From: an uncultured Candidatus Saccharibacteria bacterium | GTDB lineage: Bacteria; Patescibacteriota; Saccharimonadia; Saccharimonadales; CAYVSP01 | DNA length: 62,533 bases | NCBI GenBank assembly: GCA_964584265.1 | Contig: CAZOZI010000005.1 | Location: 1-62,533 of the forward strand | Direction of reading: 5' to 3' | Shown: positions 1-62,533 of the stretch, piece by piece | How the letters are laid out: each line of letters begins with the position of its first letter | How positions within the stretch are numbered: the first letter of the stretch is position 1 | Notes under the pieces: model-generated | The model's input: the letters and a program-made list of their open reading frames with translations, nothing else | Told to the model about the DNA's origin: nothing | Databases searched by the model: none | Position numbers and translations under genes: made by a program

Positions 1-23
1 CTGAAATAACTTCTTTCCAAGAA

Positions 24-175
24 GCATTTTTTGTTCCATTTTTGGGTCGCCAAAAACGGAACCAAAAAAGCGACCGGCGACTTCCGGTTCTTGATAAGCT
101 CATTGTCTAGAAGTACAACGCTACGGAGATTGCGCTTCGCTACAGCTCTCCTTCGCTATTGTTGTACTCTAGACA
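24..175. repeat. Three consecutive imperfect hairpins (REP/MITE-like palindromic element)
   Basis: 24-71 gcattttttgttccatttttgg-gtcg-ccaaaaacggaaccaaaaaagc; accgg/ccggt hairpin at ~73-88; 104-119 tgtctagaagtacaac pairs with 161-175 gttgtactctagaca (1-nt bulge), with inner ggaga/tctcc. Confidence 0.6.
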
Positions 176-227
176 TTCACTCAATCAGGAACCTACAGAG
201 CCGGATAAAACTAGTTTTGAGCCTGGT

Positions 228-758
228 TTAGTCTTTTGTTAAGCGCATGATTTTGGTGTTTGGGAGGGAAGCGAATAAGCTGCCCGGTACAAGCAGTTTG
301 GATTTGCGTATACCACTGCCAATTACGGCATATTCCAGTTTTGCGGCGTATTCATCCACTAGTATTGTCCAATCTTTAGGCAGCCCAATCGGCGATATTG
401 CTCCATACACCATATTTGAGAGCGATGTGGCTTTTTCCATTGGTGCAAAGGAGATTTTACGTGCGTCTAATTCGCGACGCACAACGCCATTTATATCAGC
501 TCTAATTGTAGCGGGTACTAAACATGCAGCGTACCATGTTCGTTCAGCGCGCCGAGCTTCTACAATCACGCAGTTTACCGATACATCCAATCCTATGTTG
601 TATTTCTCACAAAAAGCTGCTGTATCAGATAGTTCAGGGTCAATTTCGACCACTAAAATATCCTGTAAATCCTCGTTTTTTATGGTTTCTTTGGTTGGTT
701 CGCCGATGAGATCCAAATGTTCTTCAACTGGCTCAAAATTTAAGTTACCAAGTTTCAT
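228..758 (-). CDS. YbaK/EbsC-family aminoacyl-tRNA deacylase-like protein
   Basis: 176 aa; NCVIV, RADING, RKISFA and YGAISPIGLP segments typical of YbaK/ProX domains. Confidence 0.85.
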   Translation of the reverse strand: MKLGNLNFEPVEEHLDLIGEPTKETIKNEDLQDILVVEIDPELSDTAAFCEKYNIGLDVSVNCVIVEARRAERTWYAACLVPATIRADINGVVRRELDARKISFAPMEKATSLSNMVYGAISPIGLPKDWTILVDEYAAKLEYAVIGSGIRKSKLLVPGSLFASLPNTKIMRLTKD

Positions 759-932
759 TTCTACTCCTTCAAATTAAGTTAAGCTGACTAGAGTCAGCAG
801 TTGTCTTAACAGATAGAGTAGGCTAGAAACCTTTAAAAGTCTTCATTGTTTATATGATACCAGATCCGTATTTTCTGATACCACCTGTAGTATAAAGTTT
901 TGCTATGATGAAGTAATGATAGAAAGACCATC

Positions 933-1703
933 TTGATAAAAAACTCACGGTGTTATGCACAAAAACTTGGAGACTGCTCTAAAGCTCCCTCGAAAGAACA
1001 TATTCTTTCAAAAGACTTCTTGAAGGGAAATGCAAACTCAGGCAAAGATGAACTTATTAGAATTTCTGGATTTACGTGGCTTTCAGAGGGGGAATATCAA
1101 GATTTGCCAATTGCTACTATGTACTCAAGGGTTTTATGTGAGACACATAATAGTAAATTATCACCATTTGATAAAGAGGCTGGGCGCTTTCGAAGAACTC
1201 TACAAGAGTTTGATCAATATCTACTTGAAAACTGGACTGTCCTTAATAAAAGTTCACCTCCACGACCATTTAATGGCAGCCTACTGGAGCGGTGGATGTT
1301 AAAGGTTCTTTGCGGGCTTGCATATTCGGGGGCAGCAGAAACTAAGGGAATTGCTAAGAAGAAATGGCTGCCTCCTAACAAATGGTTACAAATATTATGG
1401 GGCAAAGAAGCTTTTCCTATTGGTTGTGGCCTTTATTGTCTGCCAGAATTTGTGAGTATAAAAGGCTGGTCCTTTGTGATATTTTCCAACTCTTTACAAG
1501 GTCCTTATGCCCTTAAGATGTCTATTGATGAAAAGACTTTTATTCTTGCTATGGATGATAAGTTAATAAAAACACATTTTAGTTCAGCAATATTTCATCC
1601 AGCAGTTATAACCACCAGCAAAGGTGCAAACGAATATAGCCTCCTAATAAATTGGGGTACTTCTGGCCCTGCTCAAAGCGTTACCTTCGTAAAACCTATA
1701 TAA
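933..1703 (+). CDS. HNH-endonuclease-like protein
   Basis: C-x6-C...SKEHILS...VLCETHNSKLSPFD matches the EH/LC-x2-(C/H)N pattern of HNH nucleases; TTG start uncertain. Confidence 0.6.
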   Translation: MIKNSRCYAQKLGDCSKAPSKEHILSKDFLKGNANSGKDELIRISGFTWLSEGEYQDLPIATMYSRVLCETHNSKLSPFDKEAGRFRRTLQEFDQYLLENWTVLNKSSPPRPFNGSLLERWMLKVLCGLAYSGAAETKGIAKKKWLPPNKWLQILWGKEAFPIGCGLYCLPEFVSIKGWSFVIFSNSLQGPYALKMSIDEKTFILAMDDKLIKTHFSSAIFHPAVITTSKGANEYSLLINWGTSGPAQSVTFVKPI

Positions 1704-1739
1704 AAAGCCTAAGTGCAAAACACAAATAAGACTAGCATG

Positions 1740-1759
1740 AAAATAAATTGCTAGCGATT
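1740..1759 (+). repeat. Intergenic 20-bp motif copy 1 (AAAATAAATTGCTAGCGATT, 16/20)
   Basis: Match to consensus AAAAGATATTGCTTGYGGTT; between convergent genes, contains the SWIM gene stop. Confidence 0.7.
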
Positions 1760-2062
1760 GCTAATTATGTAAAGCGTAAAAGCGATGCAGTGTTTGCAGA
1801 AAATCTGGTGATTTTTTGGGTTGCCGGCACAGTGCCACTCTAACCCTTTGGATGTAGCCGTCAGATTAACTCGGCGTCGTTGGCCGCCGCCTTCGGCGGA
1901 TGAGCCATCTAGGCCACCGACCCATGCTTCGACCTGCGATGGGGTTTGATTAATAATTTCCACGCCTCCACGTCTATAAATGGCCTGTCCGTACCGCCTA
2001 TTAGAGGGCAGGGTCAATTCTTCCATGGGGAGCTGGTGTAAAAGTTTAAGGAGGTGTTGCAC
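1751..2062 (-). CDS. SWIM zinc-finger-like protein
   Basis: C-terminal WHCAGNPKNHQIFCKHCIA resembles SWIM CxC...CKH; GTG start. Confidence 0.65.
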   Translation of the reverse strand: MQHLLKLLHQLPMEELTLPSNRRYGQAIYRRGGVEIINQTPSQVEAWVGGLDGSSAEGGGQRRRVNLTATSKGLEWHCAGNPKNHQIFCKHCIAFTLYIISNR

Positions 2063-2087
2063 TCTTACATTTTACGCTTCTGAGGGG

Positions 2088-2107
2088 AAAAGATATTGCT
2101 TGTGGTT
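2088..2107 (+). repeat. Motif copy 2 (AAAAGATATTGCTTGTGGTT, 20/20)
   Basis: Between tandem minus-strand genes; final TT belongs to the reverse-strand TAA stop at 2106-2108. Confidence 0.85.
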
Positions 2108-2642
2108 AGGTTTGGTTGCGGAGGTGGGTGGCTATAAGTTCAAGGTCAACAATGTCCTGTGGACGACCCAGAGCTTTTTTAGCAGCATCAATGTGTGGCA
2201 GCCCAAGGCAAAGGATACCATCGACCAGATTCGTTTCATCTCGATGAGTTTCGTAAGCAAGAGGGTAATATCCATCACCTAACTCATCAGTAGCACTAAG
2301 GGGCATAGCTAGACCTTCATGATTTATCCATACACTTGTATTTGTGGCACCATGCGATTTAGCACTTTCAGGTGGCTCATGCACCTCAGCCCCATCTTTT
2401 AAGCTAAGTGTCCTTAGTAAGCTCGCGCTCGCAAGAATATCAATATCGCGTGTTGTTTCACGTATGCCACGGAGCACTAAGTTCGCACCGCCAATGACAA
2501 AATAATGAAACCTTGCAATGCCAAGACTATTCCTGCCAAGTCCCAAGCGGCCAAGCGTTTGATGTATTGAGTTTCTGTCTCGAAGAGGAAGTGCCTCTGT
2601 TTGTCTAGGATAGTAGGTTTTCACACTGTCAGGCGAAGTCAT
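2106..2642 (-). CDS. Nucleotidyltransferase-fold (Pol beta superfamily) protein
   Basis: VIGGANLVLRGIRETTRDIDIL = GG...DxD signature; start moved to ATG 2642 (TATAAT 7 nt upstream). Confidence 0.7.
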   Translation of the reverse strand: MTSPDSVKTYYPRQTEALPLRDRNSIHQTLGRLGLGRNSLGIARFHYFVIGGANLVLRGIRETTRDIDILASASLLRTLSLKDGAEVHEPPESAKSHGATNTSVWINHEGLAMPLSATDELGDGYYPLAYETHRDETNLVDGILCLGLPHIDAAKKALGRPQDIVDLELIATHLRNQT

Positions 2643-2670
2643 GAACAGAATTATACAACTGAGGGATATG

Positions 2671-2690
2671 AAAAGATATTGCTTGTGCTT
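2671..2690 (+). repeat. Motif copy 3 (AAAAGATATTGCTTGTGCTT, 19/20)
   Basis: Between divergent genes. Confidence 0.85.
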
Positions 2691-2723
2691 GTGTGGCAAG
2701 AAGAAGTGAATATACTTTAGTTC

Positions 2724-3302
2724 ATGAGCGAGACAACTGAAGCAATTGTGACAGGGGATTTGAATGCTCACTCTGTGGATTTCAAAGATGCTGTAACAGC
2801 AGCGCTTGAGACTGATCCTGCTTTAGCTACAAACAGTGAGGGAAATCTTGAGCGCCGTTTGCAAATAAATAACCGCTACCTTACGTATACTGCTTTTGGT
2901 CCTGAGCCTCAAGGTCCCGGCAAGTCCATTTTATGGATTAAATACAGCCCTACCCATGCACTTGAACTCGAATTTGACCCAGCAAGTGACTTTTTATTTG
3001 GCGTCTCAGAAGATTTATCCCAACCGATCCGGCGTAGATACAGATATGGAGGCATGATTGGGGCGAGCGGGGGCTTACCAGATTTATTCACGGCAGAACA
3101 TGCACTAACTGGTGAAGAAGCCCAAGCTCTTCTGGATTTCATGAGCACCCCGCACCTTAAGCTTGGCAATATGGCCTTGTTTGCAACGCTTACCGAAGAA
3201 GAAAAAGAAGCAAAAACGGCAGATGCTCAAAAGGTTGCAAAGCAAAGGAGGAACCTACAAAGAGACTTGGACGCACTTGCGCGAACCCACTACCGCTTAT
3301 AA
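2724..3302 (+). CDS. Hypothetical protein (ORFan-like)
   Basis: 192-aa ORF; TATACT 7 nt before ATG; no recognised motif. Confidence 0.75.
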   Translation: MSETTEAIVTGDLNAHSVDFKDAVTAALETDPALATNSEGNLERRLQINNRYLTYTAFGPEPQGPGKSILWIKYSPTHALELEFDPASDFLFGVSEDLSQPIRRRYRYGGMIGASGGLPDLFTAEHALTGEEAQALLDFMSTPHLKLGNMALFATLTEEEKEAKTADAQKVAKQRRNLQRDLDALARTHYRL

Positions 3303-3305
3303 ATG

Positions 3306-3325
3306 AAAAGATATTGATAATTTTT
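3306..3325 (+). repeat. Motif copy 4, degenerate or split (AAAAGATATTGATAATTTTT, 15/20)
   Basis: First 11 nt perfect; a CTTGTACGTT half follows ~11 nt later; between tandem plus-strand genes. Confidence 0.6.
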
Positions 3326-3348
3326 GACTTGTACGTTGTAATACAGCT

Positions 3349-3726
3349 ATGAAAAGGCGAAATGACCGAGGCCAGCGACGACAAGAAGCACTGGACACAG
3401 CCGCGGCTATATCAGGGCATTACTATGGTGAGGCAGTATTTCCACCTCCACTCACAGAAGTGGTGGATCAATTAGGCGAGAGCTTTTCTAAGGTGCAATA
3501 TGCGGTTGGATCTTACCCACTTGCGCTAGAAGAAGCAACAGGCTTAGTAGTTATTCATGAAGGAATTGTGCTGGGAGATCCTAGTAAATTCGTTGGTTCA
3601 GCCGAGAAATCCACAGACTCTGTTGTAGAAAGCTTTGTCAATCAACTCAATGGGCTACCTCAAGATCTTAGGCTACAAGTGCTGAGTCGCCTAGCCGTGA
3701 GCGAAGCAAGCGTACAACCACAATAA
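3349..3726 (+). CDS. Hypothetical protein
   Basis: 125-aa ORF filling the interval between motif copies 4 and 5. Confidence 0.65.
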   Translation: MKRRNDRGQRRQEALDTAAAISGHYYGEAVFPPPLTEVVDQLGESFSKVQYAVGSYPLALEEATGLVVIHEGIVLGDPSKFVGSAEKSTDSVVESFVNQLNGLPQDLRLQVLSRLAVSEASVQPQ

Positions 3727-3749
3727 GGACTAAGTTAAATTGTTGATCT

Positions 3750-3769
3750 GAATGGTATAGCCTGTGGTT
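3750..3769 (+). repeat. Motif copy 5 (GAATGGTATAGCCTGTGGTT, 15/20)
   Basis: Between tandem plus-strand genes. Confidence 0.65.
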
Positions 3770-3840
3770 GCCTAACCTTTCACACACCCTGGAAATGTTG
3801 TAAAATATGAATAATCTAGAGGCAAAGAAGATACAGTGTA

Positions 3841-4878
3841 ATGATTGAAATCGAAGGTGAGGCTACATTAACACCGGTTTGCTACTCAGGCACTGAGTTT
3901 GGTGCTCTCTTAGAAGCTGCCCAGAAAACTGGCTTGCCGGCCACATTGAGTTGGAGCGCGCAGTTAGCCGAAAGCACGTACGGCTACGTTGTTGGGGCAG
4001 GAGGTACTAGGCGCACGGTTGCGGTCGTTGAAGAACATAGCGCAAAAACGGTTAACTGGTATGCACAGACCTTTCGAGCAAGAAGAGAGTTAAGCGAACC
4101 GGAAATTTTTGATACCGTTTGCCATCAAATGGTAGAAGAGGCTAAAGAGACCCCTCTTAGTAGAGAAGAAGTGTTTGCTACACTGGATGAGCTCTTTTTG
4201 GGCAACAGACTAGCTCTGCAGTATCCAAGTGTGATTTTAGAATGTAACGATCCCGGTCGCGCTGAAGGATCTTATGTTGATATGAGCAGAGGTGATTCCC
4301 GTAGTATCCAGGCCCATTATGACAAAAAAATTGACGATTACGGACCTAAAATTGATATTGCCGATGTGGTGAGAGAATCGTTCAAAGATGATGATAGCGA
4401 TGTGGCTACGCTCGCACATGATGTTGGTGTTCATATGGGTGATTTACCGGAAACGTTTGTTGTAGGCGAGGGGCAGGCATTCGTTGTCTATCGGACGCGC
4501 TTTGGCCGTTATAATTGGACATTCGCGCCTGATGGCCCTCTGGTAGACGATATGATTCTTATAAATCCGGAGGGCAGCAGTAAGTGGTATGTAGGACAGG
4601 TTGAGGTTGGCGAAGAGCTGACTCCAGAAGTCATAGAACGATTCGCGTCATACGGCTTTGAACACCGTAACTCAGACATTCCGGGTGTGCTTATTGGGGG
4701 AATTATCAGGCGAATAGATCGGTCATTTGTGAACCCACCGAAATCTTATCTACTAACTAATCGTCTAAAAGCTCAGATGGCAGAAATACGAGCAATGGAA
4801 GGCGCCAAAGAGGAGAGAGATAGAAGAGAAGAAGATGTCATAGAACCTTACGAGTTTCTGGATGAGCCAACAATCTAG
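3841..4878 (+). CDS. Hypothetical acidic protein
   Basis: 345-aa ORF, no recognised motif. Confidence 0.75.
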   Translation: MIEIEGEATLTPVCYSGTEFGALLEAAQKTGLPATLSWSAQLAESTYGYVVGAGGTRRTVAVVEEHSAKTVNWYAQTFRARRELSEPEIFDTVCHQMVEEAKETPLSREEVFATLDELFLGNRLALQYPSVILECNDPGRAEGSYVDMSRGDSRSIQAHYDKKIDDYGPKIDIADVVRESFKDDDSDVATLAHDVGVHMGDLPETFVVGEGQAFVVYRTRFGRYNWTFAPDGPLVDDMILINPEGSSKWYVGQVEVGEELTPEVIERFASYGFEHRNSDIPGVLIGGIIRRIDRSFVNPPKSYLLTNRLKAQMAEIRAMEGAKEERDRREEDVIEPYEFLDEPTI

Positions 4879-4884
4879 GCTAGG

Positions 4885-4904
4885 CAAAGGTATTGCTTGC
4901 GGTT
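4885..4904 (+). repeat. Motif copy 6 (CAAAGGTATTGCTTGCGGTT, 18/20)
   Basis: Fills most of a 24-bp gap between convergent genes; final TT is part of the reverse TAA at 4903-4905. Confidence 0.85.
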
Positions 4905-5514
4905 AGGGTTTGATAGCGAATGACGCGTTCAAAATCATATAGAAAAGGATACCTAGCCCGATTATGAAGATGGGACCCACAATTCTCATGAATTTTGACT
5001 TAATCATACCAATAATCAATCCACTGATGCCCGCTGTCAACATAAAACTAAGGGTTCTTTTGTCATCGCCAGCCATGCCACCCTTAACAAGCCCACCGAC
5101 AACGCCGGATGTCAGTGGAACATCGGGATTTGGATTTTCGATTTGATCGTTACTAACTGACTTTAATTTATCATCGAAGTCCAGTAGAAAAAGCAAGTTT
5201 TCAGCGTTTGGGTTTGGCTTGTAGTTTCTAATTTTGGCTAACTCTCCAGTATCGAGCCATCTATACATACAATTGGGGCAGGAGTCTATGATGATTTCAG
5301 TGTCATTATAATTAACCTTCTGCATTGCCGCCGAACAGTTAGGACAGGTAAGTTGCTGTTTGGTGTTAACAGCCTGAGAGTCTCCTTTATCGTCTACCGA
5401 TATCGTTTCTCGTTCTTGCAATACCTTTCCGGTTACAAGAATACCGTGTCGGGATGGGCAAGCTAAAACAGTACCTTCATGGACGAGTTCAATCTGACAA
5501 ACAGGACACAACAT
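4903..5514 (-). CDS. zf-TFIIB-type double zinc-ribbon protein with C-terminal membrane helices
   Basis: CPVC...CPSRHG and CPNC...DSCPNCMYRWLDTGEL; two hydrophobic C-terminal segments; ATG 5514 has TATAAT 7 nt upstream. Confidence 0.75.
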   Translation of the reverse strand: MLCPVCQIELVHEGTVLACPSRHGILVTGKVLQERETISVDDKGDSQAVNTKQQLTCPNCSAAMQKVNYNDTEIIIDSCPNCMYRWLDTGELAKIRNYKPNPNAENLLFLLDFDDKLKSVSNDQIENPNPDVPLTSGVVGGLVKGGMAGDDKRTLSFMLTAGISGLIIGMIKSKFMRIVGPIFIIGLGILFYMILNASFAIKP

Positions 5515-5546
5515 GATTCGAATTATACACACTCAAGCTTAAGGGA

Positions 5547-5566
5547 GACAGATATTACTTGTGGTT
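5547..5566 (+). repeat. Motif copy 7 (GACAGATATTACTTGTGGTT, 17/20)
   Basis: Directly abuts the reverse TAA of the PhzF-like gene. Confidence 0.8.
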
Positions 5567-6424
5567 TTAGACTTCCAGCTCTCGAGTACCGAAACTCACG
5601 GCATAACCGCCAACCTTAACACCTTTGCTTAAGTCTACGGATATAGTGCTGTCACACCCCATATCGAAGCCTTGCTCAATTGACATGGTATTCTTGTTGC
5701 CACCAAATATATATCTGTCGGCGTAACAAGCCAGTGGGCCGCCAGCACTCCCTGTTGCCGGGTCTTCATCAATACCTACTTGTGGATTGAAATAGCGGGT
5801 AGCCAAATCTGCATTACCACTAAATGATTCCTGTGCAAAAACTGAGAAACCAATGTCGTTGCCTTCTGTAAACTCCGTAATAGCATTAAAATCCGGGCGT
5901 ATCTCCTTTAAAGCTTCTAATGATTGAACTGGCACGATAAGTTTCTTAGAGCCAGTTGAAACTAATTCTATGGGAAGATCCGCAATTTGGGTGGCTTTTA
6001 TGCCAAGTATGCGAGCTATATCCTGACGTGATGCATTAGCCTTCTCGAAGGTGGGGTCGAACTGTGTCATCATTACCTTGCCATCTTCGTGAATAGTAAT
6101 TGGAATTGTACCTATCATTGTCTCTTCAAACGCACTTGCCAGGAAACCCTTAAAACTAAGCAGATCTTTGCTGAATAAAGAGAAGAAAGTTGCTACTGTG
6201 GCATGACCGCAGAAATCGACTTCTTGTTGAGCAGAAAAGAAACGAACCCTGTAGGCATCAATATCAGAAGCACTAACAAAAGCAGTTTCAGGATAATTAA
6301 GAGTGTGAGCAATATTAAGCATCTGCTCATCTGTTAACCCTCTTGAATCATGTACTATGCCGGCTGGATTACCTTTGTCTGGATCCGTCGTAAATGCTTT
6401 AACTAATTCCGCCGTGACATTCAT
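5567..6424 (-). CDS. PhzF-family isomerase/epimerase
   Basis: AFT...GNPAG, YPETAFV, EVDFCGHATVA, EDPATGSA motifs. Confidence 0.9.
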   Translation of the reverse strand: MNVTAELVKAFTTDPDKGNPAGIVHDSRGLTDEQMLNIAHTLNYPETAFVSASDIDAYRVRFFSAQQEVDFCGHATVATFFSLFSKDLLSFKGFLASAFEETMIGTIPITIHEDGKVMMTQFDPTFEKANASRQDIARILGIKATQIADLPIELVSTGSKKLIVPVQSLEALKEIRPDFNAITEFTEGNDIGFSVFAQESFSGNADLATRYFNPQVGIDEDPATGSAGGPLACYADRYIFGGNKNTMSIEQGFDMGCDSTISVDLSKGVKVGGYAVSFGTRELEV

Positions 6425-6453
6425 TAGCTAAATTATACCTTCACATGTGATGT

Positions 6454-6473
6454 GAATGATATTGCTTGTGGTT
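6454..6473 (+). repeat. Motif copy 8 (GAATGATATTGCTTGTGGTT, 18/20)
   Basis: Between divergent genes. Confidence 0.85.
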
Positions 6474-6498
6474 GCAAAATGCCTTGAGTAAGACATAA

Positions 6499-7185
6499 TT
6501 GGAGGAAATGACAGGCATTGACCAAGGTAGTACTGAACAAGAAGCTCAAGAATTTCCCGGCGGCATCCCTGTTGAAGTACCTATGAGCGATCACCTGCGC
6601 AAACAAATGCTTAGACTTTGTTTAAAACGTGCTAGCTCTTTGACTGGTATTGATGGCAGCGAACGAAGCTTTTATTTTGATATCGATTATTTATTGGGTC
6701 ATAACGCGAGAGCAGATACACCGGATCAATTTCAAACAACTGCTGCATTTTTAGGCGCAGTAGAGCACGCCATAAGAGAAGTATCAGCGGCTCAACCGAT
6801 TGATGCACTAGCATTCCCCTTAAGACGTAAACAACCGGGACCAACCGGTCTGATAAGTTCGGCTGTGCTTTTAGGGCGCAGAACGGGGCTACCCACTTAT
6901 TATATTGATCCTACTATGAGATTAAGGGCACAGCAAGTAAGGCCAATCGGTCCAACTCCACCTAATACACGATTTACTATTGTCACAGACATGACAGCAA
7001 GTGGCAGAGAAGTGATGGAAAGCGCTCAAGCTTTGTTTCAACATCGTTGCCGCTACATAGGTGCTATCAGTATATTTGATACAGGTGAAGGTGCTAGAGA
7101 ATACTTAGATCAAGCTGCTGGCATACCGCTGACAACAATAATGTCTGGTGGAGGGGTGTACGATATGAATGCTCCAGAATCTTGA
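6499..7185 (+). CDS. Divergent type I phosphoribosyltransferase-fold (PyrE-like) protein
   Basis: FTIVTDMTASGREVMESAQAL resembles the PRPP loop (xxDDxxTTG), followed by GAISIFD...GARE; start may be ATG 6508. Confidence 0.55.
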   Translation: MEEMTGIDQGSTEQEAQEFPGGIPVEVPMSDHLRKQMLRLCLKRASSLTGIDGSERSFYFDIDYLLGHNARADTPDQFQTTAAFLGAVEHAIREVSAAQPIDALAFPLRRKQPGPTGLISSAVLLGRRTGLPTYYIDPTMRLRAQQVRPIGPTPPNTRFTIVTDMTASGREVMESAQALFQHRCRYIGAISIFDTGEGAREYLDQAAGIPLTTIMSGGGVYDMNAPES

Positions 7186-7204
7186 TCAACGCAATTTTTA
7201 ATAA

Positions 7205-7224
7205 TAAAAATTTTGCTTGCTAAC
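7205..7224 (+). repeat. Motif copy 9, degenerate (TAAAAATTTTGCTTGCTAAC, 13/20)
   Basis: Core TTGCTTGC intact; between convergent genes, overlaps the reverse TAG at 7220-7222. Confidence 0.5.
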
Positions 7225-8488
7225 GAGTGTAGGTTTTGGCGGCGGAAGTGAAGCCGCTGACCTGAGCGGCAGTTTTACCGGGGAATACCTCAAACTTTAA
7301 TTTGCCACCGTCAAGAATCTGCGCCAAAACTGTGCCAAAGACAGGTCCGGAAGTCTTGGCTTTAGGTCCTTTTACATAGCTCATGCTATCCCATAGATTA
7401 CCGGAGGGTGTTAGCCATTGGCGTTGAACAAGCTCAAACTTAATGGCACCACTGCTTTTATCAATTTTAGCCGGATCCTGGCTGCCGCCTTCCGCAAAAT
7501 ACTGCCGGGAGTTACTGCCGTCACCGTTTGAAGTATCTCTGTTAGGCCCATATTGCGGATATGTTCCATAATTGCCAACTGAAACCACAGTGGCTGAAGG
7601 GTCATACAAATCTGGTGCGATCGAAAGGTGACCCTCCCAATAGTTTGGGCCTTTACCTTGGCTTGTACCGCTGTAGCCACCGGAGCCTTCCAAAAACCAG
7701 TTGCCAATCAGTTTGCCGTCAATATCATAGTCTATTTTGCCGGCAATTGGCTCGGCAACACGCGGATCTTTACCTTCGACTATAGTGCGTAGCTCAGAGG
7801 TGTAATACGGGAAGGGGTCGGCGGTATAAATCTTCCAAGCTTCACCGTCGTAGCTTGACGGATTTACAAAACCTTTCAATGGCTTCTTAGTGTTCCAAAC
7901 GGCAAAATCAAGTGTCTGGCCACCAATATGGCCAATCAGCTGGCCGGCTTTGACGCTAATGGGCAGATGTGCCTTATCTATGCCTGGTTCCACACTAGTA
8001 ACAAGGTCATAGTAGTACAGGAAGGTACAGGAAACTGTAAATACCATTCTAATACGTCCATTGCTGCCATTTTCGGGCGGGTGGACCTCTATATCTGTTA
8101 TCAACGCGTCGGCCATGGCATAGACCGGGTACGTATCTTTAGCTGATTGGAAATTTGTTGGTGAAAAATACTGGTGATCAACTGGCGTAACATGACCGCC
8201 AACCGTTACTCCATAAGGGATAAGTATCGAGAAGTCAGCTGCATTCATTGGAAGATGGGTGAATGTGCCATCACCAGAGCCTTTACACTGGTTATTACTT
8301 AAACTTTTACCAGCCGCAATGGCTTTTTCGTCATCTGATTTGTTGCTGCTGAGTATGCTTGATGAGCTACCGCTGGACTTATGCTTTGAAACAACCCGCC
8401 AACCGACGAAACCAACGGCCAAAACTACGATTAAACCAAACAATAAGAGTATATGGTGGAATCCCTGCTGATTCCGCTTAAGCTTCAT
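7220..8488 (-). CDS. Exported protein with prepilin-like N-terminus and possible M23-like fold
   Basis: MKLKRNQQGF followed by a hydrophobic helix; VKAGQLIGHIG segment; ATG 8488 has TATAAT 7 nt upstream. Confidence 0.6.
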   Translation of the reverse strand: MKLKRNQQGFHHILLLFGLIVVLAVGFVGWRVVSKHKSSGSSSSILSSNKSDDEKAIAAGKSLSNNQCKGSGDGTFTHLPMNAADFSILIPYGVTVGGHVTPVDHQYFSPTNFQSAKDTYPVYAMADALITDIEVHPPENGSNGRIRMVFTVSCTFLYYYDLVTSVEPGIDKAHLPISVKAGQLIGHIGGQTLDFAVWNTKKPLKGFVNPSSYDGEAWKIYTADPFPYYTSELRTIVEGKDPRVAEPIAGKIDYDIDGKLIGNWFLEGSGGYSGTSQGKGPNYWEGHLSIAPDLYDPSATVVSVGNYGTYPQYGPNRDTSNGDGSNSRQYFAEGGSQDPAKIDKSSGAIKFELVQRQWLTPSGNLWDSMSYVKGPKAKTSGPVFGTVLAQILDGGKLKFEVFPGKTAAQVSGFTSAAKTYTR

Positions 8489-8510
8489 GAACCAAATTAT
8501 ACACACAAGG

Positions 8511-8530
8511 TTAATATATTGCTTGCGGTT
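8511..8530 (+). repeat. Motif copy 10 (TTAATATATTGCTTGCGGTT, 17/20)
   Basis: Between divergent genes; last copy of the contiguous run. Confidence 0.8.
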
Positions 8531-8563
8531 TGATATTAAGTCCATTCGTTTTATTATTTGCCT

Positions 8564-8980
8564 ATGAGACGAACTAATTTAGGACTAGCAGTGCCAGTTA
8601 GTAGTTTTGAGTACACCATTCTGGACCAGGCTGGTGCCCCAGCGCCGGTATCAAGATCATTTGATAAAGGCCCAGGAGGAGAGTGGCAAATAATAGAAGC
8701 AAAATATGCCAGAGAAGATCTACCGTTTGTGCTTGAAGCTGCACATAGAGCATATGATCAAGCCCTAAATGACACACAGCCGAAGGAAGTTCAAGCACTC
8801 GATACACTTTATCCGGACCAACCCGATGAACACAACCTGGCCGCGCGGGAAACGCTGCGTCAATTAGTATTAAATGATCCTACTCGTGCACGTAAAACAG
8901 CGGCGCTTGTTGTCAGCTCGCAGCTTATTACTAAATTAACTCCGTCTACTCACCAACTCAAAACCCCTGGTAAGCATTAA
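8564..8980 (+). CDS. Hypothetical protein
   Basis: ORF from TTG 8558 or ATG 8564; TTGATA-16-TATTAT, then 6 nt to ATG. Confidence 0.65.
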   Translation: MRRTNLGLAVPVSSFEYTILDQAGAPAPVSRSFDKGPGGEWQIIEAKYAREDLPFVLEAAHRAYDQALNDTQPKEVQALDTLYPDQPDEHNLAARETLRQLVLNDPTRARKTAALVVSSQLITKLTPSTHQLKTPGKH

Positions 8981-8988
8981 CGAGGTGC

Positions 8989-9384
8989 TTATTTCTTAGC
9001 TTCGAGTATGCTCACACGGTTGCCTTCGGAGTCGTTGAATGAGACCCAAAGGCCAACTCCTGGTATTTGTTGTGGTTTGCCGAGCAATTTGCCGCCCGAG
9101 GCTTCTATATTCTTCATAGCTGCCTTAACGTCAGGCACCGAAATGACTACTGAGGGTGCGCCTGAGGCCTGCGGTCTGGTTACATCGTAAAAGCCGCCGT
9201 TGATAGCACCAGGCGTCTTAACCATCTGGTTTTTATCTGTTTCGGCTGTGTGGGCCGTTATATAATGGCCCATTTCTTCGCCAAATTCTTTCATCCCCCA
9301 ACCGAAGGCTTTTTTATAAAATTCAGCCACCCGCTTGGCGTCCTTATAGGGCATTTCAAAATGTACAACTGGATTTTTACTCAT
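8989..9384 (-). CDS. VOC/glyoxalase family protein
   Basis: VVHFEMP...FYKKAFGW...PGAINGG...FNDSEGNRV. Confidence 0.9.
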   Translation of the reverse strand: MSKNPVVHFEMPYKDAKRVAEFYKKAFGWGMKEFGEEMGHYITAHTAETDKNQMVKTPGAINGGFYDVTRPQASGAPSVVISVPDVKAAMKNIEASGGKLLGKPQQIPGVGLWVSFNDSEGNRVSILEAKK

Positions 9385-9402
9385 AAAACTCCCTTATTAA
9401 AA

Positions 9403-9651
9403 TTACTCTAAGTCAATAACCTCTAATACCTCGTTGACTGGCACATTTGCCTCATCGTGGGCTTTTTGTACCATATCGGCTGAGTCTGCCTCTGTAAGAC
9501 AAAAAGCTCTACCTTGCTCTGCACTGGCGTGAGCGTGTTTGGCAGAGCACCCAAGCTTGGAACAAGCTGCTTTATAAGATTCCCAAGTTTGTTTTACCAT
9601 CTCGTCCGTCATGGCGTTTCCCATGTTGTGTATACCGATGAATAAAGCCAT
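9403..9651 (-). CDS. DUF4242 (SCO4226-like) small protein
   Basis: FCLTEADSADMVQKAH...VPVNEVLEV; AGGAGG SD before ATG 9651. Confidence 0.7.
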   Translation of the reverse strand: MALFIGIHNMGNAMTDEMVKQTWESYKAACSKLGCSAKHAHASAEQGRAFCLTEADSADMVQKAHDEANVPVNEVLEVIDLE

Positions 9652-9722
9652 AAAACCCTCCTTTTTATAATCCAATTATAGCTTAGAAAGGGCACTACAT
9701 GAAGCTAGTGTAAAATAAGTAC

Positions 9723-10121
9723 ATGGCAAAATTAGTAAGTTTATCCGGGATTGTCTGCTACGTGGCTAATTTGGATAGAACAGCTAAGTTTTACGAAGAT
9801 CTAGGGTTTATTGTTACCGATAAAACTCCAGATTACCTATCAATACGACTGAATTGGTTTTGGGTAGAGTTTGTAAGACAAGATAAAGCAGAAGAAACCG
9901 TATTCCAGCCGGTTTTGGCGGTTGAATCTGGCGATAACGGAAAAGGACAATTTGTTCATATCAGCGTGACAAACGTAGATGAGTTTTATAAACATGTGCT
10001 AGAAAAAGGCATGAAACCCTCCAGCAAGCCAAAAGACTTTCGCTGGGGCCGACGCGAGTTTATATTGCCCGACCCGGACGGCTACAAATTAGTTTTCTTT
10101 AACAAAGGCACGAAGAAATAG
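9723..10121 (+). CDS. VOC/glyoxalase-bleomycin resistance family protein
   Basis: LDRTAKFYEDLGF...NVDEFY...WGRREFILPDPDGYKL. Confidence 0.9.
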   Translation: MAKLVSLSGIVCYVANLDRTAKFYEDLGFIVTDKTPDYLSIRLNWFWVEFVRQDKAEETVFQPVLAVESGDNGKGQFVHISVTNVDEFYKHVLEKGMKPSSKPKDFRWGRREFILPDPDGYKLVFFNKGTKK

Positions 10122-10142
10122 ATAAAAACTGGATTACGACTT

Positions 10143-10619
10143 TCAGGTATGCCTTGCACGCCATTCTTTAGTAGCTTTAGGTAAGTCCATACCAACTGCA
10201 AATAGGAATATAACAGTAGTGCCTTTACCTAAAAAGGCAAACTGCTTACTAACTTCTTCACGGAGCCTGTCTTCACCGCCGTCTTTATCAAGCGACTCTA
10301 GATAATTGGCGAATGAACCGTGCTGAGTGCTTAATATTTTAATCTTCTGGGCATTAGCCACAATGGCTCGGATTTTGGCCAGATTACGTATAACATCCGG
10401 GTTCATCATCAGTTCTTCAATTTCCGGTTCCTGAAATTTGGAAACTTTATCGATGTTAAAGTTACTAAAAGCTTTCTTGATACCTGGCCATTTCTTTTCC
10501 AGCACTTGCCAATTTAGGCCGGAGGCTAAAATAACCCGGCTCATGCGCTCCAAGTATTCATTATCGTCTTTGGGCTTTTCAATTTTGTGGTGCTTCATCC
10601 ACTCATCTGGTTTTGGCAT
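10143..10619 (-). CDS. DNA-3-methyladenine glycosylase I-like protein
   Basis: SGLNW...K...AFSNF..DKV...IRNLAKIRAIVANA (Tag family). Confidence 0.8.
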   Translation of the reverse strand: MPKPDEWMKHHKIEKPKDDNEYLERMSRVILASGLNWQVLEKKWPGIKKAFSNFNIDKVSKFQEPEIEELMMNPDVIRNLAKIRAIVANAQKIKILSTQHGSFANYLESLDKDGGEDRLREEVSKQFAFLGKGTTVIFLFAVGMDLPKATKEWRARHT

Positions 10620-10628
10620 TGACGCTCC

Positions 10629-10856
10629 TTAACTCTTAGATTTCGGATTATCTACCCAGCCTTTATCCTTGAAAACTGCCCAAATAGCCATGGAGTGACC
10701 GTGTCCAAGATCAAATTCAGCTTTCAGGAACTTTACGAGCTCGCTGGCTTTCATATCAGGTTTATAGACACCGGCTTTTTCAGCGGCTTGTTTAAGTTCA
10801 AGAGGCGTTTTGCCGGTTTTGGCTTTTATATTATCTATGTAAGCCTGAAAGGTCAT
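10629..10856 (-). CDS. DUF4287 domain protein
   Basis: FQAYIDNIKAKTGKT...LKAEFDLGHGHSMAI. Confidence 0.85.
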   Translation of the reverse strand: MTFQAYIDNIKAKTGKTPLELKQAAEKAGVYKPDMKASELVKFLKAEFDLGHGHSMAIWAVFKDKGWVDNPKSKS

Positions 10857-10879
10857 AACGGCGTATCAATAAAAGACTT

Positions 10880-11113
10880 CTACAATCCTAAAATTTGCTT
10901 TTTCTTAGCTTGAAATTCCTCGTCGGTCAGAATGCCTTGGTCTTTAAGTTGCGCAAGCTTTTCCAGTTGTGCTACTTGATCGTCACCACCTGCGGCTGCA
11001 GCCGGCTGCGCTGCGTCAGCGCCCTGATCGTTGCGTCGTCTGGCGGCAGCAGATCCAACAGCTGCACCAATAATAAGCCCACGCCGACGTCCTCTTCTAA
11101 AACCTGGTCCCAT
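10880..11113 (-). CDS. SHOCT domain protein
   Basis: C-terminal QLEKLAQLKDQGILTDEEFQAKKKQILG. Confidence 0.85.
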   Translation of the reverse strand: MGPGFRRGRRRGLIIGAAVGSAAARRRNDQGADAAQPAAAAGGDDQVAQLEKLAQLKDQGILTDEEFQAKKKQILGL

Positions 11114-11213
11114 AATATTACCCTCCTTGCAGCATGACGCCGCTAATTAATTTAATACCTTAACTATAAACCCTAACTCCAAGTAAACAGTGATGCTTAT
11201 CATTTGAACCATG

Positions 11214-12818
11214 TTAAGAATCCGCCTTTTTAGCGCTAGCTAGGTTTGGTAGATTTCTAGACATAAATAGTGCCAGTAGCGTAACCGCAAAAACCACGAA
11301 GAGACCCTGCTTAAGAGCTTTTATTTGCGATTCTTGATATATATTACCGACGGTTTGAGCGGTCTCTGAACTGCCACCTTGCGATATAACATATTGTTGA
11401 GCCTGAGACTCAGAAACTATGCCTACGCCATTGCTAGCTTGAGAGCTTATGGCTTGCTTAGCGTTATCTGTGAGGTCCGGACTAGCTTGGACAGATGCTC
11501 CAAAACCAGATGTGAGCGCTAGCATAAATATTGAACCGACTACGGCAGTTCCAAAGGAAGTGCCAAGATTTTGAAACGTACCTTGAAGGCCGCCAACTTC
11601 AGCTGTATCTTCTTTGCTGACAGATGACATATTGACGTTACCAAGCTGAGAAGCCAACAGGCCAAAACCAGCCCCAACTACAAACATGCCTAGCCAAAAG
11701 AGGGTTCCTCTCAGTTCTGGTTCAATTGAACCCAGTACCAGTAGGACACCAAAGGCCATGAATACTTGGCCCCATCTGGCAATCCGTTTAGCGCTGCGTA
11801 ATCCAGACATTTTTGAGCCGATAACCGAAAAGAGTACAAGGCCAATAGATAGTGGTATGAGTTTAACGCCGGTTTGGAGGGCGTCATAGCCTAGAATAGT
11901 CTGTAAGTACACCGGTACGACGAAGAATAGAGCAGCAATAGTGAAATACTGGCTCAAGAAAGTCGCTAGACCACTTCGCAAAGCTGGGATAGATAGCATG
12001 GAAACCTTGAGAAGAGGATTCTTATTCTCAGCTTCTAAGCGTTTTTGTCTGCTTAGGAACATCCAAAGTACTAAAATGCCTGCCAAGATAAGGTAAGCAA
12101 CCAATGATATTCCCAGCGGAGCTATTTCATTACCATTGATAGTTGGCGAATTTAATGGCGATATCCAGCCCCAGGTCTTGCTTTGAAGCACACCAAAAAC
12201 AAGTAAAGACATACCTAAAGCCGACATTATGGAGCTCGGCAAATCCAGCACTATTTTCTTTGTAGTTTTTACATCACTAATTTTGTTAGCTACTAAAAGT
12301 ACGCCAATCATAATGACCGTTTCGGCCGCAAAGACATATCTCCAAGACAAATAAGTGGTGAAGAAGCCACCAATTATTGGTCCAACTGCTGCGGCCAAAC
12401 CAGTGACTGCTCCCAGTATAGAAAAAGCAATAACACGGGCTTTGCCGCTGTAGTTGATAGCTGCTAAGGCTGCTATGGCCGGAATGACAAGCACTGCACC
12501 GAGTCCCTCAACAAGAGACCAACCGAAGAGTAATACCATCAGTGATGGGCTTAGGGCGGTAATTAGTGAACCAATACCGTAAACTATTGAGCCAATTCGA
12601 AAAGCATTATGGCGGCCCCATTTATCTCCCAATTTGCCGCCAGTAAGCATGAGAGCCGCCATGGTTAGAGCGTAAAAAGTTATGGCTGCCTGCATGCCTG
12701 ATATGGTTGTACCGAGATCTTTTGCGACGGTTGTAATGGAGACGTTCATGACAGTGCTATCCAGGATCATCACAAACTGAGATATAGCTAAAATTACAAT
12801 GACCATCCACTTCTTCAT
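11214..12818 (-). CDS. MFS transporter, DHA2 (EmrB/QacA) family
   Basis: FVMILDSTVMNV, GGKLGDKWGR motif A, many TM segments; ATG 12818 has TATACT 7 nt upstream. Confidence 0.9.
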   Translation of the reverse strand: MKKWMVIVILAISQFVMILDSTVMNVSITTVAKDLGTTISGMQAAITFYALTMAALMLTGGKLGDKWGRHNAFRIGSIVYGIGSLITALSPSLMVLLFGWSLVEGLGAVLVIPAIAALAAINYSGKARVIAFSILGAVTGLAAAVGPIIGGFFTTYLSWRYVFAAETVIMIGVLLVANKISDVKTTKKIVLDLPSSIMSALGMSLLVFGVLQSKTWGWISPLNSPTINGNEIAPLGISLVAYLILAGILVLWMFLSRQKRLEAENKNPLLKVSMLSIPALRSGLATFLSQYFTIAALFFVVPVYLQTILGYDALQTGVKLIPLSIGLVLFSVIGSKMSGLRSAKRIARWGQVFMAFGVLLVLGSIEPELRGTLFWLGMFVVGAGFGLLASQLGNVNMSSVSKEDTAEVGGLQGTFQNLGTSFGTAVVGSIFMLALTSGFGASVQASPDLTDNAKQAISSQASNGVGIVSESQAQQYVISQGGSSETAQTVGNIYQESQIKALKQGLFVVFAVTLLALFMSRNLPNLASAKKADS

Positions 12819-12874
12819 CACCTAAAGTATACACCTAAGGTTCAAGGTGAAGAACAAACGTGGTCAAGGACTCT

Positions 12875-14551
12875 TTATTCGTTAGGATGATGTATTGGCT
12901 CAATAACAGTGCCGGGTGTGTGTACTGGAGGGCCGTGGATATGATTTAACGTTGTAGCAAGTTTGGTGTCAACTTCTGGCGCAGTATTTTTACGCGCAGC
13001 TCGTCTTTTCTTAGTAAAGATTGGCCACCTAAGCCAAGGAGGCGTACGCTTGTATTTTATGTAGAAAAAGCCTATGTAGCCCGCTAGAGATAAAAATATT
13101 AAACCTATAATGAAAAAAACCGGCTTTTGATGACGCCTAGGAAGTACTGCTCCAGTAGAGGTTTTAGTTGTTGAAACGGAAGTAGGGCTAGTAGGGGTAT
13201 TCTTTGAATTGGCAGACACGGGGTGTACGTAGGCATCACTTAGAAAGTAAGCAGCACTTTGGCCACTAAGGGTAACCTTTGCGCCCGAATTATAGGTTGC
13301 AAGTTGTTTACCATCTTGGTACTGAATAAGTTTGGCCGGCAAGCTAAAGGTTTGTGGCGATCCACCAAGATTGACATAAACACGACCATTAGTGAAACCT
13401 CTCTGATAGAGTTGACCAGATGCTTGTGCTTGACCAACTGGGTTGCCCAAATTGAGGTGTTCTTCGGGCAGATTGTATTGAATCGCGTCTGTAATATAAG
13501 CATTTTCTCCCACAGCATATTGCCAGTAGCTTGAACCAGGCTGCCAACCCATTAAGAATGCCCCCAGGCAGTAACGTCCGGTTTTAATCGGGTCAAGTGA
13601 AGGGGTTTCGCTGGGAAAGAAATTAGAATGAAGCAGCAACTTCTTATTGCTGTACTTTTGCATAATGCCAATATCGGCTGGTATATCTGCATTCAGCCCA
13701 CTATGAAGCCCTAAACAAAAGCCTTCATCCGTGGCTCCCTGCATATAATCCAGCTTGTACAAACTGCGCCCGGGATTTAAATCTATATCGTTCTTAGTGG
13801 TATTCGCTCTAATGCCATTAAACACAATGGTCTTATCAGGAAAAGCTGCCATAGCTGCTGTATGCATTGCCTTGGTCCCTTGGTTGTAGGCGTCAATGCG
13901 TGGTTGACCAAGTAACGTAAGCCAATTCTTGTTGTTAAATCCTTGGACAATATCTGTGCCATTATCAAATAAAATCCCATCAAAAGGAGCTTGCTCAAAA
14001 CGGTGCTTCAACTGAGCTAGAACCCAAGCTCGGTAGTCAGGATTTGCTAAATCCATAAAGTAATTGTTGTCATTACTTTGCTTTATGGGATTTCCCGAAT
14101 TGTCATGTAATATCCAACTATCTGTCCTGGTACTATCAAACTGATTGGCTAAGTTAGTATATGGGTCATAGAAGGGATCTTTTTCTACCCAAGATGATTT
14201 TGTGCTCTGACTCCAATAATGGGTCATATAATACATGTAAACCTTAAGGTTGGGGTTGCGACGCTTTAATTCCTTAGTAGCTGCATAGAGGGCAGTGTTG
14301 TCATTGTTGTCATGTTGCTTATTGATAATAACTATCTGGTAATGACTGGCTAGGTCATTGTATTCAGCGTCGGTAAACTGACCTTTAGAATGGGCAGTAG
14401 TGGCAAAGTGCCAAGGCGGGTTTGTGATATACACAACTGGTTGCGGAGTCGCCGCGTGGGTCGATAGCAGTAGATAGCTACCCACAGCAGCAAATAGTAA
14501 TACAACAATGATTGCCAGTACGTGTTTTTTCTTAGGAGATTGTTTTGCCAT
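12875..14551 (-). CDS. Membrane-anchored putative glycoside hydrolase (GHL15-like TIM barrel)
   Basis: N-terminal signal/TM; YFMDLANPDYRAW, FDGILFDN, LYQRGFTNGRVYVN; S/T linker and C-terminal TM. Confidence 0.6.
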   Translation of the reverse strand: MAKQSPKKKHVLAIIVVLLFAAVGSYLLLSTHAATPQPVVYITNPPWHFATTAHSKGQFTDAEYNDLASHYQIVIINKQHDNNDNTALYAATKELKRRNPNLKVYMYYMTHYWSQSTKSSWVEKDPFYDPYTNLANQFDSTRTDSWILHDNSGNPIKQSNDNNYFMDLANPDYRAWVLAQLKHRFEQAPFDGILFDNGTDIVQGFNNKNWLTLLGQPRIDAYNQGTKAMHTAAMAAFPDKTIVFNGIRANTTKNDIDLNPGRSLYKLDYMQGATDEGFCLGLHSGLNADIPADIGIMQKYSNKKLLLHSNFFPSETPSLDPIKTGRYCLGAFLMGWQPGSSYWQYAVGENAYITDAIQYNLPEEHLNLGNPVGQAQASGQLYQRGFTNGRVYVNLGGSPQTFSLPAKLIQYQDGKQLATYNSGAKVTLSGQSAAYFLSDAYVHPVSANSKNTPTSPTSVSTTKTSTGAVLPRRHQKPVFFIIGLIFLSLAGYIGFFYIKYKRTPPWLRWPIFTKKRRAARKNTAPEVDTKLATTLNHIHGPPVHTPGTVIEPIHHPNE

Positions 14552-14619
14552 AGAAGTCTAAGTTTTAATTTTGTTTTATCCTATACATTGTACTACATCA
14601 GACAACCGTATTATAATAG

Positions 14620-14648
14620 TTGACATAAGCAATAAGTGGTGATATCAT
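14620..14648 (+). promoter_or_regulatory. Sigma70-type promoter
   Basis: TTGACA (14620-25), 17 bp, TATCAT (14643-48). Confidence 0.75.
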
Positions 14649-14664
14649 AAGCGTATTCGAAAGA

Positions 14665-14705
14665 ATATAAAGAGGGTTCCGTTATTTGCGGAGCTCTTTT
14701 TATAT
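14665..14705 (+). other. 17-bp hairpin in the 5' leader of the KGG gene
   Basis: atataaagagggttccg / cggagctctttttatat fully paired (3 GU), 7-nt loop. Confidence 0.6.
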
Positions 14706-14737
14706 CCTCGAGTGATAAATTAAGGGAGGCCTCACAC

Positions 14738-14935
14738 ATGGCTGGAACCAAAGCTGGCGGCAAAGCTGCTGCCTCAACCAACAAAAGTAAATACGGCGCT
14801 GACTTTTACGCAAAAATCGGTGCTATGGGCGGCAAAAAAGGTCGCACTGGCGGATTTTTTGCGAACCGCGAACTGGCTCGCATTGCTGGTGCCAAAGGTG
14901 GCCGCATTTCACGCCGAACCAAGAAACTCGCCTAA
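14738..14935 (+). CDS. KGG-repeat small basic protein (stress-induced family)
   Basis: FYAKIGAMGGKKG...ARIAGAKGGRIS; GGGAGG SD. Confidence 0.85.
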   Translation: MAGTKAGGKAAASTNKSKYGADFYAKIGAMGGKKGRTGGFFANRELARIAGAKGGRISRRTKKLA

Positions 14936-14947
14936 ATCATTTTGGGC

Positions 14948-14991
14948 GAACTAAAAGAGCAGCAGAGCAAAGCTCGCTGCTTTTTTAGTTC
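14948..14991. terminator. Bidirectional intrinsic terminator-like hairpin
   Basis: gaactaaaagagcagc / gctgcttttttagttc 16 bp plus inner gagc/gctc, between convergent genes. Confidence 0.7.
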
Positions 14992-14992
14992 T

Positions 14993-15087
14993 CTTGGTGC
15001 ATCACTTTGTTGCTGCGTCCGGTACTCGCTCACTTTATTCAAATAAGGCTCGCTTTGTTCCTCCTTGCGCCTAGTGCTGCACTCAAG
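14993..15087. repeat. Palindromic element with tandem G-A architecture on the bottom strand
   Basis: cttg-gtgca-t-cact ... agtg-c-tgcac-t-caag arms; two ctcgct motifs flank a ttatt/aataa stem. Confidence 0.45.
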
Positions 15088-15105
15088 GCAAAATGATTCA
15101 GCAGT

Positions 15106-15606
15106 TTATGAAAATGTTGCTTGCGATACGGTAGTAGGCGACTTTTCTATTTGTTGCCAGCGGCGATAAGGTCGACAAAAACGCGATGACGTCACTGTCC
15201 AAGCGGTTCTGCAGTTATGACAACTGTATTTACGGGCTGATTCTTGTAGGCTGGTCGTGCCACAGACAGGACAGGTGCTGCGTTGGTGTAACCAATCCCT
15301 ATAGGTGTCCAGACAGTCTTGAATATGATCGCCAGAGATAGTGTAGCTATAAAGAGCTGCAATCTTGGCAGCTTTGTGCCAGGCGGCAGCTTCCATATGC
15401 AGGAGTTCAAAGTCTGAATTGTAACGACTGTGTCCCAATAAAGCGTGTGCTAATTCATGTAGTAGTGACCATGATGCCATTGTCTCATCGTCCGGTCCGT
15501 CACGGTAGGTGATGGTTTGTGTCTTAGGCGACCAACAGAATTCCTTGCCCTCAACAAAATTCAGGTGCGCATACTGCTTTTTAAGCTTCGCTAGCAAACT
15601 ATTCAT
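15106..15606 (-). CDS. HExxH (ImmA/IrrE-like) metallopeptidase-domain protein with C-terminal zinc ribbon
   Basis: LLHELAHALLGH...E; CPVC...CHNC; ATG 15606 overlaps the ROK gene 3' end. Confidence 0.65.
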   Translation of the reverse strand: MNSLLAKLKKQYAHLNFVEGKEFCWSPKTQTITYRDGPDDETMASWSLLHELAHALLGHSRYNSDFELLHMEAAAWHKAAKIAALYSYTISGDHIQDCLDTYRDWLHQRSTCPVCGTTSLQESARKYSCHNCRTAWTVTSSRFCRPYRRWQQIEKSPTTVSQATFS

Positions 15607-16408
15607 AGCGTTCTTTGGCCAATTCAAAGCAACCATATATAACGGCTTCGTCAGGATGAACAGCTTTACGAAGTGGTGGGATAGGAACCAAGGGTGTCTC
15701 GTAATGCTTGAGCTCCTTCTGTAAATAATCACTGAACTTTTCAAAATTAGTATTTACACCGCCACCCATGATAATGACCTCAGGCTGGATTACAGAGATT
15801 AAATCTATAAGACCAAGCCCCAAATCATGCGCGATAAGTTTCCAGGTTGTGGTGTCGGTGATATCGCTGGCGATCTTGCCAAAACGCTTTACGATAGCTT
15901 GCCCGGAAATAATGTCTTCCCATGGTTTCATTTGGCCATTCCAGTCAACTAGGATCTGACCGCCCTCGCTATCGGCCATTCCTGGATCAATCTTACCTTT
16001 TGTGATAAGTGCACAGCTTATACCAGTTCCTATAGTTACATAGAGTACATTATTAAACTCTTTTATGATAAGATTAGCTTCAGATAAACCAGCTAATTTG
16101 GCATCATTTTCGATAACAATTGGACAATGCGCAATAAATTCGACATCAGCTTTTACAGATTCTTCTCTCCAGCGTAGAGTGCCGTAACCAAGTGCGAGGC
16201 CTTTTTCTCTATCTATTCTGCCAGGTATAGCTACGCAGCCAGCAAGAAAATTGTCGTGCTTGAGTTGCGGCAGGTTTTTGCGTAGATCTTCCAGCCATGC
16301 CTGATATGTTTCAGGTGTTTGAAATTTAACCTGCCCAGTTATATTACCTTTGCTATCAAAGCAGGCTAATAGCGTTTTAGTCCCTCCAACGTCTACTGCT
16401 AGATACAT
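15599..16408 (-). CDS. ROK family protein (sugar kinase-like)
   Basis: LAVDVGGTKT, IENDAKLAGLSE, TIGTGI, IIMGGG. Confidence 0.9.
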   Translation of the reverse strand: MYLAVDVGGTKTLLACFDSKGNITGQVKFQTPETYQAWLEDLRKNLPQLKHDNFLAGCVAIPGRIDREKGLALGYGTLRWREESVKADVEFIAHCPIVIENDAKLAGLSEANLIIKEFNNVLYVTIGTGISCALITKGKIDPGMADSEGGQILVDWNGQMKPWEDIISGQAIVKRFGKIASDITDTTTWKLIAHDLGLGLIDLISVIQPEVIIMGGGVNTNFEKFSDYLQKELKHYETPLVPIPPLRKAVHPDEAVIYGCFELAKERYE

Positions 16409-16508
16409 ATTGATTTTAGTGTAGCATAGCCATAATTCTCTTAATTTGTAAGACTATATAAGCGTTTAAGCTTGCACTAAAGGATTGGCCTAGTAGATAA
16501 TAACGCAC

Positions 16509-16808
16509 ATGGCAGCAGAGACACCGTCGATTAATACTGAGCACCGGGACCTAGTTGTAAATACTCTACGGACACTTCCGTTACCGCAGACCATCTATGG
16601 GCTTGTAGGCAAGATAGGAGTACACGAAGGTCTAGGGGGATTTCCTTTACCTGACACTAACTTACGTTGGCAGCCAGTTTGGGAAGCAACTCGAGCAGTA
16701 GTAGATGACTTGGTGGCGAACGGTGACGCAGATCTACTGCCCCCTAACCAGCCACATACAGATCGACTAATTATTGAAGCATTTCAACGCATCACATTGC
16801 GGGCATAG
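16509..16808 (+). CDS. Hypothetical protein
   Basis: 99-aa ORF with candidate own promoter (TTGCAC...GATAAT, 7 nt to ATG). Confidence 0.55.
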   Translation: MAAETPSINTEHRDLVVNTLRTLPLPQTIYGLVGKIGVHEGLGGFPLPDTNLRWQPVWEATRAVVDDLVANGDADLLPPNQPHTDRLIIEAFQRITLRA

Positions 16809-16931
16809 ACTCATTGCCAACCTCGCAAGGCGCACTTTACTTAAGAGCTTCTAACAGATATAATAGTAAGTAAGACTGATCGGGACTACAACCTACGGGT
16901 TGCCGCAGGCATAGAGGAGGCATGTTTAGTC

Positions 16932-17996
16932 ATGTCAAATAAGACTGTTACCATGGACGAATTGCTTGAGAAAAGTGACGTCCAGCAATTAAAATCGGGC
17001 GACGTTGTTGAAGGTATTATTACCAGCGTTCGCAAACACGAACTATGGGTGGATTTAGGGGCCAATGGAATTGGTGTAGTAATGCGTCGAGAAATCGGCT
17101 ATGGACAGCCACTCAATGAAGGGGACAGCGTTGTCACCAGCGTGGTAGATCCAGAACTTGACGAAGGCTACGCACTACTAAGCATGAAACGGGCTGTTAA
17201 AGACCGCGGCTGGGACGAATTAGAACAGTTGTTTGAAAATCATGATATATGCGAGGTTACGCCGTATGATGCCAATAGAGGAGGTCTTTTGGTTGAACTA
17301 GAAGGTATCCGCGGTTTCTTACCGGTCAGCCAACTAGCTGCAGGTCATTACCCGCGTGTTTCTGGCGCTGATAAAGATGAAATACTGCAAAAACTAAATG
17401 CACTTGTGAGCAAAGTTCTTAAAGTGCGTATCTTAGACTTGAGCCGTAAAGACAACAAGCTGATTTTTTCTGAAAAAGAAGCTGTCAAAGATGATATGCA
17501 ATCTCGCCTCGAGGATCTTAAGGTTGGTGACAGTGTAGAGGGTACCGTAACTGGCGTTATTGACTTTGGTGCTTTTGTAAATGTCGATGGTATCGAAGGA
17601 CTAATTCACATTAGTGAAATTTCCTGGGAGCGGGTTGAAGATCCAAGAGACTATGTCAAGACTGGACAAAGCGTCAAAGCCAAGATAATCGCTATTGATA
17701 AAGACCGCTTGAGCTTGAGCCTGAAACAGATGAGCGAAGATCCTTGGCTGGAACAAGTTAAGGCTTTTAAAAAAGGCGATATGGTGGAAGGCAAAGTAAC
17801 GCGTATTACACCATTTGGTGCTTTTGTACAGCTTAGTCCAGCCGTAGAAGCTCTGGTACATGTATCTGAGATGAGCGATGACGAAGGTGTTGATCCTGAG
17901 AAGATTTTTCAGCTAAACGAGAAAAAGAAGTTCAAAGTTCTGGACATTGATACTGAAGGCCGCAAAATAGCACTGAGCTTGAAGCATACAAAGTAA
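16932..17996 (+). CDS. rpsA: 30S ribosomal protein S1 (short, about 4 S1 domains)
   Basis: GIRGFLPVSQL, FGAFVNVDGIEGLIHISEISW; GGAGG SD. Confidence 0.9.
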   Translation: MSNKTVTMDELLEKSDVQQLKSGDVVEGIITSVRKHELWVDLGANGIGVVMRREIGYGQPLNEGDSVVTSVVDPELDEGYALLSMKRAVKDRGWDELEQLFENHDICEVTPYDANRGGLLVELEGIRGFLPVSQLAAGHYPRVSGADKDEILQKLNALVSKVLKVRILDLSRKDNKLIFSEKEAVKDDMQSRLEDLKVGDSVEGTVTGVIDFGAFVNVDGIEGLIHISEISWERVEDPRDYVKTGQSVKAKIIAIDKDRLSLSLKQMSEDPWLEQVKAFKKGDMVEGKVTRITPFGAFVQLSPAVEALVHVSEMSDDEGVDPEKIFQLNEKKKFKVLDIDTEGRKIALSLKHTK

Positions 17997-18043
17997 TGGA
18001 TATGTAAGTTAGCGGGCAATGCCCGAGAAAGGAGTGTCGAACC

Positions 18044-19801
18044 ATGGCAACAACTACCATTGCAATCCCAGAAAACATCACCGTCGGCACTCTAGCCGAA
18101 CAATTAACGCTGCCTGTCAGCAATCTTATTACTGAACTCATGAAAAATGGCATTATGGCCACAGTTAATGAACGGATTGATTTTGACACTGCCCAAATCA
18201 TAGTCAGTGAGCTAGGACTGGATATTGAACTGACACGTGAGTCACATGAAGACGAAGAAGCTCCTCGAATTAAACGAACTAGCAGCAAAGGTGAATCACG
18301 ACCGCCAGTCGTAGCTGTTATGGGACATGTTGATCATGGTAAAACCAGTTTGCTAGACGCGATTCGCAGCGCAGAAGTTACCAAGGCAGAAGCTGGCGGT
18401 ATTACCCAACATATCTCGGCATACCAGATTAAACATAAGGAACGGAAAATTACTTTTCTCGATACACCAGGACATGAAGCTTTTGCGGCTTTGCGTGAAC
18501 ATGGTGCCCAAGTAACTGATCTGGCTGTTATTGTGGTAGCAGCTGATGATGGCGTGAAGCCACAGACCATTGAAGCAATCCGATTTGCTCGCAAAGCTAA
18601 CGTCAAGATGCTAGTTGCTATAAATAAGATTGATAAAGAGGGCGCCGACATAAATCGTGTTAAGCAAGAACTAGCCGAACAGGATTTGTTGGTTGAAGAG
18701 TGGGGCGGCGATATTGTAACAGTAGAAGTATCTGCTAAGACAAAGCAAGGACTAGACCAGCTCTTAGATATGGTATTACTAGTTGCTGATGTTGAGGAAC
18801 TGAAAGCTGATTTCAAAGCGATCCCCCGAGGCATTATCATTGAGTCACATATGGAACAGGGCCGCGGGCCGGTAGCTATTGCACTTGTTGAGGAAGGCAC
18901 ACTTATGAGAAACCAGACAGTTGTAACAGGCACAACATATGCCAAGATTCGCAATCTTGAAGCAACAGACGGTAAGCCAATCGAGAAGGCTACGCCGTCA
19001 ACGCCTGTCGTTATTACCGGCTTTAAGGCTTTACCAGAATTTGGTGAAGAGTTTGTAGTTGCTACAAACGAACGAGAGGCTAGATTACAAACTTCAGAGG
19101 CTAATAGCCTCAAGCCAATACGTGGCAAAGCCGACATTTCCAGTAGCGAATTGATGCGCATTATTGACCGCACTCATCAGATTCAAGAGCTCAATATTAT
19201 TATAAAGGCTGACGTTCAAGGTTCGCTGACATCTGTTATTAACAGTCTTAAAACACTTGATACTGAAGAAGTAGCATCGCGAATAGTTGGGTCTGGCGTC
19301 GGCACGATCAGCGAAAATGATATCCATTTGGCTCATACTAGTAAAGCCGTCATTTATGGCTTCAATGTCGGGTTGCCGCCGAGCGTTAAGCAACTTGCAG
19401 CCCGCGACCAAGTGAGTGTGCGTTTATATAAAGTAATCTATGAACTCATAGATGATGTAAAAAACGAATTAAGTCAGCTGCTTCGTCCTGAAGTAGTAGA
19501 AACTGAGTTCGGACGACTTGTTGTAAAAGGCGTCTTCAAAACAACAAAAACCGAAGTTATTTGCGGTGGCGAAGTAACCAAAGGAAAATTAACTTTGCCT
19601 GCACTAGCTCGAGTTATGCGTGGTAAAGAACAGCTCGCTGAGGTAGAAGTCACAAACCTGAAACGCGGACCGCAGGACGCTAAAGAGGTGGTAGAAGGTG
19701 AAATGTGTGGTCTTAGTTTTCGCTCTGTAGCGCGCGTTGATGTACAAGAAGGTGATCATCTGGAACTATTTAAGCGTGAAACCCAGGCCAGGGCACTATA
19801 A
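18044..19801 (+). CDS. infB: Translation initiation factor IF-2
   Basis: MGHVDHGKTSLLD, GGITQHI, DTPGHEAF, NKID, KADVQGS. Confidence 0.97.
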   Translation: MATTTIAIPENITVGTLAEQLTLPVSNLITELMKNGIMATVNERIDFDTAQIIVSELGLDIELTRESHEDEEAPRIKRTSSKGESRPPVVAVMGHVDHGKTSLLDAIRSAEVTKAEAGGITQHISAYQIKHKERKITFLDTPGHEAFAALREHGAQVTDLAVIVVAADDGVKPQTIEAIRFARKANVKMLVAINKIDKEGADINRVKQELAEQDLLVEEWGGDIVTVEVSAKTKQGLDQLLDMVLLVADVEELKADFKAIPRGIIIESHMEQGRGPVAIALVEEGTLMRNQTVVTGTTYAKIRNLEATDGKPIEKATPSTPVVITGFKALPEFGEEFVVATNEREARLQTSEANSLKPIRGKADISSSELMRIIDRTHQIQELNIIIKADVQGSLTSVINSLKTLDTEEVASRIVGSGVGTISENDIHLAHTSKAVIYGFNVGLPPSVKQLAARDQVSVRLYKVIYELIDDVKNELSQLLRPEVVETEFGRLVVKGVFKTTKTEVICGGEVTKGKLTLPALARVMRGKEQLAEVEVTNLKRGPQDAKEVVEGEMCGLSFRSVARVDVQEGDHLELFKRETQARAL

Positions 19802-19821
19802 ATAATCAATAATTCTTTGAC

Positions 19822-21102
19822 ATGGAAGATCTCAGTAAGACTAGTCCCACGGAAGAGCGACACGAATCTGACTCAGAAAAACCGCGTAAGCGTGTTGACG
19901 AGTTTATTCGGCGTTGGTTACTACGACGGCAAGAACCCCTTAACTTTGGAAGAGAACAAGCTCAAGAGCCCGAAACTACCACGGAAGTAGGTCCTAAACA
20001 GAAAAGCAGCTGGGATAGCTTTAGAGAAGGTTGGCACAGACTTTTTAGGTCTACTGAGTCACAACCAGACTTTTTGCCTGAAAAACGCGGCATGACTAAT
20101 GTGAGGCAAGAAACAGAGGAAATGACTCAATCTATTCCAGAAGTACCCACAGAGCCATTTAAGCGAGAAGCCACCCCATTGACACAAGAAGCGCCTGGTT
20201 CGTCCGAAAAGAAAACCACGGATGCAGATGAAAAAAAGGAAGACAAACGTGAGCCAAACAATACAAGTGTAAGATTCCCAGAGACGGTTTCTGCCGCGTC
20301 ATCGATGACCGACACTGCAGAGCGAGTTATGGCCCCTTTCACGGGTTATGAAGCAACTAAAATGGAGCCGAAGCCTACTGTAGAACGGGTTGTTGAAAGC
20401 CGCAGAGGTACCGCGGCCGTGGCTGCGCTGCTTGGTTTGGAATACATTGGCCGCCATCGTGCTGACCGTAAACTTCGTAAACGTAGCCAGAAGGCCGAAA
20501 AACGCCAAGATAAGTCTGAGGATGCACTTCACACTTTGGAGCAACAAAATCAATCCACCTTAGAACATCTTCGTGTCTTGAGAGCCCAGCAGCTTAGCAT
20601 AGAATCGCAGCCTAATAGGGCTGAACCAAATAAAGGGGCCGAAACATTTATTCCACCTTCGGCTGAAGTAAAGAAATATACTGGAAAAATTGAGCAAGCA
20701 GTGCCCACCATAGATAGATTGCCTTTGGCTGAGCAAGTAGTGCAACAGACCGAAAAGCAACAAAGGCCAGAAGCTGTTTTAGAACGTGTGGAAGTGGCGG
20801 CTGAACAGGGTATTCCGGTTGAAGCAATCTATGAGCGCAGGCACGAATCAAAAGATCGATTTGATGCTAGCGGAGTCGGCGGCGGCCCCTCAGGCGGCAA
20901 TAGCCCAATTCTTTTAGCAGAAGCCCTGCAGAAACGCCATGCTACAAGCCAGGCCGAGAGAGCTTATAATGTGAACTCCGCTGAACCAAATAAGCAACTT
21001 ACTACTCAACCTGCCTATAAAAATGCTGTTAAAAACGGCTTTTTAGCCGCGATTGTACTTTTAATATTTGTCGCTATTCTATTTTTAATAGCGCGTTCAT
21101 AA
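19822..21102 (+). CDS. Hypothetical charged, low-complexity protein with C-terminal TM anchor
   Basis: 426 aa E/K/R/T-rich; terminal hydrophobic helix. Confidence 0.7.
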   Translation: MEDLSKTSPTEERHESDSEKPRKRVDEFIRRWLLRRQEPLNFGREQAQEPETTTEVGPKQKSSWDSFREGWHRLFRSTESQPDFLPEKRGMTNVRQETEEMTQSIPEVPTEPFKREATPLTQEAPGSSEKKTTDADEKKEDKREPNNTSVRFPETVSAASSMTDTAERVMAPFTGYEATKMEPKPTVERVVESRRGTAAVAALLGLEYIGRHRADRKLRKRSQKAEKRQDKSEDALHTLEQQNQSTLEHLRVLRAQQLSIESQPNRAEPNKGAETFIPPSAEVKKYTGKIEQAVPTIDRLPLAEQVVQQTEKQQRPEAVLERVEVAAEQGIPVEAIYERRHESKDRFDASGVGGGPSGGNSPILLAEALQKRHATSQAERAYNVNSAEPNKQLTTQPAYKNAVKNGFLAAIVLLIFVAILFLIARS

Positions 21103-21160
21103 GTATATAAGTATAGGTGTAGATAAAATTTTGGTAAAATAAATCGAGAAAGGCTCTAAA

Positions 21161-21505
21161 ATGTTTAAACTTGACGACAATCTACTCAAAGAACTAGGGC
21201 TTGGCAATCTGCCAGCTGAGGAAAAGAACAAGATGTTAGCGCACATATATGAGACGCTTGAGATGCGGGTTGGCATGAAATTAGCCGAGCAGATGAGCAA
21301 TGATCAACTTGATGAGTTTGAAGCTTTTATTGATAAAAATGACGAAGCCGGTGCGCTCAAGTGGCTGGAAACTAACTTCCCGGACTACAAACAAGTTGTG
21401 GGTGATCAGCTTGAGAAACTGAAACGCGAAGTCAAACAGGCTGCCCCACAGATTATGGCTATGAGTGAACGAGCCCCTCAACAACCGCCAGCCCCAGCCC
21501 AGTAA
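21161..21505 (+). CDS. DUF5663 family protein (CPR-associated)
   Basis: MFKLDDNLLKELGLGNLP...YETLEMRVG...QLDEF...WLETNFPDY. Confidence 0.8.
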   Translation: MFKLDDNLLKELGLGNLPAEEKNKMLAHIYETLEMRVGMKLAEQMSNDQLDEFEAFIDKNDEAGALKWLETNFPDYKQVVGDQLEKLKREVKQAAPQIMAMSERAPQQPPAPAQ

Positions 21506-21510
21506 TTTCT

Positions 21511-22407
21511 TTAGAGTTTATGCTTATGACCGGCCAAGAATTCTCGGCTGGTCATTTCTTTGCCGTTTATGGGCTTCAACTTTTTAATTATTAGCGACCC
21601 TGTACCGCAAAAAACTAATAGATTCTTATCTTTTATCATAGGAGTACCTGCTAGACCACTGCCAGCGGCTGTGCTTGCTTCTGTAATGATAACCTCTTTA
21701 CCTGCTAGAACGGTGTGCGATTTTGGCCATTCAATAAAAGCTCTAATTTCGCGCTCAATTTGCTCGGCCGGTTTTTGCCAATCTATAAGACCATCTTGCT
21801 TGGTCAACTTTCTTGAATAGGTAGCCCGATCTGGGTGTGGCTGCTGGCGCAACTGGATATCTCCTTTCATATAAAGCAGTAAGTAGTCCTCGAGTAGCTG
21901 ATTACTGAGCATTATCAGTCGTCTAGTTAGTGAAGGTGTTGTGTCATCAGCTTGAATCGGGAGACTTTTCTGTACAAGTAGCTTGCCGGTATCCAGCGTT
22001 GGTTCAATTAACATGAGACTGACGCCCGTGTTTTTATCACCGGCCAAAATGGCAAAACTGATTGGATCAGCGCCTCGCCAACGTGGTAATAGTGAGAAGT
22101 GTGAATTAATTATTCCAAACTCAAAACAATCGATTATTTTCTTTGAAACAATAACCCCAAAATCAACAATAACCCCTATTTTACTTGCAAAAGTTATATT
22201 CTGTATCAGTTCATCAAGTTCCTGGCGATTCGTAACCGAATACAGAGGAGTATCTTTGTGTAAACCCGGCGTCTTAGCCATTTCTTCCTCAGTATGCGGC
22301 TTTGTAATGACAGCTTCAATCTGGAAATGCTGAGCAAGATGCTCAAGCGAAGTAGCGGCTACTGGACCGCTACCAAAGAATACTATTGTGTCTGATGTCT
22401 TTTTCAT
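21511..22407 (-). CDS. fmt: Methionyl-tRNA formyltransferase
   Basis: VFFGSG, INSHFSLLPRWRGADP, LDTG, ATYSRKL. Confidence 0.93.
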   Translation of the reverse strand: MKKTSDTIVFFGSGPVAATSLEHLAQHFQIEAVITKPHTEEEMAKTPGLHKDTPLYSVTNRQELDELIQNITFASKIGVIVDFGVIVSKKIIDCFEFGIINSHFSLLPRWRGADPISFAILAGDKNTGVSLMLIEPTLDTGKLLVQKSLPIQADDTTPSLTRRLIMLSNQLLEDYLLLYMKGDIQLRQQPHPDRATYSRKLTKQDGLIDWQKPAEQIEREIRAFIEWPKSHTVLAGKEVIITEASTAAGSGLAGTPMIKDKNLLVFCGTGSLIIKKLKPINGKEMTSREFLAGHKHKL

Positions 22408-22948
22408 AATTAAGCGGCTCCAATTTTCCCTCAGAACTCAGTTTAAAGAACGCCTCGGGTTTACCTTTAATATGATCAATGAATACTACACCATTATTGT
22501 GATCAATTTCATGTTGGAGCAAGCGTGCCTGGAAACCTTTAGCGGTAATACGAAACTCCTTACCATTAACATCCATAGCTTTAACACGAACCCTGGAATG
22601 ACGCGGCACCTTACCATATAAATTGGCAATACTTAAACAGCCCTCGTAGTCTTCTTCTACCTGACCTTCATATTTTGTTATGACGGGATTAATAAAGGTA
22701 GTAAACGATCTATCAGCTTTATTATCGAAGTTATTGCGGATAATAACTATTCTCAGTGGCACGTCGATTTGAATGGCGGCTAAGGCCACAGCCAATTCAT
22801 GTTCACGACTGTCTTCCCAATCCAAGGTAGCTGATTCCATGTCTGCCACAATCTTACGAGTACCATCAGTAATGAGGCCAACTTTCTTAGATCGCTGACG
22901 CAGGTGATTATTTGGCAGCAATATAATATCTTCTTTCTTCGCAACCAT
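22370..22948 (-). CDS. def: Peptide deformylase
   Basis: ALAAIQI, EGCLS, QHEIDH. Confidence 0.95.
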   Translation of the reverse strand: MVAKKEDIILLPNNHLRQRSKKVGLITDGTRKIVADMESATLDWEDSREHELAVALAAIQIDVPLRIVIIRNNFDNKADRSFTTFINPVITKYEGQVEEDYEGCLSIANLYGKVPRHSRVRVKAMDVNGKEFRITAKGFQARLLQHEIDHNNGVVFIDHIKGKPEAFFKLSSEGKLEPLNYEKDIRHNSILW

Positions 22949-22979
22949 TTATCCAAGTATAGCTTGTCTGTTAGGACTA

Positions 22980-23351
22980 ATGAAATGCTTATACTTGCAA
23001 TTCCAATTTTTGTCATACAAACTTATTTTCGTGATTAAAGAAAGTTGCCCACTGCTTACGAATCCTCTCAGTGTGCCACATACCCAATTGCCCGAATTTT
23101 GCGTAGAACATTGCGAGAGACTATGGGAACAAGCAATCACAATTGAAGATTACGATGGTCCATATGATCAATATCGAGTTTTTAATCCAGAAGCTTGCCA
23201 GCACGACGGCGAAGTCAGATATTCACATGACAGCTTGGTAGTTATTACGACCACGCTCCGTAATTATGTAATCGTGGAGGAATGTGTGTTGTGTGACGAG
23301 GATAGCGGGGAACAGGGCTTCAAATTTATCTGTCAGTACGGTGGCGAATAA
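22980..23351 (+). CDS. Hypothetical Cys-containing acidic protein
   Basis: ORF between def and priA on the opposite strand; true start may be GTG 23031. Confidence 0.5.
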   Translation: MKCLYLQFQFLSYKLIFVIKESCPLLTNPLSVPHTQLPEFCVEHCERLWEQAITIEDYDGPYDQYRVFNPEACQHDGEVRYSHDSLVVITTTLRNYVIVEECVLCDEDSGEQGFKFICQYGGE

Positions 23352-23354
23352 ATA

Positions 23355-25289
23355 CTAGAGTAAATTGGAAGGATCAAGATCATAAGTCCAATTGGGCGGT
23401 ATATGTTTTATAAGTTCTATAAGCTGTTTACGCTCACGGGCTTTGACTATTAACTGCCACTCATAGCGGCCAGAGTTTTTTTCGTGGAAAGCCGGACTTG
23501 GACCTACTATCTGCAGTGGTTTTTTCAAGCTTTTTAAGCTTTCTGCCAGCTCTTCACTTACTTTTTGCGCGCTGGCTCGACTAGCCCTTTTGCAGGATAG
23601 TTTCATTAAAAAGCAAAATGGTGGAAACAAAAATGCTTCACGCTCCTTGAGCTGTTCCTTATAAAAAGCATCCCACTGTTTTGTGATGGCAGCCCGCATA
23701 GCTGGACCATCAGGTCGATAACTTTGGATAACAATACTACTAGCCCGGTGACCTCGACCAACTCTGCCCATGACTTGATTAAGCAGCTGAAACGTGCGCT
23801 CCTCGGCTGTATAATCGGGGACATATAAACTGCTGTCCGCTAACACAACTCCTACAACGCTCAAATGTGGTAAATCAAGGCCTTTGGCAAGCAGCTGCGT
23901 GCCAACGATAATATCAACCTCCCCAGCTTTAACGTTAACGTAATGTTGTTCAAAACGCTCATCTTTTGAGCTGTCACTGTCGAAACGCTGGATTCGAGCC
24001 TTTGGGAACAGATGCTGCAGTGATTCGGTAATGGACTTTGTGCCAATGCCCTTGAAAACAAGCTCACCACCACCACAAACGGGGCATTGGGTTGGAGTTT
24101 TGGCATGATAACCACATACATGACAACGCATTAGATGATTATCGCCGTGATAAGTAAGTGGTAAGTCACAGCGGGGACACAGCGCCTGCCAACCGCACTG
24201 TTCGCATAACACCAAACGGGCTGTACCACGTCGATTTAAGAAGATAAGAGACTGCTCACCGCGTTTTAAAGCAGTTTCTATTTTTTCAAGCAAGAGGTTT
24301 GAAAGATGCGGGTGGCGTGTTAGCTTGGCTTTATCGCGCAAATCAACCAACTGAATATCAACTGGTTGCGGCTTGCCTGTTGCTATCTCTGTAAGCCGTG
24401 TAATTGGTACGTTTTTGGCTTGGGCTACGAAATATTCGACAACCGGTGGTGTGGCCGAGCCGAGTATTAATTGAGCTTTATGTAAACGAGCTAGTTGTGC
24501 AGCGACGCGAACTGTTTGATAGTAAGGAGCTTGTTCTTGTTTATAGGCTGGTTCATGAAACTCATCAACTACAATTAGCCCAAGCTTATGAAAAGGGACA
24601 AATAGTGCTGAACGTGGCCCAATGACAACTACAGGTTCTTGAGAGCGAAGAACTTCAAGCCAGACTTCACGTCTTTGTGCATCAGTCAATGAGGAATGCA
24701 TAACAAGCACAAGTGCTCCAGGCAACCCAGTTTGCACTTCGCCGACCAACTGTGGTGTGAGCGCAATCTCAGGCGTTAAAATTAAAACTGACTTATTTCG
24801 CTTCAGTTGCTTGGTAGCTAAGTCAATATAAATACGGGTTTTGCCGGTACCAGTGTCGCCGTGTAGTAGGCTGGTTGAAGTCGCACGAGTCTCTAACTCT
24901 TTAATAACTCGTTGTTGGCCAAGTGTGAGTTTGGGCAGGGGAGCTGTTTTAAAAGTTGTTTTTGAGTACGCTATACTAGGTATTTTTTTGGGCAGACTGA
25001 CTGGCAAGAACAATTGTGCTAATAGTCCCAGCGGGGCGGGGTAATAAGACTGAAGCCAAGCAATTAGACTCAGCGTAGTTGCTGGTAATGGTGCCAACAA
25101 AAGTATTTCATCAATTGGTTTGGTTGCAAAAGAAGGCTGTCTAACTTGACGCATTACTATAGCCAGCGCAATCCGATTGCGAATATGAATACGCACTACC
25201 TGCCCAATTGCTATGGCATTGTCACTTGAGTACGTTAGATATTCAGAGCCATGATAGGAGTGTAAGCGAGCCAGCACCTCATAATACAT
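23355..25289 (-). CDS. priA: Primosomal protein N'
   Basis: GDTGTGKT, DEFH, four CxxC pairs, QVMGRVGR. Confidence 0.96.
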   Translation of the reverse strand: MYYEVLARLHSYHGSEYLTYSSDNAIAIGQVVRIHIRNRIALAIVMRQVRQPSFATKPIDEILLLAPLPATTLSLIAWLQSYYPAPLGLLAQLFLPVSLPKKIPSIAYSKTTFKTAPLPKLTLGQQRVIKELETRATSTSLLHGDTGTGKTRIYIDLATKQLKRNKSVLILTPEIALTPQLVGEVQTGLPGALVLVMHSSLTDAQRREVWLEVLRSQEPVVVIGPRSALFVPFHKLGLIVVDEFHEPAYKQEQAPYYQTVRVAAQLARLHKAQLILGSATPPVVEYFVAQAKNVPITRLTEIATGKPQPVDIQLVDLRDKAKLTRHPHLSNLLLEKIETALKRGEQSLIFLNRRGTARLVLCEQCGWQALCPRCDLPLTYHGDNHLMRCHVCGYHAKTPTQCPVCGGGELVFKGIGTKSITESLQHLFPKARIQRFDSDSSKDERFEQHYVNVKAGEVDIIVGTQLLAKGLDLPHLSVVGVVLADSSLYVPDYTAEERTFQLLNQVMGRVGRGHRASSIVIQSYRPDGPAMRAAITKQWDAFYKEQLKEREAFLFPPFCFLMKLSCKRASRASAQKVSEELAESLKSLKKPLQIVGPSPAFHEKNSGRYEWQLIVKARERKQLIELIKHIPPNWTYDLDPSNLL

Positions 25290-25385
25290 AGCACTATTAT
25301 AGGGTTTTAATAATAAAATGTATTGAAATGCTTGGCCAGGCTGGTTATACTGAAGCTTACGTTGTTCTTATAACAATAAAAGCTT

Positions 25386-25673
25386 ATGTTAGATGTATTT
25401 ATAACTTCCAGGGTGCGCCGCAAGATATTAGTGGTCTATGCTAAATATCCAGATTTTAAGACCCATGTACGTGGTCTAGCTAAGCTTATCAAAGAAGATG
25501 CTGGTAATATTCAGCGCGAATTAAAACGCTTGGAGAAGATAGGTTTTCTTATTTCTGAGAAGCAGGGCAATACCAAAATTTACCACACTAATAAGCATTT
25601 TATTATATTCAAAGAGCTCCAAAGTATAGTGTTAAAATCACAACGTGCAACTCAGCGTAAGTCACCTTATTAG
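25386..25673 (+). CDS. Winged-helix DNA-binding protein
   Basis: FITSRVRRKIL...HVRGLAKLIKEDAGNIQRELKRLEKIGFL. Confidence 0.75.
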   Translation: MLDVFITSRVRRKILVVYAKYPDFKTHVRGLAKLIKEDAGNIQRELKRLEKIGFLISEKQGNTKIYHTNKHFIIFKELQSIVLKSQRATQRKSPY

Positions 25674-25714
25674 CCTCTTGCAAAATTAGTCTTTAATCTG
25701 TAGAATAACTGGTT

Positions 25715-25930
25715 ATGATTCAAGTCTCAAAGAAAGACCCCAAAGAGTCTCTGGAGAGTTTATTGCGTCGCTTTAATCGCAAAGTACAACAATCAGGCAT
25801 TGTTACAACAGTCAAACAAGGCCAATACTTTGAGAAGCCCATCAGTAAACGTGATCGACGAACCAAGGCCATTATTCGTCGCGAACGCAAAGCCGAAAAA
25901 CTTAAAAAGATCAAACTCGGGCAACGCTAG
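25715..25930 (+). CDS. rpsU: 30S ribosomal protein S21
   Basis: ESLESLLRRFNRKV...YFEKP. Confidence 0.9.
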   Translation: MIQVSKKDPKESLESLLRRFNRKVQQSGIVTTVKQGQYFEKPISKRDRRTKAIIRRERKAEKLKKIKLGQR

Positions 25931-25938
25931 ACTAACTA

Positions 25939-25970
25939 AGAAAAACCCCGAGTGGGTTTTTCTTTCTTTT
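25939..25970 (+). terminator. Intrinsic terminator after rpsU
   Basis: agaaaaaccc-cgagt-gggtttttct followed by ttctttt. Confidence 0.8.
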
Positions 25971-26030
25971 CCTGACAGCTGATAAACAAAGCTTGAAATA
26001 GATTCCAGCTTCGTTTGATATAATTTTATT

Positions 26031-26387
26031 ATGGACATTAAGGATCACCCTAAAAGAGCTGGTAGGGTGTTAGTGACAATTGAAAACAGTACAGAAGAGG
26101 ATACAATTGCTAATGCTTTTATGGGTGTGTTTGGATTACCTAGTACTAAATTTGCTTTCAAAAGAGTAGTAGTTGACGTATGGACGGGTAGGAGAAGTCA
26201 ATTTCCTTATACCACTACGCTTCCAGAGAAAAACCTTGGGCCTATAGCAATAGAGGCATTCTCACACACAGGTAATGCTCAAGAAAGTATGATATGCCAG
26301 CATATGGGGGAAGCCGTAATCGGATACTTGCAAGGTTTTCAGTCAGAATCGACAACACTTGTCGAACCGCCTAGTCAAACTAGGTGA
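26031..26387 (+). CDS. Hypothetical protein
   Basis: 118-aa ORF; TATAAT 6 nt before ATG. Confidence 0.6.
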   Translation: MDIKDHPKRAGRVLVTIENSTEEDTIANAFMGVFGLPSTKFAFKRVVVDVWTGRRSQFPYTTTLPEKNLGPIAIEAFSHTGNAQESMICQHMGEAVIGYLQGFQSESTTLVEPPSQTR

Positions 26388-26424
26388 AAATTAACCATTG
26401 CTCTGGTACACTTTAGTTCAGGTT

Positions 26425-26874
26425 ATGAGTATTAAGGTGCAAATAGATGCTGACCTCAAGCAGGCCATGCTAGCTGGTGACAAAATACTGGTGATGACTT
26501 TGCGTGGTCTGAAGAGTGCAATTCAATATGCCGAAGTGGCAGCCGGTACGCGTGATGAATACGATGATGACGCTGTTAAAAATGTACTGAGCAAAGAAGC
26601 CAAAAAACGTCAGGAAAGTGCCATACTGTATAAACAAGGTGGTAATGAAGAACGCGCCACAGCGGAGCTGACTGAAAAAAGTGTTATTGAGAAATACTTA
26701 CCTGAGCAAATGACTGAAGCAGAGATTAAACCGATTGTGGATCAAGTTGTTGAAGAACTGGCTGTGACAAGCACGCAACAGATGGGCCAGGTGATGGCTA
26801 AAGTAAGAGAACAAACTAAAGACCGGGCTGATGGAAGTGTTATAGCAAAACTAGTTAAAGAAAGACTGCAGTGA
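26425..26874 (+). CDS. GatB/YqeY domain protein
   Basis: DLKQAMLAGDK...LRGLKSAI...KKRQES...YLPEQM...MGQVM; start moved to ATG 26425. Confidence 0.9.
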   Translation: MSIKVQIDADLKQAMLAGDKILVMTLRGLKSAIQYAEVAAGTRDEYDDDAVKNVLSKEAKKRQESAILYKQGGNEERATAELTEKSVIEKYLPEQMTEAEIKPIVDQVVEELAVTSTQQMGQVMAKVREQTKDRADGSVIAKLVKERLQ

Positions 26875-27404
26875 TTATCTTCATGGGCGTAGCCGGCTCA
26901 GGCAAGTCTATACAGGGTCGTTTACTGGCTGACAGACTGGGTTTACCATGGCTTTCCACTGGTGAATTCTTGCGTATGCTAGTAAGCGGTGAACGTCGCA
27001 AAGATATGGTTGCTGGCATGTTGCTTGAAGACCAAGAGATAATTGCATTGCTACAAAAAATATTACACCTTATTGATAGTAGTCAAGAGTTTGTCCTAGA
27101 TGGTTTTCCACGCTCACTGGCACAGGCTGATTGGCTGGTTAGCCAGATAAAGCATGGGCAGCTGAAAGCAACGGCTGTCATCCATCTAATGGCCTCTGAG
27201 AAAACGGTGGGCAAGCGTCTTTTACAGCGTGGTCGAGTTGACGATACGCAGGAAGCAATTCATAAGCGATTTCAAGAGTATGAGCATGCCATCAAACCTA
27301 TTTTGGAGCACTTCAAAGCGGCTGGTATTAAAGTCCACGATATAGACGGTGTGCAGGATGTTGAAGCGGTCCAAAAGGCTATCATAAAGGCGCTTAAGTC
27401 GTAG
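26871..27404 (+). CDS. adk: Adenylate/nucleoside monophosphate kinase (short LID)
   Basis: GVAGSGKS, LSTGEFLR, LDGFPRS, GRVDDT. Confidence 0.85.
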   Translation: MIIFMGVAGSGKSIQGRLLADRLGLPWLSTGEFLRMLVSGERRKDMVAGMLLEDQEIIALLQKILHLIDSSQEFVLDGFPRSLAQADWLVSQIKHGQLKATAVIHLMASEKTVGKRLLQRGRVDDTQEAIHKRFQEYEHAIKPILEHFKAAGIKVHDIDGVQDVEAVQKAIIKALKS

Positions 27405-27411
27405 GATAAAA

Positions 27412-28161
27412 ATGTATACGCGTTCTAAAACCGCGAGCGAAATTGACGCTATGCGAACCGGCGGCCAAATGTTGGCAAGTGTACTTGCACTTTTAGATAA
27501 GCAGACACAGCAGGACATCACACCGCTGTATATGTCACAATTGGCTACTAAAGAGCTGAAAAAACTTGGTGGGGAGCCGGCTTTTAAAGGCTATCAAAAC
27601 TACCCAGATATTATCTGTATATCGGTTAATAACCAAGTGCAGCACGGTATACCAACTGCTAAGCCATTCAAAAATGGTGATATTGTTAATTACGACTTTG
27701 GCGTTCGCTACAAAGGCTTGATTACCGACGCCGGTATAACTGTCAAAGTGGGCAACATTAGTCCGCGTGTCAACCAATTGTTAGAGGGAACCCAGCGAGC
27801 ATTATTTGATGGCATAGAAGTTGTTAAGAATGGTTGTCACGTCGGCGATATATCGGCCGCCGTTGAAGCAACCCTTCGTCATTATCGGCTTGGTATTGTG
27901 CGTGACCTAGTTGGCCATGGCGTCGGCGATGAGCTACATGAGGATCCTAATATTCCTAACTATGGCATTAAAGGTCAAGGTTCAACCCTACAGACTGGTA
28001 TGACAATTGCAATCGAACCAATCAGCACACTTGGCAGCGATGAGATAACGCTTGACCACGATGGCTGGACACTCTGGACAGTTGATGGTAGCTGGTCAGC
28101 TCAATTTGAGCACACAGTTTTGGTAACAGAAAAGGGTTACGAAATTTTAACCACTCTTTAG
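27412..28161 (+). CDS. map: Methionine aminopeptidase type I
   Basis: CISVNNQVQHGIP, DAG, GHGVG...HEDP, IAIEP, FEHT. Confidence 0.95.
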   Translation: MYTRSKTASEIDAMRTGGQMLASVLALLDKQTQQDITPLYMSQLATKELKKLGGEPAFKGYQNYPDIICISVNNQVQHGIPTAKPFKNGDIVNYDFGVRYKGLITDAGITVKVGNISPRVNQLLEGTQRALFDGIEVVKNGCHVGDISAAVEATLRHYRLGIVRDLVGHGVGDELHEDPNIPNYGIKGQGSTLQTGMTIAIEPISTLGSDEITLDHDGWTLWTVDGSWSAQFEHTVLVTEKGYEILTTL

Positions 28162-28216
28162 TAAAGGTCGAAATACAGACGAGCTGTAACCTAAGCCCTT
28201 ATGGTATACTTGCGGC

Positions 28217-29461
28217 ATGCGCGATTCTTCGCCCAGCCATTTTTTTGGCTTGGATATTGGCACCAGCACTGTTCGCTGCATTGTTGGTATGCTCGATACT
28301 ACTGATACCAATAATGCCACACCAACACCCTCTATTATTGGACATGGTAGTGCCTCGAATATTGGTATGCGCAAAGGGGTGGTAGTACACGTTGATGATG
28401 TCGTTGAAGCCGTTTTACAAGCGCTTCAAGAGGCGGAGCGAGTCTCCGGGGTGCATATAAGCAGTGCTACTGTTAATGTAAATGGTTCCCACGTAGCTGG
28501 CCTTAATTCCAAAGGTGTTATTGCGATTAGTTCGGCCAATCGCGAGATTGCGTCGGCAGATAGGTTGCGGGTCGAAGAAGCCGCCACCATTATCCAGCTG
28601 CCCCCCAACCGAGAAATTATCCAGGTTTTCGCTAAAAACTATCGGCTCGATGGCCAGGATAATATTAAAGATCCTGTAGGCATGCAGGGAATTCGCTTGG
28701 AAGTGGATACGCACATAGTGACTGCTGCCACACCAAATTTACGTAGTCTCGATCAAGTGTTGGCTAACGCTCACATAACACCGAGTCATCATACAATTTC
28801 TAGCTTAGCTGCCGCTGAGGCTGTATTGAGTCGCCAGCAGAAAGAAGCTGGCACAGCATTGCTTGACATCGGTGCAGGCACCACAAATTTGGTAGTTATT
28901 GAAGACGGTGAGGTCCAACATGTTGCAGTCATTCCAGTTGGCGGCATCAACATTACTAATGATTTAGCAATTGGGCTTAAAACAGACTTAGATATTGCTG
29001 AAGCCGTTAAACTCCAGCACGCTACACTTAAAGAGCCAAAATCTAGCCTGGCACCCGTTGTTATTGATAAAATTACCCATCATTTTGAACGGGACGAAAT
29101 TTATATGATTACTGAAGCGCGGGTTGATGAACTGTTTGAATTTGTTGATAAAGAACTCAAACGAATACATCGTTCGCGTAAATTGCCTGGTGGCGTCGTG
29201 CTTGTTGGCGGCACAGCCAACTTACCTGGTTTGAGTGATTTTGCAAAGGCCAAACTGCAGATAGCGGCTCGCATAGGTAAACTTCAAGGAGTTAGCGGTC
29301 TTGTTGATACGGTTTCGGACCCAGCTTATATACCTGCTGTTGGTTTAATGATGCTTGACATGCTTCTTATGCCCGGTGCGGCGCATTCTGGTGGTAGTAG
29401 CGGCGGCAGAGCAATGGGGCTTTTAGAAAGCGTCCTAAAACGCTTTAAAAAGCACTCTTAA
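28217..29461 (+). CDS. ftsA: Cell division protein FtsA
   Basis: GLDIGTSTV, LDIGAGTT, VLVGGTANLPG. Confidence 0.95.
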   Translation: MRDSSPSHFFGLDIGTSTVRCIVGMLDTTDTNNATPTPSIIGHGSASNIGMRKGVVVHVDDVVEAVLQALQEAERVSGVHISSATVNVNGSHVAGLNSKGVIAISSANREIASADRLRVEEAATIIQLPPNREIIQVFAKNYRLDGQDNIKDPVGMQGIRLEVDTHIVTAATPNLRSLDQVLANAHITPSHHTISSLAAAEAVLSRQQKEAGTALLDIGAGTTNLVVIEDGEVQHVAVIPVGGINITNDLAIGLKTDLDIAEAVKLQHATLKEPKSSLAPVVIDKITHHFERDEIYMITEARVDELFEFVDKELKRIHRSRKLPGGVVLVGGTANLPGLSDFAKAKLQIAARIGKLQGVSGLVDTVSDPAYIPAVGLMMLDMLLMPGAAHSGGSSGGRAMGLLESVLKRFKKHS

Positions 29462-29589
29462 AATTCATTTATTTACTCGGACTCTTCAATATGGACTATT
29501 CAATAGAACACTTAATTGTTCGTTGAACTGAAATTAGTGTTCAGGTATACTGCAGTCCATAAAGTGTGAACCAAGGAGAAGCCAGAGAG

Positions 29590-30915
29590 ATGCCACAAGT
29601 AGCACCACCAATCGAAACATTTGCCCGAATTAAAGTCGTTGGTGTAGGTGGCGCCGGCGGTGCTGCGATCAACCGCATGGTTGATGCAGGCGTTGAAGGT
29701 GTTGAGTTTATCGCCGTTAACACTGACGCACAAGCCCTTCATCACTCCAAAGCACATACCAAGATTCACATTGGTAAGGAAACGACTCGTGGACTCGGTG
29801 CAGGGGCTGATCCGGTTGTTGGCCAAAAAGCAGCTCAAGAATCATTGGATGAGATCAAAAAGGCCGTTGAAGGTGCTGACATGGTCTTTGTAACCATTGG
29901 TGCTGGAGGTGGCACGGGTAGCGGTGGTGGCCATATAGTGGCTAAGGCCGCCGAAGAGGCAGGTGCACTGGTCGTTGGCTTCGCAACCAGACCATTTGCG
30001 TTTGAAGGTGAAAAACGTCGACGTAATGCCGAAGAAGCAATCGACAGGTTACGTCAAGAGGTAGACACTCTCATTACTATTCCTAACGATCGATTACTAC
30101 AAACAATTGATCGACAAACACCACTGCTTGAAGCTTTCAAAGTAGCTGATGACGTACTTCGCCAAGGTGTGCAGGGCATATCAGACCTCATTACGGTCCA
30201 TGGTCTTATAAACCTTGACTTTGCCGATGTTAAAACTGTCATGAAAAATGCTGGCTCAGCTCTTATGGGTATCGGTCGGGCCAGTGGGGAGAATCGTGCC
30301 GTTCAAGCCGCTCAACAAGCTATCGAATCGCCATTGCTTGAAGTCTCAATTGACGGTGCTCGAGGAATTATCTTTAACGTTATTGGCGGCAATGATATGT
30401 CAATGCACGAAATAAATACTGCCGCTGAGACAATTACAGCTGCCGCTGACCCTGACGCCAGTATTATTTTTGGCGCAACAATTAATGAAGATTTGGAAGG
30501 GGAGATTATCATTACCGTTGTTGCTACCGGTTTTGACGCTTCCTATTTTGCTGATCGACACAAGAAAACACACATAGGTAAACTACTCTCAGAAGAACAG
30601 CAGGAATCGGAACAGAAAGATGCCAAACTTGGTTCTGAGCAGGAAATGAATGATATAAATATGGACCTAGAACATTCCGATAAGGTCGCTGACTTTGACA
30701 GCGACGAGAACAACGTACCAAACATCTGGTCACTTAATCATGATGAGCATCCTGATACTAAAGAGGAAGATACTTCCAAAGAAGAGCCAGTCATATTCAC
30801 CAGCCCAGAAGAAGAGGAATTACAAAAGCCATCATTCTTACGTCGTCTTAAAAACCGTGGCAAAAAATCATCAAAAAAGGATGATGAAGAGCCAGATAAA
30901 AGTGACGAAGCATAA
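29590..30915 (+). CDS. ftsZ: Cell division protein FtsZ with long acidic C-tail
   Basis: [30 protein letters not shown]; start ATG 29590 or GTG 29566. Confidence 0.97.
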
Positions 30916-30988
30916 CTCAATCTGTTTGTAGTTGCTTTTACAGTGGCAATTGGCGGCTTGAGAGGTAAATAATACACCAACAAAAGAC

Positions 30989-31043
30989 TTGAAAAGCGCT
31001 ATACATAGAGGTATGCTACGAAATGTAAACGCTATATCTAGGG
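30989..31043 (+). promoter_or_regulatory. Sigma70 promoter overlapped by tandem NrdR boxes
   Basis: TTGAAA (30989-94), 17 bp, TATGCT (31012-17); boxes GCGCTATACATAGAG (30996-31010) and ACGCTATATCTAGGG (31029-31043) resemble ACACWATATATWGTG, starts 33 bp apart. Confidence 0.7.
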
Positions 31044-31176
31044 ATATTGATACAGCTACGCACATTTATAAGTGAATACAATTTTACTTCAAACCTTTAT
31101 GAGCGCGTTGTGGAGCTAGGATAAAAATAGCAAAACTCAATGTGCATTATTTAGGTTTTGAGGGAGGAGATATGCT

Positions 31177-31704
31177 ATGCAATGTAGCCACTGTCACCAT
31201 GCTGATACCAAGGTAATAGAGTCGCGTGATGTTGCTGACGGCGAAGCCATAAGGCGCCGTCGTGAATGCATCCATTGCCAACATCGTTTTACGACATATG
31301 AAAGAATTGAACGACCTCAGCTCATCGTTATCAAAAATGATGGGACCCGGCAACTCTTTAATCGTGAAAAGCTCTTGAGCGGACTGTATCGGGCATGTGA
31401 AAAGACACCAGTTACCACGCTACAATTGGAACGTTTAGTCGCTGCTGTCGAGGAAGAGCTTTACGGTTGCGGCGATACAGAGATTCCATCTAGTAAGATT
31501 GGACAATTGGTCATGGAGCAGCTTGCCGAGCTTAATGATGTAGCTTATGTTCGGTTCGCCAGTGTCTACCGACGCTTTAAAGATATTGCGAGCTTCGAAC
31601 AACAGCTATCTAAAATTCGAGAGCTCAAAGCAGGATCATCAGAGAAGGATGAGTCTGCCCGTACCAAAAAGGCAATTGACCGAAAGCCGACCGTCAAAGT
31701 CTAG
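31177..31704 (+). CDS. nrdR: Transcriptional repressor NrdR
   Basis: CSHC...IRRRRECIHC...RFTTYE, ATP cone, AYVRFASVY. Confidence 0.96.
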   Translation: MQCSHCHHADTKVIESRDVADGEAIRRRRECIHCQHRFTTYERIERPQLIVIKNDGTRQLFNREKLLSGLYRACEKTPVTTLQLERLVAAVEEELYGCGDTEIPSSKIGQLVMEQLAELNDVAYVRFASVYRRFKDIASFEQQLSKIRELKAGSSEKDESARTKKAIDRKPTVKV

Positions 31705-31904
31705 AGTCCTTTGACGGCTGTCCAGCCCTATTTTGCCAGCAGATAAGGTTTATCTGCGGCCAAAGAAAAGATCAAAATAAGGTTGGGGAGCACATACGAA
31801 ACAAGAGAGACTTATTCGTAGCTCTAAACAAAAAATTACTTTTACAAAACTAACAAAACAGAACTATCTGTGGTGGCAGATAGGATAGAATTGAGGGCAA
31901 AATT

Positions 31905-34736
31905 ATGGCAGAGATAACCACACTAGGTTTACGACGCTTTTTTACCAAAAACGGCGAAAAGGCCTATGATCAATTAACTTGGGTAAAACGTGATTCGGTC
32001 ATCGTGAATCCAATAGCCAAGAAACCGGTTTTTGAGCAAAAGGACGTCGAGTTTACGGACGGCTGGTCACTAAATGCCATAAACATTGTGGCCCAAAAAT
32101 ACTTCACTGGTACACCAGACACAGCAGAACGAGAATCGTCTCTCAAAGAGCTTATTGATCGAGTTGTGGATACTATCACACGGACCGGCTTTCAAGAGGG
32201 TTATTTTGAGACCGAAGTAGAGGCTGAAGACTTTCGTGAAGAGCTAAAGTATATTTTAGCCACTCAACGGGCTGCTTTTAATAGCCCTGTTTGGTTTAAT
32301 ATTGGAGCGCCTGCTCGCTCCCAACAGGCCAGTGCCTGCTTTATATTGGGTATTGAAGATACAATGCCGGCTATTCTTAATTGGTATGCCGAAGAAGGCA
32401 TGATCTTCAAAGGCGGTAGTGGTAGTGGTATTAACTTGAGCGTACTTCGTAGCTCGGTCGAAAAACTTGGCAAAAGCGCTGGTACGGCATCAGGACCACT
32501 GTCCTTTATGCGTGGTGCAGACGCTTCGGCTGGTGCGATTAAAAGTGGTGGTAAAACACGGCGTGCCGCTAAGATGGTCATCCTTAATGTTGACCACCCT
32601 GATGTTGAGGAGTTCATATGGTGTAAAGCGATTGAAGAACGCAAAGCAAGAGTACTGGCTGACAACGGTTGGGATATGGACCTTGATGGTAAGGATGCTT
32701 TTAGTGTGCAGTACCAAAATGCTAATAACTCCGTACGAGTAACTGATGATTTTATGCGGGCAGTTGAAAATGATGAAGATTGGCACTTGAGAGCTGTTAC
32801 TTCTGGCAAAACAATTAAAACGATTAAAGCACGAGACTTGTGGCGTCAAATTGCTAAAGCAGCCTGGGAATGTGCCGATCCGGGACTACAGTTTGATACC
32901 ACTATTAACAGCTGGCACACTTCACCAAACGCCGGCCGAATTAATGCTAGCAACCCTTGTAGTGAATATATGCATCTTGATAATTCTGCTTGTAACTTGG
33001 CAAGCATTAATTTACTAAAGTACCTGCGAGAAGATAACACCTTTGATATTGAAGCCTTCAAACATACAGTTGAGCTAATGTTTAGTGCGCAGGAAATACT
33101 AGTAGGCTACAGCGAATATCCAACTCAAAGTATCACAAAGAACGCTAAAGCCTATCGAGAGCTTGGACTCGGCTATGCCAACCTAGGAGCTCTTTTAATG
33201 GCTCAAGGACTGCCGTATGACTCTGAGGAGGGCCGAGCTCAGGCTGCAGCTATGACTGCACTTATGACCGGCCATGCGTACTCTACCAGCGCTAAACTGG
33301 CCCGCCGGGTCGGACCATTTGCTGGGTTTGCCAAGGACCGCGACGGCATGCTTCGGGTACTTAAAAAACACCGTGAGGCCGTTTCTGAGATTGATGCCGG
33401 CTTAGTTAGCGAAGAACTGCTAAGCGCCGCTGCCAGTGCATGGGACGAAGCTGTTGAACTAGGCAATCTCTACGGTGTACGTAATAGCCAAGCTTCAGTA
33501 CTGGCACCAACTGGTACCATCGGCCTTATGATGGACTGCGATACCACTGGTATTGAGCCGGATCTTGGACTGGTTAAGGTTAAAAAACTGGTTGGAGGCG
33601 GTACGATGAGTATCGTTAACCAGACAGTTCCGCGTGCTCTAAGAGCGCTGGGTTACACCAAAACACAGACCGATGACATCGTGGGCTACATAGATCAAGA
33701 GAAGACAATTCTAGGAGCACCTAACCTGAAAAAGGAGCATGAACCGGTCTTTGCCTGTTCAATGGGAGATAATGCTATACATTACACGGGTCACGTTAAG
33801 ATGATGGGTGCTGTCCAACCGTTTATCTCTGGTGCTATTTCTAAAACAGTAAATATGCCCGAAGATGTCAGCGTTGAAGATGTTGAACAACTTCATCTCG
33901 AGTCTTGGAAGCTTGGTCTTAAAGCCGTAGCTATTTACCGCGACAACTGCAAGGTGGCGCAACCTCTTAGTATGGCCAAGAAGGAAGAAGACCGCCAAGC
34001 AGAACCAAAAGAAGAGCTACAGAGTGTCAATGAAAAATTCATCGTCAAAACTGCCGTTAGACGAGAAATGCCAAAACTTAGAAATGCCAAAACTTTTGCT
34101 TTCATAGTGGCTGGCAGTAAAGGCTATGTGACTGTTGGCGAATTTGAAGACGGTGCTCCTGGTGAGGTTTTCATGAAGATTGCTAAACAGGGTTCTACGC
34201 TTGCCGGCATTATGGACGCTCTGGCTATCAGTGTTAGTTATGGCCTACAGTACGGGGTGCCCCTAAAGAGCTATGTTCATGCACTTACTAACATGTCGTT
34301 TGCGCCAGCTGGTATTACCGATGACGAAGAGATTAGAATCGCTTCGTCCGTTGTAGACTACGTCTTTAAGCGACTAGCCTTGAGCTATCTATCGTTTGAT
34401 GACCGCTTAGAACTTGGCTTGGCCTCCATTGAAGATATGCCTGAAGAGCAAACCAGTTTGCTAGAGGGTAGTAATGTAACCACTGTTCAGGGGCTAACAC
34501 CGAAGGATACAGAAACTCAACCTATCACAAGTATGCCAGCAGCTGTCAACGAATCATTAATTGATGCACCTTATAGCAAATCAAAAGATGATGCAAATCG
34601 TGCAGCCATTCAAGAAGTAGCAACAACCAAGAAAGATGACACTGCTCCTATTTGCTACAACTGCGGTAATCAAACTCAACGAGCTGGTAGTTGTTACGTC
34701 TGTACAGCTTGTGGTAGCACTACTGGCTGTAGCTAA
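31905..34736 (+). CDS. nrdJ: Class II (adenosylcobalamin-dependent) ribonucleotide reductase
   Basis: AFNSPVWFN, SACFI, ASNPCSE, APTGTI, GAISKTVN; TSCPD-like domain and terminal Zn ribbon. Confidence 0.93.
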   Translation: MAEITTLGLRRFFTKNGEKAYDQLTWVKRDSVIVNPIAKKPVFEQKDVEFTDGWSLNAINIVAQKYFTGTPDTAERESSLKELIDRVVDTITRTGFQEGYFETEVEAEDFREELKYILATQRAAFNSPVWFNIGAPARSQQASACFILGIEDTMPAILNWYAEEGMIFKGGSGSGINLSVLRSSVEKLGKSAGTASGPLSFMRGADASAGAIKSGGKTRRAAKMVILNVDHPDVEEFIWCKAIEERKARVLADNGWDMDLDGKDAFSVQYQNANNSVRVTDDFMRAVENDEDWHLRAVTSGKTIKTIKARDLWRQIAKAAWECADPGLQFDTTINSWHTSPNAGRINASNPCSEYMHLDNSACNLASINLLKYLREDNTFDIEAFKHTVELMFSAQEILVGYSEYPTQSITKNAKAYRELGLGYANLGALLMAQGLPYDSEEGRAQAAAMTALMTGHAYSTSAKLARRVGPFAGFAKDRDGMLRVLKKHREAVSEIDAGLVSEELLSAAASAWDEAVELGNLYGVRNSQASVLAPTGTIGLMMDCDTTGIEPDLGLVKVKKLVGGGTMSIVNQTVPRALRALGYTKTQTDDIVGYIDQEKTILGAPNLKKEHEPVFACSMGDNAIHYTGHVKMMGAVQPFISGAISKTVNMPEDVSVEDVEQLHLESWKLGLKAVAIYRDNCKVAQPLSMAKKEEDRQAEPKEELQSVNEKFIVKTAVRREMPKLRNAKTFAFIVAGSKGYVTVGEFEDGAPGEVFMKIAKQGSTLAGIMDALAISVSYGLQYGVPLKSYVHALTNMSFAPAGITDDEEIRIASSVVDYVFKRLALSYLSFDDRLELGLASIEDMPEEQTSLLEGSNVTTVQGLTPKDTETQPITSMPAAVNESLIDAPYSKSKDDANRAAIQEVATTKKDDTAPICYNCGNQTQRAGSCYVCTACGSTTGCS

Positions 34737-34824
34737 TACCAGGTAGATTACCAAAGTTAGAGGATTGTTCTGCAAACTATAGCTGAAACTAAATAGTATA
34801 AATTTTGTATGCAGCTAAAAATAA

Positions 34825-34846
34825 AACTCATTTTGCTTGTGGATAA
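34825..34846 (+). repeat. Isolated motif copy (AACTCATTTTGCTTGTGGAT, 15/20) overlapping a perfect DnaA box (TGTGGATAA, 34838-46)
   Basis: Direct sequence match in an AT-rich 368-bp intergenic region. Confidence 0.45.
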
Positions 34847-35104
34847 ACTTGATAACTTTGCTAACTAATATTATGCAAGTTGTATTCGATACAACGCAAC
34901 AGAGTTAACAACGGTGCGGCTTAAAATATTACAACAATATCTACCCCTGTTGGTTCATTAACAGATAGAGCTTAAGCTTATATGTAGGTAGAATTACAAC
35001 GGAATTTTAACTATATTTTATCTCTGTTAATCTGTCTTGCTATGATTCTCATATCACTTTAGAATTTAGTAGTAAAACCCAAACCCTAAAAAAATAACAA
35101 AAAA

Positions 35105-38100
35105 ATGGATCAAGAAAGCGCGCAAGCGCAGAAAACTTACAGGGGCACGATGCCTATACCAGTGCTTATGCACGATGGTAATGGACAGAGTGTCCCTGTT
35201 AGTAAACCTGATGCTGTCTTCGCTGGACCTGGCGCTGCCGCGTTATCTTCCCTGGATCCAAGTAGTGGCATATCCCAAGTAAATACCGTGACCGATCCTG
35301 TTATTAGCAGTGTTGATGCTTCTTTTGCTCAAATTCCTAACAATCCCTTAGCGCAATCTTCAATTACCGGTGTAGCTACTGGACAACCTACAACCATGCC
35401 ATCTACAACAACTACGGGTACAGATCTTGAAGGAACGCCCGACTACACTTTACAAGCTACAGAGCCGAATGAAGTCTTGAAACCAAAACGGAAGATTCCA
35501 TGGCGGCTGGTTGCGGCAACAGCGGCTCTGGTATTGGTCCTTGGTGGTTTTGCTTCTGCTCTACTACTTGGAGTAGGCAGAAACGGAGCACGCACAGATA
35601 ACACCAATGGTTTAATTAGCCAATCTAGTGGCTTGTTGAGTCTTGACCAAAACCAACTGTTAACGGTAAATGGCCAATTAGTTGTTAAGCAAAACACAGA
35701 TCTGCAAACCGTAACGGCTCATGGCTTAGCTACTCTGTTACAGGGCGCTGTTATAACCGGTAACGTGCAAGTAAACGGTAGCGTGAGTCAAAACGGTAAC
35801 CCCGTTTGTGACCAATCAAACAATTGTGGTTATTTGACAGGCAATAGTGGTGTAAGCGGGTTTAATGGCCTTACGGGCGCTGTAACTTTACAGGGGACTG
35901 CCAATCAAGTTTCGGTTAGTACAGCTGGGTCTTCTGTAACACTAACAACACCTCAAGATATAGCTACAACAAGTAGTCCAAGCTTTGCCGGTGCAAGGTT
36001 GAGCGGGGCAAATGCCCTTACGCTCGGCAGTTCGGGCAACAGTAATGGCGCCATACTGTTCAAAAATGCCACCAATAATAGCACATTGACCTTACAGAGT
36101 GGCGTAGTCCCAAGTGATGTAACATTTACACTACCTACTACTGATGGTAGTAACGGTTCATGTCTACAAACGAATGGCTCTGGGGCGTTAAGTTTTCAAG
36201 CCTGTACGGGTGGGCCTGGTGGTGGTGTAACGAGTTTGACCGGTACTGCTCACCAGATATCTGTTTCTTCACCAACTGGGAATGTTACTTTATCGTTGCC
36301 ACAAGACATTGATGCCGCCTCTTCGCCGACCTTTAACGGCTTAACTGTTAGCGGTAGTGTGTTAAGCAATAATTTTGTAGAAGCATTGGCTGGTACAGAT
36401 CTAAACGTCAACGCTGGCTCAGATAATATTATATTCACCGCCAATGGCATAACATTTAACCTACCAAACTCTGGTCCTTCCTCTCAGACAATCTGTACCA
36501 CCGGCATCACCTGTGTTTCGGGTGGTGGTCAAGCCGTGGTCTTAGCTCCAGGCGCAGCCCAGACTGATACGTCCACTGATACTAGCATTCAAATTGATAA
36601 GACTGGAGCAAGTGGTAATCTGCTTGGCCTAACAGTTAATGGCGGCCAAAGACTCACGCTTGATTATTCGGGTAATCAAACTTTATCCGGTGACCTAGCC
36701 ATCAACGGTGGAGATATCACCTCATCAGTTCCTCTGACCATCAACGGCGGCGGTACACTTACACTCAGTAATGCTGTCTCAGCGCTCTCAACCCTAACAG
36801 TAGGCAGTACAGCTACGATTCAAGGTAGTAGCATAACAATTGGCAACTCATCACAAGCTGGCTCACTAATCCTTAATGATGGAGCATCTAACACAGCTAC
36901 CATTTCACCAGCCACATTAGGCCAAAGTACTGTCTATACATTGCCTGATCCGGGGGGAGCCAGCGACATTATCTGTTTACAAACCTTTGCTAACTGTAGT
37001 GGTAGTGGTGGTTTAAGCGGCAGCGGCACCAATAATAAAGTAGCTAAATTTACTGGAGTAAGTACTCTTGCTGACAGCACCATCACCGATGATGGTACCA
37101 ATGTGAGTTTGAGTGGTGACCTAGCCATCAACGGTGGAGATATCACCTCATCAGTTCCTCTGACCATCAACGGCGGCGGTACACTTACACTCAGTAATGC
37201 TGTCTCAGCGCTCTCAACCCTAACAGTAGGCAGTACAGCTACGATTCAAGGTAGTAGCATAACAATTGGCAACTCATCACAAGCTGGCTCACTAATCCTT
37301 AATGATGGAGCATCTAACACAGCTACCATTTCACCAGCCACATTAGGCCAAAGTACTGTCTATACATTGCCTGATCCGGGGGGAGCCTCAGCTAGTATTT
37401 GTTTAACTACGGGCAACTGTGCCGGTTCAGGGACTGGCGTAACCACTGTTGGCGGTTCCGCCAACAGAATAGCTAAATTTACTGGCTCTCAAGCCATTGG
37501 CGACAGCACCATCACCGATGATGGTACCAACGTTAGCCTAACAGGTGATTTAACCGTACAAGGTGGCGATGCTTACCTAGGCACAGCTTCATCAGCCAAT
37601 GGTATTATTCACCTTCAAAACAGCACCAATGCACTAACACTTAATCTATCTGCGCCTAATCAGACAGGCGGCAACGCTACTGTTTCAGTTCCAAATACCT
37701 CCGGAGTTAATGATACCTTTTGTCTCGCAACTCTTGCCAATTGTGCTGGGGGAAGTGGTGTTAGTGGCTCAGGCACAACTAATCGAGTAGCCAAATTTAC
37801 TGGTTCAACTGCCGTAGGCAACAGCACCATCACCGATGATGGCACTAATGTTAGTTTAACTGGTGCGCTTACAGTCCAAGGCGCCTCATCACTCACCCTA
37901 GGTACGGCCACAACCAACACTGGCGCTATCCTCCTCAAAAATGCTTCTAACAGTAATACCCTAACACTACAAAGCGGAGCAACCGGTAGTAACTTAACAC
38001 TTACACTGCCAACAGCAGACGGGATTAATGGGGATTGTTTGTTAACTAACGGATCTGGCGTGCTAAGCTTTGGAACATGTACTGGCGGTGGAGGGGGCAG

Positions 38101-41100
38101 CAGTGGCGTAACCTCTCTAGACGGCTTAACGGGCGTACTGACCATAAATAACTCTACTGGTTCAGGCAGCGCCATCACCATAGATAATGCTTCAACTAGC
38201 GCTAAAGGCATTGCTTCCTTTAACTCCACCAACTTTAATGTGACTAGCGGGGCAGTTAATACGATCCAAGATATAGCTACCACCTCAAGCCCAACTTTTG
38301 TGGCTCAGACCCTGACTGGTTCTGGCACTGGGTTGACCTTGAGCGGTGCTCCTAGTGCCAGCGCATCATCATCACTGTTAAACTTGGGTGGCGCCATTAG
38401 TGGCGGTAGCGCCAACGGCACATACATAGGCATTAATCCAGCCAGTAGTTCGGCCGATTTTCTCAACTTTCAAATCGCCAACTCTAGCAAACTGAAGGTA
38501 GCTAACACCGGAGCAATCTCGATAGGCGGGACTCAGTTCATTGATGGCTCCCGCAACCTATCTAATATCGGAACAATTGGTTCTGGTGCTATCACCTCAA
38601 CTTCTACCATTCAGGGTACATCAATTGACGGCACTACCGGCATTAATACTGGAGCCGCTGGAGGCACACAACGCATTAACTCCAGTGGTAACCTTGTTAA
38701 TATAGGTACAGTTACAACTTCTGGCGCCATAAACTCTCAAACCATATCAAGTGCAGCTAACTTTACTGGAACTGTGACAGTCCAAGGCGCCTCATCACTC
38801 ACCCTAGGTACGGCCACAACCAACACTGGCGCTATCCTCCTCAAAAATGCTTCTAACAGTAATACCCTAACACTACAAAGCGGAGCAACCGGTAGTAACT
38901 TAACACTTACACTGCCAACAGCAGACGGGATTAATGGGGATTGTTTGTTAACTAACGGATCTGGCGTGCTAAGCTTTGGAACATGTACTGGCGGTGGAGG
39001 GGGCAGCAGTGGCGTAACCTCTCTAGACGGCTTAACGGGCGTACTGACCATAAATAACTCTACTGGTTCAGGCAGCGCCATCACCATAGATAATGCTTCA
39101 ACTAGCGCTAAAGGCATTGCTTCCTTTAACTCCACCAACTTTAATGTGACTAGCGGGGCTGTAAATACCAAACAGGATATTGCTACCACCTCAAGCCCAA
39201 CTTTTGTGGCAACGACGCTTACTGGTTCTGGACCCAGCCTAGTTGTAAATGGTGCACCCACTGGTAATCCGTCCGGTGCTACCTCCTCACTTGTTCAACT
39301 AGGTAATGCGCTGTCTAATGGCAACAATGCCACTAACGGCGGTACTTATCTGGGCCTCAATGCTCCCTCCAGTGGTGCCGGCTCCGCGGCTGACTTTTTG
39401 AACTTCCAGGTGAACGGTGCTTACAAGCTAAAGGTTAATAATGCTGGGCTACTAGACGCAGTTGGCGGATTAGCTGTAAATGGTACAACAGTAGTTGACT
39501 CCAGCTTAGCCATCCAAAGTGGTGTCACTGCCAGCACCAACCTTTTGACTTCTGGTACACTCGGCGTTGCCAGAGGAGGAACGGGAGTTGCAAGTTATAC
39601 CATCGGTGATCTTCTTTATGCGAGTGGCTCAACAACTCTGTCCAAATTAGCGGACGTTGCTACCGGACAGATCTTGATTTCCGGCGGAGTTGGTGTAGCT
39701 CCAAGCTGGAGTGGCTCACCGACATTAAGTGGGGCGCTAACTATCCAAGGTACTAATGCTCTTACTCTAGGCACTGCCAGCACTAATACAGGGGCCATTC
39801 TATTTAAAGGTTCTGGAGGTACGGGTACACTGACTCTAAAAGGGCCAACTACACCAAATGCCGGGAACTTTACGCTAACCATTCCAGCCATAACCGGCAA
39901 TGCCAATGTATGTACTGATAATACCCCTATTTGTACTGGCTACGCGCCCTCCACCGGCGGTAACTATATTGCTAAAAACCTCCAAGATTCTTCGAGCGCC
40001 TCTGTTACCGCCAACTTGCTTGCCCTGAGCAATACCAATACCGGTGCTTTTTCAGGAGTGCTGAGCTTGACGGGTTTCGGGACTAACAACGCTCTATCGG
40101 TAGTACAATCTGCAAGCACCACCAGCGAGCCGGCTCTTGGAAAAGCTTTGATTGTAGCAAACAACAATACAACAACTCCCACAGGCAACCTGCTTGATTT
40201 GCAGAATAAAGGCACCAGCAAGTTTAGCGTTGATGTAGATGGCAGTGCAACGGCGTACGGCTCCTTATCCGTTCTAAATGGTATTAACGTTGGTCTAATA
40301 TCTTCAACGTCAACGATAACGATGGGGAATATCTATGTTCAAGGCGGTGACTTCGCGGGTACAAATATAACTGGAGCAGCTACAACTAATAACACCGTCT
40401 TTAATCTCGCGCTTCCAACCCTTGGCAACAACGCAACGTTCTGTACAAGCGATAATGCCTACTTATGCCCAAGTTACATTCAAAACCAAAGTGCATCCGC
40501 TCAATCATCGAACTTCAATATCGTAAGTACATCTCTTACAACGACTACAGCTACTATTAAGAGCCTAGCAATCGGTCTAAACGCCCAGACGTCTAATTTG
40601 CTTGATTTCCAGGGTAATAACGGCACTGTAAATGGCTCAATTTCTTCTACCGGGAACGAACTATTACTTGGAGGTAGCTTCGTTGATGGAAAACTAAGCT
40701 TAAGAAACGCTGGCGGTAGTGCTAGCTATGGTCATCTAAAGGTAGATGCCTTAACTACTGATCGGACCTACTTATTGCCTGATGAAACTGTCGGTAGTAA
40801 TACAATTTGTTTACAAAGTTCCTCAAGCTGCGGTTTTCTTACTAGCACCACCGGTATCCCCGACAGTACATCAATTGCCACTGAAAATATTTACATGACC
40901 AACGGAGGATCCACAAGCGATGTAACCTTAAGAATTCAAAGAAGCGCATCGCAAAGTGGCAATTTGTTGGAATTTTGTAGCACGTCAGGTTGTGGTAGCC
41001 CGATTGCTTCAGTAAATACTTCCGGTGGTGCTTCACTTTTCAGTCTCCAGGTGGCTAACAGTATTACCGGAAATACAATTAATGGCGCCACTATTTCCAC

Positions 41101-41863
41101 AAACAGCTTTGCTGGCGCAACCATAACAAGCTCAACCTTTAATAATCAAACCCTATCGGCCAATGCCTTAACTTTTTCTGGCACTCCGGTTATATCGCCA
41201 ACCTCCACAAGCAATGATATAACGCTACAATCCGGTGGTACTGGAGCTGTAAACATCGCCACCACTGGAACTGGGGCACTGACCATGGGCAGCACTATTC
41301 AAACAGGAATTGTAACACTTGATCAGTCTACCAAGAGTCACACTCTGAATATCGGAACAGGTGTTACTGAAAATGCAGCAACACTCACCATACACATTGG
41401 TGATGGTGGAGCCGCTGGCTCTACTACAAACATTACAATCGGTTCAGCTATTGCCGGAACTCTTACCGTCAAGAGTGCGGCAACGTTCAACAAAGCCTTA
41501 ACTGTCGGTGGACATATTATTGGCGCCAACACCTCAGGCTCAACGACAGTTGCAGCCAATACAGCGGTCTGCGGCACTGGCTGTACGGTAACTATCAGTG
41601 GCAACGACACATCGGGCTTAATAACCGTGAACACCGGTACTGGCGTGACGGCAGGTACTCTAGCGACCGTAACTTTCGCCTCAGATTATGGCGCGGCGCC
41701 AAGAGTTATACTAACCCCAGAGACAGTACCCGCTAGCTCTAACTTCCCGCAATACTACTACGGTGTCGGTACCCATACCTTTGACCTTAAGAGTTACAAT
41801 GCATTATCAGACTCTAAAACAGGCTCTAGCGCCTATACCTTTAGCTATCATATAATTCAGTAG
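35105..41863 (+). CDS. Giant 2252-aa Gly/Ser/Thr-rich membrane-anchored surface protein
   Basis: Single TM near aa 133-158; repeated AKFTG...STITDDGTNV and LP...C-x5/7-C modules; no stop in 6.76 kb. Confidence 0.85.
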   Translation: MDQESAQAQKTYRGTMPIPVLMHDGNGQSVPVSKPDAVFAGPGAAALSSLDPSSGISQVNTVTDPVISSVDASFAQIPNNPLAQSSITGVATGQPTTMPSTTTTGTDLEGTPDYTLQATEPNEVLKPKRKIPWRLVAATAALVLVLGGFASALLLGVGRNGARTDNTNGLISQSSGLLSLDQNQLLTVNGQLVVKQNTDLQTVTAHGLATLLQGAVITGNVQVNGSVSQNGNPVCDQSNNCGYLTGNSGVSGFNGLTGAVTLQGTANQVSVSTAGSSVTLTTPQDIATTSSPSFAGARLSGANALTLGSSGNSNGAILFKNATNNSTLTLQSGVVPSDVTFTLPTTDGSNGSCLQTNGSGALSFQACTGGPGGGVTSLTGTAHQISVSSPTGNVTLSLPQDIDAASSPTFNGLTVSGSVLSNNFVEALAGTDLNVNAGSDNIIFTANGITFNLPNSGPSSQTICTTGITCVSGGGQAVVLAPGAAQTDTSTDTSIQIDKTGASGNLLGLTVNGGQRLTLDYSGNQTLSGDLAINGGDITSSVPLTINGGGTLTLSNAVSALSTLTVGSTATIQGSSITIGNSSQAGSLILNDGASNTATISPATLGQSTVYTLPDPGGASDIICLQTFANCSGSGGLSGSGTNNKVAKFTGVSTLADSTITDDGTNVSLSGDLAINGGDITSSVPLTINGGGTLTLSNAVSALSTLTVGSTATIQGSSITIGNSSQAGSLILNDGASNTATISPATLGQSTVYTLPDPGGASASICLTTGNCAGSGTGVTTVGGSANRIAKFTGSQAIGDSTITDDGTNVSLTGDLTVQGGDAYLGTASSANGIIHLQNSTNALTLNLSAPNQTGGNATVSVPNTSGVNDTFCLATLANCAGGSGVSGSGTTNRVAKFTGSTAVGNSTITDDGTNVSLTGALTVQGASSLTLGTATTNTGAILLKNASNSNTLTLQSGATGSNLTLTLPTADGINGDCLLTNGSGVLSFGTCTGGGGGSSGVTSLDGLTGVLTINNSTGSGSAITIDNASTSAKGIASFNSTNFNVTSGAVNTIQDIATTSSPTFVAQTLTGSGTGLTLSGAPSASASSSLLNLGGAISGGSANGTYIGINPASSSADFLNFQIANSSKLKVANTGAISIGGTQFIDGSRNLSNIGTIGSGAITSTSTIQGTSIDGTTGINTGAAGGTQRINSSGNLVNIGTVTTSGAINSQTISSAANFTGTVTVQGASSLTLGTATTNTGAILLKNASNSNTLTLQSGATGSNLTLTLPTADGINGDCLLTNGSGVLSFGTCTGGGGGSSGVTSLDGLTGVLTINNSTGSGSAITIDNASTSAKGIASFNSTNFNVTSGAVNTKQDIATTSSPTFVATTLTGSGPSLVVNGAPTGNPSGATSSLVQLGNALSNGNNATNGGTYLGLNAPSSGAGSAADFLNFQVNGAYKLKVNNAGLLDAVGGLAVNGTTVVDSSLAIQSGVTASTNLLTSGTLGVARGGTGVASYTIGDLLYASGSTTLSKLADVATGQILISGGVGVAPSWSGSPTLSGALTIQGTNALTLGTASTNTGAILFKGSGGTGTLTLKGPTTPNAGNFTLTIPAITGNANVCTDNTPICTGYAPSTGGNYIAKNLQDSSSASVTANLLALSNTNTGAFSGVLSLTGFGTNNALSVVQSASTTSEPALGKALIVANNNTTTPTGNLLDLQNKGTSKFSVDVDGSATAYGSLSVLNGINVGLISSTSTITMGNIYVQGGDFAGTNITGAATTNNTVFNLALPTLGNNATFCTSDNAYLCPSYIQNQSASAQSSNFNIVSTSLTTTTATIKSLAIGLNAQTSNLLDFQGNNGTVNGSISSTGNELLLGGSFVDGKLSLRNAGGSASYGHLKVDALTTDRTYLLPDETVGSNTICLQSSSSCGFLTSTTGIPDSTSIATENIYMTNGGSTSDVTLRIQRSASQSGNLLEFCSTSGCGSPIASVNTSGGASLFSLQVANSITGNTINGATISTNSFAGATITSSTFNNQTLSANALTFSGTPVISPTSTSNDITLQSGGTGAVNIATTGTGALTMGSTIQTGIVTLDQSTKSHTLNIGTGVTENAATLTIHIGDGGAAGSTTNITIGSAIAGTLTVKSAATFNKALTVGGHIIGANTSGSTTVAANTAVCGTGCTVTISGNDTSGLITVNTGTGVTAGTLATVTFASDYGAAPRVILTPETVPASSNFPQYYYGVGTHTFDLKSYNALSDSKTGSSAYTFSYHIIQ
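36689..37387 (+). repeat. Exact 273-bp direct repeat (36689-36961 and 37115-37387)
   Basis: Identical by eye; in-frame offset 426 bp. Confidence 0.9.
37871..39159 (+). repeat. Exact 383-bp direct repeat (37871-38253 and 38777-39159)
   Basis: Identical by eye; in-frame offset 906 bp; a further 29-bp match follows. Confidence 0.9.
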
Positions 41864-41881
41864 GAGGTGTATAGTAAAAGT

Positions 41882-42190
41882 ATGAGAGTGGTGCTGCTGT
41901 ATCGGCCAAAGTCGGAATTTGCACGAGGTGTTGAGGAATTTGTACACGAATATGAACGGCGCGATGCCTCTAGGCACATAGAGCTACTTGATTATGACAG
42001 TCGGGAAGGCCAAAATCTGGCCGGCCTATATGAAATTTACCAACATCCAGCACTACTTGTTCTAGCAGATGATGGCAAAGTTATCCAAATGTGGATGGGG
42101 CCGCAACTGCCGCTTATGGACGAACTAGCCGCTTACGCTAGTAGTGGTGGCAATATGTTTCTTGCAGAGGCTACCGCTAGTACGCTATAG
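41882..42190 (+). CDS. Small hypothetical protein, possibly thioredoxin-like fold without CxxC
   Basis: MRVVLLYRPKSE...YEIYQHPALLVLADDG; TATAGT 6 nt before ATG 41882. Confidence 0.65.
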   Translation: MRVVLLYRPKSEFARGVEEFVHEYERRDASRHIELLDYDSREGQNLAGLYEIYQHPALLVLADDGKVIQMWMGPQLPLMDELAAYASSGGNMFLAEATASTL

Positions 42191-42200
42191 TTAGTTTAAT

Positions 42201-42536
42201 CCGTTTAAGCAGCTATCAACTGCGAAGGAGTGGGAAGAACATTGACATTTTGCGTTATCGGCCTTGCGCTTGGATGCGATACAAGGAAGAAACGAGTAGC
42301 TGAATGAGGCGTACAGATTAGTACGTTGAACGAGCAACGGAGTTTCTGACGAAGTAGTGCGCCAAGAATGCCAGCGGAGTTTCAGCTCTGCTGAAAACAG
42401 GCTGGCATGGCGCAAGTGTCGATAAGTAGAACTCACCGGGTAAGCCCGTAAAAGCAGTAATTAAGTCCCAAGTAGGATGGCACCGCGTGATTCACGCTCC
42501 TACGCTAGAGGGACTTTTTGTTTTAGAAGGAGACAA
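42201..42536 (+). ncRNA. T-box riboswitch (Ile, AUC specifier; ultrashort Stem I, probably translational)
   Basis: gcag-ctATCaa-ctgc (42209-23); Stem II gagt...gaagaac / agtagaactc; cggg-taag-cccg Stem IIA (42437-48); gtagga-TGGCACC-gcgt-gattc-acgc-tcctac (42472-42503); ctcct can pair with SD aggag (42528-32). Confidence 0.85.
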
Positions 42537-45443
42537 GTGAAATTCAAGCAAGGCACACGGCGCAAGCCAATCGAATACGAGAAAGATCTCGTTAGACACT
42601 GGAAGGAAAATAAAACCTTTGAGAAGTCTGTTGAAATGCGTCCCAAAGACAATGCCTACGTGTTTTACGATGGGCCGCCATTTATTACCGGTGTGCCACA
42701 TCATGGTACGCTGCTCAGTTCTGTGGTTAAAGACGCTGTACCTCGCTATTGGACCATGAAAGGCAAGCGGGTAGAGCGGGTATGGGGCTGGGACTGTCAT
42801 GGCTTGCCGGCAGAGATTTATACCGAGAAAAAGCTTGGCATTAAAGATAGAAGAGAAATTGGTACTAAAATTAGCCTAGAAGATTACATCAAGGCCTGTC
42901 GGGCTAACATGGTACAGACTGGTAGTGAATGGGAAGATACCATTGACCGAATCGGTCGCTGGGTCAATTTTAGAGGCGCTTACAAGACCATGGACAAAGA
43001 GTACATGGAATCCGTCTGGTGGGCTTTTAAGAAACTTTATGACGCCGGTAAGATCTACGAAGGTGAAAAGGTATTACTTTATTGTACGCGCGATGCTACA
43101 CCGCTCTCTAAAGCCGAAGTGGCTATGGATAATAGCTATCAGGATGATACGGATCCGAGTGTGTACGTTAAGTTTAAGCTCAAAGGCGAGAGTACATATC
43201 TCTTAGCTTGGACGACGACACCTTGGACGCTGTTATCCAACACTGCTATAGCGGTAAACAAAGATATTACTTATATTGAAGTCGAGCTTGATGGTGAGCA
43301 CATGATCATTGCGAAAGACCTAGCCAAACGAGTCTTAACAGATGAAAAGCACCAAGAGCTTAACTACAAGGTAGTACGGACGTTTAAAGGCGAGGAACTC
43401 GTCGGCAAAGATTATGAACCACTGTTTAACGACCGTGGCAAGAATGCTCACAAAGTCTGGCATGCACCATTTGTTCATACAGAGGAAGGTACAGGCATTG
43501 CTCATGAATCACCGGCATACGGTGAAGATGACTATGAGCTTGCTAAAAAGAACAAGGTTCCGATAGTTCTTGATACAGATGAGGAGGGTTTTTACACTGA
43601 AGGTGAGTGGAAAGGCCAGCTTGTTTGGGATGTTAATAAGGATATCGCCAAGGCACTACATGAGCGCGGCGTTGTCTGGAAGATAGAATATATAACTCAT
43701 TCCTATCCACATTGCCATCGCTGTGGCACCAGGCTCATGTATCGGGCTCACCCTAGTTGGTTTATGGATATCGATGGACAACGCAAAGAAATGCTGGAGC
43801 AAAATGCCAATATAAATTGGTTTCCAGAGCATATTAAGCACGGGCGCTTTGAGAAAACAGTCGAGAGTGCACCAGATTGGAACTTATCGCGTGATCGTTT
43901 TTGGGCAACAGCTATGCCTGTTTGGAAGGGTATCGATAAGCACGGCAAAGAGCACATCAAAGTTATCGGCAGCTACGCTGAGCTTAAAGAACTATCCGGT
44001 AAGGAGTTAGAAGACTATCATCGTCCATGGATAGATGATGTTACATTTACAATAGAAGGTGTCAAATATAAGAGAGTGGATAAAGTAATGGACTCTTGGT
44101 TTGAAGCCGGCAGCATGCCATTTGCCCAATTCCACTATCCCTTCGAAAATACTGAAAAATTTGAAGAGAATTTCCCTGGTGACTTCATTGCTGAGTACGT
44201 AGGACAGGTAAGAGCCTGGTTTTATTATCTGCACGGGGTTTCAGTCGGTCTTATGGGCAAAAACTCTTTTAAAAATGTCATTGTGACGGGTACTATAGTC
44301 GGCAACGACGGTCGCAAGATGAGCAAGAGCTATGGTAATTATACTGATCCCAATGAACTGGTGGACATGTATAGTGCTGATGCGCTGCGTCTTCTGTATC
44401 TTAGTTCACCCGTGTTAAACGGTGAAGATTTCGCTCTAAAAGACAAAGATGTTGCCGACATCAACCGTAAATTATCTATGGTCTGGAATATGTATGATTT
44501 CTTTACGATGTACGCTGAAGTTGATGGCTGGCATTGGAATGGAAAACTGGAGGATCCAATTGAAGAAGGAAGCAATCTGTTAGATCAATGGATTGTTTCC
44601 CGAGTACATCAGCTTATAGAAGAAATTGACGCTAACATGCAGCTTTATGATATTCCAAACGCTCTCAAACCAGTTCTGCCATTTATCGATGATGCCAGTA
44701 ACTGGTATGTACGCCGCTCGCGGCGACGTTTTTGGAAATCTGGGGATGATACTGATAAGCAAGCTGCTTACCGAACGCTACACTACGTTTTGGTGCGTCT
44801 AAGTCAAGCATTAGCACCGTTTACGCCATTTATGGCCGAAGAGATTTTCTTGAAACTTACAGGCGGGGAGATGGGTGAAAGTGTACATTTGCTAGATTGG
44901 CCAGAAGTCGGCCACGTCAATGAGCAAGTACTTGAAAAGATGGCAGTGGTAAGGAGAGTTATCACCGAAGGCCTGTCGCAACGAGCCGAAGCCGGAATTA
45001 AGGTACGCCAGCCACTTGCTTCTATAGAAGCACCAGAATTTGACGATGAATTGCTAGGAATCATAAAGGAAGAGCTAAATGTTAAAGAAGTCTCCCCCTC
45101 AGTTTCACCCAGTCCATCACCGAGCGCAGAAGCCAGCGATAAGGAGATAATCAAGCTCGATACGAAGATTACCTCAGAGCTTAAACGAGAAGGGTTAATG
45201 AGGGAAGTGGTGCGGCAGGTGCAAAGTGCTCGCAAAACCGCTGGATTGAATGTTGATGACCGTATTTTATTGGTACTTGTAACAGACAACAAAGAGTTAG
45301 AAAAAGCCATCCGAGAGCATATAGATATTATCAAACAAGAAACATTAGCCACTCATCTTACTGGAGAAGGCAACAGCAACTATAAAGCAGAAGTAAAAAT
45401 CGAGAACCAAAATCTTACAATTGGCCTAAGTAAAGCTTCCTAA
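42537..45443 (+). CDS. ileS: Isoleucyl-tRNA synthetase (likely type 2)
   Basis: DGPPFITGVPHHG, GWDCHGLP, WTTTPWT, KMSKS; GTG start 42537 after AAGGAG. Confidence 0.95.
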   Translation: MKFKQGTRRKPIEYEKDLVRHWKENKTFEKSVEMRPKDNAYVFYDGPPFITGVPHHGTLLSSVVKDAVPRYWTMKGKRVERVWGWDCHGLPAEIYTEKKLGIKDRREIGTKISLEDYIKACRANMVQTGSEWEDTIDRIGRWVNFRGAYKTMDKEYMESVWWAFKKLYDAGKIYEGEKVLLYCTRDATPLSKAEVAMDNSYQDDTDPSVYVKFKLKGESTYLLAWTTTPWTLLSNTAIAVNKDITYIEVELDGEHMIIAKDLAKRVLTDEKHQELNYKVVRTFKGEELVGKDYEPLFNDRGKNAHKVWHAPFVHTEEGTGIAHESPAYGEDDYELAKKNKVPIVLDTDEEGFYTEGEWKGQLVWDVNKDIAKALHERGVVWKIEYITHSYPHCHRCGTRLMYRAHPSWFMDIDGQRKEMLEQNANINWFPEHIKHGRFEKTVESAPDWNLSRDRFWATAMPVWKGIDKHGKEHIKVIGSYAELKELSGKELEDYHRPWIDDVTFTIEGVKYKRVDKVMDSWFEAGSMPFAQFHYPFENTEKFEENFPGDFIAEYVGQVRAWFYYLHGVSVGLMGKNSFKNVIVTGTIVGNDGRKMSKSYGNYTDPNELVDMYSADALRLLYLSSPVLNGEDFALKDKDVADINRKLSMVWNMYDFFTMYAEVDGWHWNGKLEDPIEEGSNLLDQWIVSRVHQLIEEIDANMQLYDIPNALKPVLPFIDDASNWYVRRSRRRFWKSGDDTDKQAAYRTLHYVLVRLSQALAPFTPFMAEEIFLKLTGGEMGESVHLLDWPEVGHVNEQVLEKMAVVRRVITEGLSQRAEAGIKVRQPLASIEAPEFDDELLGIIKEELNVKEVSPSVSPSPSPSAEASDKEIIKLDTKITSELKREGLMREVVRQVQSARKTAGLNVDDRILLVLVTDNKELEKAIREHIDIIKQETLATHLTGEGNSNYKAEVKIENQNLTIGLSKAS

Positions 45444-45448
45444 CACCT

Positions 45449-45477
45449 TTGACACCCCACCCTATCTCTGGTAGACT
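45449..45477 (+). promoter_or_regulatory. Sigma70 promoter of rplU
   Basis: TTGACA, 17 bp, TAGACT. Confidence 0.7.
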
Positions 45478-45490
45478 CTGTCGGTAACTC

Positions 45491-45799
45491 ATGAAAAAAG
45501 CAGTCATTACTACCGGTTCTAAACAGTACGTTGTATCATCTGGCGACACTTTGCAAGTTGAAACACTTAAAAATCCTGGTAAAACGGTTACCTTTGAACC
45601 TTTACTGGTTATAGATGGAGAAAATATTAGCGTTGGCAAACCGCTTGTTGAAGGTGTTAAAGTAACAGCCGAAGTTACGAATCCTGACATGAGAGACGAC
45701 AAAGTGGTTTCTATTCGTTACAAAGCAAAAAAGCGTGTCCACACTGTGCGCGGGCACAGGCAACACTTGAGCGAACTAAAGATTACTAAAATTGGCTAG
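45491..45799 (+). CDS. rplU: 50S ribosomal protein L21
   Basis: AVITTGSKQYVV...GKPLVEG...GHRQ; not followed by rpmA. Confidence 0.93.
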   Translation: MKKAVITTGSKQYVVSSGDTLQVETLKNPGKTVTFEPLLVIDGENISVGKPLVEGVKVTAEVTNPDMRDDKVVSIRYKAKKRVHTVRGHRQHLSELKITKIG

Positions 45800-45804
45800 T
45801 CTTT

Positions 45805-46290
45805 TTATTTAACAGTAATAGTTGCCTGGAACTTACTGGGGTTTAGCTCATCATGGTAAGTAAACGTGCCAGTTTTTTCAGGTACTAATGTAAAGCTTTC
45901 GTTTTTAGCTAACTCTGGGCTAACAAGTTCAGGGTAGGTTGTGTGCGAAGGATAAGGATCAGCTGCAACCTCATGGGCAGCGCTATCCGTATTGGTCCAG
46001 GTAACTTGCTGGCAACGACTGACTTCTATATCCGCTGGTACAAAGCCATCTTTAGTGATGCTGACTTGCGCAGGCGTCAGGTTAGAAGTTTCTTTCACGC
46101 AACCGGCTGCTTGAGTTTGGACGCTTGATGGCGCAGTTTGCTTATTATTTCTTGATCTAGTTAGCATTACAAGTACTCCGCCAAAGATAACTAGTAAAAC
46201 CAAAAACCCGCGTAAAATTAACCAACGTTTTTTAGAAGTGCGTTGTGGTTCTGTCTTTGGTGGTGAGGTTTGGGGTATGTCAGGGTCCAT
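45805..46290 (-). CDS. Membrane-anchored cupredoxin-like protein
   Basis: TM, then GFVPADIEV...VTWTN.D...H...GTFTYHDELNP (canonical Cu-ligand Cys absent). Confidence 0.75.
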   Translation of the reverse strand: MDPDIPQTSPPKTEPQRTSKKRWLILRGFLVLLVIFGGVLVMLTRSRNNKQTAPSSVQTQAAGCVKETSNLTPAQVSITKDGFVPADIEVSRCQQVTWTNTDSAAHEVAADPYPSHTTYPELVSPELAKNESFTLVPEKTGTFTYHDELNPSKFQATITVK

Positions 46291-46300
46291 AATTGCTTCC

Positions 46301-48280
46301 TTATTGATGGATTAATTTTACGTTTGGTTCTCTAAGCCAAAGCCCAGTCGAGATACTTATTTGCCATGTCTGCATTGCATAATTCGTAGCTGTATAAACG
46401 ACATTGTAGGTTCCATTTATTCCGTAAGAAACATCATAGTATCCCGTTGAATCGGTCGGGAAGTAGTGTTTGCTGCCGTTTAGAGTGATAACAACATTGG
46501 CTTTAATGCCTTTGCTAGTAGCATTATCTGTGACAAATCCTTGTATATGAGACTGGCGTGTAGTTGCCGGCGTGCTTATTGTTTGAGTAGCTGATGCCAC
46601 AGAGAAGTTATCCGAAGCATCATAGGCTTTTACGTAATATTTATATTGTTTGGCTGCCGGCAGGCCAGTGTTACCAAAGCTGGTGGCTGGAGCCGATACT
46701 TTCGTAAGAAGTGTGCCGTTACGGTAAATAGCATAACCTACAACGCCAACATTGTCTGAAGCAGCACCCCAGGTTAGGTTTATCTGACCGTCACTTACTG
46801 CCGTAAGTGTAAGGTTTTGGGGGGCAGAAGGAGGCGTAGGATCGGCCGGCGAAGGTGTAGTAACATTTGCTGGGCTGGAATTAGGCGAAGCATTCTTAGC
46901 TGAATCGTAAGCTACTACATAATAACTGTACTGACTTTTACCTTGCGTAGTTGTATCGCTGTAACTGGTGACTGCTCCGAGCCGAGCAAGCAATACATTG
47001 TTTCGATAAATATAATATTGTGTCACACCAACGTTATCTGTCGCAGCCGTCCAGCTTAAGTCAACTTGTTTAGCCGATTTTGCCGCAGCTGCCAGATTTG
47101 TTGGGGCAACAGGAGGAGTTTTATCGCATGTGCCGGTGGTTTTTGCGGATACAACATTAGATTTAACTGATTCATTGGAATTCGCATCAACGGCACTTAC
47201 TTGATAATTGTAGCTTACACAAGGCGTCAAACCACTATCGTAGTAAGTTGTACCATTAGCGTAAGATTGTGTGGTAATTAATTTGCCATTGCGATAAATG
47301 TTATAGCCTGTGACCCCAAAATTGTCAGTAGCAGGTCGCCAGCCTGTATGCTGGATACCATCTAGAGTTGTATAATGACCACCAAGCGATACGGAACTAT
47401 CGGATACTGTAATTACCTCTAAGTTACTCGGCATTGTTGGCGGTGCAGTGTCGGTAATGATCGTCACTTGGTTGGAAGAAATAGAGCTTTGTTTAACTTC
47501 ATCTACAGCTTGAACTAAATATTTCACAGTTGTATTTTCGCTCAGAACTTTACTATCTGCTTCGCTATGAGTATTAGTTGTATCAGTAAACTTCAAGGGG
47601 AGAGACGCAGAAACGTGTCCTATTACATGAAGGTCACGGTAGATGTCATAGTGATCAACGTAGAAATCATCCGTTGAAGCATTCCAGGTCAAATCAACCG
47701 TTATTGGTTGAGAAACGGTGTGATGGAAAGTAGCAGCCACGCCGGTCGGTGCAGTTGGTGCGCTCGGGTCAGCGTCTGTGTGGGCAGTGATAATGACTGC
47801 GCCTGTTTCCGCCGTAGCTGTACACGGGTTATCAATTGCAATCGCGTCAGGTGATTTGTTGCCGGCCACATCAACTGCTTCAATATAATAAGTATGTGTG
47901 CTACTTGGCCATAAATCTCCAGGAGCTTTGTTAGTAGGACTATTCTTATCAACATACTTAGGTGAGGACGTTGCCGCCGCTGAACCCCTAAGACCGCCAT
48001 CCATATAAACATCATAATGATCGACTCCAACATTGTCGGTTGCAGCGTCCCAAGCTAAAGATATTTGTTGATCAGTGGTATCGCTGTCAGTGCCAAAACC
48101 GCTGCCTTGCGTACACCCATTGAGCCATCTGAAATTCTTAGGAGTGGACGGGGCGCTCGTATCAGCATTTAGCGCAAAACTTGATGCCAAGAAGATAATC
48201 CCGATGACAGCAAACACACCAATAAAAATAGCTGAACTACTTCGCCTAGCAACAATTTTTGCCATCTTCCTTATCCGCAT
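46301..48280 (-). CDS. Secreted multi-fibronectin type III protein
   Basis: About five W..ATDNVGV..Y.IYRN...Y.V.A.D repeats; C-terminal carboxypeptidase-regulatory-like domain; start may be 48265. Confidence 0.85.
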   Translation of the reverse strand: MRIRKMAKIVARRSSSAIFIGVFAVIGIIFLASSFALNADTSAPSTPKNFRWLNGCTQGSGFGTDSDTTDQQISLAWDAATDNVGVDHYDVYMDGGLRGSAAATSSPKYVDKNSPTNKAPGDLWPSSTHTYYIEAVDVAGNKSPDAIAIDNPCTATAETGAVIITAHTDADPSAPTAPTGVAATFHHTVSQPITVDLTWNASTDDFYVDHYDIYRDLHVIGHVSASLPLKFTDTTNTHSEADSKVLSENTTVKYLVQAVDEVKQSSISSNQVTIITDTAPPTMPSNLEVITVSDSSVSLGGHYTTLDGIQHTGWRPATDNFGVTGYNIYRNGKLITTQSYANGTTYYDSGLTPCVSYNYQVSAVDANSNESVKSNVVSAKTTGTCDKTPPVAPTNLAAAAKSAKQVDLSWTAATDNVGVTQYYIYRNNVLLARLGAVTSYSDTTTQGKSQYSYYVVAYDSAKNASPNSSPANVTTPSPADPTPPSAPQNLTLTAVSDGQINLTWGAASDNVGVVGYAIYRNGTLLTKVSAPATSFGNTGLPAAKQYKYYVKAYDASDNFSVASATQTISTPATTRQSHIQGFVTDNATSKGIKANVVITLNGSKHYFPTDSTGYYDVSYGINGTYNVVYTATNYAMQTWQISISTGLWLREPNVKLIHQ

Positions 48281-48538
48281 ATTTCTATTTTTTTGAAGCC
48301 GAACGAAATTTTAAACTTTCCTTAATAGAATGAATCATCAAACTGTTTATGTCAATCAAAAAACCAACAAAAAAACATGAGTAAAACAACATACCAAACC
48401 CTAAATAAAAAACGTCGCACAATAATACTAGTAGCTCTTTATTACTAGTACTAAATGGCCACTTATACATACACATACTATTTACCCATAAAAGGTGGCA
48501 TGCTAGGCTGATAGTAGGAAAAGAGGTCAAGACAAACA

Positions 48539-49294
48539 ATGAGCCACATTATTGCTGTTTTAAATCAAAAGGGGGGAGTCGGTAAGACCACGACTGCTAT
48601 AAACCTAGCAGCTTATCTAGCTAAAGCCGGTAAAACAGTATTGGTTGTTGATTTTGACCCGCAAGGTAATGCAACCAGCGGTATGGGCTTAGATAAACAA
48701 ACACTTGATAGCACAGTTTATGATGGACTGTTTCGCAGCGTTAAGACAGCCTCAATAATAAAAGAAACAAGCTTAACGAACGTGTTTATACTGCCAAGTA
48801 ATGCTAACCTGGCTGCTGCTGAAGTGGAACTTGCTCAACTAGAGGAGCGAGAGACTCATCTTAAACGCGTTTTAAGCGGAGCGGTATACGATTTTATTCT
48901 AATTGATTGCCCACCGGCGCTTGGTCTGCTAACTGTCAATGCTCTGACAGCTGCTAACTATGTGCTTATTCCTGTTCAGGCCGAATATTATGCTCTTGAA
49001 GGGCTTAGCCAATTGTTGAGCGTCATGCAACGGGTACAAAGAGGCCCAAACCCTAACCTGGAACTTCTTGGTGTGGTACTTACAATGTACGATTCGCGCA
49101 CAACTTTGGCAGAACAAGTTAAAGCTGAAGTCAATAAACACTTTGGTGACAAGGTCTTTACGGCCGTTGTCCCACGCAATATCCGTTTAGCCGAAGCACC
49201 CAGCCATGGCAAATCTATTTTGGAACACGACCGATGGAGCAAAGGTGCCCGTGCCTATAAGCAGCTTGCCAAAGAGCTTCTGGGCAAGGTATAA
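48539..49294 (+). CDS. parA: ParA/Soj ATPase
   Basis: NQKGGVGKTTT, DFDPQGNA, DCPP, LAEAPSHG. Confidence 0.95.
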   Translation: MSHIIAVLNQKGGVGKTTTAINLAAYLAKAGKTVLVVDFDPQGNATSGMGLDKQTLDSTVYDGLFRSVKTASIIKETSLTNVFILPSNANLAAAEVELAQLEERETHLKRVLSGAVYDFILIDCPPALGLLTVNALTAANYVLIPVQAEYYALEGLSQLLSVMQRVQRGPNPNLELLGVVLTMYDSRTTLAEQVKAEVNKHFGDKVFTAVVPRNIRLAEAPSHGKSILEHDRWSKGARAYKQLAKELLGKV

Positions 49295-49302
49295 CCTTAC
49301 TT

Positions 49303-50175
49303 ATGAGTACGCGTCCTAAGTCGGGTCTAGGCAGGGGTTTTGATGCATTGTTGCCGACGGATTTCGATCCCTCGGTCCTACTAGACAAAGAAGAACGGGT
49401 CCAAAAGGTGACTCTGCAAAATATACAGACCAATACTGAGCAACCAAGGAAGCAATTTGATACAGTAGCACTGCAAGAGTTGGCTAGTTCTATTAAGCGT
49501 TTTGGTATCTTACAGCCTATCGTAGTCAGACCGCTTGAGGGGGGTCGCTATGAAATCATTGCGGGCGAACGGCGTTTCCGGGCTGCTTCAGACATTGGGC
49601 TCAAAACTGTCCCTGTTATTGTGCGAAGCGATCAGGCACAAGAGCGTTTAGAGATTGCGTTGATTGAAAATGTGCAGCGAGTTGATCTATCCCCGCTGGA
49701 GCAAGCTGTGTCAATCGCACGATTACACGAGCAATTCAACTTGAGCTACAGCGACATTGCGAAGCGTCTTAGTAAAGCCGAAACAACTATCAGTAACATT
49801 GTTCGTCTCTTACAGCTGCCGCCGGGAGCTCAGAAAGCCCTTGAAGAAGGACGGATTAGTGAAGGACACGCCCGAGCAATCCTGGCCCTTAAAGGAGATG
49901 ATGCTCATCAACGACGTTTATTGGAGCTCATTGAAGGACAGGCTTGGTCTGTCCGACAGGCTGAACAGTACGTTGTGGCACTAAAACAGGGAGCCAAGAC
50001 ATCGGCAACTGCACAGAGCAAAACAAGTAACGAAACTCCCCAAACCCAAACCCTCGGCAAAAGGCTGGGTCGTAAAGTATCATTGAAGCGTACGGCGCGT
50101 GGTGGACGGCTTGAACTTCACTTCAAAAACGATTCAGACCTTGATGGGTTGATTAAACGACTCAACGAAGTATAG
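49303..50175 (+). CDS. parB: ParB/Spo0J
   Basis: GLGRG, QPR, IIAGERRFRA, ENVQR, GHARA. Confidence 0.95.
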   Translation: MSTRPKSGLGRGFDALLPTDFDPSVLLDKEERVQKVTLQNIQTNTEQPRKQFDTVALQELASSIKRFGILQPIVVRPLEGGRYEIIAGERRFRAASDIGLKTVPVIVRSDQAQERLEIALIENVQRVDLSPLEQAVSIARLHEQFNLSYSDIAKRLSKAETTISNIVRLLQLPPGAQKALEEGRISEGHARAILALKGDDAHQRRLLELIEGQAWSVRQAEQYVVALKQGAKTSATAQSKTSNETPQTQTLGKRLGRKVSLKRTARGGRLELHFKNDSDLDGLIKRLNEV

Positions 50176-50177
50176 AC

Positions 50178-50897
50178 TTAAAATTTCTTAAATTCGCTGA
50201 ATGGCAACATGCGAACACTGAGCTTACCGACAATATCATGAGCTGGAACGGTACCAAAACTACGTGAATCAAGTGAATTAGGACGATTGTCACCACAAAG
50301 AAAAACTTCGCCGGGTGGCACTGTTACGTCAACATCGCCCGGGGTAGTTACAATAACGCTGCCGTAAGATAGTGTTTTATCCGGCTGAAAGCCTCCAGGA
50401 TGCGCTTTGTTGTATACGGTGAGAATGCCATTGCTTACAACCACGCGCTCACCAGGCAAACCAATGACGCGTTTGATTAGCTGTTTGTCAGCTTGGCTTT
50501 CATCGAATAAGCCATGTTTTACGAACACAACAACATCGCCACGATTAGGAATGTAGTTATGGCGCGTAATTCTTGACCATGTTCTAGCTGTTTTGACCAC
50601 AATTAACCGGTCGTGGTTCTCAAGCGTTGTTTCCATGCTTGGACCATCAACTTCATAAGATTGAAACACAAAAGCGGTAAGCATTAACGCAATAATTGGC
50701 GCAGCTACTAAAATAGCAACTGTTGAAAGAATACTCTTAAGATTTTCTCTATTAGACGTTTGAGGCGACGATTCAGGTAAAATCGGCAATGGTCCGGATG
50801 CGGCATTGGGGGTAGACTGTCTATTGTCAGGGATCGTTGACGACGATTCATTTAGGGCAGTATTGGGTTCTTCTTGCATATATCTCTCTGTTATCAA
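50178..50897 (-). CDS. lepB: Signal peptidase I
   Basis: GPSMETTL, LIKRVIGLPG, GDNRPNSLDSR. Confidence 0.93.
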   Translation of the reverse strand: MITERYMQEEPNTALNESSSTIPDNRQSTPNAASGPLPILPESSPQTSNRENLKSILSTVAILVAAPIIALMLTAFVFQSYEVDGPSMETTLENHDRLIVVKTARTWSRITRHNYIPNRGDVVVFVKHGLFDESQADKQLIKRVIGLPGERVVVSNGILTVYNKAHPGGFQPDKTLSYGSVIVTTPGDVDVTVPPGEVFLCGDNRPNSLDSRSFGTVPAHDIVGKLSVRMLPFSEFKKF

Positions 50898-51022
50898 GTA
50901 CTTAACTATACCTTAGATTAATGCATTATGCACATGTTTATTATGCTTTACAAAGACCACTTTAGGCTCAATTCTAGGTTTACTTTCAAGCCCTCAGCAA
51001 GGTATACTGGCACATACTTGTT

Positions 51023-52636
51023 ATGGATAATTTGAGGAAACCTCAGCGGTCACATAAGCGAGCACCGCTAGACGGTATTATTAGACCTCGCCAAAACACA
51101 TCTCGTAACGCTGGCAGTATTAATTTTCGGACAACCGATGCACAAGTGCCGCAGCGGCCACTTGATGATTTTCGTCGTTCCGACGGCTTCCATTCAACTC
51201 CGCGTAGCACTATAGAACAACCCGCTCTAGCGGATCGACCACGTCACCCATTTACCCCCGGTGTAACACCTATGCCAGGAGCAAAACGGGCACAAAAAAA
51301 GCGCTCGTGGAAACGCTATGCTCTGCGCGGCGGGCTTGGCGTCTTTATAGTTGTGGCTCTGGTCAGTGGTTTTCTGGGGTGGAAAGTATTTCGCAATACT
51401 GGCAAGATATTCCAAGGCAGCGTTTTTGGGCTTTTTGATTCTACAAAATTAAAAGGTGAAGACACGGGTAGAGTTAACATACTGCTGACCGGCACCTCTG
51501 AAGATGATCCAGGTCACCCTGGCGCCTTGCTAACTGATTCCATCATGATTATAAGTCTGGATACGGTGAATCACAGTGCTTTTCTTATGAGCATACCGCG
51601 CGACTTATGGGTAAAATATGATACTAATCAGTGTTCTTTCGGTAATCAAGGAAAGATTAACGCAGTTTATGAATGCGGCGAGCAAGTGAAGTTTAAGCAG
51701 GATGGCTACCCTAATGGGGGCCTTGGTCTACTAGAAAAAGTAGTGGGCGAAGACTTTGGCATTAATATTAACTACTATGTAAAGATAAACTACACTGCTT
51801 TTCGCGATGCCGTAAATGCTGTTGGTGGGATTGATTTTAAAGTTCAAACTGATGATCCAAGAGGTCTATATGACGGTAACATTGCCAAGGCCGATGGCGG
51901 GCCCTTAAAACTAAGTAATGGCACACATCACTTAGATGGGCAAACAGCTCTTAACCTGGCCCGAGCGCGTTGCGATACTGTCTGTTATGGTTTTTCACGA
52001 GGGGATTTTGATCGTACAGAACATCAACGGCAGATGTTACTTGCCCTTAAGGATAAGGCTTTTTCAGTTGGCGTTCTAAGTAATCCTGCAAAAGTTAGTA
52101 GTCTATTAGATGCTATTGGCAACAATGTCAAAACCGATTTTAAGACTAACGAAATCCGTCGGCTATATGATCTAGGTAAGCAAACCCAAAACCAAAATAT
52201 TAAATCTATTGGTTTGGCTGACGATAGCGTACATCTTGTGACTACTGGACCGATTAATGGTGTAAGTGCTGTTAGACCGGTGGCAGGCTTATTTGACTAT
52301 TCACAGATTCAAGCTTTTGTAAAACGACTAATTAGTAATGATCCTGTGGCACGTGATGGTGCTACAGCTGTTGTCTTAAATGGTAGCGGTGTCAGTGGAC
52401 TGGCCAAAAAGAAAGCTGATGAATTAGCTGCCAAAGGAGTAACTATTGTAACGGTGGCCAACACCACGACAAAAGCGACAACTACCGTTGTAAGCCTCAA
52501 TGCTCAAAAAACCGTAACTAGTAACTATCTTGCTCAAAAATTCAATGTTACACCAACTACTGATACAGCGGCTTATCCAGAAGCTAAAAATTACAATGCA
52601 GACTTTGTCATTATTTTAGGCTCTGACGCAAAATAA
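51023..52636 (+). CDS. LCP (LytR-CpsA-Psr) family protein with C-terminal LytR_C domain
   Basis: TDSIM, SIPRDL, KINA, DFDRTEHQR; VVLNGSGVSGLA. Confidence 0.9.
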   Translation: MDNLRKPQRSHKRAPLDGIIRPRQNTSRNAGSINFRTTDAQVPQRPLDDFRRSDGFHSTPRSTIEQPALADRPRHPFTPGVTPMPGAKRAQKKRSWKRYALRGGLGVFIVVALVSGFLGWKVFRNTGKIFQGSVFGLFDSTKLKGEDTGRVNILLTGTSEDDPGHPGALLTDSIMIISLDTVNHSAFLMSIPRDLWVKYDTNQCSFGNQGKINAVYECGEQVKFKQDGYPNGGLGLLEKVVGEDFGININYYVKINYTAFRDAVNAVGGIDFKVQTDDPRGLYDGNIAKADGGPLKLSNGTHHLDGQTALNLARARCDTVCYGFSRGDFDRTEHQRQMLLALKDKAFSVGVLSNPAKVSSLLDAIGNNVKTDFKTNEIRRLYDLGKQTQNQNIKSIGLADDSVHLVTTGPINGVSAVRPVAGLFDYSQIQAFVKRLISNDPVARDGATAVVLNGSGVSGLAKKKADELAAKGVTIVTVANTTTKATTTVVSLNAQKTVTSNYLAQKFNVTPTTDTAAYPEAKNYNADFVIILGSDAK

Positions 52637-52777
52637 TATGATAAGCCGAACCTGTTTAGTTAACATAGAAAAAGTAGTTCCTTGTAACGCAAAGCTATAT
52701 AATACATGGTAAAGATGTGGCTAATGCGTCTCAGTAAATTTTTTCAGACTGACAACCTGCGACAGGAGGATCTCTAG

Positions 52778-53527
52778 ATGGCTTTCACCCTAGCTAGTAT
52801 AAAACCCAAAGGTGGCATATCACATATCTTGCATATTGGGCTCAATGCTTTGCTGCCGGCACTCCTCTTTATTTTAGTTCGTATAAATGTCGTGCAACTA
52901 GCACTGATTGTTATACTTTTGAGTAAATGGCGAATGTTCGCCGTAAAACCCCGGCATTGGCCAGCCAATATCCGGGCCAACGCGGTTGATCTCATTGTGA
53001 GTGTGTCCATACTAGTTTTTATGGCACATAGCGGCACGGCATTGTGGCAACTTGTTTGGGCAACGAGCTACGGAGTATGGTTGTTATCAATAAAACCTGG
53101 ATCAAACACGTTTATGATTTCTTTACAGGCACTCTTGGCACAACTGGTTGGTTTTATGGCACTTTTTCTTCGGTGGGGCGATATCTCAACGTTTGGGTTA
53201 ATTATCCTAAGTTGGGTGATAGCCTATTCAGCGGCCCGCCATTTCTTTAGTGCTTTTGACGAACCAATGATCCGTTTTCTGGCCTATTTATGGGGTTATT
53301 TTGCTGCGGCGCTGGTCTGGGTGCTCAGCCATTGGCTGCTTTTTTACGGTGTGCTGGCTCAGCCAACACTTCTTATTAGTGTGATTGGGTTTGGTCTAGG
53401 GACGCTATACTACCTTGAAAAGACTGATCGATTGAGTATTTTAGTGCGGCGTCAGCTCATTTTTGTGATGATTGCGGCGATTGTTATAGTTATCGCTTTT
53501 TCCGATTGGGGCGATAAAGCAATTTAA
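52778..53527 (+). CDS. Multi-pass membrane protein
   Basis: 249 aa, about eight hydrophobic segments. Confidence 0.75.
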   Translation: MAFTLASIKPKGGISHILHIGLNALLPALLFILVRINVVQLALIVILLSKWRMFAVKPRHWPANIRANAVDLIVSVSILVFMAHSGTALWQLVWATSYGVWLLSIKPGSNTFMISLQALLAQLVGFMALFLRWGDISTFGLIILSWVIAYSAARHFFSAFDEPMIRFLAYLWGYFAAALVWVLSHWLLFYGVLAQPTLLISVIGFGLGTLYYLEKTDRLSILVRRQLIFVMIAAIVIVIAFSDWGDKAI

Positions 53528-53552
53528 GGAATGTAAGAAAAGAGGGGGTGCA

Positions 53553-54743
53553 ATGGACACGGCCGAACAACCAAACTCAAATCCTATTAAAAAGACCAAA
53601 ACATCTATGCCTGATAGAACTAAGACATTAGGTGTCGCTTTTATGCTACTTATCAGCATAGCGGCTGGCTTCGTTGGCGGCTATTTTGGAGGTCGTAACC
53701 ACCCCAATCTGAGCTCCAACACCCAGGTGCAAAAAGAAGTAGTTGACAGCCAGAGCCAACTAATCAGTAGTATAGCCAAAAAAGTTGGCCCAAGCGTGGT
53801 ATCAATAGATGTAACCGGCCAAAATTCACAGACCGACGCGTTTGGCTTTTCCAGGTCGGTTCAACAACAAAGTGCCGGTACCGGTATTATCCTCAACAGC
53901 GACGGACTTATTATGACTAATCGTCATGTCGTGCCGGCTGGCACTGGCAGTGTGAGCGTTACACTTTCGGACGGTACAAAACTGGATAATGTAACGGTAG
54001 TTGGCCGTACCAATGACAGCGACCCATTAGACGTAGCGTTCTTGCAGATAAAGGATAAGAAAGGTAAAACACTGATTCCAGCGGTACTTGGTGACTCTGC
54101 CAAAATGCAGGTCGGTGATATGGTAGTGGCTATCGGTAATGCCTTGGGCCAATTCCAAAACACTGTTACGTCAGGAATAATTTCCGGTTATGGCAGAAGC
54201 GTTGAGGCAGGTGATCAAACTTCCAGCGAAACCTTACAAAACCTTTTCCAGACCGATGCTGCCATCAATCCAGGCAATTCCGGTGGTCCGTTAGTTAATT
54301 CCAACGGTGAAGTAATAGGCATGAATACGGCGGTTGCCGGCAGTGCGCAGAATATTGGCTTTGCTATACCCATTAATGATTTAAATGGTCTCATTAAAAG
54401 CGTCGAGAGCAGCGGAAAGCTAGTTAGACCATATCTGGGCGTACGTTATGTTTCATTAACGGATGACATCGCCAGCCAATTGGGACTGAGTACTAAAAGA
54501 GGTGCCTATATCACAAGCAGTAATGGGCAACCGGCCATCGTACCAGGTAGCCCCGCTGAAAAAGCCGGCTTGAAAGAAAAAGATATAATCACAAAAGTTA
54601 ATGGCACACCAGTTGATGAAAACCAGAGTCTTACCTCACTGTTAGGTACGCATAGCGTCGGTGACACAGTAACGCTAACTATTGTGCGCGATGGCAAAGA
54701 GCAGACAGTGAATGTTAAGTTGGAGGCTGCCCCGACGAGCTAA
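53553..54743 (+). CDS. htrA: HtrA/DegP-family serine protease with PDZ domain
   Basis: TNRHVV, QTDAAINPGNSGGPL, PYLGV, PAEKAGL. Confidence 0.93.
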   Translation: MDTAEQPNSNPIKKTKTSMPDRTKTLGVAFMLLISIAAGFVGGYFGGRNHPNLSSNTQVQKEVVDSQSQLISSIAKKVGPSVVSIDVTGQNSQTDAFGFSRSVQQQSAGTGIILNSDGLIMTNRHVVPAGTGSVSVTLSDGTKLDNVTVVGRTNDSDPLDVAFLQIKDKKGKTLIPAVLGDSAKMQVGDMVVAIGNALGQFQNTVTSGIISGYGRSVEAGDQTSSETLQNLFQTDAAINPGNSGGPLVNSNGEVIGMNTAVAGSAQNIGFAIPINDLNGLIKSVESSGKLVRPYLGVRYVSLTDDIASQLGLSTKRGAYITSSNGQPAIVPGSPAEKAGLKEKDIITKVNGTPVDENQSLTSLLGTHSVGDTVTLTIVRDGKEQTVNVKLEAAPTS

Positions 54744-54761
54744 TTGCTATTGCTTGCGCTG
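54742..54761 (+). repeat. Isolated motif copy (AATTGCTATTGCTTGCGCTG, 15/20)
   Basis: At the htrA stop, upstream of an ORFan; same orientation as the array copies. Confidence 0.5.
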
Positions 54762-54788
54762 CTGAAAGCTTACCTCTAAAATTAATGT

Positions 54789-55763
54789 GTGAGCTATGAA
54801 ACAGATACTGTACGTGCGCCTTATGCTGCTGATGAGGAAGTCCAGAGGCTAAGAGATTTATGGCGTCCTAGCATACAAGTCGAATACCAACCACTGGTAA
54901 CTGCCTTTGATCCAGTAACGTTAACAGCAACCGGACGTTCTGAAGATTATGATCCTGCTAAGCATTCTTTATGGCTACATAATCGTATGTATGTTATTCC
55001 ACCGGATATTGCCCAGCCATTGCTCGCTGAGCTAGATGAGCATGTTGACGGCTCCTTTTTTGATAATTTTCCTGGCTCCTGGGAAGATCGTGTGTTGCAT
55101 GGTGCCAAGCGATTTTTAAATCGTTTTGTAAGTAAAGCTGCTCTACGCCCTGCCAAGCAGGATAGTGTCGTAACAAGAGCGGATACCAATTTCACAGAAC
55201 CTTTTGCCACATTAGGCAGAAGAGAAACTCAAGAGTATCAACCTAGTATCAGCGTTGATGCGCCGGCGATGGAGCGAAACATTCCTAACCATGATCAAGA
55301 AATGCTACGGTTTGTAGGACCTGATGATCCTGATAGGTATCCAATCGCTGATCATTTTATGGAACCTCAGCCCCGAGAGGGTATTCTAGGATGGACAATT
55401 CCACGGTATAAAAAATTAGAAGAAGGCGTTACTTGGGCGGCTTCATTATTAAGAGCCAAGAACCATTTGGTAGAAGTGCACTGGTATGACATGCCTCGTG
55501 AGCGTTTGAGTTTTCGCTTCGAATATCCTCAATTAAGTAGAGATGGAGAAGAAATGCTGGATGATGCGCTGGTTAGCCTAGAGCCTATCATACCTGAGGG
55601 TACAGATTATGATGAGTTGTATGTCTACACTCCTATAAAACGTGAAGGAGATTTTTGGACTGAGCGTTGGGATGGTACAAACGAAGCTCGAGAAAGACTT
55701 AAAGCAGAACGAAAAGCTCTTCAGTCTCGCTATGAAGCAAATGTCGGTTTTTCACGTTGGTAG
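54789..55763 (+). CDS. Hypothetical acidic protein
   Basis: 324-aa ORF; TAAAAT 6 nt before GTG; 3' end overlaps prmC. Confidence 0.7.
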   Translation: MSYETDTVRAPYAADEEVQRLRDLWRPSIQVEYQPLVTAFDPVTLTATGRSEDYDPAKHSLWLHNRMYVIPPDIAQPLLAELDEHVDGSFFDNFPGSWEDRVLHGAKRFLNRFVSKAALRPAKQDSVVTRADTNFTEPFATLGRRETQEYQPSISVDAPAMERNIPNHDQEMLRFVGPDDPDRYPIADHFMEPQPREGILGWTIPRYKKLEEGVTWAASLLRAKNHLVEVHWYDMPRERLSFRFEYPQLSRDGEEMLDDALVSLEPIIPEGTDYDELYVYTPIKREGDFWTERWDGTNEARERLKAERKALQSRYEANVGFSRW

Positions 55764-56567
55764 AGTGTTCTTTTCGAAGACCTGTATAAAGTCATCTTCA
55801 GATTTCTGTAGGTAGTCGGACTTCTTGGCAATAGATTCTAATTCATCATGCTGAAAGGGTAGGGATTCGGTAAGCACGTATTGAACATGTTTTTTATCCC
55901 TAAGTTGGTCAAACAGCTTTCGGTACAATTCAAGCCCATCCGGCCCTCCAAATATGGCCATACGTGGTTCATTGAGTGCAGCACGGTTAATTTCATAAGA
56001 ATCAGGTACATAAGGTAGGTTAGCCATTAACACGTCATGACTAAGCTTACTTGCATTTAGAAGGTTTGATTTTGTAATCAAAATATCGCATTTTAAGCGT
56101 TGTTTATTTAATTTGCATATTTTGATAGCTGCCTGACTAAGCTCAAGCATTTCTACTGTTATTTTAGGTATCTCTATCTTGGCAGTAATGCCCAGTGCCC
56201 CCGAGCCGGCACCAACATCGCCCAATATAAACGGTTGTTTAATTTTCAACACTTTTAAGAGGTCAATCATTGTCTCTGATTCTGATCTAGGCTCGAGAAC
56301 GTCGGGGCTGACTAAAAAGTCACGTCCATAGAACTCCGTGTGACCGCGAACGTATGAAATTGGCACATGCATAGCTCGAGTGCCAATTTTAGTGTCTAAC
56401 CTATTTATTTGTGCAACCGTGAGTTCCAGCTCAGCGTGGGCAAGTAAGTGAGCACGATCTTTGCCAAGCTCGTCTTCCAGCAAAACCAATGTATCTAAAC
56501 GGGCGGTGCCAATGCCTGCCAGTTCTAATTTTTGAGTAGCTTTTTTAAGCCATACTTCAACTGTCAT
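55752..56567 (-). CDS. prmC: Release-factor glutamine methyltransferase
   Basis: [20 protein letters not shown]. Confidence 0.9.
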
Positions 56568-57612
56568 GACTCAAAAGCTCATGCTCGTAGGCTAGTAGCT
56601 TTTCAATAATGTCGTCGATTTCGCCGCTTAAAGCTCCTGGTAGGTTGCTGCGAGTGTAACCTATGCGATGATCAGTGATCCGATCTTGGGGAAAATTGTA
56701 GGTGCGAATTTTCTCCGAACGGTCACCAGAGCCGATTAGTTTACGCTTGGCATCGGATAGCTGCTTAGCCTCTTCATCAATTTTCATTTGCAACAAGCGT
56801 GCTCTCAAAACGCTCATTGCTTTAGCTTTGTTTTTTATTTGTGATTTCTCATCCTGGTTGGCAACCACGATGCCGGTGGGCAAGTGAGTAATCCGCACAG
56901 CTGAATCGGTGGTATTGACTGACTGGCCGCCATGTCCGCTCGAACGGTACACATCCACTCTCAAATCTGCCGGCTTTATCTCAATATCCGATTCCTCGGC
57001 TTCGGGCAGGACAGCGACCGTTGCCGTACTGGTGTGAATGCGTCCCTGTGATTCTGTGACCGGAACTCGCTGCACACGGTGCACACCTGCTTCAAATTTG
57101 AGGTTCTTATAAGCATTTTCGCCATGAACTGCAAAAATAATCTCTTTAAAACCGCCGGCTTCGCTGGGGCTTTCGCTAATAAGTTCAACTTTATAGCTGT
57201 GTGTTTCGGCCCACCTAACGTACATTCTGTACAGTTCACCGGCAAAGAGACTTGACTCATCACCTCCGGCAGCAGCTCGGATTTCAATGAAACAATCGCG
57301 CTCATTATTTGGATCCTGCGGTGCAAGCTTCTCAAACAGTTTAGCTTCAACACCTTGTAGCTTGGCGTCTGTTTCATCCAATTCCTGTTGGGCCAGTTCT
57401 GCTAGTTCATCACCGCCCATAGAAAGCTCTTTAGCTTCCCCGTAGACAGTTTTAAGTTTTGCACGCTCATCATAGAGCGCTAGGGTTTCTTCGAGCTGAC
57501 TGAGACGTCTAGCTAATTTTGGGTATTCCTTAGAAGAAAAAATAGCAGGATCCCGCATTTTGCTTTGCAGGCCTTCGAGTTCTTTGCGTAATTCGTGCTC
57601 TTTGCCATCCAT
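56557..57612 (-). CDS. prfA: Peptide chain release factor 1
   Basis: [10 protein letters not shown] (PxT), [12 protein letters not shown]. Confidence 0.96.
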
Positions 57613-57633
57613 GTTTTACTCCAGTATATATTT

Positions 57634-57669
57634 AAAAACACCAGAACTACATTTGATTCTGATGTTTTT
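57634..57669 (-). terminator. Terminator-like hairpin after rpmE2
   Basis: aaaaacaccagaa / ttctgatgttttt arms. Confidence 0.55.
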
Positions 57670-57681
57670 AACAATCCTTAG

Positions 57682-58047
57682 TTATTCGTCAGCTGGCTTG
57701 GTTTCTTTAGGCTTACCGGCGCCCACTTTTTGAGCTTCTATTCTTTCATCCTTTTTAACACGTGTTTTTTGCTTGCGGCTGGCAGCTTCTTCGCGTTTTT
57801 TTACAGCAGCAGCAGAACGAGCCTTAAACTTATCGACGCGGCCTTCTATATCAACTAATTTTTCCTGGCCGGTGAAGAAGGGGTGTGAAGCACTAGAAAT
57901 ATGGACGCGTACCAATGGATATTCCACTCCGTCTAGTGTAATAGTTTCCTCGGTTGCTACGGTAGAGCGCGTCAAAAACGTCGTGTTGTCGTTTAAATCC
58001 TGAAACACGACTGGTCGATAGTTATCTGGGTGAAGATCTTTCTTCAT
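57682..58047 (-). CDS. rpmE2: 50S ribosomal protein L31 type B with basic C-terminal extension
   Basis: [31 protein letters not shown]; no Cys zinc ligands. Confidence 0.93.
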
Positions 58048-58067
58048 AGCTGCAGTAGTATACGAAG

Positions 58068-58190
58068 TTGCACATCATATGTCAATCTGTTAGACTAGCG
58101 CAGTTACTATTAATCAGTTTGGGTAGATTTCCTCCTGAGTGTGACTGTGTAGGAGCATTCGGGTGCCCAAATAAAGAGCAAGGAGAATCT
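58068..58190 (+). promoter_or_regulatory. rpsB promoter and structured 5' leader (candidate S2 autoregulatory RNA)
   Basis: TTGCAC, 17 bp, TAGACT (58068-96); tttgggt/gcccaaa and ctcct/aggag stems. Confidence 0.5.
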
Positions 58191-58982
58191 ATGGCAACAT
58201 CTACAGAGGTAGATATTAAAAAGTTATTAGAAGCAGGGGCACATTTTGGTCACAAGACTAGCCGCTGGCATCCTGGCATGCGTCAGTATATTCATTCCAA
58301 GCGAGACGGCAGTCACATTATTGACCTTACTAAAACCGTCGAAGGCTTAGAAACAGCCCTCGAATTCGTTTCTAAAACAGTAGGTGAGGGCAAACAAGTC
58401 CTCTTAGTTGGTACAAAACGCCAGTCTAAGGACATTGTGAGAGCCTTAGCAGATGCTACTAGCATGCCCTACGTAACTGAACGCTGGTTGGGAGGCATGC
58501 TCACCAATCAGGCTACTATAGGTGGACGTATTAAGCACCTTAAAGATCTCGAAACCAAAATGGACAGTGGCGCACTAGCTGCTAAGCACAATAAGCTTGA
58601 GTTGCAGCGGTTCCAGGAAGAAATTGACCATATGAATCACATATATGGTGGCATAAAACACATGGCGGCCAAGCCTGGCGCCGTCTTTGTGTTCGACATT
58701 GTGCATGACCATATACCGGTGCGTGAAGCGCGCAAATTGGAAGTCCCAGTGATTGGCGTAGTGGATACTAACGCTGACCCTGGCATGGTGGACTATGTGA
58801 TTCCATCTAACGATGATGCTATTAAGACTATCCAACTTATTGCTGACTATTTGAGTACAGCGATTGAAGCTGGTAAATCCGTGCATGCCAAGAACGCCCC
58901 TAAAGCGGAAGAGAAACCACGGTCTAGCGAAAAAGCTGTGGTTGAGAAGCCCAAAGTCGAAAAAGCAAAGTTGGATGGTTAA
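58191..58982 (+). CDS. rpsB: 30S ribosomal protein S2
   Basis: LLEAGAHFGH, VGTKRQ, RWLGGMLTN, DTNADP, NDDAI; start moved to ATG 58191. Confidence 0.97.
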   Translation: MATSTEVDIKKLLEAGAHFGHKTSRWHPGMRQYIHSKRDGSHIIDLTKTVEGLETALEFVSKTVGEGKQVLLVGTKRQSKDIVRALADATSMPYVTERWLGGMLTNQATIGGRIKHLKDLETKMDSGALAAKHNKLELQRFQEEIDHMNHIYGGIKHMAAKPGAVFVFDIVHDHIPVREARKLEVPVIGVVDTNADPGMVDYVIPSNDDAIKTIQLIADYLSTAIEAGKSVHAKNAPKAEEKPRSSEKAVVEKPKVEKAKLDG

Positions 58983-58983
58983 A

Positions 58984-59580
58984 ATGGCTACGAACATTGA
59001 AGACGTTAAAAGACTTAAAAATCTCACAGGTGTTGGTCTGACCGATGCCAAGAAGGCTCTAGAAGATACCAATGGCAACTTTGATAAAGCTCTTGAAGAG
59101 ATGCGCAAAAAAGGTCTCACAAAAGCAGAAAAAAGAGGTGAAAGGGAAGCTCGAGCAGGATTAGTAGGTACTTATAACCACGACGGGCGCATTGGTGTAT
59201 TAGTAGAAGTTAATTGTGAAACCGATTTTGTAGCCCGCAATGAACTGTTCACCAACTTAGTGAAAGATCTGGCTATGCATATTGCCGCCAGCGCGCCCGA
59301 GTTTGTATCATTTGAGGATGTAGATTCTGACATTCTCAAGAAAAGCAGAAAAGAGTTCGAAGAACAAGTTAAAGCTCAAGGTAAGCCAGACAACATGATC
59401 TTACAAATTGTTGATGGCATGCTAAAGAAATATTTTGGCGAGAAATGCCTAATGGACCAACCTTTCGTTAAAAATCCCGATCAAACCGTAGGTGATTACG
59501 TAAAAGAGCACAATGCCAAGCTAGGTGAAAATATCGTAGTGCGCCGTTTTGAGCGAATGGCGCTTGGCGAAGTTATTTAG
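58984..59580 (+). CDS. tsf: Elongation factor Ts (short form)
   Basis: LTGVGLTDAKKAL, EVNCETDFVA, VRRFER; start ATG 58984. Confidence 0.96.
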   Translation: MATNIEDVKRLKNLTGVGLTDAKKALEDTNGNFDKALEEMRKKGLTKAEKRGEREARAGLVGTYNHDGRIGVLVEVNCETDFVARNELFTNLVKDLAMHIAASAPEFVSFEDVDSDILKKSRKEFEEQVKAQGKPDNMILQIVDGMLKKYFGEKCLMDQPFVKNPDQTVGDYVKEHNAKLGENIVVRRFERMALGEVI

Positions 59581-59581
59581 C

Positions 59582-59875
59582 ATGGATACTGAGCTTGAAG
59601 GATTACTTTGTCAAGGATGTGAACTTAGGACTGCGGAAGGGTCTAGAGTCTTGTTGTGTGCTCGTGTTGCAAGAGAAGTTGTGCAGGTGTGGTGGGCAGG
59701 GAGCTTAGATGCTAACGTTCTTGATGTGTGCAGCGATGTTCGGTATACCGATAAACCACCGCTTAATGAAGGCGAGTGGGAAGCTGTAGAGATTTGTGTT
59801 TCAAGTCATTCGTCCGGTGGGTGTGGCAGATTGGTAAATCCGCCGGAAGGCAATATACTAGACCGTGAAGACTAG
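59582..59875 (+). CDS. Small Cys-rich hypothetical protein
   Basis: 97-aa ORF with six Cys, filling the tsf-frr gap. Confidence 0.5.
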   Translation: MDTELEGLLCQGCELRTAEGSRVLLCARVAREVVQVWWAGSLDANVLDVCSDVRYTDKPPLNEGEWEAVEICVSSHSSGGCGRLVNPPEGNILDRED

Positions 59876-59885
59876 AGGGAATTAA

Positions 59886-60449
59886 ATGAATCCAAATCAG
59901 TTAGTTGAACAGACCAAGATCAAGCTGCAAAATGCTGCTGCTCATTTTCAAGAAGAGCTCAAAAAACTTAGAACAGGCCGTGCACACCCCAGCATGCTTG
60001 ACGGCGTTACAGTAGAAGCCTACGGTACGCAAATGCCACTTATACAGGTTGGTAGTATCACAACGCCGGAGACCCAATTGCTGCAGATTACGCCGTTTGA
60101 TCCAAGCAATCTGCCGGCTATTTCAACTGCTATTCGCAACAATCAAAACCTTGGGCTAAATCCAATGGATGACGGGCGAGTGGTACGTATCCAAATTCCA
60201 CCACTTACCGAAGAGCGCCGTAAAGATTTTGTCAAAATTTTGGGTGGCAAAGTGGAAGATTGCATGGTGAGCCTACGCAATATTCGCCACGACGCCCAGA
60301 AAGAGTTGGATCAGGCCAAAAAGGATAGGGATATCGGCGAAGATGAATGGTCAAGAACACTGAAACAGATTGATGAAGCTATGGATAATGCCAAAAACGA
60401 TGTTGAATCGTCCGCCAAGGCCAAAGAGACCGAAATATTAACGGTTTAA
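59886..60449 (+). CDS. frr: Ribosome recycling factor
   Basis: LRTGRA, YG, PPLTEERRK, VSLRNIR. Confidence 0.96.
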   Translation: MNPNQLVEQTKIKLQNAAAHFQEELKKLRTGRAHPSMLDGVTVEAYGTQMPLIQVGSITTPETQLLQITPFDPSNLPAISTAIRNNQNLGLNPMDDGRVVRIQIPPLTEERRKDFVKILGGKVEDCMVSLRNIRHDAQKELDQAKKDRDIGEDEWSRTLKQIDEAMDNAKNDVESSAKAKETEILTV

Positions 60450-60472
60450 AGCGTCTGTTAAAATAGAATCAC

Positions 60473-61627
60473 ATGTCAGTCTTATTGCTTATTCTGGGAT
60501 TGTTATTGTTTGTATCGCTTGTTGTAGTACATGAACTTGGGCATTATATTGCGGCACGGCGTAACGATGTGGAAGTTGAAGAGTTCGGCATCGGCTTTCC
60601 TCCTATGGCGTGGAAAAGAAAGCTTAAAAACGGTACGCTTTTTACCTTAAATTGGCTACCTCTCGGTGGTTTTGTAAAGCTTAAGGGCGAGCATGATGCC
60701 GATAGAGAGCCAGGCAGTTTTGGGGCGGCCAGTTTGAGTGCAAAAACCAAGATTATGCTGGCTGGCGTCGGGATGAATTTGGTTGCGGCGTTTGTAATAC
60801 TCACTTTTCTAGCGGCAAGTGGCATGCCAACTATTATCAAGGGGCAATTTTCTGTGGATAGGGACGCTAAAGTCACCCAAGAAGTTGAGCACAAGGGTGA
60901 AGTTAAAGTTGTTGATGTGGTCAAAGACTCACCAGCTGAGCAGATCGGTCTGCAAAAAGGTGACTTGCTACTAAGCATTGCGGACACTGAAATTCACGAT
61001 CCTGATATGGTGAAGACCATCACAAAAGCACATGCACTGCAATCAACTCTCGTTGAGTTTCGTCGCAATGGCCAAGACATAACCCAGCAAGTAGTGTTAG
61101 GAAATAACTCAAACGGCAAGGGTTATTTAGGAGTAACCGTGGACAGCAATGAAAGTGGTGTACAAGTAAGGCGTTTTACATGGTCAGCTCCGATTGTAGC
61201 CGTTGGTTTTATGCGACAAGTTACTGTTCTGACGATAAAAGGAATCGGTACGGCACTTAAGGGCTTAGGCTCAACGCTGGCTGGTTTATTTACACGTAAT
61301 AAGGAAGCGCGCCAAGCCGGACAAAGCGAGGCTACGCAGCAGGTAACTGGACCTCTTGGCTTGTTTTACATTTTAAAATCAAGCACGGAGCTGGGGATTC
61401 GTTTTGTACTGATGATTATTGCCATTATTTCGCTGACTTTAGCAATTATGAACGCACTACCTATACCTGCACTTGATGGCGGCAGACTGTTTGTTTTATT
61501 ACTGTTTCGGGCAGCTAGAAAACCACTTACAAAAAGAAAAGAGGAATGGATACACGGCACTGGTTTTGCAGTACTTTTAATCTTGCTACTAGTAATAACA
61601 ATTGTTGATGCTAGGCGATTTCTCTGA
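60473..61627 (+). CDS. rseP: RseP-like M50 intramembrane zinc protease with PDZ domain
   Basis: VHELGH, LPLGGFVKL, AGVGMN, NALPIPALDGG. Confidence 0.92.
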   Translation: MSVLLLILGLLLFVSLVVVHELGHYIAARRNDVEVEEFGIGFPPMAWKRKLKNGTLFTLNWLPLGGFVKLKGEHDADREPGSFGAASLSAKTKIMLAGVGMNLVAAFVILTFLAASGMPTIIKGQFSVDRDAKVTQEVEHKGEVKVVDVVKDSPAEQIGLQKGDLLLSIADTEIHDPDMVKTITKAHALQSTLVEFRRNGQDITQQVVLGNNSNGKGYLGVTVDSNESGVQVRRFTWSAPIVAVGFMRQVTVLTIKGIGTALKGLGSTLAGLFTRNKEARQAGQSEATQQVTGPLGLFYILKSSTELGIRFVLMIIAIISLTLAIMNALPIPALDGGRLFVLLLFRAARKPLTKRKEEWIHGTGFAVLLILLLVITIVDARRFL

Positions 61628-62398
61628 ATGGACGAGACTCAAGAAATACATCCGGCCAAAAAGTCCTTTAGTTGGAGTGCTTCAACCGGCATCGCCGTAA
61701 CTATCGTGATTTATCTGGTGGCGCAGCTAGCCGCCGGGTTGCTTATATATCTATACCCAATCCTAAGAGGCTGGTCAAACTTCAAAAGTAGCCAATGGTT
61801 AGACCATTCAGTCGTTGCCCAGTTTGCATTTGTAGTATTAGTTGAGGCGATTACGGTCTGGCTGCTCTATAAGTTTCTCAAACGCTATAAAACGAACTTT
61901 CGGGCACTTGGCTTGTTACGACCAAAATTTCGGGACGTTGGCTATGCTTTAACTGGTTTTGCGGTGTACTTGCCGCTCTACGTCATCAGTATATCTATTG
62001 TCGAAGCCTTCGTGCCCAATTTAAACCTGGGCCAAAAACAACAGCTTGGTTTTGAGAATGCCAGTGGCCACACACTTATTTTAGTATTTATCAGTTTAGT
62101 TTTACTCCCACCAATTGTTGAAGAGCTCTTAGTACGAGGCTTTTTGTATGGCAGTCTTAAGGCTCACTGGCCAAAAGCACAAGCCGTTATAGTAACGAGT
62201 GCTCTATTTGCTGTTGCCCATTTACAGATTGGCAGTGGGGCGCCGCTACTTTGGGTCGCTGCAATCGATACATTCATTCTCTCACTAGTACTTATTTACT
62301 TGCGTGATAAGACTGGCAGCTTAGCAGCCTCGATCATGCTGCATATGCTAAAAAACGGCATTGCCTTCCTAAGTTTATTTATATTTCACCTTAGCTAA
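61628..62398 (+). CDS. CPBP (CAAX protease/Abi) family intramembrane metalloprotease
   Basis: PIVEELLVRG, FAVAH, SIMLHMLKN. Confidence 0.9.
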   Translation: MDETQEIHPAKKSFSWSASTGIAVTIVIYLVAQLAAGLLIYLYPILRGWSNFKSSQWLDHSVVAQFAFVVLVEAITVWLLYKFLKRYKTNFRALGLLRPKFRDVGYALTGFAVYLPLYVISISIVEAFVPNLNLGQKQQLGFENASGHTLILVFISLVLLPPIVEELLVRGFLYGSLKAHWPKAQAVIVTSALFAVAHLQIGSGAPLLWVAAIDTFILSLVLIYLRDKTGSLAASIMLHMLKNGIAFLSLFIFHLS

Positions 62399-62533
62399 TG
62401 GTAGAATGGCAGTAAGATGTGTGGACTTACGAATCTCCCGCAACCACTCATGCCGGCCAACCGGCCGTAATATTCTACAATTTGCTGTTTTCTTTATGAC
62501 AAATTAACAGGGAGATATATTGACATGAGAGTA

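Follow-up and report, generated by a model that had tools for sequence, protein, structure and literature searches.

A putative cassette array with a co-oriented 22-bp boundary site at one rRNA-adjoining locus of Saccharibacteria

A hypervariable cassette array appears to occupy one fixed locus in a number of Saccharibacteria, and its 22-bp site, with the consensus GGAAAAGATATTGCTYGTGGTT, may be both the crossover point of a recombinase acting in trans and a part of the promoters. We put the probability of this reading at roughly 45%. The array is read as new: it is integron-like in its behavior, with none of the integron's defining parts. Each of its units holds between one and three genes, which may point either way, and the co-oriented site lies between the units. 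The first-pass annotation of this DNA had proposed an integron-like system of gene capture or shuffling. The unit boundaries, the turnover of content and the lack of a hairpin in that proposal are upheld, but a linked recombinase and a purely recombinational site are not.

The window, i.e., the whole analyzed stretch of 62.5 kb, contains six strong copies of the motif, defined by up to three mismatches to AAAAGATATTGCTTGYGGTT. They start at positions 2088, 2671, 4885, 5547, 6454 and 8511, all six are on the + strand, and 0.01 copies would be expected. Four weak copies on the same strand (1740, 3306, 3750 and 7205) are genuine, though decayed. Each of the ten intergenic gaps between 1704 and 8563 holds one copy. 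The ten same-strand copies, one per gap, and their assignment to convergent, divergent and tandem junctions had been noted before, and both observations proved right. The host is a tiny Saccharibacteria genome from soil. The copies are restricted to a 6.8-kb stretch of contig C5, and the other 812 kb of the 819-kb genome are free of the motif. The best-conserved stretch is TTGCTYGTGG, in the center and right part, and the information content falls steeply past GGTT. From left to right, the array contains the following features:

1740..1759, +: decayed boundary site AAAATAAATTGCTAGCGATT, convergent junction, 4/20 mismatches; orthologous to strong sites before the same SWIM-like gene (L015 277, L014 3994)
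1751..2062, -: unit 1, SWIM-like small protein, family F16, 71% identical to L015 291-596
2069-2075, -: leftward -10 ATTTTAC of unit 1, 12 nt ahead of the next site's GGAAAAG
2086..2107, +: boundary site GGAAAAGATATTGCTTGTGGTT, perfect consensus, 0 mismatches
2106..2642, -: unit 2, nucleotidyltransferase-like, family F9; its TAA stop overlaps the last TT of the site at 2086..2107
2650..2656, -: -10 box of unit 2, TATAAT on the - strand, read from the sequence
2671..2690, +: boundary site, divergent junction, 1 mismatch
2724..3302, +: unit 3, protein without family match; motif end to ATG, 33 nt
3306..3325, +: half site, with a perfect left half GAAAAGATATT and an unrelated right half
3349..3726, +: unit 4, protein without family match
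3750..3769, +: decayed boundary site GAATGGTATAGCCTGTGGTT; 28 nt share 86% identity with the site at 6454
3779-3806: promoter-like TTCACA-16-TAAAAT upstream of unit 5
3841..4878, +: unit 5, 345-aa protein without family match
4885..4904, +: boundary site, 2 mismatches, occupying the 24-nt gap that separates two convergent genes
4903..5514, -: unit 6, zinc-ribbon (TFIIB-type) membrane protein (PF13453, E=2e-10)
5522-5528: leftward -10 ATTATAC beside the 5547 site
5547..5566, +: boundary site, tandem (-/-) junction, 3 mismatches
5567..6424, -: unit 7, PhzF-family isomerase (PF02567, E=6e-64); stop codon begins directly after GGTT
6432-6438: leftward -10 beside the 6454 site
6454..6473, +: boundary site, divergent junction, 2 mismatches
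6472-6499: rightward promoter TTGCAA-16-CATAAT, beginning on the last TT of the 6454 site
6508..7185, +: unit 8, PRTase-like protein; weak pyrE-domain match under its cut-off
7205..7224, +: decayed boundary site, convergent junction; orthologous to strong sites before the same family (F4) gene in L140 and L096
7220..8488, -: unit 9, exported protein, family F4
8496-8502: leftward -10 beside the 8511 site
8511..8530, +: last strong boundary site, divergent junction, 3 mismatches
8530-8557: rightward promoter TTGATA-16-TATTAT, beginning on the last T of the 8511 site
8564..8980, +: unit 10, family F10 protein
8989..9384, -: start of the right flank, glyoxalase (F2) by Pfam, followed by an SCO4226-like gene, a second glyoxalase, an MFS transporter, GHL15, a ROK kinase, S1 and IF-2

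The cargo of the arrays is similar to what chromosomal integrons carry. It includes NUDIX, GNAT, glyoxalase, ANT(2''), RibD_C and cupin proteins and a RelE-type pair, and about two thirds of it has no Pfam match. The earlier labels PhzF and zf-TFIIB are both confirmed by Pfam, and the PRTase-like label finds only the sub-threshold pyrE match. For the SWIM and nucleotidyltransferase labels, the window proteins themselves give no significant match, and one member of the cargo set matches NTP_transf_5.

Co-oriented arrays of the same site are found at no fewer than 14 other loci in Saccharibacteria belonging to several GTDB families, with one array per genome. The motif is near-identical between several of these families, and most of the 401 genomes that were sampled in the order lack it. 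Wherever the contig extends far enough, the array lies directly behind the 23S-5S rRNA operon (5S or 23S rRNA to the left in L013, L017, L092, L093, L094 and L095), and on its right each array is followed, given a contig that is long enough, by the conserved glyoxalase/S1/IF-2 flank (nine loci). The seat of the array in the relatives is thus the interval between the terminator of this operon and the conserved block. Across 18 loci, 57 non-redundant strong sites are all on the forward strand, and the sole reverse match lies inside a ROK gene.

The unit content is almost wholly different between the 11 genomes compared, and most units are singletons. Genomes G063 and G064, with flanks that are 92.5% identical, have F9 as the sole unit in common. 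Families F9, F7, F10, F4 and F15 and the SCO4226-like gene change their positions or neighbors among the arrays. Homologues of unit 2 (F9) form units of their own beside other genes (L095 3039-3563, L094r 1486-2010), and those located outside arrays have no motif. A homologue of unit 3 in L054r stands after a different neighbor, the SCO4226-like unit, and F10 homologues occupy other array positions in L015 and L095. The F4 gene is within the array in the window and in L016, and to the right of the glyoxalase flank in L094r and L095. Gene content and order between the sites are not fixed among relatives; units come and go and change their partners from genome to genome.

Rearrangement junctions coincide with the site. 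In a close strain pair, L067r 1-488 corresponds to L092r 2229-2715 at 98.4% identity, and L067r 469-860 corresponds to L092r 5397-5788 at 93.1%. The overlap of the two matches is the motif, and two units are joined exactly through it. The junction of a 1170-bp tandem duplication in L092r falls within GGAAAAGATATTGCT. The junctions of at least two rearrangements, including the unit swap in the close strains, are inside the site, and the earlier claim that the motif marks unit boundaries is upheld. Leftward genes to the right of the motif stop on GGTTA: at 19 of the 26 sites of this kind, the stop codon falls between -3 and 0 relative to the end of the motif, and at 18 it overlaps the motif. Strong sites are also present between convergent genes, which need no promoter there (4885 in the window, L092r 1742 and 5829, L093 4500 and L014 2119); at 4885 the stop of 4903-5514 overlaps the last TT of the site. 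Slippage or short-homology recombination would likewise place junctions in a 22-bp repeat, which counts against a site-specific recombinase.

The motif also anchors promoters and is in fixed register with the promoter of each unit. For rightward genes, the -35 box starts on the last TT of the motif (GGTT+GCAw forms the -35) and the ATG follows about 33 nt on; the distance from motif end to ATG is 32-35 nt in 11 of 26 cases. The -10 boxes of leftward promoters are 17-19 nt from GATATT in 19/25 cases, and these promoters lack both a TG extension and any other -35 box. Unit 2 falls in this spacing class, and its ATG, 7 nt downstream of the -10, is of the leaderless type. All 16 divergent junctions carry the motif, as do about half of the convergent ones, where several copies are decayed. 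At L013r 5666 and L014 2462, the left half has outlived the loss of the right half together with the leftward promoter. Because the register is fixed on both sides, the motif has, or has acquired, a transcriptional role, and the earlier view of a purely recombinational site is not supported. Both this register and the retention of left halves with their leftward promoter agree with an element whose main function is transcriptional, and they count against a recombination site.

None of the arrays contains or adjoins a recombinase gene, and this also applies where a contig runs through the entire locus, from 23S to IF-2. It had been suggested that the enzyme was possibly encoded to the left of the window, but the left flank in the relatives is the 23S-5S rRNA operon and not a gene for a recombinase. 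The window's genome has a single Xer-type tyrosine recombinase, on another contig (C4), and a search of this genome for serine recombinases found none. Large serine recombinases are present in just 5 of 10 array genomes, none with the motif within 1.5 kb. In line with the earlier proposal, the site forms no hairpin; it has no Rfam match and no similarity to known dif consensus sequences. Its dyad symmetry is weak (4/5 inner-arm positions match), which counts against a recombinase site, and it shows a weak arm-spacer-arm layout, AAAAG-ATATTG-CTTGT. The GC skew has no switch at the locus, so the locus is not the terminus or dif position.

In the preferred reading, that of a cassette array, the site would be the crossover point for a sequence-specific recombinase supplied in trans. 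The genome's only Xer-type enzyme is a candidate because of the weak arm-spacer-arm layout; a mobile large serine recombinase from the lineage may be another. Insertion at a co-oriented site would explain why every copy keeps one polarity. The same site would also contribute to a back-to-back promoter, as its upstream or -35 portion, and a captured ORF could therefore be expressed in either orientation.

Homology-driven shuffling of a conserved promoter core is a serious rival, and a quite possible one. The motif would then be primarily a bidirectional leaderless promoter core or operator which, being repeated in direct orientation, serves as short homology; cassette dynamics would be a by-product with no dedicated recombinase. 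The repeats could take part in replication slippage or unequal crossing-over or, once DNA has been taken up by natural transformation, in homology-facilitated illegitimate recombination; the rRNA genes next to the array and the conserved flank on its right would be the long anchors. The promoter register on both sides, the retained left halves, the presence of the motif at every divergent but only about half of the convergent junctions, and the lack of a recombinase at the locus all speak for it. A crossover between a +/+ and a -/- site would yield exactly the convergent sites observed, and the highly conserved rRNA genes are a good interspecies anchor. However, RecA-dependent exchange normally needs homology well above 22 bp, yet the turnover is extreme. 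A sigma-70 promoter alone cannot explain the conservation of TTGCTYGTGG between the two -35 positions, and a flipped promoter would serve a leftward gene equally well, yet all 57 sites are co-oriented. Well-kept sites in convergent gaps, such as the one at 4885 in the window, also argue against it. The genome has only one sigma-70, and neither a sigma-54 nor a candidate regulator was found in it.

It is improbable that the motif is purely the regulatory site of one DNA-binding protein that co-regulates a fast-evolving accessory locus, with the rearrangements due to ordinary island turnover and independent of the motif. The fixed register and the restriction to one locus would suit such a site, but the two junctions inside the motif, the units that abut it to the base (stop within 3 nt at 19/26, overlap at 18), the strong convergent copies and the co-orientation regardless of gene orientation would not. 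A classical integron remnant (CALIN) or a genome-wide polar word, i.e., Chi, KOPS or a DNA uptake sequence, is hardly credible. In its favor, the array genes are small and mostly of unknown function, and GCTTGTGG is one base off the E. coli Chi sequence, as was remarked earlier. The CALIN reading is refuted by the lack of a hairpin, an attC-length site and an Rfam match; an integron integrase is absent, and with the integron-integrase model the sole tyrosine recombinase reaches 144 bits where the cut-off is 265. The polar word is refuted by the absence of the motif from the rest of the genome and from most of the genomes sampled in the order.

Several known systems share parts of this organization. 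HVR2 of SAR11 is a flexible genomic island between the 23S and 5S genes (PMC2217521). In such islands and in tRNA-anchored tandem islands, a hypervariable accessory locus likewise lies immediately beside a highly conserved RNA gene that can be an anchor for interspecies recombination; unlike the arrays, these islands do not mark each unit boundary with a short site of conserved sequence. The composite SCC islands at the 3' end of rlmH, which depend on the large serine recombinases CcrAB or CcrC, also have short co-oriented direct repeats between units. These repeats are about 18 bp long, and units succeed one another at one conserved chromosomal site. Many SCC units lack a recombinase and rely on one in trans, as the present units may do, and in both systems the repeat overlaps a stop codon. 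In contrast, the present units measure 0.3-1.3 kb (3-60 kb in SCC), the examined arrays have no ccr-type gene, the repeat is tied to promoters, and the arrays are anchored behind the 5S rRNA terminator instead of at the end of a protein gene. Xer-exploiting elements (IMEX arrays at dif and the pdif modules of Acinetobacter) are small recombinase-less modules with short arm-spacer-arm sites, and their movement is the work of the housekeeping Xer enzyme; the present genome's sole tyrosine recombinase is also of the Xer type. However, the dyad here is weak and unlike the dif consensus, the locus has no GC-skew switch, and the sites are all direct, whereas pdif sites alternate in orientation.

Close parallels are also found in sedentary chromosomal integrons and CALINs (IntI/attI/attC). 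Both they and the present arrays are single, have a fixed chromosomal place, and consist of sub-kilobase, mostly one-gene units with a co-oriented repeat as the boundary, in or against which the ORFs end. Their content is nearly all different between relatives, with small enzymes (GNAT, NUDIX, glyoxalase/bleomycin-resistance type, nucleotidyltransferases), toxin-antitoxin pairs and many unknowns. The attC site is 57-141 bp long, conserved in structure and folded as a hairpin, whereas the site described here is 22 bp, conserved in sequence and unstructured. The array has neither IntI nor an attI/Pc platform; it combines genes of both orientations, and every unit is served by a promoter of its own that keeps register with the site.

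The boundary site that divides the array at 1740–8530 into one-gene units is restricted to a single stretch of the genome. A search with the 20-mer AAAAGATATTGCTTGYGGTT, allowing up to three mismatches, gave six matches in the 62.5-kb window (2088, 2671, 4885, 5547, 6454 and 8511), all on the + strand, with 0.01 expected from shuffled sequences. The window is contig C5 of an 819-kb assembly of 25 contigs (G000), and in the whole assembly the strong copies are confined to 6.8 kb of this contig. The array begins approximately 1.7 kb from the contig end. The first-pass annotation had described one copy in every intergenic gap, and this holds for all ten gaps between the eleven ORFs at 933–8980. 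The four weak copies (1740, 3306, 3750 and 7205) are real, though decayed. The genes behind those at 1740 and 7205 have strong copies in front of them in relatives, the left half of the 3306 copy is still perfect, and the 3750 copy shows 86% identity to the 6454 site over 28 nt. A distribution of the Chi or uptake-sequence type, named in the same annotation as the case against its reading, was not observed. Chi, KOPS and DNA uptake sequences occur in hundreds of copies spread genome-wide, and the genome-wide scan detected no motif copies outside the array, which rules out all three kinds of word.

Arrays of this kind are also found in relatives. In a pattern search of 61 of them, every genome of the same family had clusters of sites in one orientation, lying on short contigs; further arrays came from public contigs, genomic and metagenomic, and from 401 scanned genomes of the order. 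These include arrays with 13 sites (G061, contig C14), six sites (G062, C2) and five sites (G064, C14), as well as those in genomes G063 and G164 and in the loci L054, L067 and L078. Each genome holds one array. The collection amounts to 57 non-redundant strong sites across 18 loci, with one direction within each locus; the sole reverse match lies inside a ROK gene. The information profile yields the 22-nt consensus GGAAAAGATATTGCTYGTGGTT, the right edge of which is sharp. The motif is near-identical over several GTDB families, and the coding DNA around it is only about 70–75% identical. Outside Saccharibacteria and in viral contigs, matches are single copies, mostly in apparently conserved coding sequence; as this applies to the ten viral-contig matches, a phage or plasmid source was rejected. 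For distant homologues of the nucleotidyltransferase-like protein of unit 2 (41–52% identity), three of four contexts are without the motif and the fourth has a variant repeat. Exact-protein look-ups gave no matches for the PhzF protein and, for the HIT-family protein, only contigs with the already known arrangement.

Two further sequence forms were noted. The ENA contig NODE_13428 (L146) carries AACCNCCACAACAATYNCCC three times in one orientation (2598–2617, 3223–3242 and 3992–4011), separating small accessory genes, one of which is a unit 2 homologue. This repeat has CACAA(G)CAAT in common with the reverse complement of the window motif and may represent the form that this kind of site takes in one lineage; its exact form occurs as a single copy (in G088) among the 401 genomes sampled from the order. 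The other form, GGGGAG(A)GGAAAGCGCAG..., is a decayed junction that recurs behind the 5S terminator and in gaps between leftward genes without a strong motif (L017r at about 350–400, L094r at 1450–1490 and 2070–2110). Such junctions may be old, eroded boundary sites.

The position of the array is fixed. When the array is oriented so that the motif reads on the + strand, the flank to its right consists of a glyoxalase gene, an SCO4226-like gene and a second glyoxalase gene, followed by a ROK kinase, ribosomal protein S1 and IF-2, and this gene order is identical for all arrays whose contigs reach it. The left flank, where a contig extends far enough, is the 3' end of 23S rRNA and then 5S rRNA with its terminator; in the related locus L013, the first site directly follows this terminator. 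Both 5S and 23S are absent from the window's own assembly, which accounts for the contig ending at this point and for the short contigs of related arrays. Transcription of the rRNA operon and of the S1 and IF-2 genes is rightward throughout the locus. Cumulative GC skew climbs on balance along the window, with some local dips but without a lasting switch; the locus is therefore neither an origin nor a terminus, and replication passes through it. A dif or terminus site was rejected on this ground and because no canonical dif-like sequence was found in G000. The idea, taken from tRNA-anchored arrays, that the motif copies the 5S rRNA 3' end was likewise discarded, since 5S ends and trailers are without the motif. 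Many families have ATATTGCTTATGGTT, which codes for TISNIF, at the end of their dnaX gene; a dnaX 3' end copy was rejected as a coding coincidence, the match in G000 being weaker and dnaX not near the array. At the dnaX–dnaB junction of five other Saccharibacteria families (L120–L124) and at C1:106080–106170 of G000, the final dnaX codons (TISNIFG...) are conserved at the nucleotide level and on the opposite strand read ATATTGCTTATGGTT, one base from the array motif. These last codons account for many of the single motif-like matches elsewhere in the order.

Some features around the locus are repeated or shared. The contig end (window 1–350) has a word depth of 7 to 120-fold in the soil runs, compared with about 6-fold for the remainder of the window. 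It contains a 26-nt inverted repeat (86–111 / 168–193) and is probably a multicopy or widely conserved element where the assembly broke. The 5' half of the glyoxalase gene (window 9101–9450) reaches 20 to 65-fold with many variant positions and appears to be common to several co-occurring relatives. Upstream of 5S in a relative lies a stretch of about 100 nt (L095 143–254) that looks like a member of an interspersed repeat family, with five scattered copies of about 77% identity in G000:

C6:28947-29054, copy of the L095 stretch
C7:5208-5312, copy of the L095 stretch
C1:41283-41381, copy of the L095 stretch
C3:92861-92927, copy of the L095 stretch
C8:8382-8476, copy of the L095 stretch

Between these constant flanks, the units are exchanged. 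Clustering of the ORFs of 11 loci left most units as singletons. In G063 and G064 the flank is 92.5% identical over 2.5 kb, whereas their arrays (4.4 and 11 kb) share only the unit of family F9, to which unit 2 belongs. Families that do recur have different neighbours: F9 is found in three contexts, and those of F7, F10 and F25 vary too. Genes also differ in their position relative to the array. Family F4 belongs to the array in the window and in L016 but is found past the flank in L094 and L095; the tRNA_edit gene is left of the array in the window and within it in L093; and the SCO4226-like gene, outside the array in the window, is motif-bounded in L054, beside a homologue of the unit at 2724–3302. 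The clearest exchange is seen between the metagenome contig L067 and the G061 array (L092, C14). Positions 1–488 of L067r match 2229–2715 of L092r at 98.4%, and positions 469–860 match 5397–5788 at 93.1%; the 20-nt overlap of the two matches is the motif, and the units after it differ again. The G061 array itself holds a 1170-bp tandem duplication (reverse-strand 2126–3335 and 3296–4505, 99.4% identical) of three units, coding for a HIT-family protein, an 87-aa protein and a ribbon-helix-helix-like protein. The two copies meet inside the boundary motif, within GGAAAAGATATTGCT. Gene order between sites, which the first-pass annotation had expected to change by whole units, is thus not fixed among relatives, and in both cases whole units change at the motif. 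The joints found in the assembled contigs of four soil runs come from co-occurring relatives and are not variants of the window strain.

The same site stands in a fixed register with the genes on both sides. For leftward genes to its right, 19 of 26 sites have the stop codon within -3 to 0 of the motif end, as a rule in the form GGTTA. For rightward genes, the last TT of the motif and GCAw form a TTGCAw -35 box, followed by a 16–17-nt spacer, a -10 box and an ATG 6–7 nt further on; in 11 of 26 cases this puts the ATG 32–35 nt past the motif. Of the leftward genes to the left, 19 of 25 have a -10 box (ATTATAC on the + strand) at 17–19 nt from GATATT; the ATG comes about 7 nt further on, and these promoters have neither another -35 box nor a TG extension. 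In the window, five rightward and five leftward genes have -10 boxes 6–8 nt ahead of their start codons, and no intrinsic terminators were found in the gaps between array genes. Together, these results show a cassette-like array at a fixed locus, in which a 22-bp boundary site in register with the unit promoters is the point of unit exchange.

How units are exchanged at this site can be explained in two ways. The motif might be a promoter or operator core whose direct repeats drive slippage or anchor-assisted illegitimate recombination, with the rRNA genes as the anchor. The fixed distance from the motif to rightward and leftward promoters is what is expected of an operator or upstream element, the motif occupies 16 of 16 divergent junctions and about half of the convergent ones, and left halves can outlive the loss of the right half together with their leftward promoter. 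An operator would also call for a cognate DNA-binding protein, for which no candidate came up. An alternative-sigma promoter was rejected: the spacing in GGAAAAGATATTGC fits the GG-N10-GC of sigma-54, but such promoters need rpoN, and G000 has no Sigma54_DBD domain or rpoN and only one sigma-70-family gene. Some copies at convergent junctions are well kept, such as that at 4885 in a 24-nt gap, and copies maintained where no promoter is needed favour a recombinase acting in trans. Further points on that side are that units abut exactly on the site, that all copies strictly keep one polarity, that the site is nearly identical from family to family, and that conservation is highest in its centre and right part, which a sigma-70 promoter does not need. 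Exchange by a sequence-specific recombinase acting in trans is therefore preferred, with a probability of roughly 0.45; promoter repeats as the sole driver are the main rival and a serious one, held to be only somewhat less likely.

The search for enzymes covered the array and the genome. A recombinase beside the array, which the first-pass annotation had proposed to look for, did not appear on the contigs that cover the entire locus between 23S and IF-2. G000 encodes a single tyrosine recombinase (PF00589), an Xer-type protein in the region 52428–52955 of contig C4 that scores 144 bits against the 265-bit cut-off of the integron-integrase model, and no Resolvase domain or serine recombinase. 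Large serine recombinases are present in five of ten array genomes, all on other contigs; they were rejected as neighbours of the motif, as none of them has it within 1.5 kb. A more far-reaching and rather unlikely proposal is that Saccharibacteria have their own integron-independent platform for gene capture. A single sequence of 22 bp would serve a trans-acting recombinase, possibly the housekeeping Xer-type enzyme, as its crossover site and at the same time form the core of a back-to-back leaderless promoter, so that a captured ORF would be expressed at once in either orientation. With the rRNA operon next door, different species would have a universally conserved anchor through which to exchange units.

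Saccharibacteria are ultra-small, host-dependent bacteria with genomes of about 0.8 Mb, and their acquisition and turnover of accessory genes are poorly understood. The present arrays are compact, are without an integrase or attC, use a boundary site that doubles as a promoter anchor and are almost completely replaced between genomes about 92% identical. No description of such arrays in Saccharibacteria came up in full-text literature searches; they are probably under-reported because the locus sits at rRNA operons, where metagenome assemblies break. If the recombinase is found, the system would be an independently evolved analogue of the integron with a very short site, possibly useful as a genetic tool for these hard-to-manipulate bacteria. 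Should there be no such enzyme, the arrays would clearly exemplify, in nature, how a promoter repeat can drive the modular shuffling of genes beside an rRNA anchor.

The cargo profile is similar to that of chromosomal integrons. Among 74 array proteins, Pfam matches include NUDIX, GNAT, PhzF, ANT(2''), RibD_C, glyoxalase, cupin, CutA1, histidine phosphatase, SET, a CAP12-type TIR domain and HNH_5, and about two thirds have no match. A putative RelE-type toxin–antitoxin pair was read from the sequence of L067. At the very start of the G062 array, divergent from the first motif, L093 1469–2941 encodes a 490-aa protein with a CAP12/Pycsar-type TIR domain (start IFYSWQSD), which suggests a defence-type gene. 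The left edge of two arrays (window 933–1703 and L014 206–994) is occupied in each case by an HNH-type protein of about 260 aa (C-x2-C ... EH ... N; one HNH_5 match); the two are too dissimilar to cluster and are absent from the other arrays.

An integron has an adjacent IntI-type tyrosine recombinase, attC sites of 57–141 bp with imperfect inverted repeats that form single-stranded hairpins, and promoterless cassettes in one orientation read from the common Pc promoter. The arrays described here resemble it in that the units vary in content and order between relatives. However, they have no adjacent IntI, their site is 22 bp with sharp edges, and their units lie in both orientations with their own -10 boxes. 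Single-strand folds of the six strong junctions, computed for both strands, mostly did not surpass those of shuffled sequences: 11 of the 12 had z between -1.95 and +1.44, and the remaining one (z -3.07) owed its score to hairpins lying outside the motif. The folds have no helix in common in which the motif takes part, and Rfam gave no family match, so an attC-like hairpin or known RNA was rejected. Xer/dif modules (IMEX, pdif) use a 28–31-bp site with two inverted arms around a 6–8-bp spacer that resembles the host dif. The motif has a weak AAAAG-ATATTG-CTTGT layout with four of five inner positions matching, and no canonical dif-like site for comparison was found in G000. Chromosomal IMEX lie at the replication terminus, whereas the array does not. 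SCC-type composite islands carry a large serine recombinase in some units, or have a repeat acted on by one, neither of which is seen here; they share with the array co-oriented short direct repeats that bound units at one conserved site. For the location of the array, the nearest published parallel is the hypervariable region of SAR11 that is reported to lie beside the rRNA genes.

Follow-up and report, generated by a model that had tools for sequence, protein, structure and literature searches.

The ileS leader of a Saccharibacteria genome is a stripped-down T-box riboswitch interrupted by a structured repeat in Stem II

The leader of ileS (about 42198-42536) in the window, a 62,533-nucleotide stretch of DNA from an uncultured Candidatus Saccharibacteria bacterium (contig CAZOZI010000005.1), is, judged from sequence comparison, a genuine T-box riboswitch of a stripped-down type. 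The account that we favor, and hold to be somewhat better than an even bet as a whole, is that this is a T-box of a kind proper to the Patescibacteria, that it acts by transcription attenuation through a helix (P) enclosing the T-box helix and the U-run that follows, that the long insert in its Stem II is a repeat foreign to the switch, and that the leader was inherited within the phylum.

Results

All features described here lie on the plus strand. The gene ileS (42537-45443) encodes a type 2 isoleucyl-tRNA synthetase (TIGR00392, 809.6 bits) and is single-copy, being the sole TIGR00392 match above cut-off in the genome; the solved structures closest to the protein were 8c8u and 1ile (about 640-680 bits), compared with 294 bits for 1ffy. 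The Shine-Dalgarno (SD) sequence AAGGAG (42527-32) and the GTG start codon (42537-39) together span 42527-42539; the choice of start codon is in keeping with relatives, whose starts read ATG/GTG AAG/AAA TTC AAG. At the other end of the leader, a putative -10 promoter box TATAGT (42186-42191), read from the sequence, overlaps the upstream ORF's stop codon. Relatives carry TATAGT, TATACT, TATAAT or TACAAT boxes at the same offset upstream of a conserved AAUCCGUU; TATAGT is the probable -10 box, from which transcription would start near 42198.

The ultrashort Stem I (42209-42223) has 4 bp, formed by GCAG (42209-12) and CUGC (42220-23), and a 7-nt terminal loop, CUAUCAA (42213-19), which holds the isoleucine specifier AUC (42215-17) followed by a purine, A; the distal platform for the tRNA elbow is absent from this short stem. 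Stem II begins 6 nt later. Its 5' side (42230-42247) consists of the lower helix GUGGG (42230-34), the S-turn strand AAGAAC (42235-40) and the upper helix AUUGACA (42241-47), and its 3' side (42417-42436) consists of the upper helix UGUCGAU (42417-23), the S-turn strand AAGUAGAA (42424-31) and the lower helix CUCAC (42432-36). The purine strands of Stem II read GGGAAGAAC (42232-40) and AAGUAGAAC (42424-32). The Stem IIA hairpin CGGG-UAAG-CCCG (42437-48) and its linker (together 42437-42455) come next, with a Stem IIB pseudoknot of only 2 bp (GC 42444-45 with GC 42454-55). The T-box discriminator helix (42472-42503) is made of A1 (GUAGGA 42472-77 with UCCUAC 42498-503) and A2 (GCGUG 42485-89 with CACGC 42493-97, loop AUU), separated by the 7-nt T-box bulge UGGCACC (42478-84). 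Helix P encloses the discriminator; its 5' arm AAGUCCC (42463-42469) forms 7 perfect pairs with the 3' arm GGGACUU (42510-16), and the latter runs into the U-run UUUUUGUUUU (42515-24), the stretch 42510-42524 being read as a terminator. Only UCCC-AA stands between AAG and A1, where many relatives have a Stem III hairpin that this leader lacks, and the first three bases of the 5' arm, AAG (42463-65), appear to stand where the discriminator has its conserved RAG motif. A preliminary description of this DNA had listed Stem I with its ATC loop, the Stem II strands, IIA, the UGGCACC-bulge helix and a 7-bp aagtccc/gggactt helix around the discriminator; on inspection of the sequence every one of these motifs lay where it had been placed. 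The U5GU4 run after the enclosing helix was not mentioned there.

A covariance model (R1) built from 59 related ileS leaders, with this leader left out, matched both halves of the leader, at 42378-42525 (65.5 bits, E 1e-13) and 42205-42323 (34.2 bits, E 2e-6), and gave no other match in the rest of the 819-kb genome. Among the 59 relatives, 96.5% of helix cells were paired, versus 30-45% in slid controls, and compensatory changes were seen at 19 of the 23 helix pairs. Stem I was 100% paired and all 4 of its pairs covaried; the lower helix of Stem II was 91.9% paired with covariation at 5/5 pairs; IIA was 94.9% paired; A1 and A2 were 99.2 and 96.3% paired, respectively, with compensatory changes at nine of their 11 pairs. 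The GAAGAA of the Stem II 5' strand and the AAGUAGAAC region were nearly invariant. The IIB loop-to-linker pairing averaged 3.44 bp across the family versus 2.46 +/- 0.09 for mismatched pairs, the present leader having 2 bp. The sequence AGGAUGGCACCGCG (42474-87) agrees with the T-box consensus AGGGUGGNACCGCG at 13 of 14 positions and was aligned as the T-box sequence by both R1 and Rfam. The fold P+A1+A2 was the minimum-energy fold (-21.4 kcal/mol).

The standard Rfam model responded far less. No Rfam family matched in the whole window at the gathering threshold, and in E-value mode the region 42150-42600 gave only a weak T-box match and a chance miRNA match. The check by covariance models that the preliminary description had proposed was answered in two ways: R1 matched both halves, but RF00230 reached only 26.7 bits against a gathering score of 93 (E 4e-4 on 451 nt). 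The sub-threshold alignment also placed AGUAGAAC, on the 3' side of Stem II, and Stem IIA on the T-box consensus, and it misplaced 'Stem I' onto one of the insert's hairpins. Of 41 genomes of the order, none reached the RF00230 gathering threshold, and only two of five control genomes with a match did so.

The loop triplet was AUC in 60 of 61 parses, the one remaining being a mis-parse. In other Patescibacteria the triplet fits the synthetase encoded downstream, with GUC before ValRS genes (three cases), AUC before IleRS genes and GAC before an AspRS-type gene. Together with the covariation and the R1 matches, this agreement bears out the preliminary identification of an ileS T-box with an ultrashort Stem I and AUC in its terminal loop, and the leader should read uncharged tRNA-Ile(GAU). 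The organism's own tRNA-Ile(GAU) gene was not found in the assembly by ARAGORN, pattern search or BLAST, so the base that faces UGGC was taken from nine relatives: all nine tRNA-Ile genes recovered from Saccharibacteria had the anticodon GAU and A73. UGGC thus probably faces A73 in a C·A mismatch. Most relatives, and all close ones, have UGGU, which is able to pair with A73; since the nearest relatives carry UGGU, UGGC is the derived state here. One of these A73 tRNA-Ile(GAU) genes comes from a genome that likewise has a UGGC leader (L028).

What separates the two strands of Stem II by 169 nt is the insertion of a dispersed repeat at the apex. Compared with its paralogues and with related leaders, this segment (42248-42416, in the apical loop) does not belong to the switch: a mobile repeat of about 170 nt, conserved in structure, was inserted there recently, in the orientation of the leader. 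BLAST recovered 18 other copies of the repeat at 68-83% identity. The repeat model R2 matched 42255-42425 over model positions 1-172 with 158.6 bits, a score to be read knowing that the seed alignment included this copy; with it, 42 copies were counted in this genome, and 26 of 31 genomes of the order carry the family. Among paralogues 45 of 56 repeat pairs showed compensatory changes, the fold being a branched three-way junction with conserved internal loops and a closing stem whose sequence differs from copy to copy. Copies are intergenic, in either orientation, and sometimes lie within functional genes without destroying them; an in-frame piece was found within ileS of one relative (L053). 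No transposase partner was identified for the repeat. The insert was absent from the ileS leaders of G013 (same genus), G016, G014 and G029 and from the T-box at all 80 related loci, and the apex of Stem II is likely a site where insertion is tolerated. The insert was missed in the preliminary description. Two further readings of it were rejected. It carries GGAAGAAAC and GAAGUAG motifs that recall a nested, degenerate second T-box, but it belongs to a 42-copy family with its own fold; its closing stem was also considered as a target hairpin, but in the T-box this stem does not take in the 7-bp native upper Stem II, which is external to it.

Rickettsia palindromic elements and MITE-type repeats are short non-coding, hairpin-forming repeats of bacterial genomes. 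The Stem II repeat resembles them in being short, non-coding and hairpin-forming, in numbering tens of copies in a small genome, and in its mostly intergenic placement, with both orientations represented and an occasional copy within a functional gene. It differs from both in its three-way junction, which is not a simple palindrome, in a closing stem that varies from copy to copy, and in its place inside a riboswitch stem.

The output of the switch is most likely transcription attenuation, unusually wired. A helix of 7-16 bp that encloses the T-box helix adjoins a U-run in about 55 of 58 leaders, and matched P arms paired over 10.1 bp in the family compared with 7.0 +/- 0.23 bp for mismatched arms. 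A U-run ended all 17 T-boxes retrieved from other Patescibacteria, and a comparable run was found upstream of only two of 508 long ORFs (0.4%) in this genome. In the proposed mechanism, AAGUCCC just 5' of A1 would carry the RAG-type purines that latch the tRNA's 3' end, and its pairing with GGGACUU would create one long hairpin, P+A1+A2, leading directly into UUUUUGUUUU. Without uncharged tRNA this hairpin would form and RNA polymerase would stop; with uncharged tRNA bound, the RAG strand would be held in the sensing pocket, P would be blocked, and transcription would read through into ileS. Because helix P and A1/A2 are not in base-by-base competition, the block of P by tRNA would depend on a tertiary contact that we infer; in the M. 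tuberculosis T-box the RAG motif touches the terminal A of the tRNA (PMC11297988). A generic terminator scan did not flag the site, because the enclosed 'loop' exceeds the 3-8 nt limit of the scan, and terminator-like sites in the region were not above shuffled expectation. Downstream of genes there was no excess of U-runs, T5 runs (99) being as frequent as A5 runs (103), so that the genome at large offers no separate indication of U-run terminators being in use.

Translational control by SD sequestration, which the preliminary description had proposed, would have the 3' strands of A2 and A1 (CACGCUCCU) pair with the SD and the start codon when uncharged tRNA is lacking, leaving the U-run with no role as a terminator. 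The complementarity exists: CUCCU (42497-501) can pair with AGGAG (42528-32), and the pairing extends to G/C and CAC/GUG in a fold of -11.6 kcal/mol that covers both SD and start codon. In G013 the A1 3' strand forms the hairpin CUCCUGC-AGCUAA-GCAGGAG, with the SD as its 3' arm. The lack of a general U-run excess after genes would also suit this reading, and an ultrashort Stem I has so far been described for translational T-boxes only (PMC7583486, PMC12990946). However, the sequestrator fold was no better than that of shuffled sequence (z -1.1) and about 10 kcal/mol weaker than the discriminator fold, so that the SD would stay accessible whether or not tRNA is present. The SD pairing is also not conserved, the A1 3' strand of relatives being mostly UCCGGU, UCUGAC or UCCAAC with no complement to the SD, whereas the helix and U-run are kept in nearly all leaders, with UUUUUAUUUU coming after the G013 hairpin as well. 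Moreover, in several relatives the T-box lies 70-1100 nt away from the ileS match, or extra ORFs stand between them. Sequestration is thus a weakly supported reading, and we regard a translational switch as unlikely.

Some features of the leader could also indicate decay, that is, a former T-box that the arrival of the repeat, together with subsequent changes, has disabled or blunted and that no longer responds to tRNA, with ileS expressed more or less constitutively. The 5' flank of the insert (UUUUGCGUUAUCG) may, according to the folding model, mask the S-turn strand AAGUAGAA; this pairing was predicted at -12.6 kcal/mol and would outcompete the native upper Stem II (-6.1 kcal/mol). The predicted C·A mismatch where all close relatives have UGGU, the 2-bp IIB pseudoknot and the A2 pair beside the bulge, which is G-C where the commonest family state is G·U, point the same way. 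The canonical alternative terminator, formed from the A1 3' strand over 7-9 bp in close relatives, is down to 4 contiguous pairs here (-3.3 kcal/mol). By contrast, all conserved nucleotide blocks are intact, the Stem I region shares 97% identity with that of the same-genus relative, and the 3' half still scores 65.5 bits with R1. Helix P is perfect and has even been improved at one pair, from U·G to U-A. The combination of UGGC with an A73 tRNA is found in at least one other lineage with a whole leader (L028), a 2-bp IIB is common to several relatives, and the T-box-competent fold costs only 3.6 kcal/mol over the optimum. With a stable hairpin and U-run standing before the sole ileS, the loss of antitermination should be harmful, which counts against decay. 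We consider a decayed switch quite improbable and retain attenuation by a working T-box as the preferred reading.

The leader was present at 76 of 80 Saccharibacteria ileS loci, and the same design occurred in 113 of 301 sampled Patescibacteria genomes, in many families and with up to four copies per genome, where it also precedes valS, aspS-type and thrS genes. The GC content of ileS (44.2%) is close to that of the genome (44.4%), and the gene upstream is syntenic in relatives. These observations tell against the suggestion in the preliminary description that Saccharibacteria obtained ileS, leader included, from their actinobacterial host lineage. The type 2 IleRS found here would suit the suggestion, since actinobacterial IleRS is also type 2. 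In addition, among characterized systems the actinobacterial ileS T-boxes come closest to the design (PMC7583486), and a M. tuberculosis tRNA-Ile construct ends in GCCA, which would match the UGGC bulge (PMC12647780). However, UGGC is derived here and the nearest relatives have UGGU. Such an acquisition is very unlikely in our estimation. Inheritance of the leader within the phylum, and not from an actinobacterial host, is the simplest explanation of these sequence data; an ancient transfer, in either direction, may have occurred.

Discussion

The ultrashort-Stem-I ileS T-boxes of actinobacteria (Mycobacterium tuberculosis, M. smegmatis) were reportedly described by Sherwood, Grundy & Henkin in 2015 and are said to be represented by structures 6UFG and 6UFH. 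The present leader shares with them the gene, the AUC specifier and a very short Stem I without a platform for the tRNA elbow (PMC7583486, PMC11297988, PMC12990946), together with the Stem II S-turn purines, the IIA/B pseudoknot, which in actinobacteria has a 3-bp linker pairing (same sources), the RAG-type purines and a UGGN bulge between A1 and A2. It differs from them in several respects. The actinobacterial switches are translational, with a sequestrator more stable than the antisequestrator, whereas here the sequestrator is the weaker fold, and pairing with the SD is both weak and unconserved; the conserved output is instead a helix around the T-box helix followed by a U-run. A Stem III hairpin, described as indispensable in reviews (PMC7583486), is present in the actinobacterial leaders and missing from this one. 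The host here belongs to the Patescibacteria, in which the design serves Val and Asp synthetase genes too, and a 169-nt mobile insert occupies Stem II.

With canonical transcriptional T-boxes (RF00230; Bacillus subtilis tyrS and glyQS) the leader shares the T-box sequence, the bulge that would pair with the tRNA NCCA end, Stem II and IIA/B, and a hairpin with a U-run as the likely off state. In contrast to these, it lacks a long Stem I, a K-turn and a distal double T-loop, its specifier is in a terminal loop, and its terminator-like helix uses the strand 5' of A1 (the RAG region) and not the A1/A2 3' strands. A long Stem I is generally required by transcriptional T-boxes (PMC7583486). In TBDB, use of the class II model was confined to Actinobacteria and truncated class I hits (PMC7778990), and our literature search found no T-box described in the CPR, Patescibacteria or Saccharibacteria.

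We suggest tentatively, with confidence that falls a little short of even, that Saccharibacteria ileS leaders represent an undescribed wiring, in which an elbow-less, ultrashort-Stem-I sensor would be joined to an intrinsic terminator that takes its 5' arm from the discriminator's own RAG or Stem III module and not from the 3' strand of the T-box helix, and in which tRNA would avert termination by holding that module in a tertiary contact, with no alternative helix to stabilize; the present leader would in addition tolerate, or be tuned by, a 169-nt mobile RNA.

T-boxes are textbook regulators of Gram-positive bacteria. Their frequency in the candidate phyla radiation, where the standard model misses them (no genome of the 41 passing), carries this classic mechanism into a large and poorly understood branch of bacteria. 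In the published view, sensors without an elbow platform act only on translation, the slower level, and only for ileS. A terminator-coupled ultrashort T-box serving several amino acids would, if true, challenge both parts of that view and would provide a very small natural scaffold on which to study the sensing of tRNA charging by RNA while transcription proceeds. The Stem II repeat points to a position at which the switch may take on large cargo, and it ties the riboswitch to an abundant, undescribed mobile RNA fold.

Identity of the ileS leader

The leader region (42201-42536) was flanked by a 107-aa open reading frame (ORF; 41867-42190) and by a GTG start codon at 42537, which opens the gene for isoleucyl-tRNA synthetase (TIGR00392, 809.6 bits), a single-copy gene in the genome. 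This IleRS was of type 2; its nearest solved structures were 8c8u and 1ile (approximately 640-680 bits, vs 294 bits for 1ffy). The 107-aa ORF, which had no match in an NCBIfam search, was conserved in relatives at a syntenic position, and its stop codon overlapped the probable -10 box of the leader.

All motifs named in the preliminary description were found in place: Stem I (GCAG-CUAUCAA-CUGC, 42209-42223) with AUC at 42215-42217, the S-turn strands of Stem II (GGGAAGAAC and AAGUAGAAC), Stem IIA (CGGG-UAAG-CCCG), the T-box helix with its bulge (GUAGGA-UGGCACC-GCGUG...CACGC-UCCUAC), the enclosing 7-bp helix P (AAGUCCC/GGGACUU) and a CUCCU complementary to the SD. No Rfam match at gathering level was obtained over the entire window. 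When the leader alone was searched, RF00230 scored 26.7 bits (E 4e-4) vs a gathering score of 93; AGGAUGGCACCGCG, AGUAGAAC and Stem IIA were placed correctly in that alignment, and Stem I wrongly. The RF00230 threshold was reached in 0 of 41 genomes of the order.

Eighty related ileS loci were fetched, all from Saccharibacteria-like MAGs with an IleRS identity of 68-77%, and a single architecture was common to their leaders. Pairs were counted over five helices in an alignment of 59 related leaders from which the window's own was excluded. In these, 96.5% of the helix cells were paired, vs 30-45% when the partners were slid, and both sides had changed at 19 of 23 pairs. Stem I was 100% paired with covariation in all four pairs, and the IIA/B pseudoknot paired over 3.44 bp when matched vs 2.46 ± 0.09 in the mismatched control. 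A covariance model built from this alignment (R1) matched the leader in two pieces, 42205-42323 (34.2 bits, E 2e-6) and 42378-42525 (65.5 bits, E 1e-13), because an insert splits the leader. The rest of the genome gave no further match. Of the 80 loci, 76 had a leader recognised by R1, and at least 17 of these lay outside the model-building set. The R1 matches and the covariation in the 59 relatives therefore place the leader securely in the T-box family, broadly defined, as had been proposed, despite the sub-threshold Rfam score.

Specifier and tRNA-Ile

The Stem I loop triplet was AUC in all good parses, in agreement with the specifier originally assigned. The triplet was also compared with the gene lying 3' in 17 R1 matches fetched from other Patescibacteria. 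AUC loops were located 5' of IleRS genes, GUC loops 5' of three ValRS genes, a GAC loop 5' of an aspartate--tRNA(Asn) ligase gene and AAC loops 5' of two AspRS-type genes; this correspondence independently supports a specifier role for the terminal-loop triplet. Ultrashort-Stem-I T-boxes (L132-L148, from genomes G037, G041, G059, G201, G249 and G311) also occurred 5' of thrS, and a single genome could have as many as four. The AAC (Asn) loop 5' of a bacterial-type aspS in G059 would suggest that this gene senses tRNA-Asn.

The gene for tRNA-Ile(GAU) was not found among the 41 tRNA genes of the genome (assembly 97.5% complete). Its probable location is an rRNA operon missing from the assembly, since it adjoins tRNA-Ala(UGC) in relatives. 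Nine tRNA-Ile(GAU) genes could be recovered from relatives, and every one had A73 and an encoded CCA. The bulge was UGGU, which pairs with A73, in most leaders, those of the nearest relatives included. UGGC was observed in the window's leader and in that of L028, a locus whose genome carries an A73 tRNA. Because the tRNA-Ile of relatives, including this UGGC genome, has A73, UGGC would most likely face it as a C·A mismatch. The M. tuberculosis tRNA-Ile construct is described as ending in GCCA (PMC12647780), and UGGC would match a tRNA with G73.

A mobile repeat inserted in Stem II

A mobile structured repeat accounts for the large insertion in Stem II. The S-turn strands were 10-30 nt apart in relatives vs approximately 185 nt in the window's leader. 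The middle part of the leader matched many other places in BLAST searches against relatives, with 18 further copies in the window's own genome. Fifteen copies aligned as a three-way junction of 56 pairs, 45 of them retained by compensatory change. A covariance model of the repeat (R2) detected 42 full-length copies in the 819-kb genome, namely the leader copy (42248-42416, 169 nt) and 41 at other sites (e.g., G000 C8:8367-8538, C8:25211-25382 and C1:30011-30182), and 19-37 in several relatives. Of 31 genomes of the order, 26 carried this family, which is about 170 nt long and lacks an Rfam entry; copies were mostly intergenic and in both orientations. The ileS leaders of G013 (same genus), G016, G014 and G029 had a short Stem II apex without the insert, and the repeat lay inside the T-box at 0 of 80 related loci. 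Judged from these comparisons, the insertion is therefore recent and unique in this sample.

The 5' flank of the repeat, UUUUGCGUUAUCG (42248-42262), resembled a decayed inverted copy of the 3'-side host sequence CGAUAAGUAGAA (42417-42432), with a likeness of 10/13 positions that 3% of random 16-mers equalled. This pattern would fit the idea of elements that make an inverted copy of their target. A partial copy of the repeat (L053:2175-2260; model positions 21-106, 68.1 bits) was also seen within the ileS coding match (1501-4455) of another Saccharibacterium, and part of it appears to be translated in frame with the open ileS reading frame.

Folding with the repeat deleted in silico gave the canonical fold. 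With the repeat stacked on the native 7-bp upper Stem II, the T-box-competent fold lay 3.6 kcal/mol over the optimum. Pairing of the flank with the S-turn strand was predicted at -12.6 kcal/mol vs -6.1 for the native upper stem, and the flank may possibly mask that strand. Given the C·A mismatch and this possible masking, function of the T-box in this genome is plausible but unproven.

Expression platform

Among 58 parsed leaders, about 55 had a helix P of 7-16 bp abutting a U-run. Its 5' arm lay 1-11 nt upstream of A1, one of the two helices (A1 and A2) flanking the bulge, and the arms paired over 10.1 bp when matched vs 7.0 ± 0.23 when mismatched. A U-run like UUUUUGUUUU was present 5' of only 2 of 508 long ORFs, and U-runs ended 17 of 17 T-boxes fetched from other Patescibacteria. 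Where a Stem III hairpin was present, P drew its 5' arm from the loop and 3' strand of that hairpin, which makes P and Stem III mutually exclusive. The AAGUCCC subgroup, to which the window's leader belongs, had no Stem III, and its P 5' arm opened with AAG at the position of the RAG motif; in the T-box of M. tuberculosis, that motif touches the tRNA's terminal A (PMC11297988).

Translational control through SD sequestration had been suggested. The CUCCU-SD pairing does exist, but the sequestrator over the SD and start codon reached only -11.6 kcal/mol (z -1.1) vs -21.4 kcal/mol for the minimum-energy fold, P+A1+A2, making this unlikely as the main mechanism. A canonical terminator of 7-9 bp could form from the A1 3' strand in AAGUCCC-subgroup relatives; in the window's leader it had only 4 contiguous pairs (-3.3 kcal/mol). 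P with the U-run would instead serve as a terminator and keep the switch off by default, because a tRNA-activated switch would otherwise regulate nothing. Uncharged tRNA would then block P by engaging RAG or the Stem III module. Counting against a terminator, a generic scan left the leader site unflagged, and U-runs were not enriched after genes in this genome.

One or two small ORFs separated the T-box from ileS in seven relatives (L047, L017, L050, L053, L013, L045 and L051), and there the T-box would head a small operon; the intervening ORFs were of 70-198 aa and often overlapped the ileS start. In three other relatives the gap was 70-126 nt without an ORF. The platform differed in the ileS leader of L125 (G013:C17, same genus), which had no enclosing helix. 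Here the SD formed the 3' arm of a clean hairpin (CUCCUGC-AGCUAA-GCAGGAG), which was followed by UUUUUAUUUU and AUG and could be terminator and sequestrator at once.

Distribution and relation to known T-boxes

In an even sample of 301 genomes from the phylum, 113 gave an R1 match; these included many families beyond the window's class, and some genomes had up to four copies. The GC content of ileS (44.2%) was close to that of the genome (44.4%), and the gene upstream of the leader was syntenic in relatives. These three observations argue against a recent acquisition of ileS and its leader from an actinobacterial host, and the proposed host-derived transfer is not supported by the sequence comparisons.

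Full-text searches, in which literature coverage was incomplete, returned no T-boxes linked with Saccharibacteria, Patescibacteria or the candidate phyla radiation. The TBDB class II model was searched in Actinobacteria and truncated class I hits only (PMC7778990). In reviews, ultrashort Stem I elements are described as ileS T-boxes that act on translation and occur mostly in Actinobacteria, and a long Stem I as a general requirement of transcriptional T-boxes (PMC7583486; PMC12990946). In contrast to those translational elements, the leader described here combines an ultrashort Stem I with helix P and a U-run that would act as a terminator.
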